DNA of 62,378 nt, taken from a virus (lineage: Duplodnaviria; Caudoviricetes). The position numbers and the translations under genes were made by a program. Each line of letters starts with the position of its first letter. Positions within the stretch are counted from its first letter, which is position 1. The notes under the pieces were generated by a model. The model did no database searches, was not told the DNA's origin, and worked only from the letters and a program-made list of their open reading frames with translations. The stretch covers positions 1-62,378 of IMG/VR virus record IMGVR_UViG_3300030106_004741. One strand, 5' to 3'. Shown piece after piece: positions 1 through 62,378 of this stretch.

Positions 1-601
1 ATGGGTATTTATCTTGTGTGTTTCCACTACCTACATATTTTGCATTTCGTAGGTGTCTATTATAATTAGAATAACCTTTCTTTAATGTTCCATAAACTGC
101 AACTAAATTTTCTAATAATACATTATCTTTAGAATACCATACTCCATTTTTTCTAATCCATAAATCTTTGTTATATATTTGAAAGGTACGAGTACGAGTA
201 TTTATACTAACAAATCGGTGTTGATATTGTGACAACTCTTTTTTCCAAAGGTGTCTATTTATACCCCCCAACTTTTTTGCAAGAACTTTAGTGTCACATA
301 CATTATAATTACCCATTCCATGTATACTGCCATTCATCATTAATAACTCTTGTTTGTTGTTTCCACACACGAAAGGGTGTGTATTCTCTTTGTTCACTTT
401 ACCAATGGTTGCATATCGAAAGTGTGCAATATAGGGACGAGTGGTGTCTAATATATTATACTCTTTTGATTTGTGATATGATACTTCAAAGGTATCTAAC
501 CACACTATTCCCAATCCGTGAGGATTGATTTTACTTGAGGTTTTTAATACCTCTTTAGAAACTTTTTGTTGTTCCTTTTGTTTTACTATTATAATACACA
601 T
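1..601 (-). CDS. 5' part of an origin-spanning gene: class II glutamine amidotransferase (Ntn) domain running into a gamma-glutamylcyclotransferase domain; continues at 62278..61713 (388 aa total)
   Basis: Manual translation from ATG at 601: MCIIIVK...NPHGLG...AHFRYATIG...NTHPF...MNGSI (Cys2 nucleophile, GATase-II motifs), then VAVYGTLKKG (GGCT/AIG2 motif). The frame stays open across the circular junction. The ORF track missed it. Confidence 0.9.
   Translation of the reverse strand, partial: MCIIIVKQKEQQKVSKEVLKTSSKINPHGLGIVWLDTFEVSYHKSKEYNILDTTRPYIAHFRYATIGKVNKENTHPFVCGNNKQELLMMNGSIHGMGNYNVCDTKVLAKKLGGINRHLWKKELSQYQHRFVSINTRTRTFQIYNKDLWIRKNGVWYSKDNVLLENLVAVYGTLKKGYSNYNRHLRNAKYVGSGNTQDKYP
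3..100 (+). repeat. Terminal direct repeat (98 bp), identical to 62281..62378; circular-assembly overlap
   Basis: Direct comparison of both ends. Position 2 (t) vs 62280 (a) is a synonymous CCA/CCT difference in the spanning gene. Confidence 0.97.
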
Positions 602-707
602 TTTGTTTTGATTTTATGAGTAGAACATTTAATCTTTATGTTCAGAACTCGATTAATAATATACTAATATACGACAAGATTTAGACAATACCAAATATAA
701 CAGGTGT

Positions 708-742
708 AAAAAAAAAGAGAGGGTGGTAAGACACCCCCTCTC
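708..742 (-). terminator. Intrinsic terminator candidate
   Basis: gagaggg...ccctctc stem next to an A-tract on + (U-tract on -). Confidence 0.55.
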
Positions 743-1053
743 AAAATTGATTTATTATACCTATAAAGTTAGTCAGTATAATAAGGTTTAAATGAAATCT
801 TCAATTAAAAAGATATGTAAATATAAGTTAGTTTTATTTCTTGTGCAAATTATTTCTAATTTTTTTTTGATTGCCTCTAAAAAAAGAGAGAGAAACCTAC
901 TTTGCATTACCCCCATGCATTGTAAACTCCTCTCTCCACTTTATAAAAATGATTACACGAATATAATATATATATATAGAACTACCAAATTTATTTTAGT
1001 ATTCACTTTTTATTGTTCAATTTTTATAAAAACCTGCACAACAAATTTTCTAC

Positions 1054-1086
1054 CTGGGTCTGGACTGGGTCTGGACTGGGTCTGGA
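1054..1086 (+). repeat. 3 x 11-bp tandem repeat CTGGGTCTGGA
   Basis: Exact copies at 1054, 1065 and 1076; GC-rich in an AT-rich non-coding region. Confidence 0.95.
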
Positions 1087-1298
1087 GCGCACCGGGCCCT
1101 GGGATTTGTGCTTAACAGAGGTAGAGGATACTCCTTGCCTTAAAATTTTGCACCAAAATTTGTTTTTGTTTAAACAAAAACGAATTATTGTGTGAAGACA
1201 TTTGCAATTTTTTGTTTTCCATTGCACTGAAAACGAATTATAAAAATAGGCATTCTGGGTTTTTGGGTACAAATTTGTTTTTGTGGGTGTAAAAAAAT

Positions 1299-1316
1299 AG
1301 TGTCTTATAAGACACT
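1299..1316. promoter_or_regulatory. 18-bp perfect palindrome AGTGTCTTATAAGACACT (operator-like, copy 1 of 4)
   Basis: Perfect inverted repeat; near-identical copies at 3644, 49103 and 60509. Confidence 0.7.
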
Positions 1317-1437
1317 TTTGTTGGTAGTCATAAACTCTGACTACTTTGTTGGGTGTGTGTGGGTTTCGTGTGTGGGGTTTCGTGTCGTGTGTTGGGTGGT
1401 GTGTGTTGGGTGGTGTGGTGTTCGTTCATTAGAGGGC

Positions 1438-1462
1438 AAAAAAAAGGGGGACAAAGTCCCCC
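1438..1462 (-). terminator. Intrinsic terminator after the amidoligase gene
   Basis: ggggac-aaa-gtcccc hairpin with an A-tract on +. Confidence 0.75.
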
Positions 1463-1484
1463 AAATTTTCACAATCAACTCAAC

Positions 1485-2555
1485 TCAACTCGTGACATCT
1501 ATCCCTATCCTTTCTGCCCACTCTTGTTGTAATGGGACTAACCATTTACGAACTCGTGAAGATATCTCTCCTGTGTCAATAAACTTCTGAAAGTGTTTTG
1601 CATCGGTGTATACATCTTTAACTCGTTGTTCATCGTTTGGGAACATTCTCGACACTATCGGTTTTAACTTCTTCCAAAGTTTTGCAAAACTTCTATTCTC
1701 TATGTTATTATCATCGATGATATGGTTTATCAACTCGTAAAAGAACTCGTATCTCCTTATCATCTCTTTGACACTCTTAAATCTCGGTACAACTCTAAAC
1801 TCAATTAAATCTCGTTGTCCTCTTCTACTCGGTTTAATTAAACAAAATTGATACTTTGAGTGAACACTCTCTACTCTCCTCAACTGTTCTTCTCTATTTA
1901 TCCACCTTTGATATTGTCTAGGTGGTTGAAATTGAAATGGAGTGTCGGAGTTCATTCGTAAATTATAATTACAGTAGTTGTTTGATAATCTTTTACGATA
2001 TAAACTCATCACAAAACCACTAAACAAACGAACTCGTTTATTTAACTCTGTCCCACTCATTCCCACAACTCCAATAGTGGTGTGTCCTCCACATGTTCTG
2101 TCGGAGGGAGAATATCTATCGTCTATTAAACTCTCGGCATCTTTCATTAGAGAGAATACCTTATTTCTCCATCTACCTCTCGGAATTAATGGGAGTATAT
2201 TTGACACTCCCTCTGTTTCACAAGAACTATCTCTTTCGAGTTTGTTAAAAAATATGGTTTCTTTCACTACACTATCAACTCTAGTGAATAACTCGGCATT
2301 GTCGATACATTCTCGTGCAAAACCTAACTTCTCCACCTCAAAACCTACTGATACTCTTGAAATATATCCCCTTTCTCTGTCTTTTATGATATGTTTGTTA
2401 ATATCCTTTGTTGTCATTCCGTTTAAGTCCTCTCGGTGTAGAGAATTATTTAGAAATCTAGGGGAAGGGGCATTTGATGATTGGTAAGGGAATATCCTCC
2501 CTCTTCTCCTCTCGTTTAATAATTGGTATTTAATACCTGTTTTTAATCTGTTCAT
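1485..2555 (-). CDS. Putative amidoligase (COOH-NH2 ligase, glutamate-cysteine ligase/GS fold)
   Basis: Motifs VGFEVE, CGGHTTIG, KY and IEFR; adjacent to a GATase-II/GGCT gene, as is typical for this family. Confidence 0.8.
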   Translation of the reverse strand: MNRLKTGIKYQLLNERRRGRIFPYQSSNAPSPRFLNNSLHREDLNGMTTKDINKHIIKDRERGYISRVSVGFEVEKLGFARECIDNAELFTRVDSVVKETIFFNKLERDSSCETEGVSNILPLIPRGRWRNKVFSLMKDAESLIDDRYSPSDRTCGGHTTIGVVGMSGTELNKRVRLFSGFVMSLYRKRLSNNYCNYNLRMNSDTPFQFQPPRQYQRWINREEQLRRVESVHSKYQFCLIKPSRRGQRDLIEFRVVPRFKSVKEMIRRYEFFYELINHIIDDNNIENRSFAKLWKKLKPIVSRMFPNDEQRVKDVYTDAKHFQKFIDTGEISSRVRKWLVPLQQEWAERIGIDVTS

Positions 2556-2577
2556 TTTTATAAATTTTAATTGATTA

Positions 2578-2751
2578 TTATTTATTTCTATTTATTACAA
2601 TACGATACACTAGTGCAAACAGTACAAACAATGTGTAAAAAAACAATGTATTCCATTGTCCTGTTTTCCAAAAGTATATATGTACTATAAACGAGGCACA
2701 GATACAGATTATCATTGCCCATTTTATAAATTTTAATTGATTATTGTTCAT
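2578..2751 (-). CDS. Small two-TM membrane protein (57 aa; start reassigned to MNNNQLKF)
   Basis: Two hydrophobic segments; ATG preceded by the same AT-rich leader as neighbouring genes. Confidence 0.7.
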   Translation of the reverse strand: MNNNQLKFIKWAMIICICASFIVHIYFWKTGQWNTLFFYTLFVLFALVYRIVINRNK

Positions 2752-2779
2752 TTTTATAAATTTTAAATTAATACTTGAC

Positions 2780-3406
2780 TTATTGATTGTTAGATATTGG
2801 TGGGTATTCATTGTTAGATAAATACTCGGCAAACTTCTCCATAACTTTTTGAACTTCATCGTTTGTCATATCTGTTTTAAATTCTCCATTGACTATTTTA
2901 AAGGACTTTGAAGAGATATCAAACTTCATCTTAACTGATAGTGTGGTTTCTGTTCTCGGTGTCATCGGTGTTTCTTCTCCATTTCCCTCAGTATTCAACT
3001 CTTTAACGAACTTCAAACAATTTTCAACACTTCTGACTATCGGTGTCCCCTCTTCTTTTAATCTGTTTACTTCTCTGTTAAATTTGTTGATTGTAGTTGT
3101 CGGGGTGTTCCCTATTTTTACCATTTTATAGAAAAAACTTTTATTCCACCCGAAAATCTTTTGAGAAAAGTCCTCGACACTCCACGAAATTCCCTCTTCC
3201 TCGAATACTTCTTTACATCTATCTGACTTGAAATACTTAAATGATTTTAAAACTAACTTTGACATCTTTACAGATGTATCGAACTTGGTTGAATTACTCT
3301 CATCAATAATGGTTTGTAAATCTGTGATTTGTGAGATTTGTAAACCTCTGGAGATTTGTGCATTCTCGTTAAAAAGCTGCACTTCATTTGACATTAAATT
3401 GTTCAT
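2780..3406 (-). CDS. Hypothetical early protein (first gene of the leftward unit; possible DNA-binding helical region)
   Basis: 208-aa ORF with typical composition; no family recognised. Confidence 0.75.
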   Translation of the reverse strand: MNNLMSNEVQLFNENAQISRGLQISQITDLQTIIDESNSTKFDTSVKMSKLVLKSFKYFKSDRCKEVFEEEGISWSVEDFSQKIFGWNKSFFYKMVKIGNTPTTTINKFNREVNRLKEEGTPIVRSVENCLKFVKELNTEGNGEETPMTPRTETTLSVKMKFDISSKSFKIVNGEFKTDMTNDEVQKVMEKFAEYLSNNEYPPISNNQ

Positions 3407-3643
3407 TTTTATAAACTTTTATGAAAGGTGTTATCCTCTCTGATTAATAATAGTATAAATATCGTTTAATTTGTGTTTATAACCAAACAAAAACGAACTT
3501 ATTATTGTCTTTTGTGTTTCTTTAGTATATCATCTGTCTAACTATCTGTTAGTCAAAAGATTATTTTATATCATTTCCCTATGATATATTAACTCTATTT
3601 TCCTTTCGGAGAGGTGTTGTCCTTTATCTCTGTATGAGTATAA

Positions 3644-3661
3644 AGTGTCTTACAAGACACT
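3644..3661. promoter_or_regulatory. Palindrome copy 2, AGTGTCTTACAAGACACT
   Basis: One central difference from copy 1; lies in the divergent intergenic region. Confidence 0.7.
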
Positions 3662-3955
3662 CTCTAGAGGGCAATAAGGGGAGGAGAGGGGAGTATTCTA
3701 TTCAATAGAGGGGAGAGGAGGGGACATATAGAGGGACATTCCTCTGTCTGTGTAGGTTAGTTATTACATCTGTTGATACACCTATACAAAACCTCAAAAA
3801 ATTGACACATCACAATTAAAAACAACACCCCCCCACCAAAAAAACACATCGTTTTCGATAGGGGTATGTCACTCGTGATATGGTATATAACCCAAACACT
3901 CTGTATATCTAATAAAATTTTGTATCTTTACATTTTAAAGAAAATAATTATCAAC

Positions 3956-4249
3956 ATGAAGACATCTGCATTAAGAAAAAAGAATAAAAAAACGAGGGAA
4001 GAAAAGTTAAAAGACAAACTCAATACTCTTAATAAAGAAACTCGTTTAAAAAAGGCGGGTAAGATAATTGGTAGAGCTGAAAACAAAATAGACAGAAAGA
4101 AAGATGGCACTAATCGGTATGATAAGTCTAATAAAAAAATTGTTGATAAAGCTAACAAGAAACTTAAGAGGTTAGAAAAGAGAATGGATAAAAAAGAAGC
4201 TAGAATTAAGAAAAGACTTAAAAGAACTATAAAAAGAAATAAGAAATGA
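3956..4249 (+). CDS. Lys/Arg-rich basic protein (start reassigned to MKTSALRK)
   Basis: In-frame ATG at 3956 downstream of a TATCTTTA promoter-like box; extremely K/R-rich. Confidence 0.75.
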   Translation: MKTSALRKKNKKTREEKLKDKLNTLNKETRLKKAGKIIGRAENKIDRKKDGTNRYDKSNKKIVDKANKKLKRLEKRMDKKEARIKKRLKRTIKRNKK

Positions 4250-4923
4250 AAACGGTTGCAGCTAGAAAAGCAGAAAAATTAAGACGAGAAAAGGAAAGAC
4301 AAAAAAGAAAAGAAGCTCGCCAGGAAAAGAGGGCTTTAAAAATGGAAGCTCGTAAAGATGCTAAAGTCAAAAAGGTTAAAAGTAGAGTAGAGAGTGGAAG
4401 AATAACTGCATCCAAAGGAAAGAAGAAGGTTGAGAAAATAAAACAAAGAAAAGAAAATCGTTCTTCAAGAATAAGAAAGGAGAAATATAAAAAAGGAGAA
4501 GGAACAAGAACGAAAACATACAAGAATCCTATTACAGGAAGAACTCGTACAGTTACTAAGTCTAGAGATAAAGACGGTAAGAAAAGAAAGAATGTTACAG
4601 TTGCACAAAGAAAAGGTGCAATGAACACTCAAGAGGTAGTTAGAAAAACTAAGTTTAAGTCTGGAGATATAGATAAGACTAAAAAGAAAAAGAAAATAGA
4701 TAAGTATGGGTATACTGAAAAGACAGTAAAAACTCGTGCTAAAAAAGATGGAGGTGTAGGAGGAAGAAAGAAGACAGAAACAAGAAAGAGATATCGTGAT
4801 GATAAGACTTTAAAAAGAAAGACTAAAACAGTAGAGTACGGAAGACGAGATAAAAAAACAGGAAAAAGAAAAACTAGAGAAGTAATAGTTATGGGTAAAA
4901 AAGGTGGATATGTAGATGCATAA
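4246..4923 (+). CDS. Lys/Arg-rich, protamine/histone-H1-like basic protein (MKTVAARK)
   Basis: 225 aa dominated by K/R/T; start overlaps the upstream stop. Confidence 0.8.
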   Translation: MKTVAARKAEKLRREKERQKRKEARQEKRALKMEARKDAKVKKVKSRVESGRITASKGKKKVEKIKQRKENRSSRIRKEKYKKGEGTRTKTYKNPITGRTRTVTKSRDKDGKKRKNVTVAQRKGAMNTQEVVRKTKFKSGDIDKTKKKKKIDKYGYTEKTVKTRAKKDGGVGGRKKTETRKRYRDDKTLKRKTKTVEYGRRDKKTGKRKTREVIVMGKKGGYVDA

Positions 4924-4926
4924 ATT

Positions 4927-5214
4927 ATGAAGACAGTTAATTTAAGAAAACAATATACAACTCCATTTAAACAACAACCTGAACGGTTTGTTAACACACA
5001 ACCTGTAATGCCTACTACTCCTGTTGCACCTGTTAGTGTTCCCACAACAACACAACAACCGGTACAACCTGTAGAACCTACAGAGAACACTGACACAGTT
5101 GTAAACAATAATGTTAAAACAGGAATGCAAAATAACATTAACACACAAAGTAACCCTACGGCAGTAAATGTACCTGCACCGAAGGAAAGTTTAACTAATA
5201 AAAAAATGACATAA
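4927..5214 (+). CDS. Low-complexity P/T/Q/N-rich protein (MKTVNLRK)
   Basis: Operon-like spacing; shares the N-terminal motif of its neighbours. Confidence 0.7.
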   Translation: MKTVNLRKQYTTPFKQQPERFVNTQPVMPTTPVAPVSVPTTTQQPVQPVEPTENTDTVVNNNVKTGMQNNINTQSNPTAVNVPAPKESLTNKKMT

Positions 5215-5216
5215 TT

Positions 5217-5429
5217 ATGGAATACGATGGCTTAGAAGTTCGTAATGGACGATTAATAAATAACAGACCTCAGTCTGAAATGGGAATTGACATGGCTTGT
5301 AGACTTCGTGCTAAAATGAAAGGCGCAAAGTTAGTACAACAAATTGCCGATGGAATAGAATTATCTGAAGAAAGAAAAAGAATGCAAGAAATTTTTGGAC
5401 CTATTCCTACAGATTTCTTTAAGAAATAA
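5217..5429 (+). CDS. Hypothetical protein
   Basis: 70-aa ORF tightly coupled to the upstream gene and followed by a hairpin. Confidence 0.75.
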   Translation: MEYDGLEVRNGRLINNRPQSEMGIDMACRLRAKMKGAKLVQQIADGIELSEERKRMQEIFGPIPTDFFKK

Positions 5430-5456
5430 ACAACCCTTTTTGTTTTGATGTGGATT

Positions 5457-5482
5457 AGGGGGCTTATGTCCCCTTTTCTTTT
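5457..5482. terminator. Terminator between convergent genes
   Basis: agggggc-ttat-gtcccct hairpin followed by a T-tract. Confidence 0.65.
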
Positions 5483-5649
5483 TAATATGGAGAAGGCATC
5501 TTTACTCCAGCACCTTTCAAATCTTCTACACTTCCTATTACATAATGTTGATTGTCTGACATATATAAATCAAAGATATATGAATAGTCTTTATTAAGTC
5601 TATCATATTCTTCTTTAGATATCTTTATTATCTTTTTATATTCAGGCAT
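5482..5649 (-). CDS. Unannotated 55-aa protein MPEYKKIIKISKEEYDRLNKDYSYIFDLYMSDNQHYVIGSVEDLKGAGVKMPSPY
   Basis: Manual translation; TATCTTT(A/G) boxes upstream on - (about 5663-5670 and 5722-5729); ends at the hairpin. Confidence 0.6.
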   Translation of the reverse strand: MPEYKKIIKISKEEYDRLNKDYSYIFDLYMSDNQHYVIGSVEDLKGAGVKMPSPY

Positions 5650-5771
5650 TATACTGCTAAGATAAAGATAATTATCATAAGTAAAATATACAGGTATTTA
5701 GTTATATCTATTTTCATATAACAAAGATAACACTTCTAATGTTAAGGCAATGTTAATTATCGACACTAACT

Positions 5772-5837
5772 ATGTCGTTTTTATGTCGATTTTAACTACT
5801 TAACTAACTGATAGTCAGAACTAGTGTCGAAAATGTC
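5772..5837. repeat. TGTC-phased element copy A (origin/iteron-like)
   Basis: Ungapped match (50/66 by hand) to 55360..55425. Confidence 0.7.
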
Positions 5838-5922
5838 AGAAAATGTTTCAAAATTTTATACGATGATTTTATATAATAGGGGTATATATATATATATAAA
5901 TAGGAGGTTGTAAAAAATATCA

Positions 5923-5930
5923 TATCTTTG
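5923..5930 (+). promoter_or_regulatory. Bacteroidota sigma-A -7 promoter box (TAnnTTTG); same box at 6248, 8843, 9583, 15502, 21020, 23531, 26972, 28167, 37374 (+) and 51475-51482 (-)
   Basis: TATCTTTG/TAACTTTG/TATATTTG recur shortly upstream of gene starts and match the established Bacteroidota primary-sigma consensus. Confidence 0.8.
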
Positions 5931-5934
5931 TAAC

Positions 5935-6327
5935 ATGACATTTGATATTAGAACAAACGAAGAGAATCAATACTTGGCTTTAACGACACTATATAATCAA
6001 CAACTATATATAGAGTCTAAACTTGTAAAAGAAGAAAATAGAGATAAAGAGTATATTAAGGTATTAGAAGAAAGATTAGCTATGCCCTCTGATTTAACTA
6101 TTGACCAATATCTAAAAGACTTTAAACAATACTCAAAACTAGAGTATAACCAAAAACACCCTGAAGAATATTTTGAACAAAAGGTAAAAGACATTTTTGA
6201 GTTTCCTGGAAAAAGGATTGTATTAAAATTAAAAACAGAAAAATTTGTATATTTGTCGCAAGAATTTAGTACATTTGATAAACTGCAAGAGTTTATAGCT
6301 TTAGTAGTTACAACAAAAAAACATTAA
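5935..6327 (+). CDS. Hypothetical protein
   Basis: 130-aa ORF with its own promoter box. Confidence 0.7.
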   Translation: MTFDIRTNEENQYLALTTLYNQQLYIESKLVKEENRDKEYIKVLEERLAMPSDLTIDQYLKDFKQYSKLEYNQKHPEEYFEQKVKDIFEFPGKRIVLKLKTEKFVYLSQEFSTFDKLQEFIALVVTTKKH

Positions 6328-6343
6328 AATAAAATAAAATAAA

Positions 6344-7957
6344 ATGAATCAATCAAACGGGTACTCCCCTAAAGAACTATTCTTCGGTTCTAATGGAAGG
6401 GAAAAATTAATTAAAGGAATAGACAAGTTATCTAATGCGGTAAAAAGCACACTCGGACCACGAGGTAATACAGTGCTTATAGAATCTCCTGAACACACAC
6501 ATGGAATTACTGTAACTAAAGACGGTGTAACCGTAGCAAAGTCTGTTTCGTTAATAGACCCTGTTGAAAACCTCGCGGTTAGAATGATGAAAGAAGCGGC
6601 AGAAAGAACAGCCACTAGTGCGGGTGACGGAACAACTACGGCAATAGTATTGACTGAGGCAGTGGTAAAAGCTGCATTAAACACTATACAACCTAAAGAC
6701 AATAAAACGGAAATACTTCGTGAGTTGGTAGAGGGTACTAAAGAGGTGGTTAAGTATTTAAAGAAAGAGGGAGTAAAGATTGCACCATCTACTTTAAAAG
6801 ATGTAGCAACTATATCTGCTAACAACGATTCTTTTATTGGAGATATTATATCTAAAGTTCATAATGAGGTTGGGGAGAATGGAATTGTAACGGTAGAAAA
6901 ATCTCAAACAGCAGAAACTTATTATGAAACCACAAAGGGAGTTAAGATAGATAGAGGATATACAAGTCCTTTATTTGTTAATAACCAAAAGAAAGATGAA
7001 TGTATATTAGAAGATGTGCATATATTAGTTTCAGATGCAGAAATAAATAATATATTAAACATTGAAAATATATTAAAACCAATTATCCAAGAGGGGAAAA
7101 AACTTTTACTTATATGTCCTTGTTCAAATAATGTAATAAATACATTGTCCGCTAATGTAATGAAAAGGAGTTTAAAAGTATGTAATATACCCCCACCCTC
7201 TTTTGGATATAAACAACACGAATTAATGCAAGACATAGCTCTTTCTGTAGGTGCAACATATTTCTCTGAAAAGACGGGAGATGATTTGAGCATCATAAAC
7301 TTCTCCGATTTAGGGAGGGCGTCCAAGGTGATAGTTGGTCGGGACTCTACAATCATTCTCTCGTCAGAGAAAACTGAAGAACATCACAATCTTATAGACA
7401 CTCGTGTTTCTGAATTAAAAGAAGCCCATAAGATGGCAACTAAAAAGGGTGATAAAGAATTTATACTATCTCGTATTGCATCTTTAACAGGAGGGATAGG
7501 AGTTATATATGTGGGAGGAAACACTGACCTTGAGCAAAAGGAATTATATGATAGGGTAGATGATGCTGTATGTGCAGTTCGTTCTGCACTTGTAGAAGGA
7601 ATTTTACCAGGAGCAGGGTTAGCTTTATATAATTTTACATATAACATGAAGGAATATGAGAGTTATTCTGAGTCTAAAAAAATTGCTTACGCAATTTTAA
7701 CTAAAGCTCTTAATGCTCCTTTAAACCAAATACTTAAAAATGCAGGACTTAAATCTGAAAAGATTTATAATACAGGATTTAAAAAGGGAATAGGATATGA
7801 TGTGAAAAATGGAGAAATTGGAAATCTTATTAAATTAGGGGTAATAGACCCTGTAAAGGTAACTAGAACAGCATTGCAAAATGCTGTGTCAGTTGCAGTA
7901 ACTATTTTAAGTACGGATGCTATTATTACAATGGCACGTTCATACGAAACTAACTAA
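6344..7957 (+). CDS. groEL: Chaperonin GroEL (Cpn60)
   Basis: TLGPRG, TKDGVTVAK, GDGTTTA and GVIDP motifs; 537 aa. Confidence 0.97.
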   Translation: MNQSNGYSPKELFFGSNGREKLIKGIDKLSNAVKSTLGPRGNTVLIESPEHTHGITVTKDGVTVAKSVSLIDPVENLAVRMMKEAAERTATSAGDGTTTAIVLTEAVVKAALNTIQPKDNKTEILRELVEGTKEVVKYLKKEGVKIAPSTLKDVATISANNDSFIGDIISKVHNEVGENGIVTVEKSQTAETYYETTKGVKIDRGYTSPLFVNNQKKDECILEDVHILVSDAEINNILNIENILKPIIQEGKKLLLICPCSNNVINTLSANVMKRSLKVCNIPPPSFGYKQHELMQDIALSVGATYFSEKTGDDLSIINFSDLGRASKVIVGRDSTIILSSEKTEEHHNLIDTRVSELKEAHKMATKKGDKEFILSRIASLTGGIGVIYVGGNTDLEQKELYDRVDDAVCAVRSALVEGILPGAGLALYNFTYNMKEYESYSESKKIAYAILTKALNAPLNQILKNAGLKSEKIYNTGFKKGIGYDVKNGEIGNLIKLGVIDPVKVTRTALQNAVSVAVTILSTDAIITMARSYETN

Positions 7958-7968
7958 TTATTTATACT

Positions 7969-8181
7969 ATGACAGAGAAAATTTTGAATACGTTTTTTTA
8001 TGGGTTCTTACCTATAAAATTTAGAAGATTATTAAGAAGTGTATTATTGGCTATCCTTATAGGGAGTTGGTTAATAAACGGTTTTACTTTAGCAGAGGTT
8101 ATAACTTTTGGAATTGCTTTTGTATTTATTGCAGGAGGAATAAGTTATGTGTTAGAACCATTCTTTAAAAAGATAAAATGA
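7969..8181 (+). CDS. Small two-TM membrane protein inserted between groEL and groES
   Basis: Two hydrophobic helices; coupled to groES. Confidence 0.7.
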   Translation: MTEKILNTFFYGFLPIKFRRLLRSVLLAILIGSWLINGFTLAEVITFGIAFVFIAGGISYVLEPFFKKIK

Positions 8182-8435
8182 AACCAATAGGTAAACACAT
8201 TATAATCAAACCCATTGATGAAGAAATTGTTTCTAAATCAGGGTTAGTTTTATCTGCAGACGATACTAGTAAATTACGTTATCGTAAAGGAACTGTTATT
8301 GCTGTAGGAACTGATGTGGGTGTAATCAACAAAGATAATACAATTTATTATAATAAAATATCAGGATATACAATGTTAATAGGAGATGAACCCTATACTG
8401 TTATTCTTGAGAAAGATGTCGTTGTTGTCTTATAA
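8178..8435 (+). CDS. groES: Co-chaperonin GroES (Cpn10)
   Basis: MKPIG..IIIKP, SKSGLVL mobile loop, GTVIAVG. Confidence 0.92.
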   Translation: MKPIGKHIIIKPIDEEIVSKSGLVLSADDTSKLRYRKGTVIAVGTDVGVINKDNTIYYNKISGYTMLIGDEPYTVILEKDVVVVL

Positions 8436-8832
8436 AATCATTCATGTCTTCTATCATACTCTTATAAACCTTATCTGAATAAGATACATTTTTGGCAAAT
8501 ATAGGATTAGAAGTTAAACTAGTGGGGATTTCTTCCCCACTTAACTTTTTATATATAGAGCTTACAACTCTTTTTGCTTTGTAAGATAATTGATATAAAC
8601 CCTTTCTTTTGCCATCATATTTTCTAAACACCTGTATCCACCCATCACGAAGTAGATTGTCAAATCTATTTATATTCCAACTTATTAATTTATCAAACTC
8701 TGCAAACTTATCTTTAGAAAAGTATTTTTCAGAATATAAAAACAAGATAATATCTAGGTCGGCTTGAGATAATTTATATTTAGCTTTAATGAAATATCGA
8801 ATAACTCTCCAATACTTTAAATAATCTTTCAT
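8401..8832 (-). CDS. Winged-HTH (MarR-like) DNA-binding protein
   Basis: LSQADLDIILFL helix, LLRDGWI, and a wing ending YQLS; lone antisense gene. Confidence 0.65.
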   Translation of the reverse strand: MKDYLKYWRVIRYFIKAKYKLSQADLDIILFLYSEKYFSKDKFAEFDKLISWNINRFDNLLRDGWIQVFRKYDGKRKGLYQLSYKAKRVVSSIYKKLSGEEIPTSLTSNPIFAKNVSYSDKVYKSMIEDMNDFIRQQRHLSQE

Positions 8833-8871
8833 TTAATTTTATTAACTTTGCGTATTAAAGGTACTAAAATT

Positions 8872-9201
8872 ATGCCAGACAACGAAGAAAATAAAGAAAA
8901 GAACTCTACTACTAATAACAAGGAGAAAAAAGAGGTGGTTGTGGACAACAACGGGGATAAGGATAACGAAGAAAAGAAGGAGAAAAAAAAGAAAGAAGAT
9001 AAAAAGAATCTTCGTGAAACCTTAAAACTTATTGCCGACAAGAGTAGGGAGAAGATGAAAAACATCTTTAAGAAAGATGATAGAAAGAAAAGCACAAAAC
9101 AACAAACCAACGCCACTCGAACTAGAAGTACAAAACTCACAGGTCTAAGAGGGTTGCAGGGGTTCATGAGTAGTGATGACACATTTGATGATTTAGCTTA
9201 A
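8872..9201 (+). CDS. Highly charged K/E-rich protein (start at ATG 8872)
   Basis: TAACTTTG box at 8843; open frame. Confidence 0.65.
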   Translation: MPDNEENKEKNSTTNNKEKKEVVVDNNGDKDNEEKKEKKKKEDKKNLRETLKLIADKSREKMKNIFKKDDRKKSTKQQTNATRTRSTKLTGLRGLQGFMSSDDTFDDLA

Positions 9202-9211
9202 AAACAATACT

Positions 9212-9565
9212 ATGAAAACAAGTCAATTAAGAAAAGAATATAAAAAAGGTAATCTTGATAAAGAAGAGTATAAAAAAAAGAAAAAAACTAACCGTAAAAC
9301 TAAAGTAAAAAACACGGTTACTAAAACAAAAAAAACCATTAAAAAGGTAAAAGATAAAGTTGAGAAACTGAAAAAAAGTAAAGTGGGTAAGGTGGTTAAA
9401 AAAGTGGTAGATAAAGCATCTAAAGCTAAAAACACTAATGCTTATAAAATATATAAAGGTGGTAAAGACACCATTTCTAATTTGAAGAAAGGAAAAGTAG
9501 GTGCAGCCATTAAAAATGTTAGAGATACTGTAAAAAGTTTAAATAAGAAAAAAAAGAAAAAATAG
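9212..9565 (+). CDS. Lys-rich basic protein (MKTSQLRK)
   Basis: 117 aa, extremely Lys-rich; shared N-terminal motif. Confidence 0.75.
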   Translation: MKTSQLRKEYKKGNLDKEEYKKKKKTNRKTKVKNTVTKTKKTIKKVKDKVEKLKKSKVGKVVKKVVDKASKAKNTNAYKIYKGGKDTISNLKKGKVGAAIKNVRDTVKSLNKKKKKK

Positions 9566-9623
9566 AGATAAAAAATAAATAGTATCTTTGTAGGTAGTTA
9601 ATAATTAAAAAAAGAAAACTAAT

Positions 9624-9821
9624 ATGAAACAAGGTTATAATTCAAGACTTGATGAGTCTTTAGGAAACAGACATAAAGGAAAACACAAACAATCTTTTAA
9701 AGATAGACGTGATGAGTCTAAAGCTATGTCTAAAAAACTTTATTCTCATGCGTATGGTGCAGACCATAACATGAAGTATGAAGGAGTAAAAGAGTGTATT
9801 TCTAGAGCGGTTAGAAAATAA
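9624..9821 (+). CDS. Small basic hypothetical protein
   Basis: Promoter box at 9583; coupled to the next gene. Confidence 0.75.
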   Translation: MKQGYNSRLDESLGNRHKGKHKQSFKDRRDESKAMSKKLYSHAYGADHNMKYEGVKECISRAVRK

Positions 9822-10021
9822 TGGCTACGAGAGGAAGAACTAAAGAGAAGTTTCCTGAGATTAAAGATAAAAATCAAGGGAAGTTTACTGCTTGGGCAAA
9901 AAAAAACGGATTTAAAGATGCTTGTAGTGCAGCCAATGCTGTCATGAAGAATACAGGTGAGTATTCTAAGTCAGTAGTAAAAATGGCTAATTATGCTAAA
10001 AATTTTGGATGTAGTAGATAA
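9821..10021 (+). CDS. Small basic hypothetical protein (GKFTAWAK...ANYAKNF)
   Basis: TAATG stop/start coupling on both sides. Confidence 0.75.
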   Translation: MATRGRTKEKFPEIKDKNQGKFTAWAKKNGFKDACSAANAVMKNTGEYSKSVVKMANYAKNFGCSR

Positions 10022-10107
10022 TGAAAAAAATAATTGAAAAAATAAAATGTTGGATATCATGTTTATTTAAAATTAAATGTGACAAACCCCAATGCAAATG
10101 TAAATAA
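10021..10107 (+). CDS. Unannotated 28-aa Cys/Lys-rich peptide MKKIIEKIKCWISCLFKIKCDKPQCKCK
   Basis: Exactly fills the gap between coupled genes. Confidence 0.6.
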   Translation: MKKIIEKIKCWISCLFKIKCDKPQCKCK

Positions 10108-10428
10108 ATGGCAGAATCGCGTGGATTAGGAGATAGTATTGAAAAGTTCACTAAAGCAACAGGAATTAAAAAGGTGGTGGAAAGTGCAACGGAATTGGTG
10201 ACGGGTAAAAAAGACTGTGGCTGTAGTGAGCGTAGGGATAAGTTGAATAGACTTTTTCCTTACCAGAATAAAGAAAAACAATACGACCCTCTTCCTAATG
10301 AGCAAAACCCTACATCGTCTATAGGTCCAGTGGTAACGGACAATCGTGCAGGAGTGGCGGTAACTAGAAGTCGTAATGGAGTAATAAGAAGAGCGTGGTC
10401 ACCTAAAGGAAAAACATATAATAAATAG
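10108..10428 (+). CDS. Small phage protein with GLGD and CGC motifs
   Basis: SRGLGDSIEK...DCGCSERRDKLN. Confidence 0.75.
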   Translation: MAESRGLGDSIEKFTKATGIKKVVESATELVTGKKDCGCSERRDKLNRLFPYQNKEKQYDPLPNEQNPTSSIGPVVTDNRAGVAVTRSRNGVIRRAWSPKGKTYNK

Positions 10429-10432
10429 ATAA

Positions 10433-11104
10433 ATGGCTTATCAAAAAATATACGGAATACCGACTCGTACTATGTGGCTCACTCCTAGTGATTATGCACT
10501 TATACCATGTCCTTCTGATTTTATATATCAGGGAAAGACCACAGATGATTCGGGAGACCCAACTGTTTTGTATGACTCAACGGTAAACTTTAAAGTTCTA
10601 GGGGTGACGGAGGGGTGTGTTATTTTGATTAAAAAACCCTCCACAGGACAGGGTTGGGCAGTAGCTAGAACTATTAACGATGTCAAAAAAGCGGACACGG
10701 GGAATTTAGGATTGAATGCAATCGTTAGTTACCCAAATTATGTAACGGGTAAAGCTGTGAGTACAGACTATGCTATTTATCGACCTCCTACAAAACCCTG
10801 TATAGTTACTCCACGAACTTTAAGAGAATTAGGACTTGGGACCTATGCAGATAAACCTATCACCTTCCGAGATGCAGGAGGAGATTCCACAGATGTTTAT
10901 ACTGGTGCAGGTGTGCAAGCAACGTGGATAACGGGACTTAGTTTCATAGAAGGTCAAGGGGTGTCGAATATATGGCCTTTTCAAATATCACAATGGGTGG
11001 CAACATCAACTGATAAGGGGGTTGCGACTGATTGGGAAGCATTAGTTAACGCGGGGGGAGTTCCTGACGCTGCGGGTTGTCAATTATTTATGGGAAGTTG
11101 GTAA
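10433..11104 (+). CDS. Putative virion decoration protein, paralog 1 (MAYQK)
   Basis: Beta-rich; shares its N-terminus, SDYA.IP.P, YAIY and AGGD with 11135. Confidence 0.7.
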   Translation: MAYQKIYGIPTRTMWLTPSDYALIPCPSDFIYQGKTTDDSGDPTVLYDSTVNFKVLGVTEGCVILIKKPSTGQGWAVARTINDVKKADTGNLGLNAIVSYPNYVTGKAVSTDYAIYRPPTKPCIVTPRTLRELGLGTYADKPITFRDAGGDSTDVYTGAGVQATWITGLSFIEGQGVSNIWPFQISQWVATSTDKGVATDWEALVNAGGVPDAAGCQLFMGSW

Positions 11105-11134
11105 AAATAAAAAATTAAAAAAGTTTAAAAAAAA

Positions 11135-11740
11135 ATGGCTTATCAAAAAAATTTAGGAGTAGGAACAAGATATTTAAATATATTTGTATCCGATTATGCA
11201 GATATTCCCAATCCAGGGGCTTTTATGTTAAATGGGGTTACCACTACCGTAAGTCCAGCTCTTGCCCCTTATGGCACACTTCCTACAGGTCAAGCAGTAG
11301 GGCAAACATTATTAATCGATACGGGTGTTAATTTTGAAAGTGATACGGCTGTTAAAGTTGGTGACATTGTTTATGCTATTGAGAGTGTAGGTTTATGGGA
11401 GCGTGGGGCAGGAACAGTGTTAGGGGTTTCAGCATCTACACTGGTAGTAAGTACTAATCCTGTATCAACGCCTTTTAATATAGATTTTGCAATAGGTACA
11501 GGAATTAAATATGCAATTTATGATGGTTCGATGAATGAACCGTGTATGCTTTATGATGGATTAATGTCGGATAAGTTTGCAAATTGGATGGTGACAACGG
11601 CAGGAGGAGATACATTGGAAATTCCTAGTGGAGGTCCAGGTGCTGTCGCTGACCCTGTTGTTAATTGCCAAGTAAAAAAACTATGGCTACCTAAAAACTA
11701 CACAGATTTTAATCCTACACGAAGTTACGGAGTATGGTAA
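11135..11740 (+). CDS. Putative virion decoration protein, paralog 2 (MAYQK)
   Basis: Paralog of 10433. Confidence 0.7.
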   Translation: MAYQKNLGVGTRYLNIFVSDYADIPNPGAFMLNGVTTTVSPALAPYGTLPTGQAVGQTLLIDTGVNFESDTAVKVGDIVYAIESVGLWERGAGTVLGVSASTLVVSTNPVSTPFNIDFAIGTGIKYAIYDGSMNEPCMLYDGLMSDKFANWMVTTAGGDTLEIPSGGPGAVADPVVNCQVKKLWLPKNYTDFNPTRSYGVW

Positions 11741-11800
11741 ATAAATGGATAACAACTAGTTCGTGGGATGTTCCCATGACTATAAAATATATTATTAAAG

Positions 11801-11929
11801 ATGGCAAAAAAAGTATGGACCTTTACACCCACCAAAAAAAAGTCGCATCATCGACATGCAAAAAGCGGGACATCGTATAATAAGGGGTCTAAAAATTACA
11901 TTAAACAATATCGTGGACAAGGAAGATGA
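11801..11929 (+). CDS. Unannotated 42-aa basic peptide ending YRGQGR
   Basis: Manual translation; ATGA overlap with the next gene. Confidence 0.65.
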   Translation: MAKKVWTFTPTKKKSHHRHAKSGTSYNKGSKNYIKQYRGQGR

Positions 11930-12942
11930 GAGTATTATTAATTTTATTTTTATTTCCTTTATTGTCTTTTGGGCAATTTTTTAAGTACTCTACTGTGTAT
12001 ACTTCTTTTTCTATGGGGACATCTATGTCTGAAAGAGAAAATTATATTGCAGTAAATAGAGGTTATGAAGATGTTACAGAAATTAATCCTTACGATTATA
12101 ATTTAACTTTCGGAATCCGAAAAATAGCAAGATTTGATTATGAATATAAAGTTAAAACGTGGTACTACGGTACTGAACGAACTGTTTCAGACAATGTTAC
12201 TGTTGGGAATGCTAGTGGTTGGGAGTATCTCCTTAATTATTCTTTTATACGGAATCGTGGTGAAACATTTAATAATGCAGATTTTTGGTTACGTTACCTC
12301 GGCAATAACACGGTTACTAAGTTGCAATACAAAGATAACCAAAGGGTAAATTTAGAATACACTTCTTTTGACACTAGATTGCGTTTTACTAAAGGCCCGT
12401 GGGATTTTACTGCAGGAGTAATTGCAAGAAATCACCCTGTGTATGGGGTTAATCCTATTGAGGATTTTTGGACTCCAGGAGAAAGCACTTTTGTAGAGTT
12501 AGCGGCAGATTTTGGATATAGTAGAGAGTTTGTAAATGGACAATGGCATTGGTTTAGTGGGGAAGAACTATTAGCAACATCGAATGATGAGTTTTATAAA
12601 CATTATTTTGGAGATGCTGTTGCATCGTTTAATGAACAAGAATTAGAAAAATTAGGCACACAAAACGAAATAAGTGCCGTTTTAGGTGTTTCATACTATA
12701 AATGGACTCCTAAACTATGGATTCATATATGGTATAATTTACTACCTTTGCATTATGGACTAGATGATTATTCTTTTGAATATGGTGGAGAAAAATATGA
12801 TTGGGCAGAATGGGATTCAGGAATAGTGTTTGGTTCTCGCATCACAAAACACTTAGGGATATTTGTAGAAGGTACTCATCAAAAGTATTGGATGAAGCCT
12901 GTATATGAGTTAAAGTTTGGGTTTAACTATTTATTCTTTTAA
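11926..12942 (+). CDS. Putative outer-membrane beta-barrel protein with Sec signal
   Basis: Signal peptide ...LSFG/Q, alternating aromatic-rich beta strands, C-terminal YELKFGFNYLFF beta-signal. Confidence 0.7.
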   Translation: MRVLLILFLFPLLSFGQFFKYSTVYTSFSMGTSMSERENYIAVNRGYEDVTEINPYDYNLTFGIRKIARFDYEYKVKTWYYGTERTVSDNVTVGNASGWEYLLNYSFIRNRGETFNNADFWLRYLGNNTVTKLQYKDNQRVNLEYTSFDTRLRFTKGPWDFTAGVIARNHPVYGVNPIEDFWTPGESTFVELAADFGYSREFVNGQWHWFSGEELLATSNDEFYKHYFGDAVASFNEQELEKLGTQNEISAVLGVSYYKWTPKLWIHIWYNLLPLHYGLDDYSFEYGGEKYDWAEWDSGIVFGSRITKHLGIFVEGTHQKYWMKPVYELKFGFNYLFF

Positions 12943-12944
12943 GT

Positions 12945-13586
12945 ATGAGAAAATATATATTTATTTTATTTGTTTTATTAAGTTGGTTTGCAAAAGGACA
13001 AGAGTACAACAATAATTGTGCATCCTGTGTTGAAACGGGAGGTTTTTATTGTGGTGATGACGAATCAAATTGGACACAGTATTCTCCAAATGGATGTGTT
13101 CCAAATAATTGGCTTAATGATGGTTGGGAAGATTGTGTTGATGCTTCTGATGAAAATGGAGCTGAACCTACATCATTAGAAAGTTGTGCTATTGATATAG
13201 TGCCATGTGATACCGTGTATGTGGATGTGATAGAATATATAAATTTAACAGACACCGTTTATGTAGAGTTAATCGATACCATTATAGAAGTCCAGGTTTT
13301 TGAAGAAATTGATACTCTTTATGTATATGAAGATGTATTAGACACGATGTTTATAGATGTGATAGAATATGTAGAGATATTTGTTATAGACACTATTATT
13401 GAAACAGAATGGATGTATATAGAAGAGTATATTGATTGTGACACAGGATTACCGTGTAATACTCAAATAATAGAAATAATTAAAGATTCTAAAACTAGCT
13501 CTTTAATGTATAATTTAAAAGGACAGGTTATAAGAAAACCTGAAAGTATATATATTCAAAATGGCAAAGTGAAATGGCTCAAATAG
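12945..13586 (+). CDS. Secreted acidic protein with an LDL-receptor class A-like module and a T9SS-CTD-like C-terminus
   Basis: Signal ...AKG/Q; FYC...GCVPNNWLNDGWEDCVDASDE; DT(V/I/L) repeats; MYNLKGQ...IYIQNGK. Confidence 0.7.
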   Translation: MRKYIFILFVLLSWFAKGQEYNNNCASCVETGGFYCGDDESNWTQYSPNGCVPNNWLNDGWEDCVDASDENGAEPTSLESCAIDIVPCDTVYVDVIEYINLTDTVYVELIDTIIEVQVFEEIDTLYVYEDVLDTMFIDVIEYVEIFVIDTIIETEWMYIEEYIDCDTGLPCNTQIIEIIKDSKTSSLMYNLKGQVIRKPESIYIQNGKVKWLK

Positions 13587-13861
13587 GAGAAAACACAAAG
13601 GTTAGTACTGACTTAAAATTTATTATCAGTTTTGTAATAATGATAGTAGGGTTGGTGGGTACTTATTATAATCTTGTAGGACAAGTAAATGAATTAGAAC
13701 TTAAGGTAAATAAGTTCGATGGATATCCTAGTGCTAATGAGATAAACATGAAAAATGAACTGATACGACAAACAGTTTTATCCAACAAAGAAACATTAGA
13801 TGCTATAGAAAACAAGATAGATGTTATGGATGAAAGATTGTATCAAGTAATTCAAAAATAA
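13574..13861 (+). CDS. Single-TM protein with C-terminal coiled coil
   Basis: FIISFVIMIVGLVGTYY followed by a heptad pattern. Confidence 0.7.
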   Translation: MAQIGENTKVSTDLKFIISFVIMIVGLVGTYYNLVGQVNELELKVNKFDGYPSANEINMKNELIRQTVLSNKETLDAIENKIDVMDERLYQVIQK

Positions 13862-14223
13862 TGCGAGTTTTATTTTATTTATTATTATTCTTTACCACCC
13901 TGTGTATAGGGCAAGATTATATCCAAGAGGATAAGTTTGAGGAAGTGTTGAGTGAAGATATTGTAATAATTGAGTTTTATGCAGATTGGAACAAAGACAA
14001 TAAAATAGATTTAAAAGAATTTAAGGATGTGAAGTCTTATGTAGTAAATGTAGAAGACTGTCCCAATTTAACTAAAGAATACAAAATACTTTCTGTTCCT
14101 ACCCTAATTATTTTTAATAATAAAAAGGTGGTGGAAAAATATGAAGCTGATTTAACTTTTCAGTTATGTATAAAGGCAGCTAAAAAGAAAGTAGAAGAAT
14201 TAGTATTAAAGAAATTTATGTAA
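13861..14223 (+). CDS. Exported thioredoxin-fold protein lacking CxxC
   Basis: Signal ...CIG/Q; IIEFYADWNKDN in place of WCxxC; SVPTLIIF cis-Pro strand. Confidence 0.75.
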   Translation: MRVLFYLLLFFTTLCIGQDYIQEDKFEEVLSEDIVIIEFYADWNKDNKIDLKEFKDVKSYVVNVEDCPNLTKEYKILSVPTLIIFNNKKVVEKYEADLTFQLCIKAAKKKVEELVLKKFM

Positions 14224-14225
14224 GT

Positions 14226-14705
14226 ATGAAGTTGTCGAAAAATTTTTCTCTTTCGGAGTTTTTAAAATCTAATGTGGCTAAGCGTCACGGAATCTCTAAT
14301 TCTCCCGAAGAACATCATATTGAACAGATGAAGTTATTGTGTGAAAACACATTACAACCTATAAGAGATGGCATAGGTTCTATTGGTATTAATTCAGGAT
14401 TTAGGTCAAAAGAATTAAACAAAGCACTTGGTGGAGCTCATAAAATAAAAGATGGAGTTTATGTTGCTACAAGTCAACACTGTAAAGGACAAGCGGCAGA
14501 TTTAAAATTCAGAAACAAAGAAGGGAAGGTAGACAATAAGGTTATATGGGATTATGTTATAGAAGAAGGAGTTGAGTTCGACCAAATGATAAATGAATTT
14601 GATTTTGCATGGATACATATATCTTATAATCCTGAAGGAAATAGGTGTCAATTATTAGAGGCATATAAGGGTTCTAATGGAAAAACTAAATATAAAAAAG
14701 TATGA
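14226..14705 (+). CDS. Endolysin, peptidase M15 family (Zn)
   Basis: NSGFR, SQH, AAD and WIHIS motifs. Confidence 0.88.
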   Translation: MKLSKNFSLSEFLKSNVAKRHGISNSPEEHHIEQMKLLCENTLQPIRDGIGSIGINSGFRSKELNKALGGAHKIKDGVYVATSQHCKGQAADLKFRNKEGKVDNKVIWDYVIEEGVEFDQMINEFDFAWIHISYNPEGNRCQLLEAYKGSNGKTKYKKV

Positions 14706-15076
14706 TAAAAGGATTTATAAAATCACTAATTGGAGATGCATCTACTATTATTGATGAAGTGGTTACATCTAAAGAAGAAAAAATAGCACTACGAAATGCT
14801 ATGAAAAAAATGTTATTAGAATCAGAAGTAGAGTTGCAAAAAAATGTGACAGAAAGGTGGAAGGCAGATATGCAATCCGACTCGTGGTTAAGTAAAAATG
14901 TAAGACCCCTTACATTAGCGTTTCTATTAGTTTCTACAGTTTTACTCATATTTATAGATGCGGGTTTTATTAACTTTGAAGTCAAAAATTCATGGGTAGA
15001 TTTATTACAGCTTGTCATGATTTCTGTAGTGGGGGCGTATTTTGGAGGTCGTTCACTTGAAAAAATTAAAAAATAA
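14702..15076 (+). CDS. Holin (GTA/3TM-type)
   Basis: RWKADM..DSWLSKNVRP, TM helices, YFGGRSLEK; adjacent to the endolysin. Confidence 0.82.
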   Translation: MIKGFIKSLIGDASTIIDEVVTSKEEKIALRNAMKKMLLESEVELQKNVTERWKADMQSDSWLSKNVRPLTLAFLLVSTVLLIFIDAGFINFEVKNSWVDLLQLVMISVVGAYFGGRSLEKIKK

Positions 15077-15077
15077 T

Positions 15078-15197
15078 ATGGCACGAAAAAAAAGAATGAA
15101 AAACCCCTGTTGGAAAGGTTTTATTGCTTACGGAACAAAAATAAAAAAAGGAAAAAAAGTTCCTAATTGTGTTCGTAAAAAAAGGAAAAAAAGATGA
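15078..15197 (+). CDS. Unannotated 39-aa basic peptide with PCWKG...GKKVPNCV motif
   Basis: Manual translation; ATGA overlap with the next gene. Confidence 0.7.
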   Translation: MARKKRMKNPCWKGFIAYGTKIKKGKKVPNCVRKKRKKR

Positions 15198-15493
15198 AAA
15201 TAACAAGCGCCAAAAAACAAGCGGCATTAAAAAATGCAGGAGTATCAGGTTTAAACAAACCTAAAAGAACACCCAATCACCCTACTAAATCTCATGTAGT
15301 AGTTACAGTTTGTGATGGTAAAATAAAAACTATTCGTTTTGGGGAACAAGGGGCAAGTACCGCGGGAAAACCTAAACAAGGAGAGTCAGATAGAATGAAA
15401 AAGAAAAGAAAATCTTTTAAATCTAGACATCGTAAAAATATAGCAAAAGGAAAGTGTTCGGCAGCGTATTGGGCGGATAAAGTAAAATGGTAA
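15194..15493 (+). CDS. Basic phage protein (IRFG...SFKSRH...YWA..VKW)
   Basis: 99-aa ORF with a motif pattern typical of small phage proteins. Confidence 0.75.
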   Translation: MKITSAKKQAALKNAGVSGLNKPKRTPNHPTKSHVVVTVCDGKIKTIRFGEQGASTAGKPKQGESDRMKKKRKSFKSRHRKNIAKGKCSAAYWADKVKW

Positions 15494-15533
15494 AATTTTA
15501 CTATCTTTGTAGAATAATTTAAAATATAATATA

Positions 15534-15767
15534 ATGACAAAAAAAATAACTAATGAAGAGTTAAACTCTCTTAAAGAAAGTTTAAAAGCTCATAATGATT
15601 TAAAAATCAAACTAGGAGATACTGTTATTCAACAACAAAGTTTGTTGGCGGGAATGGCTAGATTAAGAACTGAGTTTGCAAAAGAAGAAAATAAACTAAT
15701 AGAAAAATATGGTAAAGACTCTCGTATTAATATGGAAACAGGAGAGGTTACCGAAATAAAAGAATAA
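15534..15767 (+). CDS. Small coiled-coil protein (tail-assembly-chaperone-like)
   Basis: Heptads and a KYG...INMETG ending; promoter box at 15502. Confidence 0.7.
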   Translation: MTKKITNEELNSLKESLKAHNDLKIKLGDTVIQQQSLLAGMARLRTEFAKEENKLIEKYGKDSRINMETGEVTEIKE

Positions 15768-15770
15768 ACC

Positions 15771-16022
15771 ATGGGTAAAATCAGCACATACAACCAAATA
15801 GTTACACCTGCGTTAACGGACTTAGTTATAGGTACGGATATTAATGATAGTAATATAACTAAAAATTTTAGTGTTCAACAAATAATATCAATGTTGGGAG
15901 GTGGTAGTACGGGTGCAATAGTCATCTTACCTGAATATGGTAGTGATGGCGCGGCAGGTTCAGCAGGATTGGTTGCAGGTCAATTTTATCGTACAGGAGG
16001 AGATGTGAAAGTTAAATTATAA
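15771..16022 (+). CDS. Virion fibre/decoration protein with shared N-terminal module 1
   Basis: MGKISTY...TDLVIGTD...TKNFSV. Confidence 0.7.
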   Translation: MGKISTYNQIVTPALTDLVIGTDINDSNITKNFSVQQIISMLGGGSTGAIVILPEYGSDGAAGSAGLVAGQFYRTGGDVKVKL

Positions 16023-16025
16023 TGC

Positions 16026-16583
16026 ATGGGAAAGATAAGTACATACGATGTAAACTCTATTCCTGTGGGAACAGATATGTTAATTGGAACAGATGTTCAA
16101 TCCACTCCACCTAATCAAACTAAAAATTTTACGGTTAATCAATTAGCTGAGTATGCCCAAGGAGCATATATAACACAAAGAATTTCTATAAGTGGGGCTA
16201 ATGTGGTTTTGTCAAGTACAAATGCTATTACCCTAATAGAAGCTGCCCCTTCAGGTAAGGCAATTTTTCCTATTCAAATACTAGTAGATAACAACCCTTA
16301 TAGTGGGCCTCAATTTACCACAAGTGCCACTTCCACTTTAACTATTGGATACATTCAATCGGTAAGTGGGATTGCGGGAGATGGGCGCTTTGTAGATAGT
16401 TCAATTACAGCACATGCCCTATTCAATTCAACAGTGGGTAGAGTTTTATGGTATCGTCCACCTACTAATCAAGAAATTTTACCTGTAGGCAACGAGAGGC
16501 CATTGGGTTTTAGAACTACCAATATAACGGGAGGGGGTGATAATTTAAATATACACTTTACTATTACTTATAAGATTATTTAA
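16026..16583 (+). CDS. Virion fibre/decoration protein with shared N-terminal module 2
   Basis: MGKISTY...TDMLIGTD...TKNFTV, then a beta-sandwich-like C-terminus. Confidence 0.7.
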   Translation: MGKISTYDVNSIPVGTDMLIGTDVQSTPPNQTKNFTVNQLAEYAQGAYITQRISISGANVVLSSTNAITLIEAAPSGKAIFPIQILVDNNPYSGPQFTTSATSTLTIGYIQSVSGIAGDGRFVDSSITAHALFNSTVGRVLWYRPPTNQEILPVGNERPLGFRTTNITGGGDNLNIHFTITYKII

Positions 16584-16584
16584 A

Positions 16585-17187
16585 ATGGCAAAGATAGAGT
16601 CTTTTGAGATTGTAAACCCTGTGGAGGGAACAGATATAATGGTGGGGACAGATGTTAGTGAAGTTAATCGACCTGTTAAAAATTTTACAATAGACTCACT
16701 TTCTCCCTTACTGAATGGAGAGTGGTATGATTTTAAATACATAATGCCTAGAGAGGAAATTGAAAACCTTAATAACCCTGCGGGAGGAGGTAATGATGTA
16801 ACAACCTTTTTGCCCGCAAAACCAGGGGGGATGTGGGTGATAGATTTAAACACTTGGTATTGGAAAACAATATATAAAGATACTCCATGGCAACTTACAG
16901 GTTTTTCCTTTGGGTTTTTTTTTCCTTATTTTTATGGAACAGTAGTGAGTGGAGGTTCTTATTTTTACTATGCCAATGCTCAAAATGTAAATTATTCCAA
17001 ACTTGTGACTAACACCCAAAATGCCTTATGGAGATATAATGATAGTTATGATGCTAGCCAAAACAACACACTAGATATGACAAATACGAGTTTTGGAATG
17101 AGGTGGGCTTTTTTTGGAGAGGTTACAGGAGGAGGAGGGCATTGGGAGTTTGGATTTAGATATAGGTTTACAGAAATACAAACCTAA
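16585..17187 (+). CDS. Virion fibre/decoration protein with shared N-terminal module 3
   Basis: MAKIESF...TDIMVGTD...VKNFTI, then an aromatic-rich C-terminus. Confidence 0.7.
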   Translation: MAKIESFEIVNPVEGTDIMVGTDVSEVNRPVKNFTIDSLSPLLNGEWYDFKYIMPREEIENLNNPAGGGNDVTTFLPAKPGGMWVIDLNTWYWKTIYKDTPWQLTGFSFGFFFPYFYGTVVSGGSYFYYANAQNVNYSKLVTNTQNALWRYNDSYDASQNNTLDMTNTSFGMRWAFFGEVTGGGGHWEFGFRYRFTEIQT

Positions 17188-17214
17188 ATAATTAATAAAA
17201 TAAAATGAAAAACA

Positions 17215-17433
17215 ATGGATATAAGAAAAATTTCTGTAGGACCTGATTATAAATCAAGTTCTATGCATTATATTGTAGGTCAACCTGTTTTAAATGGAGC
17301 TTACACTATACATTTAATAAAACAAGAAAAGGATATGGTAAAGATTTGGATAGAACAAGATAATGAAATTATTTTGTGGAAATCTTTTAATCACAACATG
17401 CCTATTGCAACTGAATATAATATCAATTTCTAA
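17215..17433 (+). CDS. Hypothetical protein (IRKISVGPDYK)
   Basis: 72 aa, coupled to the next gene. Confidence 0.75.
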   Translation: MDIRKISVGPDYKSSSMHYIVGQPVLNGAYTIHLIKQEKDMVKIWIEQDNEIILWKSFNHNMPIATEYNINF

Positions 17434-18014
17434 TGCAGTCGCCTTTTTATTTTATTGTTACACCTTTGTTAAACAAAAGGTATGACAACTCTAAGGTTAT
17501 TGGAGGTAAAGAAATTATTGTAAGTACATCAGATGAAGACCATAGGTTTTCCAATAGACACGCAAAAGTAATAAGTGTTCCATTAGGGTATGAGGGAGAT
17601 ATAGAAAAAGGAGATACTTTGTTGGTTCATCATAATGTTTTTAAGTTTTATCATGACATGAGGGGCAGACAAAGAAGTGGTAGAAGTTTTTTAAAAGATG
17701 ATTTATTTTTTGTAGATGAAGAACAGTTTTTTATGTATAAAAAACATAATTATGGGTTTTTGAAAACCAAATGGAATGCAATAAATCGATATTGTTTTGT
17801 TGAACCTGTAGATGTAGAAGATAGTATTATAAAAAAACCTTTACAACATGAACCATTAGTAGGTATTATGAGATATCCTAATAAATACTTAAAAAGCAAA
17901 GGAGTAAAAGAGGGGGATAAAGTTTCTTTTCAACCAGATAGTGAGTATGAATTTACGGTGGAAGGGAAAAAAATGTATCGTATATATGACCATCAAATTA
18001 CTATAAAATTATGA
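17433..18014 (+). CDS. GroES-like protein, apparently two tandem GroES-like folds
   Basis: AKVISVP...IEKGDTLLV and GIMRY...GVKEGDKVSF...GKKMYRI. Confidence 0.65.
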   Translation: MQSPFYFIVTPLLNKRYDNSKVIGGKEIIVSTSDEDHRFSNRHAKVISVPLGYEGDIEKGDTLLVHHNVFKFYHDMRGRQRSGRSFLKDDLFFVDEEQFFMYKKHNYGFLKTKWNAINRYCFVEPVDVEDSIIKKPLQHEPLVGIMRYPNKYLKSKGVKEGDKVSFQPDSEYEFTVEGKKMYRIYDHQITIKL

Positions 18015-18466
18015 CTTTATTTGTATTAGATGATATATTGGCAAATCCCGATAAGTATGTACAAGATGCTTTAAAAAATCCTTTTGTGGATGTGGAAAAC
18101 TTTAAAGGAATACAACCACGAGCAAATGATGAGGTGGAGAATTTTGTGTTATCACTGTTTCCTGATTATACAGTGACATATAATTTTATTCGTCAATCAC
18201 CTTTTAAACAAATTGAGCCGAATTATATTCATACAGATGAAATGATGGGGGATAAAACAGTTTTAGTATATTTAAATAAGTATTATCCTGCAAATGCAGG
18301 AACAGTGTTATATGATAAAGATGAAGAAAAGTCTGTAAGAATTTACATGAAATATAACAGACTAGTTGTGTTTGATTCTCACGAAAAACACTCTAGAAAT
18401 TTGTATAATAATTTTGGTGAGAAAAATAATTCACGATTGGTGCAAGTTTTATTTTTAAAAAAATGA
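18011..18466 (+). CDS. 2OG-Fe(II) oxygenase-like protein
   Basis: IHTD (HxD), VYLN, GT, YNRLVVFD, distal H and RLVQVLF. Confidence 0.75.
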   Translation: MTLFVLDDILANPDKYVQDALKNPFVDVENFKGIQPRANDEVENFVLSLFPDYTVTYNFIRQSPFKQIEPNYIHTDEMMGDKTVLVYLNKYYPANAGTVLYDKDEEKSVRIYMKYNRLVVFDSHEKHSRNLYNNFGEKNNSRLVQVLFLKK

Positions 18467-18565
18467 GTGACAAGTTTGAATGGAGAAAAATGGATTGGAA
18501 GGAAATAAAAAAACTTACCAAACCCATGGTTCACCAAAGTAAAAAAAAATATAATAGAAAAAGAG

Positions 18566-18847
18566 ATGGATTCAAAAGAATTAAAAATACAGATTATAGA
18601 AGCGGGGAGGAAGGCGGTTAGGCAATTAATAAAAGTGGCTAAAGAAGAAATAATTAAACCTGACCCTGAAGATGAACTTGCAGCGGATAGATTAAAAAAT
18701 GCCGCAGCCACAAAAAAATTAGCCATATTTGATGCGTTTGAAATTTTAACTCGTATTGATGTGGAGGAAGAAAATTTAGATAGTAGTAATAATAAAACCA
18801 AAAGTATTGACAGCAACCAAGGATTTGCCGAAAGAAGGTCTAAATAG
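18566..18847 (+). CDS. Putative terminase small subunit
   Basis: Small helical protein directly upstream of the large terminase (positional inference). Confidence 0.5.
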   Translation: MDSKELKIQIIEAGRKAVRQLIKVAKEEIIKPDPEDELAADRLKNAAATKKLAIFDAFEILTRIDVEEENLDSSNNKTKSIDSNQGFAERRSK

Positions 18848-21071
18848 TTTGTATGCAAAAATGCATAACTATGTGTCTAAACAGGTATTAGCTAAAAAAA
18901 ACAAAGCTAAAACTTGGCAGTACGGGTATAATGAAAAATACGATTTTGTAAACATATCTAAAACAGGAAGAGTAGGAGAGATAATAAATGTGGCGGGGTT
19001 AAAAATAGGATTACCCTTAAGTCCTAAAGAGTGTCTTGCAAGACACACTGACAAATCACAACAGTATTGGGAAAGACACGACTTACCTAAACCTTTAAGT
19101 AAAATACAATCTATTTTTCAATGGAACACGCGTAGTAATGAATTTAAACAGTCATGGGTGGATTATATCGAAAAAGAGTTTGATAAAAGAGAAGAAGGCA
19201 CATGGTTTATGAACAAGGGTGTCCCCACATATATAACAGGTTCTCACTACATGTATTTACAATGGACAAATATAGATGTGGGGTATCCCGATTATCGTGA
19301 AGCCAATCGGATATTTTTTATTTTTTGGGAGGCATGTAAGGCGGACAATCGTTGTTTTGGGATGACTTATTTAAAAATTAGACGTTCAGGATTTTCTTAT
19401 ATGGGTTCTTCTGAATGTGTTCATATAGGAACATTAGCTAAAGATTCAAGGGTGGGTATATTATCTAAAACGGGTGCAGATGCTAAAAAAATGTTTACCG
19501 ATAAAGTAGTTCCTATATCTTCTCGATTACCTTTCTTTTTTAAACCTATACAAGACGGTATGGATAAACCTAAAACAGAATTAGCGTTTAGAGTTCCTGC
19601 ATCTAAGATAACTAAAAAGAATATGTATGAAATTGAAGAAGAAGAATTGCACGGACTAGATACAACTATCGATTGGAAAAACACAGACGAAAACTCTTAT
19701 GATGGAGAAAAATTATTATTATTGGTTCATGATGAAAGTGGTAAATGGGTGCGACCAAATAATATATTAAATAATTGGAGGGTTACTAAAACATGTTTAA
19801 GACTAGGTAGTAAAATTATTGGTAAATGTATGATGGGTTCAACATCTAATGCCTTAGATAAGGGGGGTGATAATTTTAAAAAACTATATGAAGATTCTAA
19901 TGTTTTAAAAAGAAATCAAAACGGACAAACTAAATCGGGTTTATATTCTTTATTTATTCCTATGGAATGGAACATGGAGGGATTTATTGATAGATATGGA
20001 ATGCCTGTATTTAAGAATCCAGAAAATAAAATTTTAGGGGTAGACAATGAATACATTAAAAATGGGGCAATAGACTATTGGGAGGCAGAGGTAGCATCTT
20101 TAAAAAATGACGCAGATGCTCTTAATGAATTTTATCGTCAATTTCCTAGAACAGAGTCACACGCTTTTAGAGATGAAAGTAAGTCCGCTTTATTTAATCT
20201 AACTAAAATTTATCAGCAAATTGATTATAATGATTCTATAATAATGGAACACCATGTAACGGTTGGTTCTTTTCAATGGGCAAATGGGGCTAAAGATACA
20301 AAGGTTATTTGGTCTCCCAATCCTAGAGGTAGGTTTAAAGTAAGTTGGATGCCCAATAAAAATTACCAAAACAAATTTATAGAAAAAAGGGGAATAAGAT
20401 TTCCTTGCAATGAACATTTAGGGGCGTTTGGGTGTGATTCTTATGATATTTCAGGAACAGTGGGAGGGGGAGGTTCGAATGGAGCATTACATGGGTTAAC
20501 TAAATTTAACATGGATGAAGCCCCTAGTAATGAGTTTTTTTTAGAATATGTGGCACGTCCCCAAACAGCTGAGTTGTTTTTTGAAGACGTGTTAATGGCG
20601 TGTGTTTTTTATGGTATGCCTATTTTAGTTGAAAACAATAAACCTCGTCTTTTATATCATTTTAAAAATCGTGGATACAGAGGATTTTCTTTAAATCGTC
20701 CCGATAAACATTTTACTAAACTTTCTAGAACGGAAAAAGAATTAGGAGGTATACCCAATTCTTCTGAAGATGTTAAACAATCTCATGCTGCAGCCATTGA
20801 ATCTTATATTGAAAAACATGTGGGATTAGATTTTACAGGAACATATAGAGATGCTGATGTTATGGGTACTCTACCGTTTAATAGAACCCTAGAAGATTGG
20901 GCAAGATTTGATATAAGTAATAGAACTAAATTTGATGCGAGTATTAGTTCAGGATTGGCAATTATGGCTAATCAAAAGCATCTTTATATGCCCGAACAGA
21001 AACAATCAAAAATAAGTGTTAACTTTGCAAGGTATACCAACAAAGGAATTTATAGTGAGCTCATAAAATGA
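18807..21071 (+). CDS. terL: Terminase large subunit
   Basis: KIRRSGFS Walker A-like, LLVHDESGK Walker B, GSTSN, GCD nuclease motif; precedes the portal. The exact start is uncertain. Confidence 0.88.
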   Translation: MTATKDLPKEGLNSLYAKMHNYVSKQVLAKKNKAKTWQYGYNEKYDFVNISKTGRVGEIINVAGLKIGLPLSPKECLARHTDKSQQYWERHDLPKPLSKIQSIFQWNTRSNEFKQSWVDYIEKEFDKREEGTWFMNKGVPTYITGSHYMYLQWTNIDVGYPDYREANRIFFIFWEACKADNRCFGMTYLKIRRSGFSYMGSSECVHIGTLAKDSRVGILSKTGADAKKMFTDKVVPISSRLPFFFKPIQDGMDKPKTELAFRVPASKITKKNMYEIEEEELHGLDTTIDWKNTDENSYDGEKLLLLVHDESGKWVRPNNILNNWRVTKTCLRLGSKIIGKCMMGSTSNALDKGGDNFKKLYEDSNVLKRNQNGQTKSGLYSLFIPMEWNMEGFIDRYGMPVFKNPENKILGVDNEYIKNGAIDYWEAEVASLKNDADALNEFYRQFPRTESHAFRDESKSALFNLTKIYQQIDYNDSIIMEHHVTVGSFQWANGAKDTKVIWSPNPRGRFKVSWMPNKNYQNKFIEKRGIRFPCNEHLGAFGCDSYDISGTVGGGGSNGALHGLTKFNMDEAPSNEFFLEYVARPQTAELFFEDVLMACVFYGMPILVENNKPRLLYHFKNRGYRGFSLNRPDKHFTKLSRTEKELGGIPNSSEDVKQSHAAAIESYIEKHVGLDFTGTYRDADVMGTLPFNRTLEDWARFDISNRTKFDASISSGLAIMANQKHLYMPEQKQSKISVNFARYTNKGIYSELIK

Positions 21072-23503
21072 AAGACATAAAAATAAACATAGCATCACAA
21101 GGATTTCCAAGTCAATTTGTTTCCGATAGTGAAAAGGCAACAGATGAATTTGGACTTCAAATTGGTCAAGCTATACAATACGAATGGTTTAGAAAAGATG
21201 GTAATCAATGCAGGTATTATAATCAGTGGAGAGATTTTAATAGATTAAGATTATATGCCCGTGGGGAACAACCTATTCAAAAGTATAAAAATGAATTAGC
21301 CGTAGATGGAGATTTATCTTATCTTAATTTAGATTGGACTCCTGTACCTATTATACCTAAATTCGTAGATATTGTAGTAAATGGAATGGCAGACCGTTTA
21401 TTTAAAGTAAATGCATACGCTCAAGATGCCATGTCCCAATCAAATCGTAGTAAGTATCAAGAAATGATACAGGGACAAATGGTGGCAAAACCTGTACTAA
21501 ACATTATTAAAAAAGAAGGAGGTGTAAATCCTTTTACAATGAATCCTAACGATTTACCTCAAAATGATGAAGAGTTGTCTTTATATATGCAGATTCAATA
21601 TAAACCTGCCATAGAAATTGCTCAAGAAGAAGCTATTGATACTTTGTTTGATAACAATAAGTATCATGATTTAAGAAAAAGATTTGACTATGATTTAATG
21701 GTGTTGGGTATTGGGATTGCTAAACACGAGTTTTTGCCAGGTTCAGGAGTGAAGGTGAGTTATGTTGACCCCGCTAATGTGGTATATAGTTATACGGAAG
21801 ACCCTCATTTTAAAGATTGTTTTTATTGGGGAGAAATTAAAACCCTACCTATTATTGAGTTGAAAAAAATAGACACCTCCCTCACTAATGAAGATTTAGA
21901 GGAGATTTCTAAATATAGCCAAAGTTGGTATAATTATTATAATACCGCCCAATTCTATGAAAATGATATTTTTTATAGAGATACGGCTACAGTAATGTAT
22001 TTTAATTATAAAACTACAAAAACATTTGTCTACAAAAAGAAGGTTACTGACAATGGTAATAGTAAGATGATAGAAAAAGACGACCAATTTAACCCTCCTC
22101 AAGAAATGATGGAAGAAGGTAAATTTGAAAAAATCTCTAAAACTATTGATGTTTGGTATGAGGGAGTAATGGTAATGGGAACAAATATTTTGTTAAAATG
22201 GGAGTTGGCAGAAAATATGGTAAGACCTAAATCGGCTAATCAATATGCTATTCCTAATTATGTGGCAGTAGCACCAAGAATGTATAAAGGAGTAATTGAA
22301 TCATTGGTAAGACGAATGATACCTTTTGCAGATTTAATTCAAATTACTCACTTAAAGTTACAACAAGTTATTTCTAGAACTGTTCCTGACGGAGTTTTTA
22401 TTGATGCAGACGGACTTAATGAAGTTGATTTGGGTACAGGAAACGCTTATAATCCTGAAGATGCATTAAGATTATACTTTCAAACAGGTAGTGTAATAGG
22501 TAGAAGTTATACTCAAGAGGGAGATTATAATCAAGGCAAAGTGCCAATTACTCAACTTAATGGAACAACGGGGGCAGGAAAAACACAAATGTTAATTGCA
22601 AACTATAATCATTATTTAGACATGATTCGTTCTTGCACGGGTTTAAATGAAGCTAGAGATGGTTCAACACCTGACCCTAACTCATTGGTGGGTGTTCAAA
22701 AATTGGCGGCTTTAAATTCTAATACTGCGACTAGACATATTTTAGATGGTAGTTTGTTTATATATAGAAGTTTAGCGGAAGCCCTTTCATATAGAGTGGC
22801 AGATATTTTGCAGTTTGCAGATTTTAAAGAAGTATTTGTTAATCAAATAGGAAAATATAATGTTTCTATATTAAATGACACCAAGGAATTATATCTTTAT
22901 GACTTTGGTATTTTTATTGAAGTTGCACCTGACGAAGAAGAAAAACAACAATTAGAACAAAACATTCAAATGGCTCTTCAAAAACAAGATATTAATTTAG
23001 AAGATGCTATTGAAATTAGAGAATTAAGAAATTTAAAATTAGCTAATCAGTTGCTTAAGTTAAAAAGAAGTAAAAAACAAGAGTCAGACAGAAACTTTGA
23101 AATGCAAAAACAACAACAACAACAACAAGCGCAACAACAATCACAACAAATGGCTGCAGAGATGGCTATGCAAAAACTACAGGCGGAAAATCAGGCAAAA
23201 ATGCAATTAAAACAAACTGAAATTGCATTTGAAATAGAAAAGATGACTAAAGAGGCGGAACTTAAAGCTCAATTAATGGATAAAGAGTTTGGGTTTAACC
23301 AACAACTGAGAGGTATATCGGAACAAGGTTTACAACAAAGAGAAACTGAAAGAGAAGAAGCTAAAAAAGAAAGAATTAGTCAACAAAATACTCAACAAAG
23401 TAAATTGATAAATCAAAGAAAAAACAATTTACCACCTCAAAACTTTGAGTCTAATGAAGATAGTTTAGATGGTTTTGACTTAGCAGAGTTTTCTCCTAGG
23501 TAG
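21068..23503 (+). CDS. Portal protein
   Basis: 811 aa after terL; PIIPKFVDIVVNG; long Q-rich coiled-coil C-terminal barrel. Confidence 0.85.
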   Translation: MKDIKINIASQGFPSQFVSDSEKATDEFGLQIGQAIQYEWFRKDGNQCRYYNQWRDFNRLRLYARGEQPIQKYKNELAVDGDLSYLNLDWTPVPIIPKFVDIVVNGMADRLFKVNAYAQDAMSQSNRSKYQEMIQGQMVAKPVLNIIKKEGGVNPFTMNPNDLPQNDEELSLYMQIQYKPAIEIAQEEAIDTLFDNNKYHDLRKRFDYDLMVLGIGIAKHEFLPGSGVKVSYVDPANVVYSYTEDPHFKDCFYWGEIKTLPIIELKKIDTSLTNEDLEEISKYSQSWYNYYNTAQFYENDIFYRDTATVMYFNYKTTKTFVYKKKVTDNGNSKMIEKDDQFNPPQEMMEEGKFEKISKTIDVWYEGVMVMGTNILLKWELAENMVRPKSANQYAIPNYVAVAPRMYKGVIESLVRRMIPFADLIQITHLKLQQVISRTVPDGVFIDADGLNEVDLGTGNAYNPEDALRLYFQTGSVIGRSYTQEGDYNQGKVPITQLNGTTGAGKTQMLIANYNHYLDMIRSCTGLNEARDGSTPDPNSLVGVQKLAALNSNTATRHILDGSLFIYRSLAEALSYRVADILQFADFKEVFVNQIGKYNVSILNDTKELYLYDFGIFIEVAPDEEEKQQLEQNIQMALQKQDINLEDAIEIRELRNLKLANQLLKLKRSKKQESDRNFEMQKQQQQQQAQQQSQQMAAEMAMQKLQAENQAKMQLKQTEIAFEIEKMTKEAELKAQLMDKEFGFNQQLRGISEQGLQQRETEREEAKKERISQQNTQQSKLINQRKNNLPPQNFESNEDSLDGFDLAEFSPR

Positions 23504-23555
23504 TGTCTAAATTTGTATTAAAAAAATTATTAACTTTGTATAAAAATATAATGTA

Positions 23556-24686
23556 ATGGAAATAAAAGTAAGAGCTCTTGATGATAGTGCAGAAAAATCA
23601 TCACAACAATTAGAACAAGAACTCCTTGATAAACATGAGGAGAAACAAAAAGGAGAAGAGGTTAAAAAGGAAGAATCTCCCGTAACCGAAAAAAAAGAAA
23701 CAGTTGAAACTACTTCTGAAGAAAGTCAACAACCTTTAGAAAAAACGCCAGAAGTAGAGTTAACTGAAGAAGATGTTCTTTCACATATTAATAAAAGGTA
23801 TAATAAGGAGATATCTTCAGTAGATGAATTATTTGCTGAAAAAGAAAAAAATGAGGAGTTGCCTGAAGATGTGGCTGCTTATTTAAAGTATAAGAAAGAA
23901 ACAGGACGAGGTTTTGATGATTATGTTAAACTTAACAAAGACTTTGATAAACTTTCGTCCAATCAACTTTTAAAAGAATATCTTACAGCTACCGAAGATG
24001 GTTTGGATGAAGAAGATATAAAAGACATGATAGATGAGTTCAAGTATGAAGAAGACATGGATGAACCATCGGTAATTAAAGAAAGAAAAAGGGAAAAGAA
24101 AAAACTTATTGCTCGTGCAAAAAAGTTCTTTAATGAACAGAAAGAACAATATAAGCGTCCTGTCGAGTCGAAGGAAAATGTGCTTAGTTCTAATGAACAA
24201 GAAGAATTTACACAGTATAGGCAATATGTTAAGGATGCTAAAAGCATTGAGGAGGAAAATAATCGTAAACGCGAATATTTTACTAAAAAAACTGATGAAG
24301 TATTACACCAAGAGTTCAAAGGTTTTGAGTTCACTGTCGGTGACACAGAATTAGTTTATTCTCCTGTAGATAGAATGGAGTTGAAAAAAGCCCACTCTAC
24401 ACCTATGAATTTTGTAAATAGATTTTTAGATGATAAGGGTTTGGTAAAAGATGCTCCAGGATATCACAAGGCGTTAGCAGTTGCAATGAATCCTGATAAA
24501 TTTGCTAGGTTCTTTTATGAACAAGGCAAATCACATGCAACAGAGGATGTTATGCGTAAGACTAAAAATATAAATATGTCTGAACGAAAAGCACCCGAAG
24601 TAGCTACAAAAGGAGGATTGCGTGTTAAATCTTTATCGGATAGTTCAGGTAGGGGTTTAAAAATTAAGAGTATTAAAAAAAGTTAA
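23556..24686 (+). CDS. Putative capsid scaffolding protein
   Basis: Acidic, helical; located between portal and capsid genes. Confidence 0.65.
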   Translation: MEIKVRALDDSAEKSSQQLEQELLDKHEEKQKGEEVKKEESPVTEKKETVETTSEESQQPLEKTPEVELTEEDVLSHINKRYNKEISSVDELFAEKEKNEELPEDVAAYLKYKKETGRGFDDYVKLNKDFDKLSSNQLLKEYLTATEDGLDEEDIKDMIDEFKYEEDMDEPSVIKERKREKKKLIARAKKFFNEQKEQYKRPVESKENVLSSNEQEEFTQYRQYVKDAKSIEEENNRKREYFTKKTDEVLHQEFKGFEFTVGDTELVYSPVDRMELKKAHSTPMNFVNRFLDDKGLVKDAPGYHKALAVAMNPDKFARFFYEQGKSHATEDVMRKTKNINMSERKAPEVATKGGLRVKSLSDSSGRGLKIKSIKKS

Positions 24687-24706
24687 AAATTAAAAAAGTT
24701 TAAAAA

Positions 24707-26134
24707 ATGGCAGGACAAGTATTAGGGACTCCTGGTTTTGACTTACAGCCAAGTGCTGAACGAGTTGCCACGAGCCAAAATTACATTACAAACTTCGACT
24801 TTTTAAATCAGTATCTACCTGATACTTATGAAAAAGAGTTCGAAAGGTACGGAAACCGTACTGTATCAGCATTCCTAAGATTGGTGGGAGCTGAGATGCC
24901 TTCGATGTCAGACCAAGTAACATGGGCTGAACAAGGTAGATTACATACCAAATATGTTAACTGTGCAAGTAACCAAGCGGCAGCCCAAGACGCTGCAACA
25001 ATAACTGTGAATGATGCATTAGTTCCAGGTAGTGGTCAAATTGCTGTTAGACAAGGACAGACTGTATTTATTTCTGATAATGCAGGAGGTGGTTTTAACA
25101 AAGGTTTGGTGACAGGAGTGGATTATGCAGCGGGAACATTTGATGTTGCTTACTACGAAGGTGGTGGTCAAGTGTTTGGAAACACTGCAGTCTTAACTGT
25201 ATTTATTTACGGTTCAGAATTTAGAAAAGGCACAACAGGGATGACAGAATCTTTAGAAGCAGATGATGTTTTCTTTAACAACTCTCCAATTATTATTAGA
25301 GATTTATACGAAGTTTCAGGTTCAGATATGGCACAAATCGGTTGGGTAGAAATATCTACTGAGGATGGCGGTACAGGATACTTATGGTATCTAAAATCAG
25401 AACACGAAACTAGATTAAGATTTGATGATTATCTAGAAACAGCAATGATTGAAGCTGTCCCTGCAGAGGGAGGTTCAGGTGTTGCAGCACTAACAAGTGC
25501 TACTAATGTGGGTAACAAAGGTTCAGAAGGTATCTTCTACGTTGTTGGCCAAAGAGGTAATGTTTGGAGTGGTGGTAACCCAACAGCTTTAGCAGATTGG
25601 GATGCAGTTATATCAAGATTAGACAAACAAGGAGCTATTGAAGAAAACGTGGTTTTCGTTGATAGAGATTTCGGTTTTGATATCGATGATATGTTGGCTG
25701 CACAAAACTCTTATGGTGCAGGTGGTACTTCTTACGGATTGTTTGACAATGACGAAGAAATGGCACTTAATTTAGGATTTACAGGATTCCGTAGAGGTTA
25801 CGACTTCTATAAAACTGATTGGAAATACCTAAATGACCCAACTATGAGAGGTGGTTTACCAACAGGTGCAAGTTCAGGTAGAGTAAATGGATTATTAGTA
25901 CCTGCGGGTTCTACATCTGTTTATGACCAAATTCTTGGTAAAAATGCAAAAAGACCGTTTTTACATGTTAGATATCGTGCTTCACAAAGTGAAGATAGAC
26001 GATACAAAACATGGATTACGGGTTCTGCAGGAGGAGCGCGAACATCGGATTTAGATGCGATGCAAGTTAACTTCTTGTCAGAAAGATGTGTTTGTACTTT
26101 AGGTGCAAATAACTTCTTCTTATTCCAAGAGTAG
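24707..26134 (+). CDS. Major capsid protein
   Basis: 475 aa, position, composition, strong terminator downstream. Confidence 0.85.
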   Translation: MAGQVLGTPGFDLQPSAERVATSQNYITNFDFLNQYLPDTYEKEFERYGNRTVSAFLRLVGAEMPSMSDQVTWAEQGRLHTKYVNCASNQAAAQDAATITVNDALVPGSGQIAVRQGQTVFISDNAGGGFNKGLVTGVDYAAGTFDVAYYEGGGQVFGNTAVLTVFIYGSEFRKGTTGMTESLEADDVFFNNSPIIIRDLYEVSGSDMAQIGWVEISTEDGGTGYLWYLKSEHETRLRFDDYLETAMIEAVPAEGGSGVAALTSATNVGNKGSEGIFYVVGQRGNVWSGGNPTALADWDAVISRLDKQGAIEENVVFVDRDFGFDIDDMLAAQNSYGAGGTSYGLFDNDEEMALNLGFTGFRRGYDFYKTDWKYLNDPTMRGGLPTGASSGRVNGLLVPAGSTSVYDQILGKNAKRPFLHVRYRASQSEDRRYKTWITGSAGGARTSDLDAMQVNFLSERCVCTLGANNFFLFQE

Positions 26135-26148
26135 AATTGTTTAGAAAT

Positions 26149-26180
26149 AGGGGAGTTAAATCTCCCCTTTTTCTTTTTTT
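26149..26180 (+). terminator. Intrinsic terminator after the capsid gene
   Basis: ggggag...ctcccc followed by a T-tract. Confidence 0.8.
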
Positions 26181-26203
26181 AAAATTATATAAAATTAAAT
26201 CAG

Positions 26204-26959
26204 ATGGCAAAAAAAAATCAAAAGTATGTTTCTAAAACATACAAACTCAAAAGAGATGCAGCTCCTTTAACTTTCATGCTAGCATCTAGACACACAAAAA
26301 GATATCCTTTATTATGGTTCGATGAAAACACAGGTGAAAATCGCGCCTTAAGATATGCTAGAAACCAAAAATCAGTTTTTGAAGATGAACAAGATGGTAA
26401 CGCTATTTTAGAACCTATTATTTTTGAAGACGGTTTTTTAGTGGTAGACAAAAAAAATCAGTTACTTCAAGAGTTTTTATCACTTCATCCACAAAATGGA
26501 TTAAAATTTGAAGAGGTGAATCTAGAAAGAGATGCCAAGGACGATGTAGAGTATTTAAACATGGAGGTAGACGCATTGGTAGAAGCAAGGTCTTTAAGTA
26601 TAGAACAAGTTGAAAACTTATGTAGAGTACTCTTTAGTATGAACACTGATAAATATACTACTGCTGAACTTAAACGTGACATGTTGGTGTATGCAAGAAA
26701 TAATCCTGCGGACTTTTTAAATGCATTAAATGACCCTGGGTTACAATTACAATCCACAGTTCAAAAGTTTTTAGATAGTAAGTTGATTATTTTTAAAAAT
26801 CAAAAAAAGGATGTGTACTTCAATTTGAAAGCTAATAAAAAACGAATGGTGGCAATTCCTTTTGGTGAAGACCCATTGTATGTTATATCTTCATTTCTTC
26901 AATCAGATGAAGGAGTTGAGGTTTTAGAGATGCTTGAGAAAAAACTTGAATTAGTGTAG
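26204..26959 (+). CDS. Conserved-looking hypothetical protein downstream of the capsid gene
   Basis: 251-aa ORF. Confidence 0.8.
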   Translation: MAKKNQKYVSKTYKLKRDAAPLTFMLASRHTKRYPLLWFDENTGENRALRYARNQKSVFEDEQDGNAILEPIIFEDGFLVVDKKNQLLQEFLSLHPQNGLKFEEVNLERDAKDDVEYLNMEVDALVEARSLSIEQVENLCRVLFSMNTDKYTTAELKRDMLVYARNNPADFLNALNDPGLQLQSTVQKFLDSKLIIFKNQKKDVYFNLKANKKRMVAIPFGEDPLYVISSFLQSDEGVEVLEMLEKKLELV

Positions 26960-27010
26960 GTATTTTTTTATTATCTTTGTAAAAGTATTAACCCATTAAT
27001 TTTTTTTACA

Positions 27011-27310
27011 ATGGACAAATTTTTAGAAATACCCGTTACGGGACAGTCAGATTTTTTGTTAAGTGTTTCAGATGTAATTGCAGTTACAAGAGTGGACGAC
27101 ACGACTACATTAATCACTTACAATAGCGCAAATACAGCCACACTTACTCACACTAATTTGGCGGCACAAGATTATTTAATGCGTGATTCAATTAATAACC
27201 AAATGACAAGTGCTTTGGCAACTTCATGGACTAATGTAGTATTCGATTTTAGTTCTCCCATTTTATCAGATGGAACAGTTGTTGCGGTATCTGCTATAGC
27301 GATTGCGTAA
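27011..27310 (+). CDS. Putative capsid auxiliary/decoration protein
   Basis: MDKFLEIP...ALATSWTNV resembles the ends of the 27313 product. Confidence 0.65.
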   Translation: MDKFLEIPVTGQSDFLLSVSDVIAVTRVDDTTTLITYNSANTATLTHTNLAAQDYLMRDSINNQMTSALATSWTNVVFDFSSPILSDGTVVAVSAIAIA

Positions 27311-27312
27311 AT

Positions 27313-28107
27313 ATGGCAAAGTATATAAAAATACCAACACCTATGTACGCGAGTTCTACGGCAACGAATACGGCAGTGGCAGACTCAGGTACAACAGATG
27401 CGGCTACTGAGGGTAAATTAACCCAAAGTGGACAAAACTTTCTTACTACGGTAAGTGTTGGTGATTATGCAATTATTACAACTACAGCAGGGGCATATCT
27501 TAATAGAATGTCTGCAAAAGTAACTGCGGTAGATAGTGATACAGTATTAAGTGTTACAGGTCCAGGTTTACCTGCAACAGGAACAGGTGGTTTATCGGCA
27601 TCAGGTACGGCATACTCTATTGTGGCTGCGGCAGATATTTACAAATGTGATTTATCTACTGCATCATTTAAAAGTAATGTTTCTGTAGGAGATATGGTAT
27701 GCAACACTACTACTAATAGAAATTATTTAATTACAGCAATTAATAGTGATACTTCTGTTAGTATTGATTGGATAGGTGGTGTTATAGCGGGAGATGATTT
27801 TTTCATACTTTCGGATGCAGGACAACATGGATACAACTTAACAAGAGTAGATAATTTAACAATGATGAGAGGAAATGCTTCTAATGGTGAAGTTACTTTT
27901 CATTATAAAAAACTATCATCTACTAATGAGAAGTTGGCTATTGACCCCGGTGATACAGTTACGGATGATAATTGGTATGCTACAATTAAGCAAGCTGCCG
28001 AAGAAGCGTATGCCTCAAAGTGGGACAACATAGCAGTACAAGTTCCTATTGTAGAGTCCTCAGGGACACAAGGTGTTCAGTGGGCAGGTACATTTACTTG
28101 GAGTTAA
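27313..28107 (+). CDS. Putative decoration protein with two inserted beta-domains
   Basis: MAKYIKIP...AYASKWDNI; two VSVGD-containing repeats. Confidence 0.65.
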   Translation: MAKYIKIPTPMYASSTATNTAVADSGTTDAATEGKLTQSGQNFLTTVSVGDYAIITTTAGAYLNRMSAKVTAVDSDTVLSVTGPGLPATGTGGLSASGTAYSIVAAADIYKCDLSTASFKSNVSVGDMVCNTTTNRNYLITAINSDTSVSIDWIGGVIAGDDFFILSDAGQHGYNLTRVDNLTMMRGNASNGEVTFHYKKLSSTNEKLAIDPGDTVTDDNWYATIKQAAEEAYASKWDNIAVQVPIVESSGTQGVQWAGTFTWS

Positions 28108-28130
28108 AAAATATCGTTACTCGACAAGGA

Positions 28131-28164
28131 AAGGGGGCAAATTTCAAATGCCCTCTTTTTTTTT
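28131..28164 (+). terminator. Intrinsic terminator
   Basis: aagggggca...tgccctctt followed by a T-tract. Confidence 0.75.
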
Positions 28165-28179
28165 ATTATCTTTGTAGGT

Positions 28180-29208
28180 ATGATAAACGAAGCAAGACAA
28201 TCGGTATTAGCATTTCTTAATAAGAATAACTATGGGTATATACCACCTGCAGATTTTAACCTATTTGCATATCAAGCTCAGTTAGATGTTTTTGAAGATT
28301 ATTTTTATCAATATAATTATCAAATAAACAAAGAAAACGCTCGGCAATCAGGAACGGGTTATGCCAATTTAAAAGAGGGGTTAGAGGAGGTTTTAGACAT
28401 GTTTACTGAAACAGTTCCCTTACTTCCTGTAACAAATTTTGCAAACCCACAAGTGCAACCCCTTACCAATAGGTGGAGGTTACCTAATAATTATTATCTT
28501 CTTTTAGAGTTATACCACTATTGTACTACTTTAGCTTCAGGTACATGTGAAGATGGAGATGAGTACACTTTAAACGATGCTACCGCAGATTTTATTAGTG
28601 CAGGTGTTCAGGTGGGAGATTATGTTTATAGAACAGATGAATTAAATAATATAGGTTTATACAACATAACATCTGTAAATAGTGCAACACAACTTGGTGT
28701 TAATTGGGATGAGTTTAATGGTACTTTTCATTATCGTGTAGTAAAGGCAAATTCGTCTGCCGAATTAGATAAAGTTACACCAAGTAAATTAACAAGAATG
28801 TTAAGGTCTAATTTAACTAGTCCTACATGTTCTTTTCCTATTTATACTATTGGACAGGAAACAGGAAAGGTAATTCAAAATACAAACGGTGTTGGTGTAA
28901 ATTTTCAAAACAATGATGGTTCTTACGTTAGTTGTTATCCTCAAGAAGTTTTTCAAACAAGCGCAGGACCTATGTGTAGATATGTAAGATATCCTTTAGC
29001 ACCACAATGGACATGGAACACTCTTACTAATGGTGAACCTGTTTTTGATGAAACAGCTACCGACTATCAAGATTTTGAACTACCTGAATCTGACTATCAA
29101 GATTTAGTAACTCGTATTTTACAATACGCAGGAGTGTCTATAAGAGAATTAGAAGTATATAAGTTTGGGCAAACCCAAGAAAATCAAACAGAACAAAGTG
29201 AAAAATAA
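28180..29208 (+). CDS. Tail ring/adaptor (tubular) protein
   Basis: Helical N- and C-termini (NKNNYGYI..FN..A..AQ; ILQYAGVSIRE); position in the tail module. Confidence 0.65.
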   Translation: MINEARQSVLAFLNKNNYGYIPPADFNLFAYQAQLDVFEDYFYQYNYQINKENARQSGTGYANLKEGLEEVLDMFTETVPLLPVTNFANPQVQPLTNRWRLPNNYYLLLELYHYCTTLASGTCEDGDEYTLNDATADFISAGVQVGDYVYRTDELNNIGLYNITSVNSATQLGVNWDEFNGTFHYRVVKANSSAELDKVTPSKLTRMLRSNLTSPTCSFPIYTIGQETGKVIQNTNGVGVNFQNNDGSYVSCYPQEVFQTSAGPMCRYVRYPLAPQWTWNTLTNGEPVFDETATDYQDFELPESDYQDLVTRILQYAGVSIRELEVYKFGQTQENQTEQSEK

Positions 29209-30131
29209 TGGCATATATATCGCAATTTACATATTACACTAATAATAATAACATCCCTGAAGATGCAAATTGGGGTTCATATCAGTATGTTACATTAAAA
29301 GAAATAGTAAATAATTTTTCTTTAATGTATAGTGGTAATCAATCTATGATAAACAACACTTCAAGGTACAAGATATTATTCCATGCCAAAAGAGGAATAC
29401 AGGAATTAAACTACGATGCTTTTAAGGAAATTAAAGTATTAGAACTTCCTGTTCCAAGTGATTGTAGGTTTATATTGCCCTCAGATTATGTAAATTGGGT
29501 AAGAATATCTATGTATAAAGATGGATGTTTACGACCTTTAACTGAAAATATTCAGGTAAATTCGGCATTAACATATCTACAAGATAATAATGAGAACATA
29601 TTGTTTGACCAAGATGGAAATGCTTTAAGTCCTCAGTTTTCCCAACTAGACATTGAAAGAATTAAAGGAACAAAAAAAAGTATATACCTAAATAAAAATA
29701 ATCCTTTTAATGGAGCGGAAGGTTATAATTACAATGGGGGATGGTATTTTGATTACTCGATAGGGGCAAGATATGGATTAAACACAGAAACGGCTAATAT
29801 AAATCCTACTTTTAGAATTGATAAAAAAGGAGGGGTAATTAACTTTGATTCTACTATGGCTAATGAATTATGTGTATTAGAATATGTTTCAGACGGAATG
29901 GAGGGAGGTAATAACGATGAAATAAGTGTAAATAAATTATTTGAAGATTATATATATGCTTATATAAAATACGCGCTTTTAAACAATAAATTTGGAGTGC
30001 AAGAATATATGATAAATAGAGCCCGAAAAGATAAGACAGCTTTACTACGAAATGCTAAAATTAGAATTAGCAATATACATCCAGGAAGACTTCTTATGAA
30101 TTTAAGAGGGCGAGATAAATGGATAAAATAA
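29208..30131 (+). CDS. Tail ring/tubular protein
   Basis: LPSDYVNWVRIS; coupled to tail genes. Confidence 0.65.
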   Translation: MAYISQFTYYTNNNNIPEDANWGSYQYVTLKEIVNNFSLMYSGNQSMINNTSRYKILFHAKRGIQELNYDAFKEIKVLELPVPSDCRFILPSDYVNWVRISMYKDGCLRPLTENIQVNSALTYLQDNNENILFDQDGNALSPQFSQLDIERIKGTKKSIYLNKNNPFNGAEGYNYNGGWYFDYSIGARYGLNTETANINPTFRIDKKGGVINFDSTMANELCVLEYVSDGMEGGNNDEISVNKLFEDYIYAYIKYALLNNKFGVQEYMINRARKDKTALLRNAKIRISNIHPGRLLMNLRGRDKWIK

Positions 30132-30132
30132 A

Positions 30133-33100
30133 ATGCCTAAACTAACACGAAATTTTACAAAAGGAATTATGAATAGGGTGGTAGACCAACGCCTTATTCC
30201 TAATGGGGAATATATTTCTGCTATAAATGTTAGATTGGGTTCAACTGAGTTGTCTGAAATAGGTTCATTAGAAAACTCTAAAGGAAATTCTAAACTTACC
30301 TCATTGTCTTATGGTTCAACCGAAGGTACACTTTTAGCTTCAGGAGTAACTACAGGAGAAAGTGTGGCAGGAGATATTGTCTATGATAATACTGCAACTT
30401 TTATTGCCGACACAGTGCAAAGTGGTTTAGGTCAAATTGCAACTAACACGACTACAGGACAATCTGCTACTGTAGACGGGACTGTAACTGACACAGAAGC
30501 ACCCTTAAGTTCATCAATATTTGGAACAGGAACATTAGGAAATTCTTATGAAATAAGAACAGCCACTATCCCTAATTATTTAAGTAATGACGCAGTGTGT
30601 ATTGGGGCTTATGAAGATGGAGGTAGAGAAACTATGTATTGGTTTGTTCATGACCCAAGTTTTTCTTTTAGTACTACAGGTGTTTTAGATTTAGTTGTTT
30701 CTTATCACACACCTTCAGGAACAGTAGCGTATCACCTTGTTAGTGTTGATGATGGCACAGGAGCTCGTTCTACACTTAATTTCAACCCTCAATATACAAT
30801 AACAGGTGTAGATATGGTGAGTTTAGGAGGAGGTTCAATAGATTGTGGGCCAAGACAAATGTTGTTTTGGACAGATGATTACAACCCTCCTAGAAGAATA
30901 AATGTAGATAAAGGGTATTCTCCCCCTAATGCTGGATATGTAGACCAATTTACTGCAGAATCTATTATGGTTATTAAAAAACCACCTGCACAATCTCCTA
31001 TTGTAATTACAGATGATACGGGAGGTGACCAAAATTATATGGAGGACAGATTCTTGTGTTTTGCATATAGGTATAAATATGAAGACGGGGAGTATTCAGC
31101 AACCTCACAGTTCAGTTCTCCCGCTTTTCTTCCTAATTTATTTTTATTTAGTCCTAATAGTTTTTTAAACGAGGGGATGGTAAACATACACAATCAGGCA
31201 GACATAACTTTTAACACAGGAGGACCATTGGTAGTAGCTATTGATTTATTGTTTAAAGATGCCGATAACAGCACGATTAAAGTTATTGAAAAAATAAACA
31301 AAGCAGAAATGGGTTATGGTGATAATCAAGATGTCACATTTGCTTTTAACAATAGTAAAATTTTCACCGTACTACCTGAAGCAGAAATTTTAAGATTATA
31401 TGATAACGTCCCTAGATTTGCAAAAGCTCAAACTTTAATGGGAAATAGATTAATGTATGGTAATTATGTGGAAGGATATGATTTGATTGATAACACAGGA
31501 CAAGCCCTAAGGTTGGATTATCAAGCTATATTAAGGTCACAGAACTTAGGGTTTTATAGTTTAACCACAAGCACGAGTCTTACTACTTATAATCTTCCTG
31601 GAGAACCGGCTAATATTGTTTCAAATATTGGTCTTGCAGTAGACTTTTCAGATTTACCAGGACCAATGACGGCGGGTTCTGTTTTAGAGTTTAATCTAAC
31701 TTTCCAACATGATTCTTTTACGAGTAATACAGTTACCGCTCTACCTCAAATACCTTTTACTGTTACTTTTCTTTATGTTTTACCTCAAGATTTTGCGAAT
31801 GCTTATGAACTAGGAATCTTTCCCGATTTTGTGGAAAAAGTAGAAAATTTAGCCCCCGTTTATAGTGCTACTGACCCCACTTCTTGTAGTTTTACAACTT
31901 TTACAGATGAGTTCTACTGTGCAGCTTCGGCGGCTTTAAATGCTACATGTACCACACCCAACTGTGTGCCTGATAATAGTGTAACAAAGTATGCAGGTGC
32001 AATAAACTCTGTTCCTACTGTACCTCCGTTTTCTCAAGGTATATTTATGAATGCTTATCCCGCCAATGTTAATCAGTTAACCTTTTTGTTTCCTGCAGTT
32101 TTATATGTGGGAGATGTAAATAATCCAAATACATCCGCTAATGTGTGGGAATACTTTTCTATTACTAGTTCGGCTGTTGATTATGCCGAAGGGGGTATTC
32201 CTCCAAGTTTACATAGTGATAGAGGATATGAAGTGGGAATTGTTTATATGGATGAATTTAATAGAAGTACTACAGCTCTTGTAAGTGATACTAACACTAT
32301 TCATGTTCCGTGTGCTGCCTCAGATTTAAAAAATAACATTAGAGTTGAAATACCTGACACTCAGGTTGCACCTATTTGGGCTCATCGATATAAATTTGTA
32401 GTAAAACCTGATAAAGAAAATTATGATACTATCTATAGTTTAGTGGTTTATTCTGACCCTGCAACTGATTCTGATTATATATTATTAGATGGAGAAAATG
32501 CTAGAAAAGTACAGGAGGGAGATAGATTAACGGTAAAAACAGATGCAGACGGACCTATTAATCAGTGTATTGAGGTTACTGTTTTAGAAAAAAAGGCACA
32601 AGAAAACAACTTTATTACTATCTATGAAGACGATGGGGTAACCCAAATACCTGTTCCCGCAGGAGTATATATGAAGATAAAGGCAAAAGATTTTAATATT
32701 CAAACACCTCAAAACAATATCTTACTACCAGGGCAAGAAAGTGATACTCAAGGAGGGTCTTCAGGTAGCCCCACTGATTGTGCTTATATATCTCAATATC
32801 CTGATGGATGGATGTGGGGAAGTACGGTAGCTGAAGGATTTTCTTATGATGATGGTGGAACTTGGGTAGATATTCCTATACCTTTAGGTAGTTCCATAAG
32901 AATAAGATTTATATGGAAAAGAACAGGAGGTTCAGGTGGTAGTGGATGTTCATGTGAAAAAAGAGAAGCAACTTTAGATAAAACATTTGTTGTAAACGAT
33001 AATTATAATAGTGTATATGATTGGTGGATGGGAGATAATATCGCATCTCAGGTAAATGGACAAGATAATTTTACTACTGTAGACTTAGGGTGTCCTGCCG

Positions 33101-35262
33101 AAAATTGTCCTATATCTAATTTGTTTTTAGATGCAGGAACGGGACTTCCTTTTACGAGTGCTTCAATACCTTGTGAAGGTTGCACCAATTATATGAGGTT
33201 TTATAAAGCTAGTCCCACTGACCCTTTATACTTTGGTATAACAGGAACAAAAAAATGTAGTGGTGCGGGGTTGTCGAAAAACAAGAGGTCGACTGTGAAA
33301 GTTACTTTTGAAATATATTTAGCGGGAGATGCATTAACTTTTGAAACACAACCCACAGATGCTTTACCTGATGTTTGGTATGAAAATGGAACATCTTACG
33401 GTATTGACAGAAGTGATGGTTCACATTTAGGAAATTTAGCCCGATTCCCCAATAACGTAAGTCAAGACATTACCACAGGAGTTACGGGAATAATTGATTT
33501 AGATTTCTTTAATTGTTATTCATTTGGTAATGGGGCGGAAAGTTATAAAATAAGAGATTCTATAACAGCGAGAACTTTTAATCTAGGGAATAGAGTTACC
33601 TCCACTTCCTCACAAGATTATGGTGAAGCTGACAGATTTGCCGACATTACATATAGTGGTGTTATAAACGATGAAAGTAATGTTAATAAACTAAACGAGT
33701 TTAATTTAGGATTGTTAAACTTTAAACCCCTAGAAGATTCTTTTGGACCTATATTTATATTGTCGGGTAGAAAGACAGATGTTTTAGTGCTTCAAGAAGA
33801 TAAAATATCTTATGTTTTGGCAGGTAAAAATCTATTGTCTGATGCGGCAGCGGGAGGTGCAGTAACATCTGTTCCTGAAGTTTTAGGAACACAAATTGCT
33901 AGAGAAGAAGAATATGGTATTAGTCAAAATCCTGAAAGTTTTTGTGTTTATGGATATGATAAATACTTTACGGATGCTAAGAGAGGAGCGGTAATTCAGT
34001 TAAAAGGAGGAGGGCAAAATGAAAAACTTACTATTATATCAGACCACAATATGCGTTCATGGTTTAGAGATTTGTTTATAGATGACGGACACGCAAACAC
34101 TCAAAAACTAGGAGGTTTTGACCCTTATATGAATGAATTTGTTTTATCTTCTAACAATAGAGGAATACCAATAGAAGGAGAGTGTTTTGAATGTGACACG
34201 TTAAGGGGAATTGATTTAAGTTTAGTTTCTCCTGTAACTTTAAATTTTGAGTTAGGAACAACGATTGGTGAGGTAACAGTTAATTTTACTGTTATTTCTC
34301 CTATAATGAACTTTGGTTATAATGCCTATTGGAACAATACACTCGTCGCTACGGGGTCAGAACTTAATGCTATAGCGGGTAGTCAATATACCTTTAGTTT
34401 TGACAAAACATTAGTTAATCCTTCTTTATTAACCATCGTTATAAGTGGTTCGGAAGTTGGTGGATTAGGGGGAGTAATGGAGTGGTATGTAGCTTGTCCT
34501 GTTCCTACAGAAATAACTGTTATTCAAGTATGTTTAACTAACCCTGGAGAAATGGGTTCAACTATTCATAATCAAACACGATGGAACAGTGGAGCGTTTA
34601 CATCAGTGTGGTTACCTGCAAGTTCTACACCTCCTGTCACATTTGGTCCTGGACCATCTCCTGTTGTTTCTCAATATGATGTAACTACAGGGCCTCAAGG
34701 TTTCGGTGGTATACCATTAAACGGTTCAACAGTGGGGTTATATACAAGAGTAATTGGTTCAGATGATTTTGTTTTTGACCCATCTGCAGATAAATACTAT
34801 TGGTTGAGAAGTGCTACGTTATATGATAATAATACAACAGATATAAACGCCTTAATGGCGATTGTAGAGGCAGATGTAAGTCAACCATTAACCATTGACT
34901 CCACTTTAGCTCCTGGACAATACTCGGGAACATTTACAATGCCTACTAACAATTTACAGTATTTATATTTGATATATGATTACCGAAGTTCACAGGAAAT
35001 ATCTTTGTGTCATGATACGGTATTATTTGAAGTGTGTTGTAATTGTAATTGTGTGGCAGGACAATGTACGAAATATAGAATAAATTGGATTGCAGGACCT
35101 ACAACGAATGTTACTTACACTAGTTGTTCAGGAACGTCTGAGTTAGAAATATTATATGAAGGGCTTAATATAGAAATTTGTGTGCAATCAGGCAATATTC
35201 CTGTAATTCAAGACCCGAGCACTGTTGTAGAACAACTAGTAATACAATGTAATTGTACTTAA
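30133..35262 (+). CDS. Tail stabilisation/nozzle protein
   Basis: 1709 aa; FWTD.YNPPRRIN, FAYRYKY.DGEYS, GNRLMYGNY and YGISQNPES motifs of podovirus stabilisation proteins. Confidence 0.75.
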   Translation: MPKLTRNFTKGIMNRVVDQRLIPNGEYISAINVRLGSTELSEIGSLENSKGNSKLTSLSYGSTEGTLLASGVTTGESVAGDIVYDNTATFIADTVQSGLGQIATNTTTGQSATVDGTVTDTEAPLSSSIFGTGTLGNSYEIRTATIPNYLSNDAVCIGAYEDGGRETMYWFVHDPSFSFSTTGVLDLVVSYHTPSGTVAYHLVSVDDGTGARSTLNFNPQYTITGVDMVSLGGGSIDCGPRQMLFWTDDYNPPRRINVDKGYSPPNAGYVDQFTAESIMVIKKPPAQSPIVITDDTGGDQNYMEDRFLCFAYRYKYEDGEYSATSQFSSPAFLPNLFLFSPNSFLNEGMVNIHNQADITFNTGGPLVVAIDLLFKDADNSTIKVIEKINKAEMGYGDNQDVTFAFNNSKIFTVLPEAEILRLYDNVPRFAKAQTLMGNRLMYGNYVEGYDLIDNTGQALRLDYQAILRSQNLGFYSLTTSTSLTTYNLPGEPANIVSNIGLAVDFSDLPGPMTAGSVLEFNLTFQHDSFTSNTVTALPQIPFTVTFLYVLPQDFANAYELGIFPDFVEKVENLAPVYSATDPTSCSFTTFTDEFYCAASAALNATCTTPNCVPDNSVTKYAGAINSVPTVPPFSQGIFMNAYPANVNQLTFLFPAVLYVGDVNNPNTSANVWEYFSITSSAVDYAEGGIPPSLHSDRGYEVGIVYMDEFNRSTTALVSDTNTIHVPCAASDLKNNIRVEIPDTQVAPIWAHRYKFVVKPDKENYDTIYSLVVYSDPATDSDYILLDGENARKVQEGDRLTVKTDADGPINQCIEVTVLEKKAQENNFITIYEDDGVTQIPVPAGVYMKIKAKDFNIQTPQNNILLPGQESDTQGGSSGSPTDCAYISQYPDGWMWGSTVAEGFSYDDGGTWVDIPIPLGSSIRIRFIWKRTGGSGGSGCSCEKREATLDKTFVVNDNYNSVYDWWMGDNIASQVNGQDNFTTVDLGCPAENCPISNLFLDAGTGLPFTSASIPCEGCTNYMRFYKASPTDPLYFGITGTKKCSGAGLSKNKRSTVKVTFEIYLAGDALTFETQPTDALPDVWYENGTSYGIDRSDGSHLGNLARFPNNVSQDITTGVTGIIDLDFFNCYSFGNGAESYKIRDSITARTFNLGNRVTSTSSQDYGEADRFADITYSGVINDESNVNKLNEFNLGLLNFKPLEDSFGPIFILSGRKTDVLVLQEDKISYVLAGKNLLSDAAAGGAVTSVPEVLGTQIAREEEYGISQNPESFCVYGYDKYFTDAKRGAVIQLKGGGQNEKLTIISDHNMRSWFRDLFIDDGHANTQKLGGFDPYMNEFVLSSNNRGIPIEGECFECDTLRGIDLSLVSPVTLNFELGTTIGEVTVNFTVISPIMNFGYNAYWNNTLVATGSELNAIAGSQYTFSFDKTLVNPSLLTIVISGSEVGGLGGVMEWYVACPVPTEITVIQVCLTNPGEMGSTIHNQTRWNSGAFTSVWLPASSTPPVTFGPGPSPVVSQYDVTTGPQGFGGIPLNGSTVGLYTRVIGSDDFVFDPSADKYYWLRSATLYDNNTTDINALMAIVEADVSQPLTIDSTLAPGQYSGTFTMPTNNLQYLYLIYDYRSSQEISLCHDTVLFEVCCNCNCVAGQCTKYRINWIAGPTTNVTYTSCSGTSELEILYEGLNIEICVQSGNIPVIQDPSTVVEQLVIQCNCT

Positions 35263-35279
35263 CCTTAAAAATTTAAATT

Positions 35280-36365
35280 ATGCCAACTTTTGGAAGTTAT
35301 TATATAGACGGAAACAATTTTTTTCAAGCCACAGGTGTTTGGACAAACCCTCAATTAACAACATGTGCTCCTGAAGGATATTATTCTGACGGAACAAATG
35401 TAAGATATTTAGATGCTTCGTGTGTCTTGGGAAGTGTGACTCCATGTCCCTCGTGTTATATACCTTGTGGTTCAGATATTAATGTAGATGAAGACAATGC
35501 ACCTGGAAACTATAGAATGCAGTTTTCCACAGGAGGAGATGTGGGGGCAATGATGGTTTATTTTAACCCCGCTAATTTACCTGATGGTATTAGAGTGACT
35601 TATCAAAGTACGGTTTATAATTATTATTCAAGTGCAAGGTATGGAAAGTTATGGGATTATAATACTCCCGTAATAGGTTCAGGAGAAATTATGTTTGTGG
35701 GTACAACAGGTCAGTCGGGGTGTGATGGAGCTCCTGGTTTGCTTCCTGTAGGATTACAGGCTGCACCTCCTGCGGCAAATTCTACTTGTCCTGCACCTGA
35801 TTGTGGTGGCCAATATGGTCCTGGAGGCATGGGTGAGGTTAGGGTTTATGATAATGCCACTAATAGTTTTCAATTAAGCACAGAAACCACTTCATGGTTT
35901 GTGGGGGCTTCGATGAATAAACTAACTCCTCTTTGTCCTACTATGTGTGGTGTAGTTGTTCCTATACTAACTGCCTCAGCTGATGAAGTGGTAGTAGATG
36001 TTTTTGGGTGTTGTGATAATACGGGTTGGGATGCAAAGATAACCTGTCCAACTTTATTGACAGGAATAAGCTTTACAGGATATGCAGCTACAAACTTTAC
36101 AGACGCTTGTAACGACACATCAAATACAGGAACTCTTTATAACGCACCCATAGGAACATTTGGAGGAGGAACAAATTGTATGGTAAATTGGAATGAGGGG
36201 ACTTACGGTTCTCCTGGAATTAATGATTTAATGTTTCAAGGTCCTAACGGACCGTATGGGCAAGGGAATGTTACCTTCGATGGTTTTTATAAATATCCTG
36301 AAGGTGGTATAGATAAATATATAGAAATAATTGACAATGTTGTTGTCAGTGCAGGAAACTGTTAA
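35280..36365 (+). CDS. Cys/Gly-rich tail-associated protein
   Basis: Beta-rich, many Cys; within the tail module. Confidence 0.65.
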   Translation: MPTFGSYYIDGNNFFQATGVWTNPQLTTCAPEGYYSDGTNVRYLDASCVLGSVTPCPSCYIPCGSDINVDEDNAPGNYRMQFSTGGDVGAMMVYFNPANLPDGIRVTYQSTVYNYYSSARYGKLWDYNTPVIGSGEIMFVGTTGQSGCDGAPGLLPVGLQAAPPAANSTCPAPDCGGQYGPGGMGEVRVYDNATNSFQLSTETTSWFVGASMNKLTPLCPTMCGVVVPILTASADEVVVDVFGCCDNTGWDAKITCPTLLTGISFTGYAATNFTDACNDTSNTGTLYNAPIGTFGGGTNCMVNWNEGTYGSPGINDLMFQGPNGPYGQGNVTFDGFYKYPEGGIDKYIEIIDNVVVSAGNC

Positions 36366-36377
36366 AATAAAAAAAAT

Positions 36378-37367
36378 ATGGCATTTGACGCAAATTATAC
36401 ATTAACCCACAGTGAGTCGGCAACAGGTTGGCCTTCTTACTACACTTATTATCCTGATTGGATAAAAGGCATGAATAATTATTTATACACTTGGAAAGGT
36501 GGAGATTTATATCGTCATAACACTAACAATACGCGAAATAATTATTATGGTACTCAAGATTGGAGTATAGTTACTAGTGTAGTTAACGATGAGGTTTTAG
36601 AAAACAAAATATTTAAAACGATAGCTTTTCAAAGTAACCAAGCTTGGTTTGTGCTATCTGCAGCTACAGATACTATGGGGGGTGGTACAGGCACTCCGTC
36701 ACAAACGACTGTTAGTGCTTCTATTAACCCAGATTGGTTTGAATTAAAAGAGGGAGTTTGGTATGCTTATCTTCGTTACAACAATGCTAGTGCCTCAAGT
36801 ATGGACCAAGACATTAGAACAACTCAAGGAATTATTAACGTGCTGTTTTTACCGGGAGCGGGTCTTCCTAATAATTGGGACACGACTATACCTACAGGTG
36901 TAATTATTGCCCTTGCACGCCCAACTCTATCTGGTAGAGGTAATCAAGCTGAGGGTTATGTTTCTTATGTTCAAGCACCCCCTGTGTATGGAAATGTTTC
37001 AGTGGGAGATTCTATATTTGTAAAAAGTAGTATAGGTGGAGTAGAGTATTTTATAGGAACAGTAACAGCCCTACATAACAAGGTAAATCCTGTAGATATA
37101 GAAGGTGGTTCGGCGGTATTTAGTCAAAATCAACCTGAGTTTTACAACTTCTGTGATGCTATTGTAGTAGATAATACCGTTTTAGGTGCAACAGCCGTCC
37201 CTGCAACTAGTCAAGCAATGTCGGGGGACTTGTATTACGCTAAAAACAATCAAGCTAATTCCACAGGATTAGTAGGTCATTATTTAGAGTTTACAATACT
37301 AGATTTCTCTAGTTCCCCAAGTGAATTGTTTGCAGTTCAAAGCGATGTAATGAAAAGTTATCCATAA
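36378..37367 (+). CDS. Tail protein (resembles a separated C-terminal part of the stabilisation protein)
   Basis: GWPSYYTY.PD, KIFKTI, KEGVWYA. Confidence 0.65.
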   Translation: MAFDANYTLTHSESATGWPSYYTYYPDWIKGMNNYLYTWKGGDLYRHNTNNTRNNYYGTQDWSIVTSVVNDEVLENKIFKTIAFQSNQAWFVLSAATDTMGGGTGTPSQTTVSASINPDWFELKEGVWYAYLRYNNASASSMDQDIRTTQGIINVLFLPGAGLPNNWDTTIPTGVIIALARPTLSGRGNQAEGYVSYVQAPPVYGNVSVGDSIFVKSSIGGVEYFIGTVTALHNKVNPVDIEGGSAVFSQNQPEFYNFCDAIVVDNTVLGATAVPATSQAMSGDLYYAKNNQANSTGLVGHYLEFTILDFSSSPSELFAVQSDVMKSYP

Positions 37368-37388
37368 AATTACTATCTTTGTAGGGAA

Positions 37389-37799
37389 ATGACATTTAAT
37401 ATAAAACCATTAAAAAGTACAGACTACGAAGAGGTGTTAATAGATTGGTGGAAAGATTGGGGGTGGACACCTCCTGTTAAGGATTTTTTACCTGATAATG
37501 GTAAGGGGGGAATTATGGTATACGATAAAGATATTCCTGTATGTGCAGGATTTGTTTATAATACAAACTCTAAAGTAGCTTGGGTAGATTGGATTATTTC
37601 TAATCGTAATTATAGAAAAACCCCTGAACGAAAAGATGCTATAAATTTGTTAATAGAAACTTTAACAAATGTATGTAAAAATTTAGGGAATAAATATAGT
37701 TATGCTTTGATAAAGCATGATAGACTAATTAAGTGTTATGAAAAGGTAGGATATGAAAAGGGAGATGTGTATAATAAAGAGATGATAAAAGTTTTATAA
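37389..37799 (+). CDS. GNAT-fold protein preceding the internal virion proteins
   Basis: PVCAGF, AWVDWIISN, YEKVGY; own promoter box at 37374. Confidence 0.65.
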   Translation: MTFNIKPLKSTDYEEVLIDWWKDWGWTPPVKDFLPDNGKGGIMVYDKDIPVCAGFVYNTNSKVAWVDWIISNRNYRKTPERKDAINLLIETLTNVCKNLGNKYSYALIKHDRLIKCYEKVGYEKGDVYNKEMIKVL

Positions 37800-37800
37800 T

Positions 37801-38460
37801 ATGGCTATAGCAACAAGTACAGCATTGACAGTGGCAAGTGTGGCGGCAACGGCAGCTTCTACGGCAGGTTCTTTTATTCAGGCAAACAAACAAAAAAAAC
37901 TTCAACAAAAAGCTGAGTCGGAGGCCAAAAGAGCAATGGACCAAGCAAGAGGTAAACTTGATGTTAATTTTTATGATGCACTTTCTGTTGACTTAACACC
38001 GTATGAGTTAGAACGAGAGGCATTACTATCTCAAGGAGCACAACTGCAACAGGCAGCAGTAGAAGGAGAAGAGAGAGGGGCAGCTGCAAGTGCAGGTAAA
38101 ATTCTTGCATCTCAACAAAAAGCTCAACAAGATGTTACAAAACGAATGAGTAAAGAGTTGTCCGATTTAGAAAAAATGTCTGCAAAAGAAGATAGTAGAT
38201 TAAGAGATGTTGGAGTCCAAATAGATTTAGAAGAAGCCGCAGGGGCTCAACAAGCAGCAGCCGATGCACAAAAAGCAAGGGCAGCCGCAATACAACAAGG
38301 TTTTGAAGGTTTAACAAGTCTTGCAAGTCAAGGGCTAGAGGCAGCTCCATTATTTGGTAAGGGTGGTGCAGATGCCACTCCTACCCCTGTTAATGTAACG
38401 GGTCCAGGTAGTGGAAATAATAATCAAATAACCGATAATGTCGAGGGTTGGGGAGATTAA
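37801..38460 (+). CDS. Internal virion/ejection protein (small)
   Basis: Ala-rich hydrophobic N-terminus and A/Q-rich coiled coil. Confidence 0.7.
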   Translation: MAIATSTALTVASVAATAASTAGSFIQANKQKKLQQKAESEAKRAMDQARGKLDVNFYDALSVDLTPYELEREALLSQGAQLQQAAVEGEERGAAASAGKILASQQKAQQDVTKRMSKELSDLEKMSAKEDSRLRDVGVQIDLEEAAGAQQAAADAQKARAAAIQQGFEGLTSLASQGLEAAPLFGKGGADATPTPVNVTGPGSGNNNQITDNVEGWGD

Positions 38461-38478
38461 TAATTAATAATAAAAAGT

Positions 38479-40437
38479 ATGACTTATTATAAATACGCCG
38501 AGAGGAGTGCTGAGAGTTACATAAATTGGGCAGAAGTCGGAAAGAACATGTCCGACATGTTGCGTGAAGAAAGACGAGTTAGAGAAGAGAAAATCGCTGC
38601 CATTGATGAACAAACTAGACAGGCAGGAGAAACATTAGCCAATGCACCCCAAGGTGAACATGCAGGATATAATGATTGGGTAATGGGGTATTCTGTAGAT
38701 GCACAGAAAGCATTACTTATGCAAGACAGATTACTTAAGTCAGGACAATTATCTTTAAGAGATTACACACTACAACGACAAAATATATTAGATGGAACAG
38801 AAGAAGTGTTTGGTATAATGAAAAGTTGGAATGAAGATTACGAAGAAAGAATGAATCAAATGCAAGACGGCACGGCAGCCGAACAACAAAATTGGCAGAT
38901 GATGGAGTTAGAGTCTTTTGGTAATTTCAACTCTCATGGTTTATATATAAACCCTACCAACTTTAGTGTGTCTTTAGGAAAAAAACAAGTAAAAGACCCC
39001 TCTAAACCATATCACCCAACTGACAATCCTTATGTCGCAGGTTTAAGTCAAAACCCTAATGATTTTTCTACTGTTCAGGGATTAAAAAATAGACTCAACC
39101 AAACTATTGAAAGAGTAGATTTGGGGAAAAATTTAGCAGGTGAGGTAGAGAATTTTGCAGACGTATATAAAGAGGTGATTTGGGATAAAAGGAAAAACAT
39201 CAAAACAGAGGATAGTATAGAAAGAATGAATGAGTGGGACAATATAAAGAGAGATGTGGTAAACGCACAACTTGTAAATCCTACAGCAGTAGGAAGTATT
39301 TTAACTGATACGGCAGGAGTTAATCCTGATAGTATAACAGAAGAAAATCCTAGTGGTACATCATGGGGTTTTACTAGAGACCCTGAGGCGGCGGCTAATG
39401 ATGCTAACCTTATTTTATTAGTACCAGACCCCAACCAACCCAACAGTGGTATGTTAGTTCCTGATTTTAGTACCGAAAATGGTCAAAGGCAAATGGAAAT
39501 TGCTTATGAGGTAGTGGCGAATAAGTTCGAATCTCAATTAGAAAAAACTCAAGAACCAATGTCACAGTTTGCACCACAACAACAACGTCCTCCAACAAAT
39601 GCTCAACTTAATAAAAAGAAAGATGATAGAGCAACTTTAGGTCACATGACTAATGTTAGTAATTTAATGTCAGGAAATAAAGCAGCATTTGAGTCTACAT
39701 CCACCGATGTGGTTAAAACATTTGAGAATGTAGAAAAAGGAGTATGGCGTCCTGTTAATTTCACAAGAGAGAATGGTGTAATTACTGTAACCTTAGGTGA
39801 TGGTAGAGGAAATGAAAAACAAGAGGTATTTGACCAAAACGCAGAAGGTGTAACAGAAGAAAATATAGGACAAGAGTTATGGCAATTTGTTGTACCTAAT
39901 GATGCTAATATCTCTTACCAAGAAGGTTTAACAGTTTGGAATGAGTCTGAAGGAGGAGGTTTTGTGCCAAGAATGATAGAAGACACCAACAACCCTGGAC
40001 AAATGATACCTAACCCCGCTTGGAAAGGTGAGGAGAGTGGAAGTTATCAAGCCCCATTTGTTGCAGTTAACAATAAAAATGCAGATATAAATCAAGTATA
40101 TGTTATGCAAGATGGAGAAACTATTACACTAGCTCAACAACTTAATGCGGTAGATTATAGTAATGAGGGGCAAATTCAAGATGCGGTTAAAAACTCATTA
40201 AGCAATATGTTAAAAGATATAAACCCAAGTATAAAAACTAAATTTATTGACAACACTTGGCCTAGTAAAAATGAACTAGAAGTTACAGTAGATGGAAAAT
40301 TATATAAAATAAAAGGTGGCAGAACTAGTTTTGATAAAACCAAAATACAAAATTTAATAGAAAAAATTGCAAGAGAAAATATTGACAAGTGGAACAACTC
40401 TGAAGGGGGTAGAAACAATACTAATGCAGCACCGTAG
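38479..40437 (+). CDS. Internal virion/ejection protein (medium)
   Basis: 652 aa, helical; position in a three-gene ejection set. Confidence 0.65.
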   Translation: MTYYKYAERSAESYINWAEVGKNMSDMLREERRVREEKIAAIDEQTRQAGETLANAPQGEHAGYNDWVMGYSVDAQKALLMQDRLLKSGQLSLRDYTLQRQNILDGTEEVFGIMKSWNEDYEERMNQMQDGTAAEQQNWQMMELESFGNFNSHGLYINPTNFSVSLGKKQVKDPSKPYHPTDNPYVAGLSQNPNDFSTVQGLKNRLNQTIERVDLGKNLAGEVENFADVYKEVIWDKRKNIKTEDSIERMNEWDNIKRDVVNAQLVNPTAVGSILTDTAGVNPDSITEENPSGTSWGFTRDPEAAANDANLILLVPDPNQPNSGMLVPDFSTENGQRQMEIAYEVVANKFESQLEKTQEPMSQFAPQQQRPPTNAQLNKKKDDRATLGHMTNVSNLMSGNKAAFESTSTDVVKTFENVEKGVWRPVNFTRENGVITVTLGDGRGNEKQEVFDQNAEGVTEENIGQELWQFVVPNDANISYQEGLTVWNESEGGGFVPRMIEDTNNPGQMIPNPAWKGEESGSYQAPFVAVNNKNADINQVYVMQDGETITLAQQLNAVDYSNEGQIQDAVKNSLSNMLKDINPSIKTKFIDNTWPSKNELEVTVDGKLYKIKGGRTSFDKTKIQNLIEKIARENIDKWNNSEGGRNNTNAAP

Positions 40438-40439
40438 AT

Positions 40440-43400
40440 ATGGATTATTTAAGTCAATTATATGAATGGATATCATCCAAAGATGATAGTTATCAAGCAA
40501 GGTATTCATTTGAAGAGTTTTCTGATAAAATGCAAGACCCCGCCTATGCAGCTGAAATGCATGAGTGGATAAGTGGTATAGATAAAAGTTTTGCTAGTAG
40601 ACGCCCTTTAGATGATTTTATAGAAACCGTAAAAAAAAAAGACGATACAAAACTTTCTCTTTCTACTTCAGAGGGGATGCAGTCGGCATTAGATTCAAAA
40701 GATGGTTCTTCGGATTCCTCCGTCAAAAAAACAACCCTAGACCCTCAAAAAGAAATTGATTTTCAAGAGTGGTGGAACACCAACCCTGAAGTTTTAACAT
40801 GGAAAGATTCTTACACTAAAAGAACGGGCAACCCTCCTGATGTAGAGTCTAATGAAGAAGATTACCGACTCGCTTTTCAAAAGGGTGTTGTTCCTCAGTT
40901 AAATGAAGAGAGTGGGCAACCCGAGTGGGGAGATTATGGATTTAATCCCCAATTAAATGAAACAGTAACAGAAACAGAAACGGTTTCTCCTGCGGTAGAT
41001 GATGCTAATAATCAAGACGGGGAAGAAAAAGATTTTTTCGAAACATCTCTAGATGTAATTAATCAAGACCTTATTGGAACACGAGAAGAAAATGTGGTTG
41101 CAGAAATGAATTATCATTTTAAAGATTACGGTTTTGATTTTGAGGAAATAAGTATTGGCGATGCCATGAAGGTTAAAGCTAAAAATGGTAAGGAAATAAC
41201 AATAGACTTAGACCCCGACTTAAGCATATTAGGGGTATCGTTAATTGGAAGGGGTAAGAAAAAAACTAAAGAGTCTGAAAAATTACGTCAGTTTTTAAGA
41301 GATAATAGAGAAGAGTCAGAGTTTCTTACTAATACTGAACGAGGATATAAGTTAAATGAGCAGAAGTTTAGAAACGAACAAGATATTAAATTAAGAACCT
41401 CGTTATTTAATGAAGAGTCAAACGCCTTTAAAGATGAGGTTCAATCATTTGTTAAAGATAGAAATGACTTTGAACGCAAACGACAACAAATGTTAACATG
41501 GAATCAATCTAAAATTAATGAAAACAGAGAGGAGTGGGATTTATATCAGGAAGAATCTAAAGCTATTGAAAATAGACGCTTGAAATTAGTGCAACAAGAA
41601 AAAAACTTTAGAAAAAGGGGAGGAGAGTTAGATAAACTTGTGGGAGAATGGACGGAAATGGAAGCTGAAAAGGGTAGTTGGTTAGGTGGTTTATATAATG
41701 CTTTTTTAGATGGTTCAGCTCGTATTTCTGCCAACACAATGAATATAATGGCAGACATTGGTATTGCTATTGGTGGGGGTAAAGATGTTACGGATGAGAT
41801 GATATCGCTTGCACTTAGAGATGGTAAAATTACTCAAGAACAATTAAATGAAATTTATGCCAACAATCCTGAAGAAAAATTTAAACCCAAATATGATAAA
41901 AATGGGAAAATGATTAGAGATGATGGAAGAAGTTATTTAATTGGTGAAGCTACCGAGCGTCACACTATGCTTCATGGACAAAACCAACTTGATGATAAAC
42001 GAACAGAAAAAATCAATAAAGAAATTAGAGATTTATTAACCACCAACGATATTCAAAACTACACAAGTCAAATCAGAGACCTACAGAAAAAAAGTCTTAA
42101 ATATGATAATGTAGAAAGGATTCCCGTGCTAGATGCTGACGGTAAACCTATGAAAGTAAAGTATCCTGACGGAGAAAGAACAATGTATGTGTCGCAAGTA
42201 AAAGATGAACGTAATCCTTTTTCTTTAGCAGTAACCGCCCAAAACCAAGATATGAGTATGGGTATGGTAGATGCCACACGAAAAGGGTTAAGGTGGGCTG
42301 TAGGAGATTCAGAAACCACAGGAGAATGGACAGATTTAAAGAAAGAAGGTTTTTGGGGTGGTGCATTATTAGGATTAATGGAATCTGTTCCCGCCATGTT
42401 GGGAGGTAATAATGCTGCGGGGTGGGCTCAAAGAACTGCCCAAATGTATTCGCAAGTGTCGGACCATGTTATGGAAGAGATGCAAAATGACCCTGACTTC
42501 GCTAATATCAGTGAGAATGAAAAGTATGCCGTAACTGTACCTTTAGGTATAGTGGTGGGGGGACTAGAAGCTATTGGATTAAGAAACGTAATGAAGCAAA
42601 GTGGTTTGGTAAACAAAATTGTTTTAAGAGTAATGAATAAATCTCCTAAAGGGGCAACGCCTAAAACCTTTCAGGAACTTGTTACTAAAGAAATAGACAG
42701 CATGGTGGCGAGAGGTGTTATAACGGTAGGGGCAGCGGGTATGGCGGAATTTGAAACAGGGTTTTTACAAGAAGGTGCAGATATAGCTATTAAAGAAATT
42801 TATAATTCTGTTAAAGAAAAAGACATGTTTGATACCCCTGAAACATTTGGAGAGGTAGTTGGACAAATGTTATATGCGGGAGGTCAAGAAATGGTAGGAG
42901 GTTTAATTTTAGGTGTTCCTGGGGGAATAGGTAATGCCTTAACTACTTATGATTTTTCTAAACTAGATGAATCACAATGGAAAATTTTTGAAGAAATAAA
43001 TAAGTCAGAAAAAAGTCAATCAGATTATTTTACTTTTTTTGTCCAAGATATTAAACAAAAAATTTTAAAGGGTGAGCTTACTAAAAAAGAAGGAGATAAA
43101 ATACTTAATGATTTTAATAAGGTATCAGGAGTATATTCCCAACTCCCCCAAGATGTTACTTCAGAACAAAAGAAACAGTTATTAGGGTTACTCTTAAGAA
43201 AACAAGACCTACAAGAACAGATAGCTAATAAAGATAAAACATTAGTAAAAAAAGAATTAGCAGAAATAGAAAGTATAAATAGTAGAATGGAAAATATTTT
43301 ACAAACAGATACTACCACTGAAACAAAAACAGATACCGCTCCCACGGAACAGCAGGTTGACACTACCCTAGACCCTGCCACACAACAAGAAACACAAACC

Positions 43401-46400
43401 GAAACAGAAACACAACAAGAACCTTTAACCCAAGAACAAAAAGATGTAGACGCGTTTTTTGGTGAAGAGGTTTCAGATAATCAAGTTAATGTAAATGAAA
43501 AAATTGTTATTAACCAAGGTGCTCCCGTAGAAGGAAGTCCTCAGTCTACTGATTTAAACACCTTTAAGCAAACCTTAAACAATGTTCAGAAAAGTGTAGT
43601 TAATTTGGCAGAAAAAGGTTTAAGTGCTATTTCTACTATTGCCCCCAATATCAAAATGGTAGTTCACACTACTCAAGATGCGTATGGTCAAAACGTAAGT
43701 GATGCTATGTCTAGAGGTGAATATAATCCTGAAACAGGTGTTATTCATATCAATTTGTCTAAAGCTAATTTAACTACCGTTCCCCATGAAATTTTTCATG
43801 CAGTGGTTGTGACCAAAACTCAAACGGACGCAGAGGCATCTGCCCTCACCAAAGCAATGATGAATGCAGTACGAAAGACTATTACTACGGGGCAAAAAAG
43901 TTTATTAGACAAAATTGAAGCCCATGCTTCAAAATATGAATCTGATTTAGTTAATGAAGAACAATTAGCAGAGTTAATGGGTATACTTGCAAGTGAATTT
44001 AAAACATTAAGTAAACCTCAAAAATCTGCAGTTATGTCTTGGATAAAAAATCTAGGACAAAAACTAGGTTTTAAAATGGATTTTATTAATCAATTAACTA
44101 AAAATGAAGAAGCTGTTATAGATTTATTAAATACCATGGCAAAGAAAATAAGTTCAGGAGAAGTTATTAGTGATGCCGATGTAGAAGGTTTAGGGGGAGG
44201 AAGGGTGAGAGAAACTGAAGATAAAAAAACACAAGAAAAAAGACAACCAAAACAGCAAAAAGCTCCAAAGGATTTAACCTTTGAAGAATATATAAAAAGA
44301 AACACTCGACAACAAAAAGAAGAAGTGGCTGCCGAAAAGTTTAACCTAGACGAACTAGAGGTGATTTCTAAGGGGGGTTCAGTAAGAATAGTATATCAAC
44401 ACCCTACTGACCCCAATAAAGTTATTAAAGTGGCTACAAGCCCACGAGGACTAGAACAAAATGCAAGTGTAGGGTTTGGAGATTTTAATATATTGGATGG
44501 AAGAATAGCTGAACTCTTCGAAAAGGGATTAGATTATATAGTGGTAGAAAAAGTTTCACGAAATGATAAAGTTGTAAATAAGTATTTAAAAGGATTAAAG
44601 TCGGCATATCAAGAGAATGGGGTAGACAGGTTTGGTAATGTTGCTCCTATAGTGCAAGAAATAATGCAAGATAAAGGGTTAATAGACTTTTTAAATTATA
44701 ATCTTTTATGGGGTGATTTTCTTGCTACTAGAAATTGGGGGGTGAGAACAGATGGTGAAGTAGTATTAGTAGATGAAGGAGCTTTAAATGATAAAGTATT
44801 TTATCGTTCTAAAATAGAAGAGTGGGCTCAAAAAGAATGGCAACAGGTAAAAGATAGAAAAAGAAAAACAAGACAACAACAACTTAACTTGTTTGACCAA
44901 CAAAACGAACAAACTCCTGATGCAGAATTTAACCCATCTAATTTCTATGAACAAAAAATAAAAGAATACAAAGGCGATACATATCGTGCCGCCTTAGCCA
45001 CGCAAGCAGAAGTAGACAGAAGAGAACAGGGTAGAAAGAAAGTAGAACAACCTCGTAGACCTAAACAAAAAACAATCCAAGAGGTTTTAACCTACTTTAA
45101 CATGAGCCCGAGTGGTTTTATAAATAAACAAAACACAGTAGAATATGTGCAAAGGTTTTTACCCGAAGGATATAAAGCTGTTCGTTCTAAAACCACTTAT
45201 GATGGTTACGGAGGAGGAATTTTTGTGGTAAATAGAAATGGAAGAAGGGTTAAGCCCACACAAAGAAAAACTAGATATCAAAAAGATATGGTTGTTCCTA
45301 ACTCTGGTGGTAAAACTATATTAGATTATTTTGTAGAAGGATTAGAAAACAATTTTAGTAGAAGTGCTATTGTAGATTATCTTACAAGAAGAAAGGGGGT
45401 TTTAATGAGAGATATAAAAAATGTTCTTAAAATATCTAAATCAGACACCAAGTTGTTAGAGTCTATAAAACTATTACCTAAAAGTTTTGGTGATGTAAAA
45501 GGAGGATTAAAAAGTGGGATTGCTTTGTTTAATAGAGTTATGGCCTATAGGCAAAGACTTATAGATAGAAACAAAGATGGTAGGGTGAAAAGAAAATTGA
45601 GTGAAACAGAGATAAACGAAAAGACGATGGATTTTTTAGAGTCACAACCTGAATACAAAGGTGAGTCGGCTACTTATAAAAAAGGAAAAGATACTAAAAC
45701 AAGAAAAGGTTTATCTAAACTTCAAATGTTAATGCAAGTAGAACTTCAAAAAAACTTTGGTAAACGAACCACGAGAGAAGTGGGGAATAAAATGAGGAGG
45801 TTAAAAATGATGTTAGACGGAATGAGAAGGGGTAGAAGTGATTTAAATAAAATCAAAAGAGAAGTAAGAAACTTTATGAGAATAGCTTTGCCTCCAGGAA
45901 TGTATACTAAACCTGAGGTTTTAAAACTTGTGAGAAAGTTAGAATTAGCTAATGCCAATAACATTGACAATATTATTAAAGAAATAAATGAGATTGCTAT
46001 AAAGAAAAATGTAGACATGCTTTCTAAAGAAGTGACTGACTTGTTGAACGGCAAGTATGAACAAACACTAGGGGGTAGAAAAAGAGGATATAAAGTAGAT
46101 ACTAGAGCTAAAGAAATTTTAAAGAAAATTAAAAAAGCGTTTCAAGGAACGGCAAAATCTACAGCCGTAGAGATTGCAGCAGATAATGCAGCTCTACAAA
46201 CAAGGTATGATGAACTTTCACAAAAACAATCTTTAACTGAACAAGAAATAGATGAAATGGCATCACTTCAAATTATGATTGAATTAAACAATTCAAGATT
46301 AATGTTAGATAATAATGTGCATAAATTAACTTCACTCGGCTCAGTAGTAGAACAACTTGCAGATGTGATTGTTGGGGGGAAACAAAGACTTAACGAGTCA

Positions 46401-48953
46401 ATTAAGGCACAACATAAAGAATATCGTAGTCAATTTGCAGAAGCGTTCTATGATATTACGGGAGTAAAACTTCCTATTGAACAACTTGAATTAGCAGAAG
46501 TCCAATATGAAAACAACCCAACGGAAGAAAATCAAACCAAGTTACAAGAGGCACAGGATATTTATGATGAAACTATTAATAAAAACAAAAGAGAAATTAG
46601 TCAGAAAAATGATGCAAAAAAAGTGGCAGCGAGAGTTAAAAAACTTATGGGTAGTATTTTAAATGGTATAGGAAACATATTTCACTCTCATGAAGCCCTA
46701 GATGGTTTGATGGACAAAATCTCTATGTTGCCTGGGAAAATGTTTGAAGGAAAAATGCAAACCCTTGTTACAGAGAGAGTAGATGCAGCAAGCAGAGAAT
46801 TTAAGGGGAGAAAATTAGAGATAGAAAAATTGTTGCAAGATAAAATGAAAGAAGTGTTTGGGAAGAGATGGAAGAAAATAATGGCAGAAAACCGTCAAGA
46901 AAAACAAACAGGCATATACCTCGACCCTGAAGCAGTGAATCAGGCACAAGTAAAATATGACACCGACCCAACAAAAGAAAACTTAAAGAACTTAAATAAA
47001 GTAAAAGCAAAACAGGAACTTATACTAAGTCAAGAACAAATGTATTATTACTACAACCAATACAAAGACCCTGCAAACCAAGGGACTTTTGAGGTGATGT
47101 ATGGTAAAGACTATAAGAGAGTAATGGAGGAAATGACAAATAAACTTACACCTGAAACAAAAGCATTTGCAGATTTTCAGGTAGATGTATTATTCCCTGC
47201 CTTGTATGAACATTATAATAAAACATACCAAAAAATCTATAGAACAAACATGCCTTATAATGAGTTTTACGCAGGTAAAATGTACAGAGATGTCGAAATG
47301 AAACCTTTAGACTTGTTGGGAGGTGATATAAGTGGAACTTCTGTAGGGGCTTCATCTACTTTAGCGAGGGTGCAAAACACTAATCCAATCCAAAAGATGA
47401 ATGGAACAGATGTGTTGTTAACCTATATTAATGACATGGAGTATTTTTCTGCCTATGCCGTTCCTGTACGAGATATTAATAAACTTTTTAGTAACACCAC
47501 CATTTCTAATAGTATTAAAGATATTCACGGCAAAACCACTAACACCTTAATTCAAGATGCTATTAAAAAAATAGCTAATAAAGGGGTTAGAACCGATATG
47601 ACTAACTTTGCAATCAGTCACATGAACGATGTGTTTATTTTGTCTAGATTAGGTATTAACCCTGTGGTAATGCTTAAACAATTAACCTCGTTTATTACCT
47701 ACGCTAACGACATTGGTTTTATAAACTACGCGAAGTATGGTATGAAGAATATCACTCAAGTAAAACAAACTTGGAAAGAAATTAGAGATAACTCTGTGTA
47801 CATGCAAGACAGAAGAAATAATGGTATCATGAAAGCTATAGAGAGTTATAGTGAAAAAAGTATGCAAGAGTTTGTCCCCACTTGGTTTATGAGTGAATCT
47901 TTAGGGGCTCAAAAAGAATGGCTTACAAACTTCTTAATGTTTACCACCAAGTTTGGTGATAGGACAGCCATTATGGTTGGGGGTATGCCTAATTATTTAT
48001 ACTACAAAGCAGAGTTTAAGAAGAAAAACCCACAAGCAACAGAACAGCAAGCGATAGATTATGCTATTGTAAAGTTTGAGAAAGACACCAAAAGAACTCA
48101 ACAGTCAGGTGATTTACAGGATAAGGATATTATGCAAACAGGAAATCCTGTCGTAAGAGCTCTTAATATGTTTATGACAACACCTAAACAATACTTAAGA
48201 AAAGAAATACAAGGTTTTAGAAATTTAGGTAGAAAGATTGCGGCGATGGACACGAAGGCAGGAAAGGGTACGGTATTGGAAAATTTAAGAACCGTAGGCA
48301 TGTATCATGTGGTAATGCCTGTGTTCTTCCAATGGGTTGCACTTGGTATGCCTGGATTATTGAGGGGGGTTGAAGATGAAGATAAAGAAGACTTGTTACG
48401 AGCAGGGATAATTGGAAACTTAAATGCCTTATTTATTTTAGGAGAAGCGGTTAATATGGCGGGAGATTTCTTTACGGGAAAACCTTATGCAGGAGAAAGT
48501 GCAAAGTCAGTGGGTATTTTAAACATTGCATCAAGACTAACCAAGATGGCAAAAAGAGCCGAGGCAGCCAAAAGTGAAGAAAAGAAAAAAGAATTATGGA
48601 TGAATTTTTATTTAGAACTATCTACGCTATCAGGAATGCCTGTGCCACAAGTTAAAAAATTATGGACTAATTACAGTAAGTTATATGGAGAAAGTGTGCC
48701 TCCTGGAGAAGCAATAATGAGATTATTTAATTACTCTGAATGGCAAATACAAGGTGGGCAACTAAAGAGTGCAGAAAAAGAAGGTGGTATAAAATTAAGA
48801 AAAAAAGAAATGGAGGAGTTTGCACCAGATTTATATGAATTAAAATACGACAATAAACCTGGGGCTGTAATAGAGTTAGAGGAAATGCAAAAAGAATTTG
48901 AAGCAGAGGAGGATATAAGAAGACGAGAGATATTAGAACAAATGTTTGAGTAG
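40440..48953 (+). CDS. Giant polyvalent virion/ejection protein with zincin-like and kinase-like domains
   Basis: 2837 aa; PHEIFH...EEQLAE; KGGSVRIVY...VIKVA...GDFLATRNWG...LVDEG. Confidence 0.8.
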   Translation: MDYLSQLYEWISSKDDSYQARYSFEEFSDKMQDPAYAAEMHEWISGIDKSFASRRPLDDFIETVKKKDDTKLSLSTSEGMQSALDSKDGSSDSSVKKTTLDPQKEIDFQEWWNTNPEVLTWKDSYTKRTGNPPDVESNEEDYRLAFQKGVVPQLNEESGQPEWGDYGFNPQLNETVTETETVSPAVDDANNQDGEEKDFFETSLDVINQDLIGTREENVVAEMNYHFKDYGFDFEEISIGDAMKVKAKNGKEITIDLDPDLSILGVSLIGRGKKKTKESEKLRQFLRDNREESEFLTNTERGYKLNEQKFRNEQDIKLRTSLFNEESNAFKDEVQSFVKDRNDFERKRQQMLTWNQSKINENREEWDLYQEESKAIENRRLKLVQQEKNFRKRGGELDKLVGEWTEMEAEKGSWLGGLYNAFLDGSARISANTMNIMADIGIAIGGGKDVTDEMISLALRDGKITQEQLNEIYANNPEEKFKPKYDKNGKMIRDDGRSYLIGEATERHTMLHGQNQLDDKRTEKINKEIRDLLTTNDIQNYTSQIRDLQKKSLKYDNVERIPVLDADGKPMKVKYPDGERTMYVSQVKDERNPFSLAVTAQNQDMSMGMVDATRKGLRWAVGDSETTGEWTDLKKEGFWGGALLGLMESVPAMLGGNNAAGWAQRTAQMYSQVSDHVMEEMQNDPDFANISENEKYAVTVPLGIVVGGLEAIGLRNVMKQSGLVNKIVLRVMNKSPKGATPKTFQELVTKEIDSMVARGVITVGAAGMAEFETGFLQEGADIAIKEIYNSVKEKDMFDTPETFGEVVGQMLYAGGQEMVGGLILGVPGGIGNALTTYDFSKLDESQWKIFEEINKSEKSQSDYFTFFVQDIKQKILKGELTKKEGDKILNDFNKVSGVYSQLPQDVTSEQKKQLLGLLLRKQDLQEQIANKDKTLVKKELAEIESINSRMENILQTDTTTETKTDTAPTEQQVDTTLDPATQQETQTETETQQEPLTQEQKDVDAFFGEEVSDNQVNVNEKIVINQGAPVEGSPQSTDLNTFKQTLNNVQKSVVNLAEKGLSAISTIAPNIKMVVHTTQDAYGQNVSDAMSRGEYNPETGVIHINLSKANLTTVPHEIFHAVVVTKTQTDAEASALTKAMMNAVRKTITTGQKSLLDKIEAHASKYESDLVNEEQLAELMGILASEFKTLSKPQKSAVMSWIKNLGQKLGFKMDFINQLTKNEEAVIDLLNTMAKKISSGEVISDADVEGLGGGRVRETEDKKTQEKRQPKQQKAPKDLTFEEYIKRNTRQQKEEVAAEKFNLDELEVISKGGSVRIVYQHPTDPNKVIKVATSPRGLEQNASVGFGDFNILDGRIAELFEKGLDYIVVEKVSRNDKVVNKYLKGLKSAYQENGVDRFGNVAPIVQEIMQDKGLIDFLNYNLLWGDFLATRNWGVRTDGEVVLVDEGALNDKVFYRSKIEEWAQKEWQQVKDRKRKTRQQQLNLFDQQNEQTPDAEFNPSNFYEQKIKEYKGDTYRAALATQAEVDRREQGRKKVEQPRRPKQKTIQEVLTYFNMSPSGFINKQNTVEYVQRFLPEGYKAVRSKTTYDGYGGGIFVVNRNGRRVKPTQRKTRYQKDMVVPNSGGKTILDYFVEGLENNFSRSAIVDYLTRRKGVLMRDIKNVLKISKSDTKLLESIKLLPKSFGDVKGGLKSGIALFNRVMAYRQRLIDRNKDGRVKRKLSETEINEKTMDFLESQPEYKGESATYKKGKDTKTRKGLSKLQMLMQVELQKNFGKRTTREVGNKMRRLKMMLDGMRRGRSDLNKIKREVRNFMRIALPPGMYTKPEVLKLVRKLELANANNIDNIIKEINEIAIKKNVDMLSKEVTDLLNGKYEQTLGGRKRGYKVDTRAKEILKKIKKAFQGTAKSTAVEIAADNAALQTRYDELSQKQSLTEQEIDEMASLQIMIELNNSRLMLDNNVHKLTSLGSVVEQLADVIVGGKQRLNESIKAQHKEYRSQFAEAFYDITGVKLPIEQLELAEVQYENNPTEENQTKLQEAQDIYDETINKNKREISQKNDAKKVAARVKKLMGSILNGIGNIFHSHEALDGLMDKISMLPGKMFEGKMQTLVTERVDAASREFKGRKLEIEKLLQDKMKEVFGKRWKKIMAENRQEKQTGIYLDPEAVNQAQVKYDTDPTKENLKNLNKVKAKQELILSQEQMYYYYNQYKDPANQGTFEVMYGKDYKRVMEEMTNKLTPETKAFADFQVDVLFPALYEHYNKTYQKIYRTNMPYNEFYAGKMYRDVEMKPLDLLGGDISGTSVGASSTLARVQNTNPIQKMNGTDVLLTYINDMEYFSAYAVPVRDINKLFSNTTISNSIKDIHGKTTNTLIQDAIKKIANKGVRTDMTNFAISHMNDVFILSRLGINPVVMLKQLTSFITYANDIGFINYAKYGMKNITQVKQTWKEIRDNSVYMQDRRNNGIMKAIESYSEKSMQEFVPTWFMSESLGAQKEWLTNFLMFTTKFGDRTAIMVGGMPNYLYYKAEFKKKNPQATEQQAIDYAIVKFEKDTKRTQQSGDLQDKDIMQTGNPVVRALNMFMTTPKQYLRKEIQGFRNLGRKIAAMDTKAGKGTVLENLRTVGMYHVVMPVFFQWVALGMPGLLRGVEDEDKEDLLRAGIIGNLNALFILGEAVNMAGDFFTGKPYAGESAKSVGILNIASRLTKMAKRAEAAKSEEKKKELWMNFYLELSTLSGMPVPQVKKLWTNYSKLYGESVPPGEAIMRLFNYSEWQIQGGQLKSAEKEGGIKLRKKEMEEFAPDLYELKYDNKPGAVIELEEMQKEFEAEEDIRRREILEQMFE

Positions 48954-48954
48954 T

Positions 48955-49095
48955 ATGCCTTTTAGAAGTGAATCACAAAAAAAATGGATGTATGCCAATA
49001 AACCAACGATGGCACGCAAGTGGCAACAAGAAACCCCTAAAGGCACGGATTTGCCCCTATATGCATCTAAAAACAAAAAAATCAAAAAAAAATAA
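48955..49095 (+). CDS. Unannotated 46-aa basic peptide MPFRSESQKKWMYANKP...
   Basis: Manual translation; starts 1 nt after the giant gene's stop. Confidence 0.7.
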   Translation: MPFRSESQKKWMYANKPTMARKWQQETPKGTDLPLYASKNKKIKKK

Positions 49096-49102
49096 GCCCA
49101 TA

Positions 49103-49120
49103 AGTGTCTTCTAAGACACT
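49103..49120. promoter_or_regulatory. Palindrome copy 3, AGTGTCTTCTAAGACACT
   Basis: At the convergence point of the two transcriptional halves. Confidence 0.7.
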
Positions 49121-49150
49121 ATCTCGCGGTAGGTAAGGGTATTATATCCC

Positions 49151-49564
49151 CTAAAATTTAACATATTTAAATGGCTTGGGGTCTTCAAAATAAACCATTA
49201 ACTCCTTGTCATTAACGGCTTCATCTCTCACTTCAGTTCTACCACCCCATCTCATTTCACCCACTAATTCGGGAACTTTAGCGTATATAATCCCATCTTC
49301 ACAAGCCCACATAATAATAGGGTTTAGTCTTTTGTCACACAACTTAACTAATTTTCTGGCAGCCACATACAGGGGGAAAGAATCTTTTAACAAACAACTC
49401 TTTCCTTTAACTTCCGCGTAGGCACATATTTTATTATTTGAATCGAAAATTCTAAAGTCAATATCATTAGGTCCTAGTTTTTTATAACTACCCTTAAACA
49501 AACCCACAAACTTCTTTATAGCTTTTAATTCTCTTTTTAAATCTTCGTTATTTTCGTATCTCAT
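49151..49564 (-). CDS. PD-(D/E)XK nuclease-fold protein (start reassigned to MRYENNED)
   Basis: IDF...YAEVKG; ATGA overlap with the upstream gene. Confidence 0.7.
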   Translation of the reverse strand: MRYENNEDLKRELKAIKKFVGLFKGSYKKLGPNDIDFRIFDSNNKICAYAEVKGKSCLLKDSFPLYVAARKLVKLCDKRLNPIIMWACEDGIIYAKVPELVGEMRWGGRTEVRDEAVNDKELMVYFEDPKPFKYVKF

Positions 49565-50280
49565 AATTCCATTAAACAATTTATAGCTGTGTGTCCTCCT
49601 AATACTACCCCACATCCGATTGCTTGTTTTTTGAAATGTTTGGCGTAGGCGGCGGCGTACGAACCTCCGTCAATCCCACATCCCACCTGCATCCCAAAGA
49701 CACGAAAGTTTCTTCCCACTAACCACTCGGTGTAACATTGGGTATGGATATGACCCTGCACGGTGGACATCATATCGTTTTTTGCCTTGGTCCTCGCTGT
49801 CCCCCCTTCTCCATGAACATACTGAACATTATCATATACTATTCTTTCCACCCAATTCCAATTAGTTCCAAGAACTTCATTGTAACTTTTAATCCATTGT
49901 TTAGGAACATCAGAGTCGAAGGCCTTCCTCATTATCATCCGGTCATGGTTTCCGATGAGAACATCAGCCACAGGAAATGCCTTATTCCATTTTGCAACCT
50001 CTTCAATAGCATATTCGAGTTCTGTTCCCCCCGACATGCCATTCGGGTCTGTTTGATGGAAAGAGCTATAGTGATTATCTAAAATATCTCCTATAAAAAT
50101 TACTTGATTACAGTTGTGTTTAGCATAAATATCTTTACAAAAATCTAAATAACCCTCTAAACAAAAGGGGGCATGAATATCTCCTATAACGAGGATACGT
50201 CTTTCGTTTTTAGTAAAATATTCAAATGCAGTTTTTTTATTGCCTTTAAGGCGGGGTCTAAAGTCGGAATTAAATTTCAT
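49561..50280 (-). CDS. Calcineurin-like metallophosphoesterase
   Basis: GDIH, GDILD, GNHD, HG and GHIH motifs. Confidence 0.9.
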   Translation of the reverse strand: MKFNSDFRPRLKGNKKTAFEYFTKNERRILVIGDIHAPFCLEGYLDFCKDIYAKHNCNQVIFIGDILDNHYSSFHQTDPNGMSGGTELEYAIEEVAKWNKAFPVADVLIGNHDRMIMRKAFDSDVPKQWIKSYNEVLGTNWNWVERIVYDNVQYVHGEGGTARTKAKNDMMSTVQGHIHTQCYTEWLVGRNFRVFGMQVGCGIDGGSYAAAYAKHFKKQAIGCGVVLGGHTAINCLMEL

Positions 50281-50467
50281 CTTCTAATGATTCTAATATC
50301 TCTTTACACCTCTTTATCAAAACTTTAGTTTCTTTCCTGCACTTATCATACTCTTTATCCATAAAGCTCTCATATAATTCGTCAGTGGCGGTGTGAATTT
50401 CATTAGTGATATAGTTAATATGCTCTATACGTTCTAATTCATAAACAGATATTTTGTTAATGGACAT
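50270..50467 (-). CDS. Hypothetical helical protein
   Basis: 65 aa in operon context. Confidence 0.65.
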   Translation of the reverse strand: MSINKISVYELERIEHINYITNEIHTATDELYESFMDKEYDKCRKETKVLIKRCKEILESLEDEI

Positions 50468-50499
50468 GATTTATTTATTAAACCCCTTTGTTTCATGTC

Positions 50500-50940
50500 T
50501 TACATCTTACTTTCGATGTACATTACCTTGCTTTCTTTAAGTTTTTTTACTTTTAATTCTAGTTCTCTGTTGCGTAAATATAGGTTTTTATTTTCTTTTT
50601 GGAGTAAAATCAGTTCTTTTTTCAACTCAAACTCGTTCATTTGCGTATAAATAATAGAGGAACTTTGCATTTGTTCATAAATTTGTTCATAAGTTTCGGC
50701 AAAATCTTTATCTATTTTGTAGAACCATTCGAAGTTGTTAAAATAATTTAAAATCGTCGCATGGTTTAAATTTAACATCTTACTAATAGCAAAACAACCA
50801 AAACCCCTTTTCTCCATAAGTTTAGAAAAAAGACATCGTGCTTTTATATAGGGGGTGTTTCGACATTTTTCGGTTAGTTTTAAATTAAATTTTCTCTCTA
50901 ATAAGTCTTTAGCGTTTTTTGCTTCTGCTGTTAATTTCAT
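50500..50940 (-). CDS. DnaA domain IV (TrpR-like HTH) protein
   Basis: R...IKAR...ISKMLNLNHATIL. Confidence 0.7.
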   Translation of the reverse strand: MKLTAEAKNAKDLLERKFNLKLTEKCRNTPYIKARCLFSKLMEKRGFGCFAISKMLNLNHATILNYFNNFEWFYKIDKDFAETYEQIYEQMQSSSIIYTQMNEFELKKELILLQKENKNLYLRNRELELKVKKLKESKVMYIESKM

Positions 50941-51260
50941 TTTAATGATTTGTTTTGATTAATATAGTCTAAATAAGTATCACAATCTATTTCATTTATA
51001 TCAATAAATAAAATAGGGTGATGTTTGCCTTCCTTTATATATTCTATTTCAAAAAAGAAAGGATGTTTTTGTTTTACCACTCCCGCAATTTGTTGTGACC
51101 AAACCTTACGGCTGTGTAGATTGTTTAAGTTTTTCTCTAACTGCATCATAACATTTATTCCAACCTCGTAGGGGTGTTCCATTAATTCATCAATAAACCA
51201 CTCGTCAAACTTGCACTCATTATTTTTTACCTCCTCTATATACTTCTGTTTTAATGCCAT
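50937..51260 (-). CDS. Hypothetical protein
   Basis: 107 aa in operon context. Confidence 0.7.
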   Translation of the reverse strand: MALKQKYIEEVKNNECKFDEWFIDELMEHPYEVGINVMMQLEKNLNNLHSRKVWSQQIAGVVKQKHPFFFEIEYIKEGKHHPILFIDINEIDCDTYLDYINQNKSLK

Positions 51261-51468
51261 AACTTTTTAACTCTTTAATACGATACTCTTGTAATTTAGA
51301 TAACTTTCCTTTTTTATTTTTCACCTCCACGAACAACACATTACTATTTGGGGGTATAGCTAGAAGGTCTGGGATGCCGTTTTTATTGGTGGTTGTTAAT
51401 TTAATAACATAATAACCTTCACTTTCTAGTTCTTTTATTTTTTTTGATTGAATTTGTTGTTCTGTCAT
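51220..51468 (-). CDS. VRR-NUC (Holliday-junction resolvase-like) nuclease
   Basis: EQQIQ, GIPDLL, FVEVK, LSKLQ. Confidence 0.88.
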   Translation of the reverse strand: MTEQQIQSKKIKELESEGYYVIKLTTTNKNGIPDLLAIPPNSNVLFVEVKNKKGKLSKLQEYRIKELKSYGIKTEVYRGGKK

Positions 51469-51471
51469 TCT

Positions 51472-52716
51472 TTACAAAGATAATAAATCCTTTTTGAAGT
51501 GTCTAACGGTGTAGTCCTTCTTCTTTGTTACCGCTTTATATATATCGTCTTCTATTCCGTTTTTACAAAAAACCCAATACACACTATTGTGAGAACGACT
51601 TTTTGTTGTCATTCTATCACGACTTTGCCAATAGCTTGTTGCACTAAAGTCTATGTTGTAATAAACAATATGGTCGGCTTCTTTTAGAGAAATACCTTCT
51701 CTTCCACTCACAATTTGTAATGCTATATTTTTATCTGTTTCCTTAAACTCCTTTAACTCGGTAGTTAGGTCTTCCCCAAAAATTATTTTTAAAGCATCTA
51801 ACTCGGCTTTAAACTTATAAAAGATAGCAATCTTTTTATTTTTAAAGTGTTCTTTAATAAATTGTGCCTTACTATAATCTAAAACCATATTGTTCCCACT
51901 TTCAAACTTGACTGTTCCTGAATAAAGTTGATGTAATTTAGTCATTAATTTTACAGGTGTGTCAGCTAAAACAATCTCCTCCTCTCCCTCTACCACCCTG
52001 TCTTTTTTCAACTTAGTAGTAACCTCATAGGTTAAGTCACTCATGGTGACATATAAAACTTGTTCGGAAATTTTAGTTTTAAATCCTGCTTCTTTTTGAG
52101 AAAAACTAATAGTATGGGGTTTCATCTTGTCTAAAATTAAATCTGAACCCCCTGAATAGTCCCGAATAAATAGTCCGTTTATTTTCTTTTCTTTTATTTT
52201 TACATAACGATGAGCAAACTTATAAAAATTTACACAATCATTAAAAGGGTTGGATGGGATACCGTACACTTGATGGTATAATTGACTATACGACTCGGGT
52301 GTAGGAGTTCCTGATAATAACATAACTTTGGCACGAGTTTTGAATATAATATCTTTTACTGCTTTTGCGCGTTTATTGGGTTTGGGAAACGCCCCTAAAC
52401 TATGTGCCTCATCACATATAATCATATCCCACTTTAAATCTGGTATTTTATGCAGAGATTCATAATTAACTACTATCAATTTGTATTCAGGAGATAAAGA
52501 TTTATAATCTTTTTCAATAGAGGATATGGCTTTCTTTTTAGTTATAAATAAAACATTATTCATAAATAGTTTTTCCGCCACCCCTAAACTTGTTAGGGTT
52601 TTGCCTGTTCTCACCTCCATAGCGAGGTAAACAAAATTATTTTTAATAAGACACCCTACCGCTTGGTCTATTATATTTGATTGATAATCTCTAAAAGTGA
52701 TTTTTGATAAACTCAT
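51472..52716 (-). CDS. SF2 (SNF2-like) helicase
   Basis: RDYQ, RTGKT, DEAH, LSGTP, GREGISL, QSRDR. Confidence 0.9.
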   Translation of the reverse strand: MSLSKITFRDYQSNIIDQAVGCLIKNNFVYLAMEVRTGKTLTSLGVAEKLFMNNVLFITKKKAISSIEKDYKSLSPEYKLIVVNYESLHKIPDLKWDMIICDEAHSLGAFPKPNKRAKAVKDIIFKTRAKVMLLSGTPTPESYSQLYHQVYGIPSNPFNDCVNFYKFAHRYVKIKEKKINGLFIRDYSGGSDLILDKMKPHTISFSQKEAGFKTKISEQVLYVTMSDLTYEVTTKLKKDRVVEGEEEIVLADTPVKLMTKLHQLYSGTVKFESGNNMVLDYSKAQFIKEHFKNKKIAIFYKFKAELDALKIIFGEDLTTELKEFKETDKNIALQIVSGREGISLKEADHIVYYNIDFSATSYWQSRDRMTTKSRSHNSVYWVFCKNGIEDDIYKAVTKKKDYTVRHFKKDLLSL

Positions 52717-52936
52717 TTAATTCTTTACATTTTATAAATTCTTCTTCTCCTTCATAATACTCTAACACACCCAACACATCTTCTAATTCTAGTTCACTTG
52801 AGGGGTCATGTGCAAACCAACCTCCTCCTTTTTCAATAATTAAAACTGCATCATACTGTCTTATTATTACATCATACGAGTTTTGCATTGCTTTTTCTAA
52901 ACTCCAATCTTGATACTCGTCTTCTTTTAAAAACAT
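52691..52936 (-). CDS. Hypothetical acidic protein
   Basis: 81 aa in operon context. Confidence 0.65.
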   Translation of the reverse strand: MFLKEDEYQDWSLEKAMQNSYDVIIRQYDAVLIIEKGGGWFAHDPSSELELEDVLGVLEYYEGEEEFIKCKELNEFIKNHF

Positions 52937-52937
52937 T

Positions 52938-55355
52938 TTAAAAATCCAAATCTGTTTGTACTTCTAATTCTTTTTTACTTCTAATTCTTAGCCACCTTCC
53001 CTGTGCATCTCTCCCCTCTTCGGGTTGTACACCTTCTTTATATAGAGCATAAGAAACTAACCATTTGTAAAATCTAGTTCTCGAAATAGTCATTTTGGCT
53101 TTAGGGCCATAGTCAGGATATTCCTCAATAAACTCTAAATATAATTGGTGTTTATAGTTTTTTACATCTACAACTAGTTTAGGGTTAGGTTGCGACCCTT
53201 TTATTAAACCACACCACTCTATAAAATCGTGAGATGTTTCGGCGGATAGTTTTCTTATTTTCAAATTAACAAATTTACTTATTTGAAGTCCGTTTTCTAA
53301 ATAGAGTTGTAAACAACTTATCATGTAATTATCAAACCCACACCACTCATCATCACTCCAATCTCCAAACATTAATTTTCCAAAATCATCTAAAGGTGTG
53401 AATGATTTATTGTAATGTTGATGAAGTTCCAACTCCCATTTTCTACGCTCAAAAGAATTACCCGCTCCCTTAATTGCATAATTAGTTGTTATAGCAATCT
53501 TGGGAGATTTATTAAAAGGTATTTTAATTGCATCTTTGTTTTTCTTTTCCAATGTTAAACCTTCGGTTACTACACTAAACAATCTTTCAAAATCAAAATG
53601 TTTCTTTACATCGTCAAAAACAAGTATTTGAGTGTCAGCTGATACAAGTTGATAAGCAAAAGACCTTTCAAAAGTAAATGATTTTCCGTCAATAGTTACA
53701 ACTTTTTTCATATTAGCCAAAGCATTCATAAAGATACCTTTACCTGTCCCTCCCTCTGGGTTGTCAGATATAACCTCATCATTTAAAATAACGGCAGGAC
53801 AATAAGATAAATTTTTATGTCCATGTAATAAAAATCCAACCGTACTTTCCATAGACTTTACTCTTTCATGATTATTACCTGATATGTTTCCGATAAATTT
53901 TTTATAAGAACAATCCTTATGTTCACATAGATTAAAGTTTCTATCAATAATATGGTCTTTCCAAACATAACCTCCTAAATCTAAATAATCAATAGGTTTT
54001 ATTTCGTCTTTTGTTATTTTTACTGCACAATTTCTATAATATAAATATGCAGAGTTTTTAGTGTCCGCTATAAAATAAATATCAATAGTGGCTAATAAGG
54101 TTAAAAATTCTTCTCTAAACAATCTGGTGTTATCGGCAAAATAATTATAAACTGATGTATCATCAATCTCTAATAAATGTCCTAATATAAAATCCTTTAT
54201 TTCCTTTTCAGAAGTGTGGTCTATTAAATTATTAGTAACCCTAACAAACACATAGTTCTTACTTCCTTCGGGGCAATACTTATAAAACCCGCTGTCTTCC
54301 AAAAACTGTTTAAATAAAATATGTACTATTTTAATTGTTCCCTTATCATTTTTACTCCAAAACTGTTTAAGGGCATTTTCTTCCTCTACCTTATTTAAAA
54401 CTGCATCTATAGTTTTATCATCTAAATTCGTTTCCTCTAGTTGATTTCTTATTTCTTTTTTAGTAACCCCTCTTCTTAATTTAGATTTAATAACATTTAC
54501 TCTTTCCTCGTCCTCATAGTATTTAGTTCCAAAATTTTGGGTGTGCGAATAAGCACTATCAATAGTTCTTTGTATTTCAGTAAGATTAAAATCTTTTGTA
54601 GCAAAACTATTCATAACATAAGATGCTAAAGACTTGTTTATTCCGTAATCATTAAAAGCCATTGCAAGAACATATACATTTTGATTTCTTTGTCCTTCAA
54701 CCATTGGGTATTTTTTTTGCCACCACTTTACCAATATCTCTACAATTTTATTTTCATCTGTAATAGGTATAGTGGGTGGGTCTCGGTGTACTATAACCTC
54801 AGTATACTCAATATCTTCTATAACATCCCATACAGAAGAATTTGGGTTTATATGTAATAAAGGGTCATAACTTTCATAACACACTCTACTTAAATTTTTA
54901 CATGTCTTATCAAAATAAGGAGAAGAGAAATGTTTTTCTAATGAATTAAAATAATTAATATGATTATCTGCATCTTCTGGTATTTTAACCAAAACTTTTA
55001 ATCCATTACCCGAAGGACTTATAAAAACTGCATAAACATATTTGTCTTTAGTTAAACTTTCTTTAGCACTTAATAAATCTTTTTGTTTTTTATAGCCGTC
55101 AAAATCTAAACAAATCAATCCACTATGAGTATTAAGAGAGGTGTCATTTCTTTTTGTAAATGTCCCCGAAAAACACAATGCTGGTAAATTTTTCTTTATC
55201 TCGTTTCTTGCCCCCTTGTCTTTTTCTAATCTTATTTTCTTTACAAGTTCTTTTGATGCTCCCTCTTTAATTCGGCTTAATACTAACCCTACTTCTCTAT
55301 AAAAAGGAGTTGAGGTCTCCTTTATGTTTTTAAAAATTGTAATTGTTGGTGTCAT
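52938..55355 (-). CDS. Primase-helicase (BT4734/VirE-N-like primase, PriCT-like domain, SF3-type helicase)
   Basis: GLICLDFD, SPSGNGLK, EGQRN, GGTGKG Walker A, VFDD Walker B, ITTN. Confidence 0.85.
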   Translation of the reverse strand: MTPTITIFKNIKETSTPFYREVGLVLSRIKEGASKELVKKIRLEKDKGARNEIKKNLPALCFSGTFTKRNDTSLNTHSGLICLDFDGYKKQKDLLSAKESLTKDKYVYAVFISPSGNGLKVLVKIPEDADNHINYFNSLEKHFSSPYFDKTCKNLSRVCYESYDPLLHINPNSSVWDVIEDIEYTEVIVHRDPPTIPITDENKIVEILVKWWQKKYPMVEGQRNQNVYVLAMAFNDYGINKSLASYVMNSFATKDFNLTEIQRTIDSAYSHTQNFGTKYYEDEERVNVIKSKLRRGVTKKEIRNQLEETNLDDKTIDAVLNKVEEENALKQFWSKNDKGTIKIVHILFKQFLEDSGFYKYCPEGSKNYVFVRVTNNLIDHTSEKEIKDFILGHLLEIDDTSVYNYFADNTRLFREEFLTLLATIDIYFIADTKNSAYLYYRNCAVKITKDEIKPIDYLDLGGYVWKDHIIDRNFNLCEHKDCSYKKFIGNISGNNHERVKSMESTVGFLLHGHKNLSYCPAVILNDEVISDNPEGGTGKGIFMNALANMKKVVTIDGKSFTFERSFAYQLVSADTQILVFDDVKKHFDFERLFSVVTEGLTLEKKNKDAIKIPFNKSPKIAITTNYAIKGAGNSFERRKWELELHQHYNKSFTPLDDFGKLMFGDWSDDEWCGFDNYMISCLQLYLENGLQISKFVNLKIRKLSAETSHDFIEWCGLIKGSQPNPKLVVDVKNYKHQLYLEFIEEYPDYGPKAKMTISRTRFYKWLVSYALYKEGVQPEEGRDAQGRWLRIRSKKELEVQTDLDF

Positions 55356-55359
55356 TTTG

Positions 55360-55425
55360 ATGTCGATTTAATGTCAATTTTAATTATCTAACTTACTGAT
55401 TATCAATGTCAGTGTCAATAATGTC
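55360..55425. repeat. TGTC-phased element copy B (origin/iteron-like), directly upstream of the primase-helicase
   Basis: Ungapped similarity to 5772..5837, next to an AT-rich tract. Confidence 0.7.
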
Positions 55426-55518
55426 GTTTTTTTGTCTAAAATAAATAAATAAAAATAAAAAAGAAAATAATTTTCATATATATTGTAGTAAACACGAAAA
55501 ATACGACAAAATCGGCAC

Positions 55519-55556
55519 AAAAAAAGGGGGGTAGAAATGCAATACCACCCCCCTTT
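55519..55556 (-). terminator. Intrinsic terminator after the SSB-like gene
   Basis: gggggg...cccccc stem with an A-tract on +. Confidence 0.65.
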
Positions 55557-55572
55557 CTTAAACATGCCTACT

Positions 55573-55845
55573 TTAGAAAGGTAAATCTTCCTTCACTTCC
55601 TGAGGTTGTGATGGAGTATTTTTTTCTTGTGTATCCTGATTAGGTTTCCATGTATCAAGTTCACAATAAAAGTTTCCACTTCTTGCTCTATTGATGTTAA
55701 GGTTTACCCACCCATTGTTAGCACGCTCTTTTAAAAATGCTAATGCATCTTCTACTTTAATTGAAAGTCTTCCGACTACAAAATCGGGTTGATTTTCTCT
55801 TGTCTTAAAAGAAAATCCATCTGCAAAAATTTTTTCATCTGCCAT
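55573..55845 (-). CDS. Single-stranded DNA-binding protein-like
   Basis: Small beta protein with an acidic EDLPF tail. Confidence 0.65.
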   Translation of the reverse strand: MADEKIFADGFSFKTRENQPDFVVGRLSIKVEDALAFLKERANNGWVNLNINRARSGNFYCELDTWKPNQDTQEKNTPSQPQEVKEDLPF

Positions 55846-55872
55846 TTTAATTAGTTTTAAGTTAGTTAATAA

Positions 55873-56607
55873 TTAGTTTAATTGTTCATTTATGTAATAA
55901 GTGTTTATATCTTCTTCTGCGTTTTTACAAAAGAATTGATTATATACAGTTATTGCTTTTTCTACTTTTTGTTCTCCTCTTTCTAAAAACTCTTGTGTTG
56001 GCTCAAACATTCCTAGTGTGTGAGTTTGCTTGTCTATCACAAGAAAGATTAAAGGTTTACCAAAAAGTTGTTCATATATATATGCCTGACTATCGTAATT
56101 ATACTCCCTAGCCGACCATTTAAATTTAGATATATCACTTGTTGTTTTTAAATCTACCAACACATGTTCATTTACTATATCTGCCTTACCCTTCCACCAT
56201 ATTCCTTTTATTTCCTTAATCTTAGGCACTTCATAGGAATTATCTTTTTCTTTAATCATGTCAAAAAAATCTATATTACTCAACATAGTTTTAGTTAATG
56301 ATATTATTTCGTCTACTTCTTTTTGTAACAGAACGATTGTTCCATTACTATATTCTTTGTATGCTTTTGTGTTACGAGAATTTACATCTATACAGTTTAT
56401 ATTTTTAACCTTGTTCGGCTCAAGTATTAATTGATGAAACAACCTTCCTTTTAAAAAATTTACATTATCAGGTCTGTCCTCCCCAAAATCTCTTGGGTTT
56501 TTTAAAAGTGTTCCTATATCAGAGTTAGACAAATAGTTTTTTCCAACCCCACGATAGTACTGTTCATCATCTTTTAATTGTTCTGAAATTTTATTTATAT
56601 CTACCAT
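55873..56607 (-). CDS. RecE/exonuclease VIII-like PD-(D/E)XK exonuclease
   Basis: LSNSDI, GRLFH, KGKAD, VDLKTT, YDSQAYIY. Confidence 0.85.
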   Translation of the reverse strand: MVDINKISEQLKDDEQYYRGVGKNYLSNSDIGTLLKNPRDFGEDRPDNVNFLKGRLFHQLILEPNKVKNINCIDVNSRNTKAYKEYSNGTIVLLQKEVDEIISLTKTMLSNIDFFDMIKEKDNSYEVPKIKEIKGIWWKGKADIVNEHVLVDLKTTSDISKFKWSAREYNYDSQAYIYEQLFGKPLIFLVIDKQTHTLGMFEPTQEFLERGEQKVEKAITVYNQFFCKNAEEDINTYYINEQLN

Positions 56608-56753
56608 TTTCTTTTGTTTTTTAAACTGTCTATGATATGCTTAAATCTTCTTTTAAGTTTTTCAATATCATATACTTTTTTATAATCTTTATCATAACTG
56701 TATTCTACACCTATTTCAAAATCCTCTTGATATGTATGTTTTTGTTTATTCAT
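56601..56753 (-). CDS. Hypothetical protein (start reassigned to MNKQKH)
   Basis: ATG at 56753, downstream of a structured intergenic element. Confidence 0.6.
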   Translation of the reverse strand: MNKQKHTYQEDFEIGVEYSYDKDYKKVYDIEKLKRRFKHIIDSLKNKRKW

Positions 56754-56773
56754 ATTTAAAATTTTTAAAGTAA

Positions 56774-56865
56774 GAAGGGGGGCCAAAGAACCACAAAGCG
56801 CCCACTATGGGCTAGAGTGAGGAGAACGACCAAGTTAATTCACTCTAATAAAAAAACCCCCCTTC
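56774..56865 (-). ncRNA. Candidate multi-stem structured RNA
   Basis: 9-bp closing stem (56774-82/56857-65) enclosing 5-bp and 8-bp hairpins; intergenic and GC-rich. Confidence 0.45.
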
Positions 56866-56868
56866 CAC

Positions 56869-56997
56869 TTATTCTAACTCTTTCCAATAAGCCCTACTGC
56901 AACCGTCACTGCAAAAATCATAATCACTATCCTCTCCACAGTGTTTACATATTACTTTGTTTACTTCTATTTGATATGGCTCTATATCCCAACTCAT
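56869..56997 (-). CDS. Unannotated 42-aa zinc-finger peptide (CKHC...FCSDGC)
   Basis: Manual translation; TAATG coupling. Confidence 0.65.
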   Translation of the reverse strand: MSWDIEPYQIEVNKVICKHCGEDSDYDFCSDGCSRAYWKELE

Positions 56998-57119
56998 TAT
57001 TTTTTATTCTTTATTTGTTTATCTATCCAATTTGAGATTTGAGTTACGATATACATTCCTGCAATAATACCCATTCCAAAAGTAACTCCCATTAATAGGA
57101 TTGTTAATATATTTTCCAT
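56997..57119 (-). CDS. Unannotated 40-aa single-TM peptide MENILTILLMGVTFGMGIIAGMYIV...
   Basis: Manual translation; TAATG coupling on both sides. Confidence 0.65.
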   Translation of the reverse strand: MENILTILLMGVTFGMGIIAGMYIVTQISNWIDKQIKNKK

Positions 57120-57703
57120 TACTTACTTATTATTTTTTTTAATTCTTTTTTTACAACATCTGTGACTTTATATTTTTTAGACAACATGGTGGCAATTTTC
57201 TCCATGCCTAATTGTTTATTGTCCGCCACATACCTTAAAACCTTATCCCAATTATCATCTCCAATATCTAATGTTATACCTATAATTTTATCTTCTTTTT
57301 CAGGTTTAGAGGGTATATCTTCTCCTGTCCACAACGATAAACCAAGTCCGTGCATTGCGATTGCTTTTGCAGTTGCTCTTTGGATAGTTTTACTTACATC
57401 AAATGATGTCATTTTGTCCATAGGTATAGATTTGTTTCTAAAATCCATAACAGGTAGATAATCTATATGTTCAATATCATTTACTATAATACCCACTTTC
57501 ACATAAGCCGTTTTCCCTTCAGTAAAATAATTAAGTCCTGTTGATTGACACTCATATACTACTCGTTGTGATTTAGGATATTCTTTTTTCAACATATCCC
57601 ATGCATTACTCCACGAAAGGTAATCCAACCCTCCCTTTTTTTCTACCAACCTTTTAATAGGTAGTTCTGATAATTCTTTATAATAATTTTTTACTTTACT
57701 CAT
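57119..57703 (-). CDS. Sak/Rad52-like single-strand annealing protein (DUF1071-like)
   Basis: LDYLSWSNAW, LPVMDFRNK, KAIAMHGLGLSLW.GED. Confidence 0.85.
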   Translation of the reverse strand: MSKVKNYYKELSELPIKRLVEKKGGLDYLSWSNAWDMLKKEYPKSQRVVYECQSTGLNYFTEGKTAYVKVGIIVNDIEHIDYLPVMDFRNKSIPMDKMTSFDVSKTIQRATAKAIAMHGLGLSLWTGEDIPSKPEKEDKIIGITLDIGDDNWDKVLRYVADNKQLGMEKIATMLSKKYKVTDVVKKELKKIISK

Positions 57704-58103
57704 CTTTAATAAAATTTAATTTAGTTGAAATTGTGGTAAAATTCTCCATAATTCTAACCCTGTTTGCTTTAGCATTAAGAATTGCTCGTGTGTTATTTTT
57801 ACCATTTAATTCTTTTTTAATTTTCTTTTCTATTTTATCTAGTTTTCTACGATAATTAGTCAAAGATAACACATAAATTCCATATCTCCAACCTTTTTCT
57901 TTAAAAACTTCATACTCTGCTATACTAATTTCTTGATAGTAATCTCCGTTTAAAGTCGTGTTAAGAATTTGCACAGTATTAGTTTCGTGGCATTTCATTA
58001 TTTTAATTCCACACAACAACCTTGCCCCATACCCTTTTTTATCTAATATGGCGGCTGCAATATCCTCTTCTGCCTCTTCCCAGACTTTTAATAAATCACA
58101 CAT
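57696..58103 (-). CDS. Hypothetical protein
   Basis: 135 aa in operon context. Confidence 0.7.
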   Translation of the reverse strand: MCDLLKVWEEAEEDIAAAILDKKGYGARLLCGIKIMKCHETNTVQILNTTLNGDYYQEISIAEYEVFKEKGWRYGIYVLSLTNYRRKLDKIEKKIKKELNGKNNTRAILNAKANRVRIMENFTTISTKLNFIKDE

Positions 58104-58392
58104 TTTCTTCTATTCTTTCTATTACACTTAAATAATCTTTGTCTTCATTTATTTTTTCTTCCACTTGATTTATTCCATGAATAATAGATGAGTGGTTAAT
58201 TCTATAACCTCTACTTTCCATAAAGTCCTGTATATAAGTAATTCTCATAGGTCTTTTTTTACATAAGTAATATAAAAGATGACGAGCATCAACTTTGTTT
58301 CTTTCTTTGGACTTTGTAAACAATTCAAGTTCAGGCAACTCAAATACACGAGCAACCTCTTGCACATATTTTTTAAATATATCTTTTTTCAT
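58096..58392 (-). CDS. DnaA domain IV-like HTH protein
   Basis: SKERNKVDARHLLYYL...INHSSIIHGINQVE. Confidence 0.8.
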   Translation of the reverse strand: MKKDIFKKYVQEVARVFELPELELFTKSKERNKVDARHLLYYLCKKRPMRITYIQDFMESRGYRINHSSIIHGINQVEEKINEDKDYLSVIERIEENV

Positions 58393-59572
58393 TTTCTAAA
58401 ATTTTTTTAATTATTCCTTTTAACACATTTACACTCATACTATTACCTGCTTGTTTATATAATTGAGTGTCACTTATATCATTATCTTTGCAGTTTTTAA
58501 AAAACACATCTTCAAAACCTTGCAGTCTTAAACACTCTAATGGTGTTAATCTTCTTATGTTTTGTTTTTTTTCTTTTACCAGAGGAGCACTTCTGCTTAT
58601 TTCACTCGCACTGTTTTTAGATGCAGTTAAACAGGGTGATAACCCATTTTCTCTTATTCTTAACCCTTCATCTGTTCTCACATCTGCAATCCACTCTATT
58701 TCTCCCACCATACTATCTAAAGAATGAGTTGTGATGGTATTAACCACATTGTCACTTCTAAACTCTAACCTTTTTTGTCTATCCTGATTTGCATCGGCAC
58801 TTGATTTTCTTGGCCATGTTCTTAATGCACAACCCCTTACCTCTATTAAATCATCTGCTCTTGCCCCACCAACCTTTAATGCACTCATAATTCCTTCAGT
58901 GTCGTGAAACTTTGCACGAAAACCATTTCCTTTTTCTTCATTCCTTTTATTGTATTCTTTTAATTTTTCTATTTGTTGTTCTTTTAAAAAATACTTTTCC
59001 TCCACATTACTTTCTAACAAATGTTTGATTTTAATTTCTAAATTAACATGTTGTGGCCACTCAAAATAATGCTCATCTCTAAACCCCACTATAAAAATTC
59101 TCTCTCTATTTTGTGGTATACCGAAATGTTTCGTATTTAAAACCTTTGCATAAGTCCTGTACTTTGTTTCTTTTAAACACTCCATTATAGTTCGGTATGT
59201 GTTTCCTTTGTCGTGATTTACTAAACCCTTTACATTTTCTAAAATAAAATACTTGGGTCTTACATGTTGAATGTATTGTAATAAATCAAAAAACAATGTA
59301 CCTCGTGTATCCTCAAATCCTTTTCGTTTACCCGCAATACTAAATGCCTGACACGGAAAACCTGCGACATATAAATCTACATAGGGTGTGTTTTTTTGTT
59401 CCCGTGCAGTAATGTCGTCATAAAAAATTTCAGGATTATAATTAGAAAGATAACTTTTCTTTGCCCACTTATCTACATCACATGCAAACTTTACCCTGTG
59501 TTCTATACCTAATTGTTTTAATGCTTGTTCTGGAGCACCTATTCCGCTAAAGTCCGTTCCTACTTTTATCAT
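58373..59572 (-). CDS. DNA cytosine-C5 methyltransferase
   Basis: DFSGIG, GFPCQ, ENVKG, PQNRER, RRLTPLE, QAGNS. Confidence 0.95.
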   Translation of the reverse strand: MIKVGTDFSGIGAPEQALKQLGIEHRVKFACDVDKWAKKSYLSNYNPEIFYDDITAREQKNTPYVDLYVAGFPCQAFSIAGKRKGFEDTRGTLFFDLLQYIQHVRPKYFILENVKGLVNHDKGNTYRTIMECLKETKYRTYAKVLNTKHFGIPQNRERIFIVGFRDEHYFEWPQHVNLEIKIKHLLESNVEEKYFLKEQQIEKLKEYNKRNEEKGNGFRAKFHDTEGIMSALKVGGARADDLIEVRGCALRTWPRKSSADANQDRQKRLEFRSDNVVNTITTHSLDSMVGEIEWIADVRTDEGLRIRENGLSPCLTASKNSASEISRSAPLVKEKKQNIRRLTPLECLRLQGFEDVFFKNCKDNDISDTQLYKQAGNSMSVNVLKGIIKKILENEKRYI

Positions 59573-59661
59573 TTTTTAATTCTTTTACTTGTTCGGTTAA
59601 TTCTTTTATCCCTTTACTTATTTTAGGTATCTCCCTAATTAGAGTTTCATAAAACTCCATC

Positions 59662-59958
59662 TCAACTTTTGTTATCATTTTTCTCATCTTCTTTTGCAAT
59701 TATTAATAAAATTAAATACCCACATAAATCAAATAGTGTGTCTTCAGTTTCATCGGACAATCCTCTGTTTTTTATTCTTGCAAGTTTATCGTCTATTCTT
59801 GCACAGAGAGATGCACTTGCCTTACCTTTACTAAATATATTAATAGGTTGTAATGCCGAGTTGCCGTATGCATCATTTTTTTCCGCTAACATCTCGTACA
59901 CCTTTCTGCTTACTTGTTTTATTTTGTCTTTACTCATTGTCATTACCTTTAATTTCAT
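59662..59958 (-). CDS. Nucleotide-modification-associated domain 1 (Nmad1/DUF1599-like) protein
   Basis: KNDAYG, RIDDKLARI, EDTLFDLCGY; the start may be a few codons later. Confidence 0.78.
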   Translation of the reverse strand: MKLKVMTMSKDKIKQVSRKVYEMLAEKNDAYGNSALQPINIFSKGKASASLCARIDDKLARIKNRGLSDETEDTLFDLCGYLILLIIAKEDEKNDNKS

Positions 59959-60355
59959 GCCTCTTTAAAAACTCACTCCACTCCTTTTTGTGTTTTGCCC
60001 AATTATACTCAGTAAACCTGTATTCTCTTTCCCAAATGTGTTCCTCAATTTTAGCCAAACTATCTTTAGTATATATATCTCCGTTATTGTCCCACACATA
60101 CTTGTATTTACTATTTCGGAGAACTTGCACTATATACCCACCTGCATATCTTACTACATGTTCACATAAAGGTTGAAAGATTATTTTTTTTCCTAAAATT
60201 TTTTTAGCCCTTGCAGGTTTTTCAATAAGACCTGTTTTTACCCAATCTTTGAAATTAAAACTTTTTAAAAATTCTTCTGATAACTTTACCCAATGAGTGT
60301 TGGGGTTTTTTTCCGACAATTCTCGTTGAATGTCTTTGATTACATTTTGTTCCAT
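59930..60355 (-). CDS. Hypothetical protein
   Basis: 141-aa ORF; promoter-like TATCTTTA at about 60433-60440 (-). Confidence 0.7.
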   Translation of the reverse strand: MEQNVIKDIQRELSEKNPNTHWVKLSEEFLKSFNFKDWVKTGLIEKPARAKKILGKKIIFQPLCEHVVRYAGGYIVQVLRNSKYKYVWDNNGDIYTKDSLAKIEEHIWEREYRFTEYNWAKHKKEWSEFLKRHEIKGNDNE

Positions 60356-60471
60356 ATTACAATACTTTAACTTTTAAAGTCCTTACACTTAATTGGTGTA
60401 TTGCATTTAGAACTAATCGTTTATTTAAAGTATAAAGATAGTGTAATCTTTTTATAAATCAAAACTAAATC

Positions 60472-60500
60472 AAAAAAAAAGAGGACACAAAGTCCTCTTT
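60472..60500 (-). terminator. Intrinsic terminator
   Basis: aaagaggac...gtcctcttt hairpin with an A-tract on +. Confidence 0.75.
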
Positions 60501-60508
60501 CTTTATTG

Positions 60509-60526
60509 TGTGTCCTTTAAGACACT
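60509..60526. promoter_or_regulatory. Palindrome copy 4 (degenerate), TGTGTCCTTTAAGACACT
   Basis: Two arm mismatches to the consensus; lies between a stop codon and a terminator. Confidence 0.55.
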
Positions 60527-60528
60527 CT

Positions 60529-60933
60529 TTAAATCTCGGCATGAAAATAACAATGTCCATGTGTTTCGAGTTGTTTTAAAACTTGTTTACCAAATCTTAA
60601 ATCGGCAAACTCGTGTAACAAATATCTCAAATCTTGTTCTATAAAGGTTTTATTCTCTATACTTTTATTAAGATATTCCAATAACATTTTATCATTGTAA
60701 CCATTGTTTTCCTTAAAGAACTTCTCTAAAACTTTTAAAACATCGTGTCCTATGTTTTCTTTAATCACTTTTATCTCGTCCTTTACTGTCTTTATTGCCT
60801 CTTCATCTTCTCCGAACCAATACTCGATTTCAGATGGTTCACTTTCCATTGCCCCGAACCGTACTGCACAATCCGAACTTTGCACTGCAAACCAAAACTT
60901 ACCTTCAATATCTCCTCTATAATACCTTCCCAT
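60529..60933 (-). CDS. Early hypothetical protein (MGRYY.GDIEGKFWF)
   Basis: 134-aa ORF. Confidence 0.75.
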   Translation of the reverse strand: MGRYYRGDIEGKFWFAVQSSDCAVRFGAMESEPSEIEYWFGEDEEAIKTVKDEIKVIKENIGHDVLKVLEKFFKENNGYNDKMLLEYLNKSIENKTFIEQDLRYLLHEFADLRFGKQVLKQLETHGHCYFHAEI

Positions 60934-61081
60934 AATTTTCTGTTTTTTGTGAGGACACTTCCACTTCCTCGTTATTATCTATTGCACTAAATTTCCACCC
61001 ACTACTCCTATTACAAAGACTAGAGGTTGCACAAGAACTTAAAAATAAAACTCCTGTGACTATTACTAAATACTTTTTCAT
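60917..61081 (-). CDS. Unannotated 54-aa lipoprotein MKKYLVIVTGVLFLSSC...
   Basis: Manual translation; basic N-region, hydrophobic core, LSSC lipobox. Confidence 0.7.
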   Translation of the reverse strand: MKKYLVIVTGVLFLSSCATSSLCNRSSGWKFSAIDNNEEVEVSSQKTENYGKVL

Positions 61082-61086
61082 TGTTT

Positions 61087-61317
61087 CTATTTTGTTAAAT
61101 CGTTAAACATATCTATCATTCCAATACCAAACCACACTCCTACACAACTACCTATAAAAATACTAATCGGTATAAATGATTGACAAAGAGTGGTTATACC
61201 ATAATACAAACCTGCACATAAAGACACTATCGTTAAACTGATTAAGAATAGAACTTTTAATCTATCCATTGTTATCCCAAATATGTACTTTAATAATTCT
61301 TTAAATTTAATTTTCAT
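61087..61317 (-). CDS. Small two-TM membrane protein
   Basis: Two hydrophobic helices. Confidence 0.7.
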   Translation of the reverse strand: MKIKFKELLKYIFGITMDRLKVLFLISLTIVSLCAGLYYGITTLCQSFIPISIFIGSCVGVWFGIGMIDMFNDLTK

Positions 61318-61334
61318 TATATAAAATTTTTATT

Positions 61335-61393
61335 GTTAATGAGTAGTCAAAAAACTTGACTACTTTCGTTCATTGAGAACTCATCAGATTAAC
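61335..61393 (-). ncRNA. Hammerhead ribozyme (type I)
   Basis: - strand: guuaau CUGAUGA guuc-ucaau-gaac GAAA guagucaa-guuuu-uugacuac UC auuaac. Complete catalytic core with three perfectly paired stems; predicted cleavage between 61341 and 61340. Confidence 0.93.
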
Positions 61394-61589
61394 TTTTTAA
61401 TACTTGTTTTAAATTCTCTAACATTTTATCATACTCTTGTCTTATTCCCAACTCCCTACTTCCACAATCATCATCTCCACCATAAACTGCAACACTATAC
61501 TCTAATAAATCATTTATCATTACATAAATATCTCTTAATCTTTCGTGGTTTTTACTACCTATATATATATATCCTTTATTTTTTTTCAT
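61389..61589 (-). CDS. Hypothetical protein
   Basis: 66 aa; its stop codon forms part of hammerhead stem I. Confidence 0.65.
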   Translation of the reverse strand: MKKNKGYIYIGSKNHERLRDIYVMINDLLEYSVAVYGGDDDCGSRELGIRQEYDKMLENLKQVLKS

Positions 61590-61712
61590 AATTTTATTTT
61601 TTACTTTTTTTACAATTACACTTAACCTCTTTCTTTTTGATTTTACCCTCCCAATGTAATAACACTAGGGAGGATAAATTCTTTTTACAATACTTACATT
61701 CAAATCTCATAA

Positions 61713-62278
61713 CTATATACTGTCGGTTAAAACATCATTTTCTGCAAACCATTCTCCACAACTATTGCAATAGTAGTTAGAGAACTCATCGAATTGTAAA
61801 TCACAATAACAATTAACACAATAAGGTTTTGTTTCTAGGATATCTTCCTCTCTAATAACCTCACTATCTCGGCAACTGTCAATAGTTAAATCTTGAATAG
61901 GTTGCACATTACCCCAATCAAAAGAATTATCACTCCAATCAAAAAGAGAGGGAGTATAACTTTTCGTTTTTTGAGTTTGTTTTGTTTTTGATTTCCAACT
62001 ACCCCTCTTTGTGTAATTACTGAAACTCCAATTTTGAGTATATGTTTTGTGAAACTGTGTTCCCTTTGTTATTTCTTGTGGGTTAAAGTATAACCAACAA
62101 TTAATAATCTTTCCACTTGACAATTTGATAGGTATCAATTCTCTTCTATACCAACGAGGATGTCCCTCTAGGTTGTCTAAATCTTTAAAAGTGGTGTTAG
62201 ATACTTTAAATACATCTACCTTAACATTATGTCCAACTCCTTTTTTGTTTACCACATAAGGTAGTCCCTGAATAATTA
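61713..62278 (-). CDS. 3' part of the origin-spanning gene: GGCT domain, linker and C-terminal zinc ribbon
   Basis: LDNLEGHPRWYRR (GGCT catalytic Glu motif), CVNC...CNSC; in frame with 601..1. Confidence 0.88.
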
Positions 62279-62280
62279 AA

Positions 62281-62378
62281 GGGTATTTATCTTGTGTGTT
62301 TCCACTACCTACATATTTTGCATTTCGTAGGTGTCTATTATAATTAGAATAACCTTTCTTTAATGTTCCATAAACTGC
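62281..62378 (+). repeat. Terminal direct repeat, second copy
   Basis: Identical to 3..100. Confidence 0.97.

Follow-up and report, generated by a model that had tools for sequence, protein, structure and literature searches.

A virus-restricted gene module joined to endolysin and holin genes, proposed as a lysis-cassette component in phages of marine Flavobacteriia

The window analysed here is the whole 62,378-nucleotide stretch of viral DNA. It contains a run of six open reading frames, designated A to F (Table 1), in which successive genes are separated by +2, -13, -1, +2 and -4 nt (A/B, B/C, C/D, D/E and E/F, respectively); the short or overlapping junctions mean that the six genes are tightly coupled. 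A sequence-only reading had described this run as an envelope and lysis cassette of six coupled genes: all are present where it placed them, the observation is confirmed, and the interpretation built upon it is in part supported. The arrangement recurs across many viral contigs and is therefore not a product of chance. Three of the products (A, B and D) carry the Sec signals previously noted to end in G/Q (LSFG-Q, AKG-Q and CIG-Q, respectively). The glutamine at position +1 is invariant among aligned homologues (34 for A, 34 for B and 32 for D), in agreement with the Q-rule as set out for Bacteroidetes (PMC5837995, PMC10653852). Proteins A, B, C and D are all acidic, with pI values of 4.05-5.19.

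Table 1. Genes and sequence features of the cassette (positions in the window; aa, residue numbers in the protein).
Feature	Residues or length	Position (nt)	Strand	Basis or remark
Cassette, six ORFs A-F		11926-15076	+	ORF list
A, predicted outer-membrane beta-barrel	338 aa	11926-12942	+	ORF and AlphaFold2 model
A, signal peptide	aa 1-16	11926-11973	+	mature N-terminus Gln17
A, conserved segment	aa 67-97			low model confidence, yet strongly conserved
A, insert	aa 172-244			about 70 aa, helix-containing, conserved
B, acidic secreted protein	213 aa	12945-13586	+	ORF and domain/composition
B, signal peptide	aa 1-18	12945-12998	+	
B, Cys-rich LDLa-like module	aa 20-85	13002-13199	+	Ldl_recept_a
B, acidic V/I/Y/D/E/T repeat spacer	aa 86-172	13200-13460	+	
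B, conserved tail (about 40 aa)	aa 173-213	13461-13583	+	
C, predicted type II inner-membrane protein	95 aa	13574-13861	+	ORF and hydropathy
C, TM helix	about aa 15-37	13616-13684	+	within hydrophobic stretch
D, periplasmic thioredoxin fold without redox cysteines	120 aa	13861-14223	+	ORF and PF00085
D, signal peptide	aa 1-17	(ORF 13861-14223)	+	mature N-terminus Gln18
D, WNKDN	aa 43-47	13987-14001	+	replaces WCxxC
E, M15-family peptidoglycan peptidase (endolysin)	159 aa	14226-14705	+	ORF and PF08291, phrog_894
F, holin	124 aa	14702-15076	+	ORF and phrog_3427

No Pfam, NCBIfam or PHROG family was found for A, and none of 30 members of its family gave a significant Pfam match. An AlphaFold2 model (30-row alignment; pLDDT 76.7, pTM 0.71) contains 12 long strands, with pLDDT below 50 at residues 68-94. 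Foldseek returned 20 matches at E<=0.001; among the matches listed, all are outer-membrane barrels. The closest structural matches are 12-stranded, namely KdgM (VIA Z 12.7), the EstA translocator (12.6) and NanC (12.2); further matches include Tsx (10.9), LpxR (10.3), OMPLA (7.4) and PorV (7.0, rank 40). A is of the same fold class and size as the 12-stranded outer-membrane barrels (KdgM/NanC porins, autotransporter translocators, Tsx, LpxR, FapF), which it matches at Z 9.7-12.7 over 162-195 aligned residues with 6-12% sequence identity. The model and these matches bear out the suspected beta-barrel with a terminal phenylalanine (the C-terminus reads FGFNYLFF), and A is accordingly predicted to be an outer-membrane barrel of about 12 strands with a Sec signal. 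Unlike the known 12-stranded barrels it is virus-restricted, and neither its insert nor its conserved low-confidence segment has a counterpart among them. Gln17 and residues within R65-E84 are invariant in a 34-sequence alignment.

The composition of B is as first described: an acidic protein (40 D+E against 8 K+R when mature; pI 4.05) with an LDLa-like module (Ldl_recept_a, E 7e-4, 20.1 bits; under the 24.1 cut-off) and a tail that is conserved in the homologue alignment. The spacer contains 23 D+E and no K+R in 87 aa, and its pLDDT is below 50 (block means about 27-38); that of the tail is about 87. Variation in the spacer causes B to range from 148 to 310 aa among homologues. The further claim that B is cargo of the type IX secretion system (T9SS) is not supported. 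B has no match to Por_Secre_tail or TIGR04183 at E<=1, nor is either found at E<=0.1 when the window is translated in all six frames. Profile-profile comparison of the tail with 20 genuine C-terminal sorting domains (CTDs) aligned 17 columns at 12% probability, and its model shows one helix and four short strands within some 40 residues, as against the seven-strand sandwich given for the CTD (PMC11285876). By every test run B is not T9SS cargo.

C was taken for a single-TM coiled-coil protein, and this stands: there is one hydrophobic stretch (about aa 9-38, Kyte-Doolittle) and, by direct reading, the final ~30 residues follow an a/d heptad pattern. Across 33 sequences K15, E56, K60 and R65 are invariant, the last three forming an E-x-x-x-K-x-x-x-x-R motif; C contains no cysteine. 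Fourteen of the 33 members match phrog_20984 (unknown function) and two match a holin/anti-holin PHROG (E 1.2e-4). Compared with spanin families C gave no significant match, the best being an Rz-like spanin PHROG at E 0.25. From these features C appears to be a type II (N-in) single-pass inner-membrane protein of i-spanin-like architecture, with its C-terminal heptad helix in the periplasm. Its size is comparable to that of the T4 i-spanin (117 aa; PMC6139136). The periplasmic part, of ~55-60 residues, is too short to cross the periplasm alone; a spanin-like model thus needs D, and perhaps B, as a bridge.

D matches Thioredoxin PF00085 above cut-off (E 4.1e-9, 36.8 bits versus 23.5) and TIGR01068 under that family's cut-off (E 3.3e-10). 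Seven residues are invariant in 32 sequences (Q18, W43, N44, N47, P80, T81 and F119), so that W-N-x-x-N, already recognised as the replacement for WCxxC, is a property of the family; the cis-Pro P80-T81 loop is kept, as is a Phe at or beside the C-terminus. The signal-peptide cysteine is not conserved, hence D is not a lipoprotein. Because the fold lacks redox cysteines, we propose that D is a binding module. Periplasmic thioredoxin folds without cysteines exist, for example F-plasmid TraF, which like D is exported, lacks CxxC and presumably binds rather than acts in redox chemistry. One D homologue, at locus L082, weakly matches the F-type transfer family PF09673 (E 0.0069, under cut-off). 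There is no demonstrated homology with TraF-type folds beyond the fold itself, and D is set apart from them by its W-N-x-x-N, its Phe at or beside the C-terminus and its constant pairing with C.

The assignment of the last two genes to an M15 endolysin and a holin is upheld by family matches. E matches Peptidase_M15_3 PF08291 (E 1.6e-11) and the endolysin family phrog_894 (E 2.9e-35); F matches the holin family phrog_3427 (E 1.3e-29) and GTA_holin_3TM (E 4.7e-5, 24.3 bits, just under the 24.8 cut-off), and its homologues are annotated as holins in Vibrio, Nonlabens and Pseudoalteromonas phages.

Co-occurrence was measured around D and around A. In 80 D-centred viral loci, C is present in 79 and A in 70; in eight of the ten loci without A the sequence begins less than 2.5 kb before D, and 7 kb or more of upstream sequence is available for L152 and L168 alone. 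Among 52 A-centred loci in which the sequence continues for at least 4.5 kb beyond A, 48 have both C and D, and a C-like ORF lies directly 5' of D in 65 of 65 loci. Four loci (L016, L017, L028 and L029) have A and B without C and D within 6 kb. B is missing from 19 of the 80 in which A, C and D are all present. Of the four-protein envelope set, then, A, C and D stand as a virus-only core; B is dispensable and does not belong to the unit except as an option.

Pairwise-identity matrices from 28 loci correlate at 0.74 (A-D), 0.75 (C-D) and 0.64 (A-C), and more weakly for A-B (0.36, B being interposed) and A-E (0.37). Such correlations could stem from shared descent and linkage alone. In loci L007-L011, identity to the window is 80-85% for A and 83-93% for C, as against 42-49% for E and 28-31% for F. 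These comparisons suggest that A, C and D are inherited as a module. Among the six proteins A shows the greatest conservation, with a mean pairwise identity of 0.70 versus 0.61 for the endolysin.

A homologues fall into 214 clusters at 50% and 330 at 90% identity; among 120 of the latter listed, there is no Pfam domain and the sole functional label is 'hypothetical protein'. A search of 185,579 species genomes found three loci, each on a MAG contig that is phage-like or of doubtful binning, and in the ESM Atlas, among the matches listed, 100% are viral. A is virus-restricted. No cultured phage record with A or C was found, which makes the module a new, testable candidate.

Of the 86 distinct loci whose flank downstream of D reaches 3 kb or more, 64 have an E- or F-family gene no further than 3 kb from D and 22 have none; the envelope genes are thus tied to lysis genes, as had been proposed. 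These lysis genes belong to several families. The ORF that follows D, called in 107 distinct loci, encodes an M15 endolysin in 48, a phrog_33083 endolysin in two, a phrog_3427 holin in three and an Amidase_2/PG_binding endolysin in one (L082); elsewhere it is a 57-aa protein (12 loci), a nuclease (9) or an uncharacterised protein (8). Gene order also varies (holin-A-C-D; A-C-D-holin-endolysin). In the close relative MW202828.1 (terminase 76.8% identical) a single 207-aa ORF occupies the position of the module upstream of the M15 endolysin; this positional analogue begins with a TM helix and contains beta repeats, rich in DT, that resemble the B spacer. Against a lysis role for A, C and D is the fact that genes adjoining lysis cassettes can be unrelated morons, of which lambda bor is an example.

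The window was searched for conventional spanins. Using our own regular expression, no lipobox ORF was found in the cassette and a single one in the window on either strand (60917-61081, minus strand). It lies 46 kb from the cassette, next to a gene for a multi-pass membrane protein, not a coiled-coil type II protein. The initial impression that no lipoprotein o-spanin is evident is therefore sustained, and no canonical spanin pair was recognised in this CheckV-complete genome. Croceibacter and Bacteroides phages are classed as spanin-less in section 15 of PMC6139136. The same source raises the possibility of an outer-membrane protein in this role: 'an OMP could act as an o-spanin'.

On balance, A, C and D, with B as an option, may constitute a spanin-like module for outer-membrane disruption in which a barrel takes the place of the lipoprotein; we regard this as a real possibility, at slightly less than even chances. 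C would be made late together with endolysin and holin, and would sit in the inner membrane with its short coiled coil in the periplasm. A would be exported by Sec and inserted in the outer membrane; D would bridge the two in the periplasm, where B may join the link if present. After triggering of the holin and clearance of the peptidoglycan by the endolysin, the tether or the barrel would destabilise the outer membrane and free the virions. The contacts among A, B, C and D, action at lysis and the mode of membrane breakage are all inferred, and the single trans-envelope complex of four proteins envisaged in the sequence-only reading would likewise be conjectural. The two C-D loci without A (L152, L168) and the four A-B loci without C-D count against this spanin-like reading, as do the 22 loci with no E- or F-family gene near D, the lack of a significant spanin-family match for C and the holin/anti-holin hits of two C homologues.

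The likeness is greatest to two-component spanins (lambda Rz/Rz1, T4 PseT.3/PseT.2). These lie in or beside the endolysin-holin cassette, pair a small type II inner-membrane subunit bearing a periplasmic coiled coil (the architecture predicted for C) with one outer-membrane subunit (as A would be), and are needed in diderm hosts only. Their outer-membrane subunit, however, is a small lipoprotein, whereas here it would be an integral barrel with an SPI signal, accompanied always by a soluble thioredoxin-fold protein and often by an acidic fourth. Moreover, sequence similarity to spanin families and a periplasmic cysteine in C are both missing, and the cassette has no embedded or overlapping spanin-type gene architecture. 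We know of no precedent for an integral barrel as outer-membrane anchor for membrane fusion. Phages without Rz/Rz1 are described as reaching the same last step by other solutions: the u-spanin T1 gp11, a lipoprotein with a C-terminal TM helix (PMC6139136), and gp28 of phage phiKT, an amphipathic cationic peptide (bioRxiv 10.1101/515445). As characterised there, both are single small proteins; the present module has three or four acidic proteins, none a lipoprotein.

It is also conceivable, if unlikely, that the module remodels the surface of the infected cell. A, with B on or beside it, would mask or block a receptor, keep progeny off debris or exclude other phages, and C and D would help in assembly or anchoring. 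Phage outer-membrane proteins with such roles are known (lambda Lom, lambda Bor, T5 Llp); the module is frequently found 3' of tail-fibre-like or large structural genes; and B has both the hypervariable spacer expected of an exposed protein and an N-module that is 58-81% identical to modules of 12 longer proteins, seven of them with the T9SS sorting domain PF18962 (PF00057 in five), suggesting extracellular life. Yet A, as the most conserved of the six proteins, would be unusual for a surface protein in an arms race, and B is absent from 19 of 80 loci that keep A, C and D. This view leaves unexplained both the linkage to lysis genes and the near-obligate pairing of an outer-membrane barrel with a coiled coil in the inner membrane, and translational coupling makes the genes part of the lysis operon, not a moron standing apart.

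A T9SS-linked display system is a doubtful proposition. Here A would be a phage-made outer-membrane partner like PorV or PorP/SprF that takes or anchors secreted proteins bearing a short B-type tail or a full CTD, and through the module the phage would commandeer or circumvent type IX secretion in the host. Cargo with a type A C-terminal sorting domain shares with the cassette its Bacteroidota context and Q-rule signal peptides, CTD-bearing proteins contain the N-module of B, and a YNL-G-Q-hydrophobic strand is common to the B tail and real CTDs (including the P0270 and P0272 sequences). At L082, the A homologue is preceded, at a distance of 1 nt, by a 994-aa protein that bears a genuine Por_Secre_tail (E 3.2e-13, 50.2 bits); at L168 a 1288-aa secreted protein, CTD-like at its end by eye, lies about 1 kb from D. 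The tail is specific, our own pattern matching 123 of 5516 ORFs in the loci (120 B and three other secreted ORFs after D), and the 12-strand class of A includes polypeptide translocators (autotransporters, FapF). Against this, B fails all CTD tests, its tail is found in no protein of greater length, and about 20 loci with A, C and D lack both B and any B-like tail. No homology of A to PorP/SprF was seen by hhalign, which aligned signal peptides only (5.4% probability), as it did over the signal-peptide region in negative controls, and the similarity to PorV is that of barrels in general.

Control of lysis timing is improbable. C and D, which adjoin holin or endolysin genes, would be antiholin-like or a periplasmic sensor for lysis inhibition, and A an unrelated porin or uptake gene along for the ride; the holin/anti-holin matches of two C homologues, the specific porins (KdgM, NanC, Tsx) among the best matches of A, and the coiled-coil type II membrane proteins that adjoin the same endolysin-holin pair without A in Nonlabens phage P12024L and a Vibrio phage all point this way, but there is no homology to known antiholins, and the retention of A with them in 70 of 80 loci, covarying more than with neighbours, is left unexplained. 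Least credible, and in our view very improbable, is an enzymatic role for A, as a barrel lipase or lipid A deacylase of the OMPLA, PagL or LpxR kind that would chemically weaken the outer membrane at lysis: LpxR and OMPLA, which need calcium, are among its matches, H170, S250, H267 and E100 are conserved throughout its divergent family and B and D contain calcium-type motifs, but A lacks, on direct reading, the conserved H-x-S motif of the OMPLA/PagL type, and enzyme barrels score no better against it than non-enzymatic 12-strand barrels.

We therefore propose A, C and D, with B optional, as a lysis-cassette module of marine Flavobacteriia phages: an undescribed gene set fused to the endolysin-holin genes in a marine Flavobacteria-type phage. 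If the spanin-like reading is true, then the module may give such phages their means of breaking through the outer membrane.

The window is a complete virus genome from IMG/VR (62,378 bp; CheckV 100%). The terminase shares 46% identity with its counterparts in Flavobacterium (elemo-type) podophages and 76.8% with that of an uncultured freshwater-spring podovirus; the 87 matching terminase records include Cellulophaga, Tenacibaculum and Maribacter phages. Together with a GC-content of approximately 0.32 and the rule that Gln follows the signal peptide, these matches indicate a host among the Flavobacteriia. The sequence-only reading had described six tightly coupled genes (here A to F) ending in an M15 endolysin and a holin; this layout is accurate, and HMM matches identify both lysis genes. 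A scan for promoters and terminators gave counts no higher than those in shuffled sequence, the promoters of Bacteroidota lying outside the models of the scan. Small ORFs similar to the one that overlaps the start of A occur in related loci (e.g., locus L012). Three ORFs flanking the cassette have in common an N-terminus of the MGKISTY/MAKIESF type; these and the two MAYQK ORFs are, by appearance, exchangeable fibre or adaptor proteins, and none has a PHROG match.

Coordinates of the cassette and of other features in the window and in related loci (L-numbers)
Feature	Record	Position	Strand	Remarks
GroEL, phage-encoded	window	6344-7957	+	phrog_5725, E 1.2e-129
MAYQK... ORF	window	10433-11740	+	paralogue of 15771-17187
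Small ORF	window	11801-11929	+	42 aa, very basic, ends YRGQGR; 4-nt overlap with A; phrog_17967 (E 2.5e-4), unknown function
Cassette A-F	window	11926-15076	+	six packed ORFs; junctions +2, -13, -1, +2, -4 nt
A	window	11926-12942	+	predicted outer-membrane barrel
B	window	12945-13586	+	acidic secreted protein
C	window	13574-13861	+	type II inner-membrane protein
D	window	13861-14223	+	cysteine-less predicted thioredoxin fold
E	window	14226-14705	+	endolysin (Peptidase M15)
F	window	14702-15076	+	holin (phrog_3427)
MAYQK... ORF	window	15771-17187	+	paralogue of 10433-11740
GroES-like co-chaperonin	window	17433-18014	+	phrog_13932, E 8.3e-26
Lipobox ORF	window	60917-61081	-	54 aa; MKKYLVIVTGVLFLSSC followed by A...
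Multi-pass membrane ORF	window	61087-61317	-	76 aa
Secreted protein	L082	3003-5987		994 aa
Secreted protein	L168	8482-12348		1288 aa
TM-plus-coiled-coil protein	L115	2654-2920		Nonlabens phage P12024L gp13
TM-plus-coiled-coil protein	L116	3505-3846		Vibrio phage 1.238.A gp24
Two-TM protein	L019	5791-6003		
Two-TM protein	L027	8663-8875		
Two-TM protein	L147	8159-8461		
Extra ORF	L150	10389-10808		139 aa
Single ORF	L196	5012-5635		207 aa

A (338 aa) carries a cleavable Sec (SPI) signal, with a Gln at +1 that is invariant in the family alignment. Its AF2 model, built on a 30-row alignment, is a barrel of 12 long strands (pLDDT 76.7, pTM 0.71). Structure comparison (VIA) places the model closest to KdgM (Z 12.7, 162 residues aligned, rmsd 4.2), followed by further 12-stranded outer-membrane barrels: the EstA translocator (Z 12.6), NanC (Z 12.2), Tsx, LpxR and FapF. 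Foldseek also places A among outer-membrane barrels; PorV reaches a Z of only 7.0. The conserved C-terminus, ...FGFNYL(I/F)F, is an aromatic beta-signal. Residues 67-97 form the most conserved segment (R65 to E84 largely invariant) yet are modelled below pLDDT 50, and residues 172-244 form an insert of approximately 70 aa that contains a helix. Searches with Pfam, NCBIfam and PHROG models find nothing in A or in 30 members of its family. Judged by sequence and model, A qualifies as a putative outer-membrane beta-barrel protein of the BAM-substrate type. Kinship with PorP/SprF was considered and rejected: Pfam finds no match to PF11751 in A, and hhalign against five PorP/SprF proteins of the genome G001 aligns signal peptides only (5.4% probability), the negative controls being likewise confined to that region.

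C is a 95-aa type II membrane protein with a single hydrophobic stretch (approximately residues 9-38) and, on direct reading, an a/d heptad pattern across the C-terminal 30 or so residues, a short periplasmic helix. This architecture of N-terminal TM segment and periplasmic helix is kept in 33 sequences; the ESM Atlas offers only leads below 0.9 to named families (DUF7365, DUF2730). D (120 aa) is exported and matches the thioredoxin fold (PF00085) at 36.8 bits, above the cut-off of 23.5. All 32 aligned sequences keep the cis-Pro loop (P80-T81) and a near-terminal Phe, and all have W-N-x-x-N in place of WCxxC, with Cys at neither position. The predicted fold of D is that of a thioredoxin lacking the redox-active CxxC. 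A beta-barrel with terminal Phe, a single-TM coiled-coil protein and a redox-dead thioredoxin had all been proposed from the sequence alone, and all three descriptions are borne out.

The module is abundant in marine viromes: IMG/VR yielded no fewer than 435 D relatives (80 kept) and 97 A relatives (80 kept). A forms 214 clusters at 50% identity among 1.84 billion representatives; at 90% identity it forms 330 clusters, many of them from marine surveys, the longest contig measuring 94 kb. In the 120 A clusters listed of the 330 there is no Pfam domain, and the sole functional label is 'hypothetical protein'. Among 185,579 prokaryote species (one genome each) A was found on only three contigs, one phage-like (in a Flavobacteriales MAG) and two in an implausibly assigned archaeal MAG. 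Neither A (at E<=0.01) nor C occurs in a set of 50,697 phage records, cultured or deposited; in this set D has one weak match, to an unannotated faecal contig, and the 9-kb DNA has no megablast match.

The distribution of the genes across related loci defines the conserved unit. By tblastn, 77 of the 80 A-centred loci have B adjoining A, and of the 76 pairs measured 67 are separated by 1-4 nt; of the 52 A-centred loci that extend 4.5 kb or more downstream, 48 contain C and D and four lack them. A C-like ORF lies directly upstream of D in every one of 65 loci. According to profile HMMs, the 80 D-centred loci comprise 51 with all four genes, 19 with A, C and D, seven with C and D, two with B, C and D, and one with D alone. 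In eight of the ten that have no A, the locus ends within 2.5 kb on the upstream side of D; A is genuinely missing within 7 kb in two (L152 and L168). These counts make A, C and D the core and B an accessory. Pairwise-identity matrices for 28 loci show correlations of 0.64-0.75 among A, C and D, and lower values (0.36-0.37) with B, which lies among them, or with their neighbour E. Such correlations would fit A, C and D being inherited together for a joint function, but common descent by itself can yield them too. The four-gene envelope cassette first proposed was right in spirit, and its neighbourhood is indeed co-conserved; the unit has to be re-centred on A, C and D, with B optional. We conclude that A-C-D is an envelope module of phages that is genuine, abundant and hitherto undescribed.

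B (213 aa, pI 4.05) begins with a Cys-rich module (residues 20-85, pLDDT of approximately 80). Against Ldl_recept_a (PF00057) B scores 20.1 bits, the cut-off being 24.1. An LDLa repeat is marked by six Cys and a D-x-S-D-E calcium cage. Within the module D59, D63, D69 and E70 are invariant and the cage D...D-C-x-D-x-x-D-E is kept; on direct reading Asn replaces Cys in W-x-C-D-G, and the Foldseek rows for megalin and VLDLR repeats are all at E>1. Similar modules, 58-81% identical, occur in 12 longer proteins, seven with Por_Secre_tail and five with Ldl_recept_a. The spacer that follows (residues 86-172), modelled as disordered, contains 23 acidic and no basic residues; its repeat number varies, and B homologues accordingly range from 148 to 310 aa. 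The last 40 or so residues are conserved and modelled as one helix and four short strands (pLDDT of approximately 87). A fold search with the B model gave a best Z of 2.6, with six of 48,161 chains at Z>=2 (VIA), and Foldseek returned nothing at E<=0.001. The tail pattern is specific, since 120 of the 123 matches among 5516 ORFs in the loci are B; in three loci with A, C and D but no B, another secreted protein with a B-type tail is positioned after D. Two longer proteins were candidates for carrying the B tail, and neither scored. Complex prediction for A (17-338) and B (19-213) from paired 34-row alignments gave a score of 0.00 and a mark of 0.32, figures that point neither way.

B had been read as an LDLa/T9SS-type cargo with a C-terminal sorting domain (CTD). 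T9SS type A CTDs are approximately 70-100 aa long, with an Ig-like fold. The tail of B, at only some 40 aa, is too short for the 7-strand sandwich described in PMC11285876. CTD models from Pfam and NCBIfam (PF18962, TIGR04183) find no match in B at E<=1 and none in a six-frame search of the window at E<=0.1; the 994-aa protein of L082, as a positive control, reaches 50.2 bits. Compared by hhalign with 20 genuine CTDs from a Flavobacteriales MAG, the tail aligned over 17 columns at 12% probability. HMMs, profile comparison and modelled tail all speak against B as type A cargo, and that part of the earlier proposal is abandoned. A T9SS flavour around the module does appear real, given the B-like N-modules in CTD proteins and the L082 cargo. 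The latter, a secreted protein with Por_Secre_tail, ends 1 nt before an A homologue; a secreted protein of L168 lies beside the module, its CTD judged by eye only. Both contigs are phage-like, which suggests phage-encoded T9SS cargo.

The gene following D was examined in 107 distinct loci. It is an M15 endolysin in 48, a member of a second endolysin family in two, a holin in three and an Amidase_2/PG-binding endolysin in one (L082); in the rest it encodes small proteins, a nuclease or unknowns. Of the 86 distinct loci that continue for 3 kb or more beyond D, 64 have a member of the E or F family within 3 kb of it, against approximately 1 in 8, by our rough estimate, for a random gene that close in a 40-60-kb genome. 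Alternative orders include holin-A-C-D and A-C-D-holin-endolysin. In the closest deposited relative, MW202828.1 (L196), A to D are missing and a single ORF lies upstream of the M15 endolysin instead. Its product combines a TM helix at the N-terminus, beta repeats rich in DT that recall the spacer of B, and a beta-rich C-terminus; it matches nothing in PHROG and may be a one-protein analogue of A-D.

Other small genes accompany these lysis regions. In L115 and L116, both from cultured phages, a TM-plus-coiled-coil protein of 88-113 aa sits beside the same endolysin-holin pair, with A and D missing, a hint that C-like proteins occur more widely as lysis accessories. Many related phages (L019, L027 and L147 among them) encode a two-TM protein of approximately 70 aa (MNIFKDNNDWNEKAIVGF...GISGVEKFAKK) between B and C or before A. 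This candidate for a second holin or antiholin has no counterpart in the window (tblastn E>1). In L150, where the order is A-C-D-holin-endolysin, the extra ORF directly after the endolysin has a Q-rule signal peptide, is beta-rich, ends ...FRFGLLYKL, and has the appearance of a small outer-membrane barrel.

The subunits of two-component spanins bind through their C-termini and are needed for disruption of the outer membrane. C matches the architecture of an i-spanin: a type II inner-membrane protein with an N-terminal TMD and a periplasmic coiled coil. The o-spanin, by contrast, is a small outer-membrane lipoprotein whose gene lies within, overlapping or next to that of the i-spanin, and none such is evident in the cassette, as the sequence-only reading had observed. 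A lipobox pattern of our own, which atypical Bacteroidota lipoboxes could escape, finds no ORF of at least 25 aa in any cassette frame. D as lipoprotein o-spanin was rejected because most homologues lack the signal-peptide Cys. C matches the PHROG Rz-like spanin only at E 0.25, its 33 members yield no spanin family at E<=0.01, and no canonical spanin pair was found in the complete genome. The genome's sole lipobox ORF is on the minus strand, in the early region, and is directly preceded by the 76-aa membrane ORF; PHROG matches neither. They were rejected as a spanin pair, the neighbour being multi-pass and devoid of a periplasmic coil, and may be a small exclusion-type pair. We found no description of a barrel-type spanin or an A-C-D module in the literature searched. 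In the main spanin survey, a spanin was not found in 91 of 677 genomes, including those of Croceibacter (Flavobacteriia) and Bacteroides phages, and section 15 raises the idea that 'an OMP could act as an o-spanin' (PMC6139136).

With parts list, targeting signals, co-occurrence and lysis linkage established, the most economical reading, which we favor tentatively, is that A, C and D with an optional B constitute a spanin-like module for disruption of the outer membrane. As to contacts, timing and membrane rupture, we infer that C would be the inner-membrane subunit, A the outer-membrane subunit and D, the redox-dead thioredoxin fold, a periplasmic adaptor, with B an optional acidic spacer of calcium type; the module would build up alongside holin and endolysin and, with the peptidoglycan removed, would act at the outer membrane. 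It is possible, if doubtful, that this is the first member of a new class of lysis machinery in which a phage outer-membrane barrel rather than a lipoprotein is the outer-membrane effector, connected through D to C, with or without B. A bolder variant would make the barrel a gated conduit bringing acidic, calcium-binding B-type proteins to the surface, lysis and display being one device.

Alternatively, the module may remodel the cell surface or mediate exclusion; with E or F so often close to D we consider this unlikely. A T9SS-linked display device would accord with the CTD protein next to A in L082, and seems rather improbable with B itself devoid of a CTD. That C and D control the timing of lysis, with A as passenger, suits the position of C and D beside holin or endolysin genes; A belongs to the core, and we give this version little credence. 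The reading of A as an outer-membrane lipase of OMPLA/PagL type is highly improbable: direct reading of A shows that a conserved catalytic H-x-S motif is absent. The fold match to OMPLA reaches Z 7.4 (VIA).

Little is understood so far about the way in which Bacteroidota phages cross the outer membrane. The A-C-D module is a concrete candidate for filling this gap in their lysis, given the various endolysin types that accompany it and the absence of A and C from the cultured and deposited phage records searched. If this is true, then A would be the outer-membrane protein acting as o-spanin that the spanin literature has raised, the module would be widespread in uncultured phages of marine Flavobacteriia, and the difficulty of finding spanins in Bacteroidota phages would be explained. 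Confirmation would add a third protein architecture for outer-membrane disruption, improve the annotation of lysis genes in marine and gut viromes, and supply a phage-made outer-membrane barrel with defined partners for the study of envelope-spanning assemblies. Should the module prove to be a surface remodeller instead, A would still represent an unrecognised and very common family of phage-encoded outer-membrane proteins.
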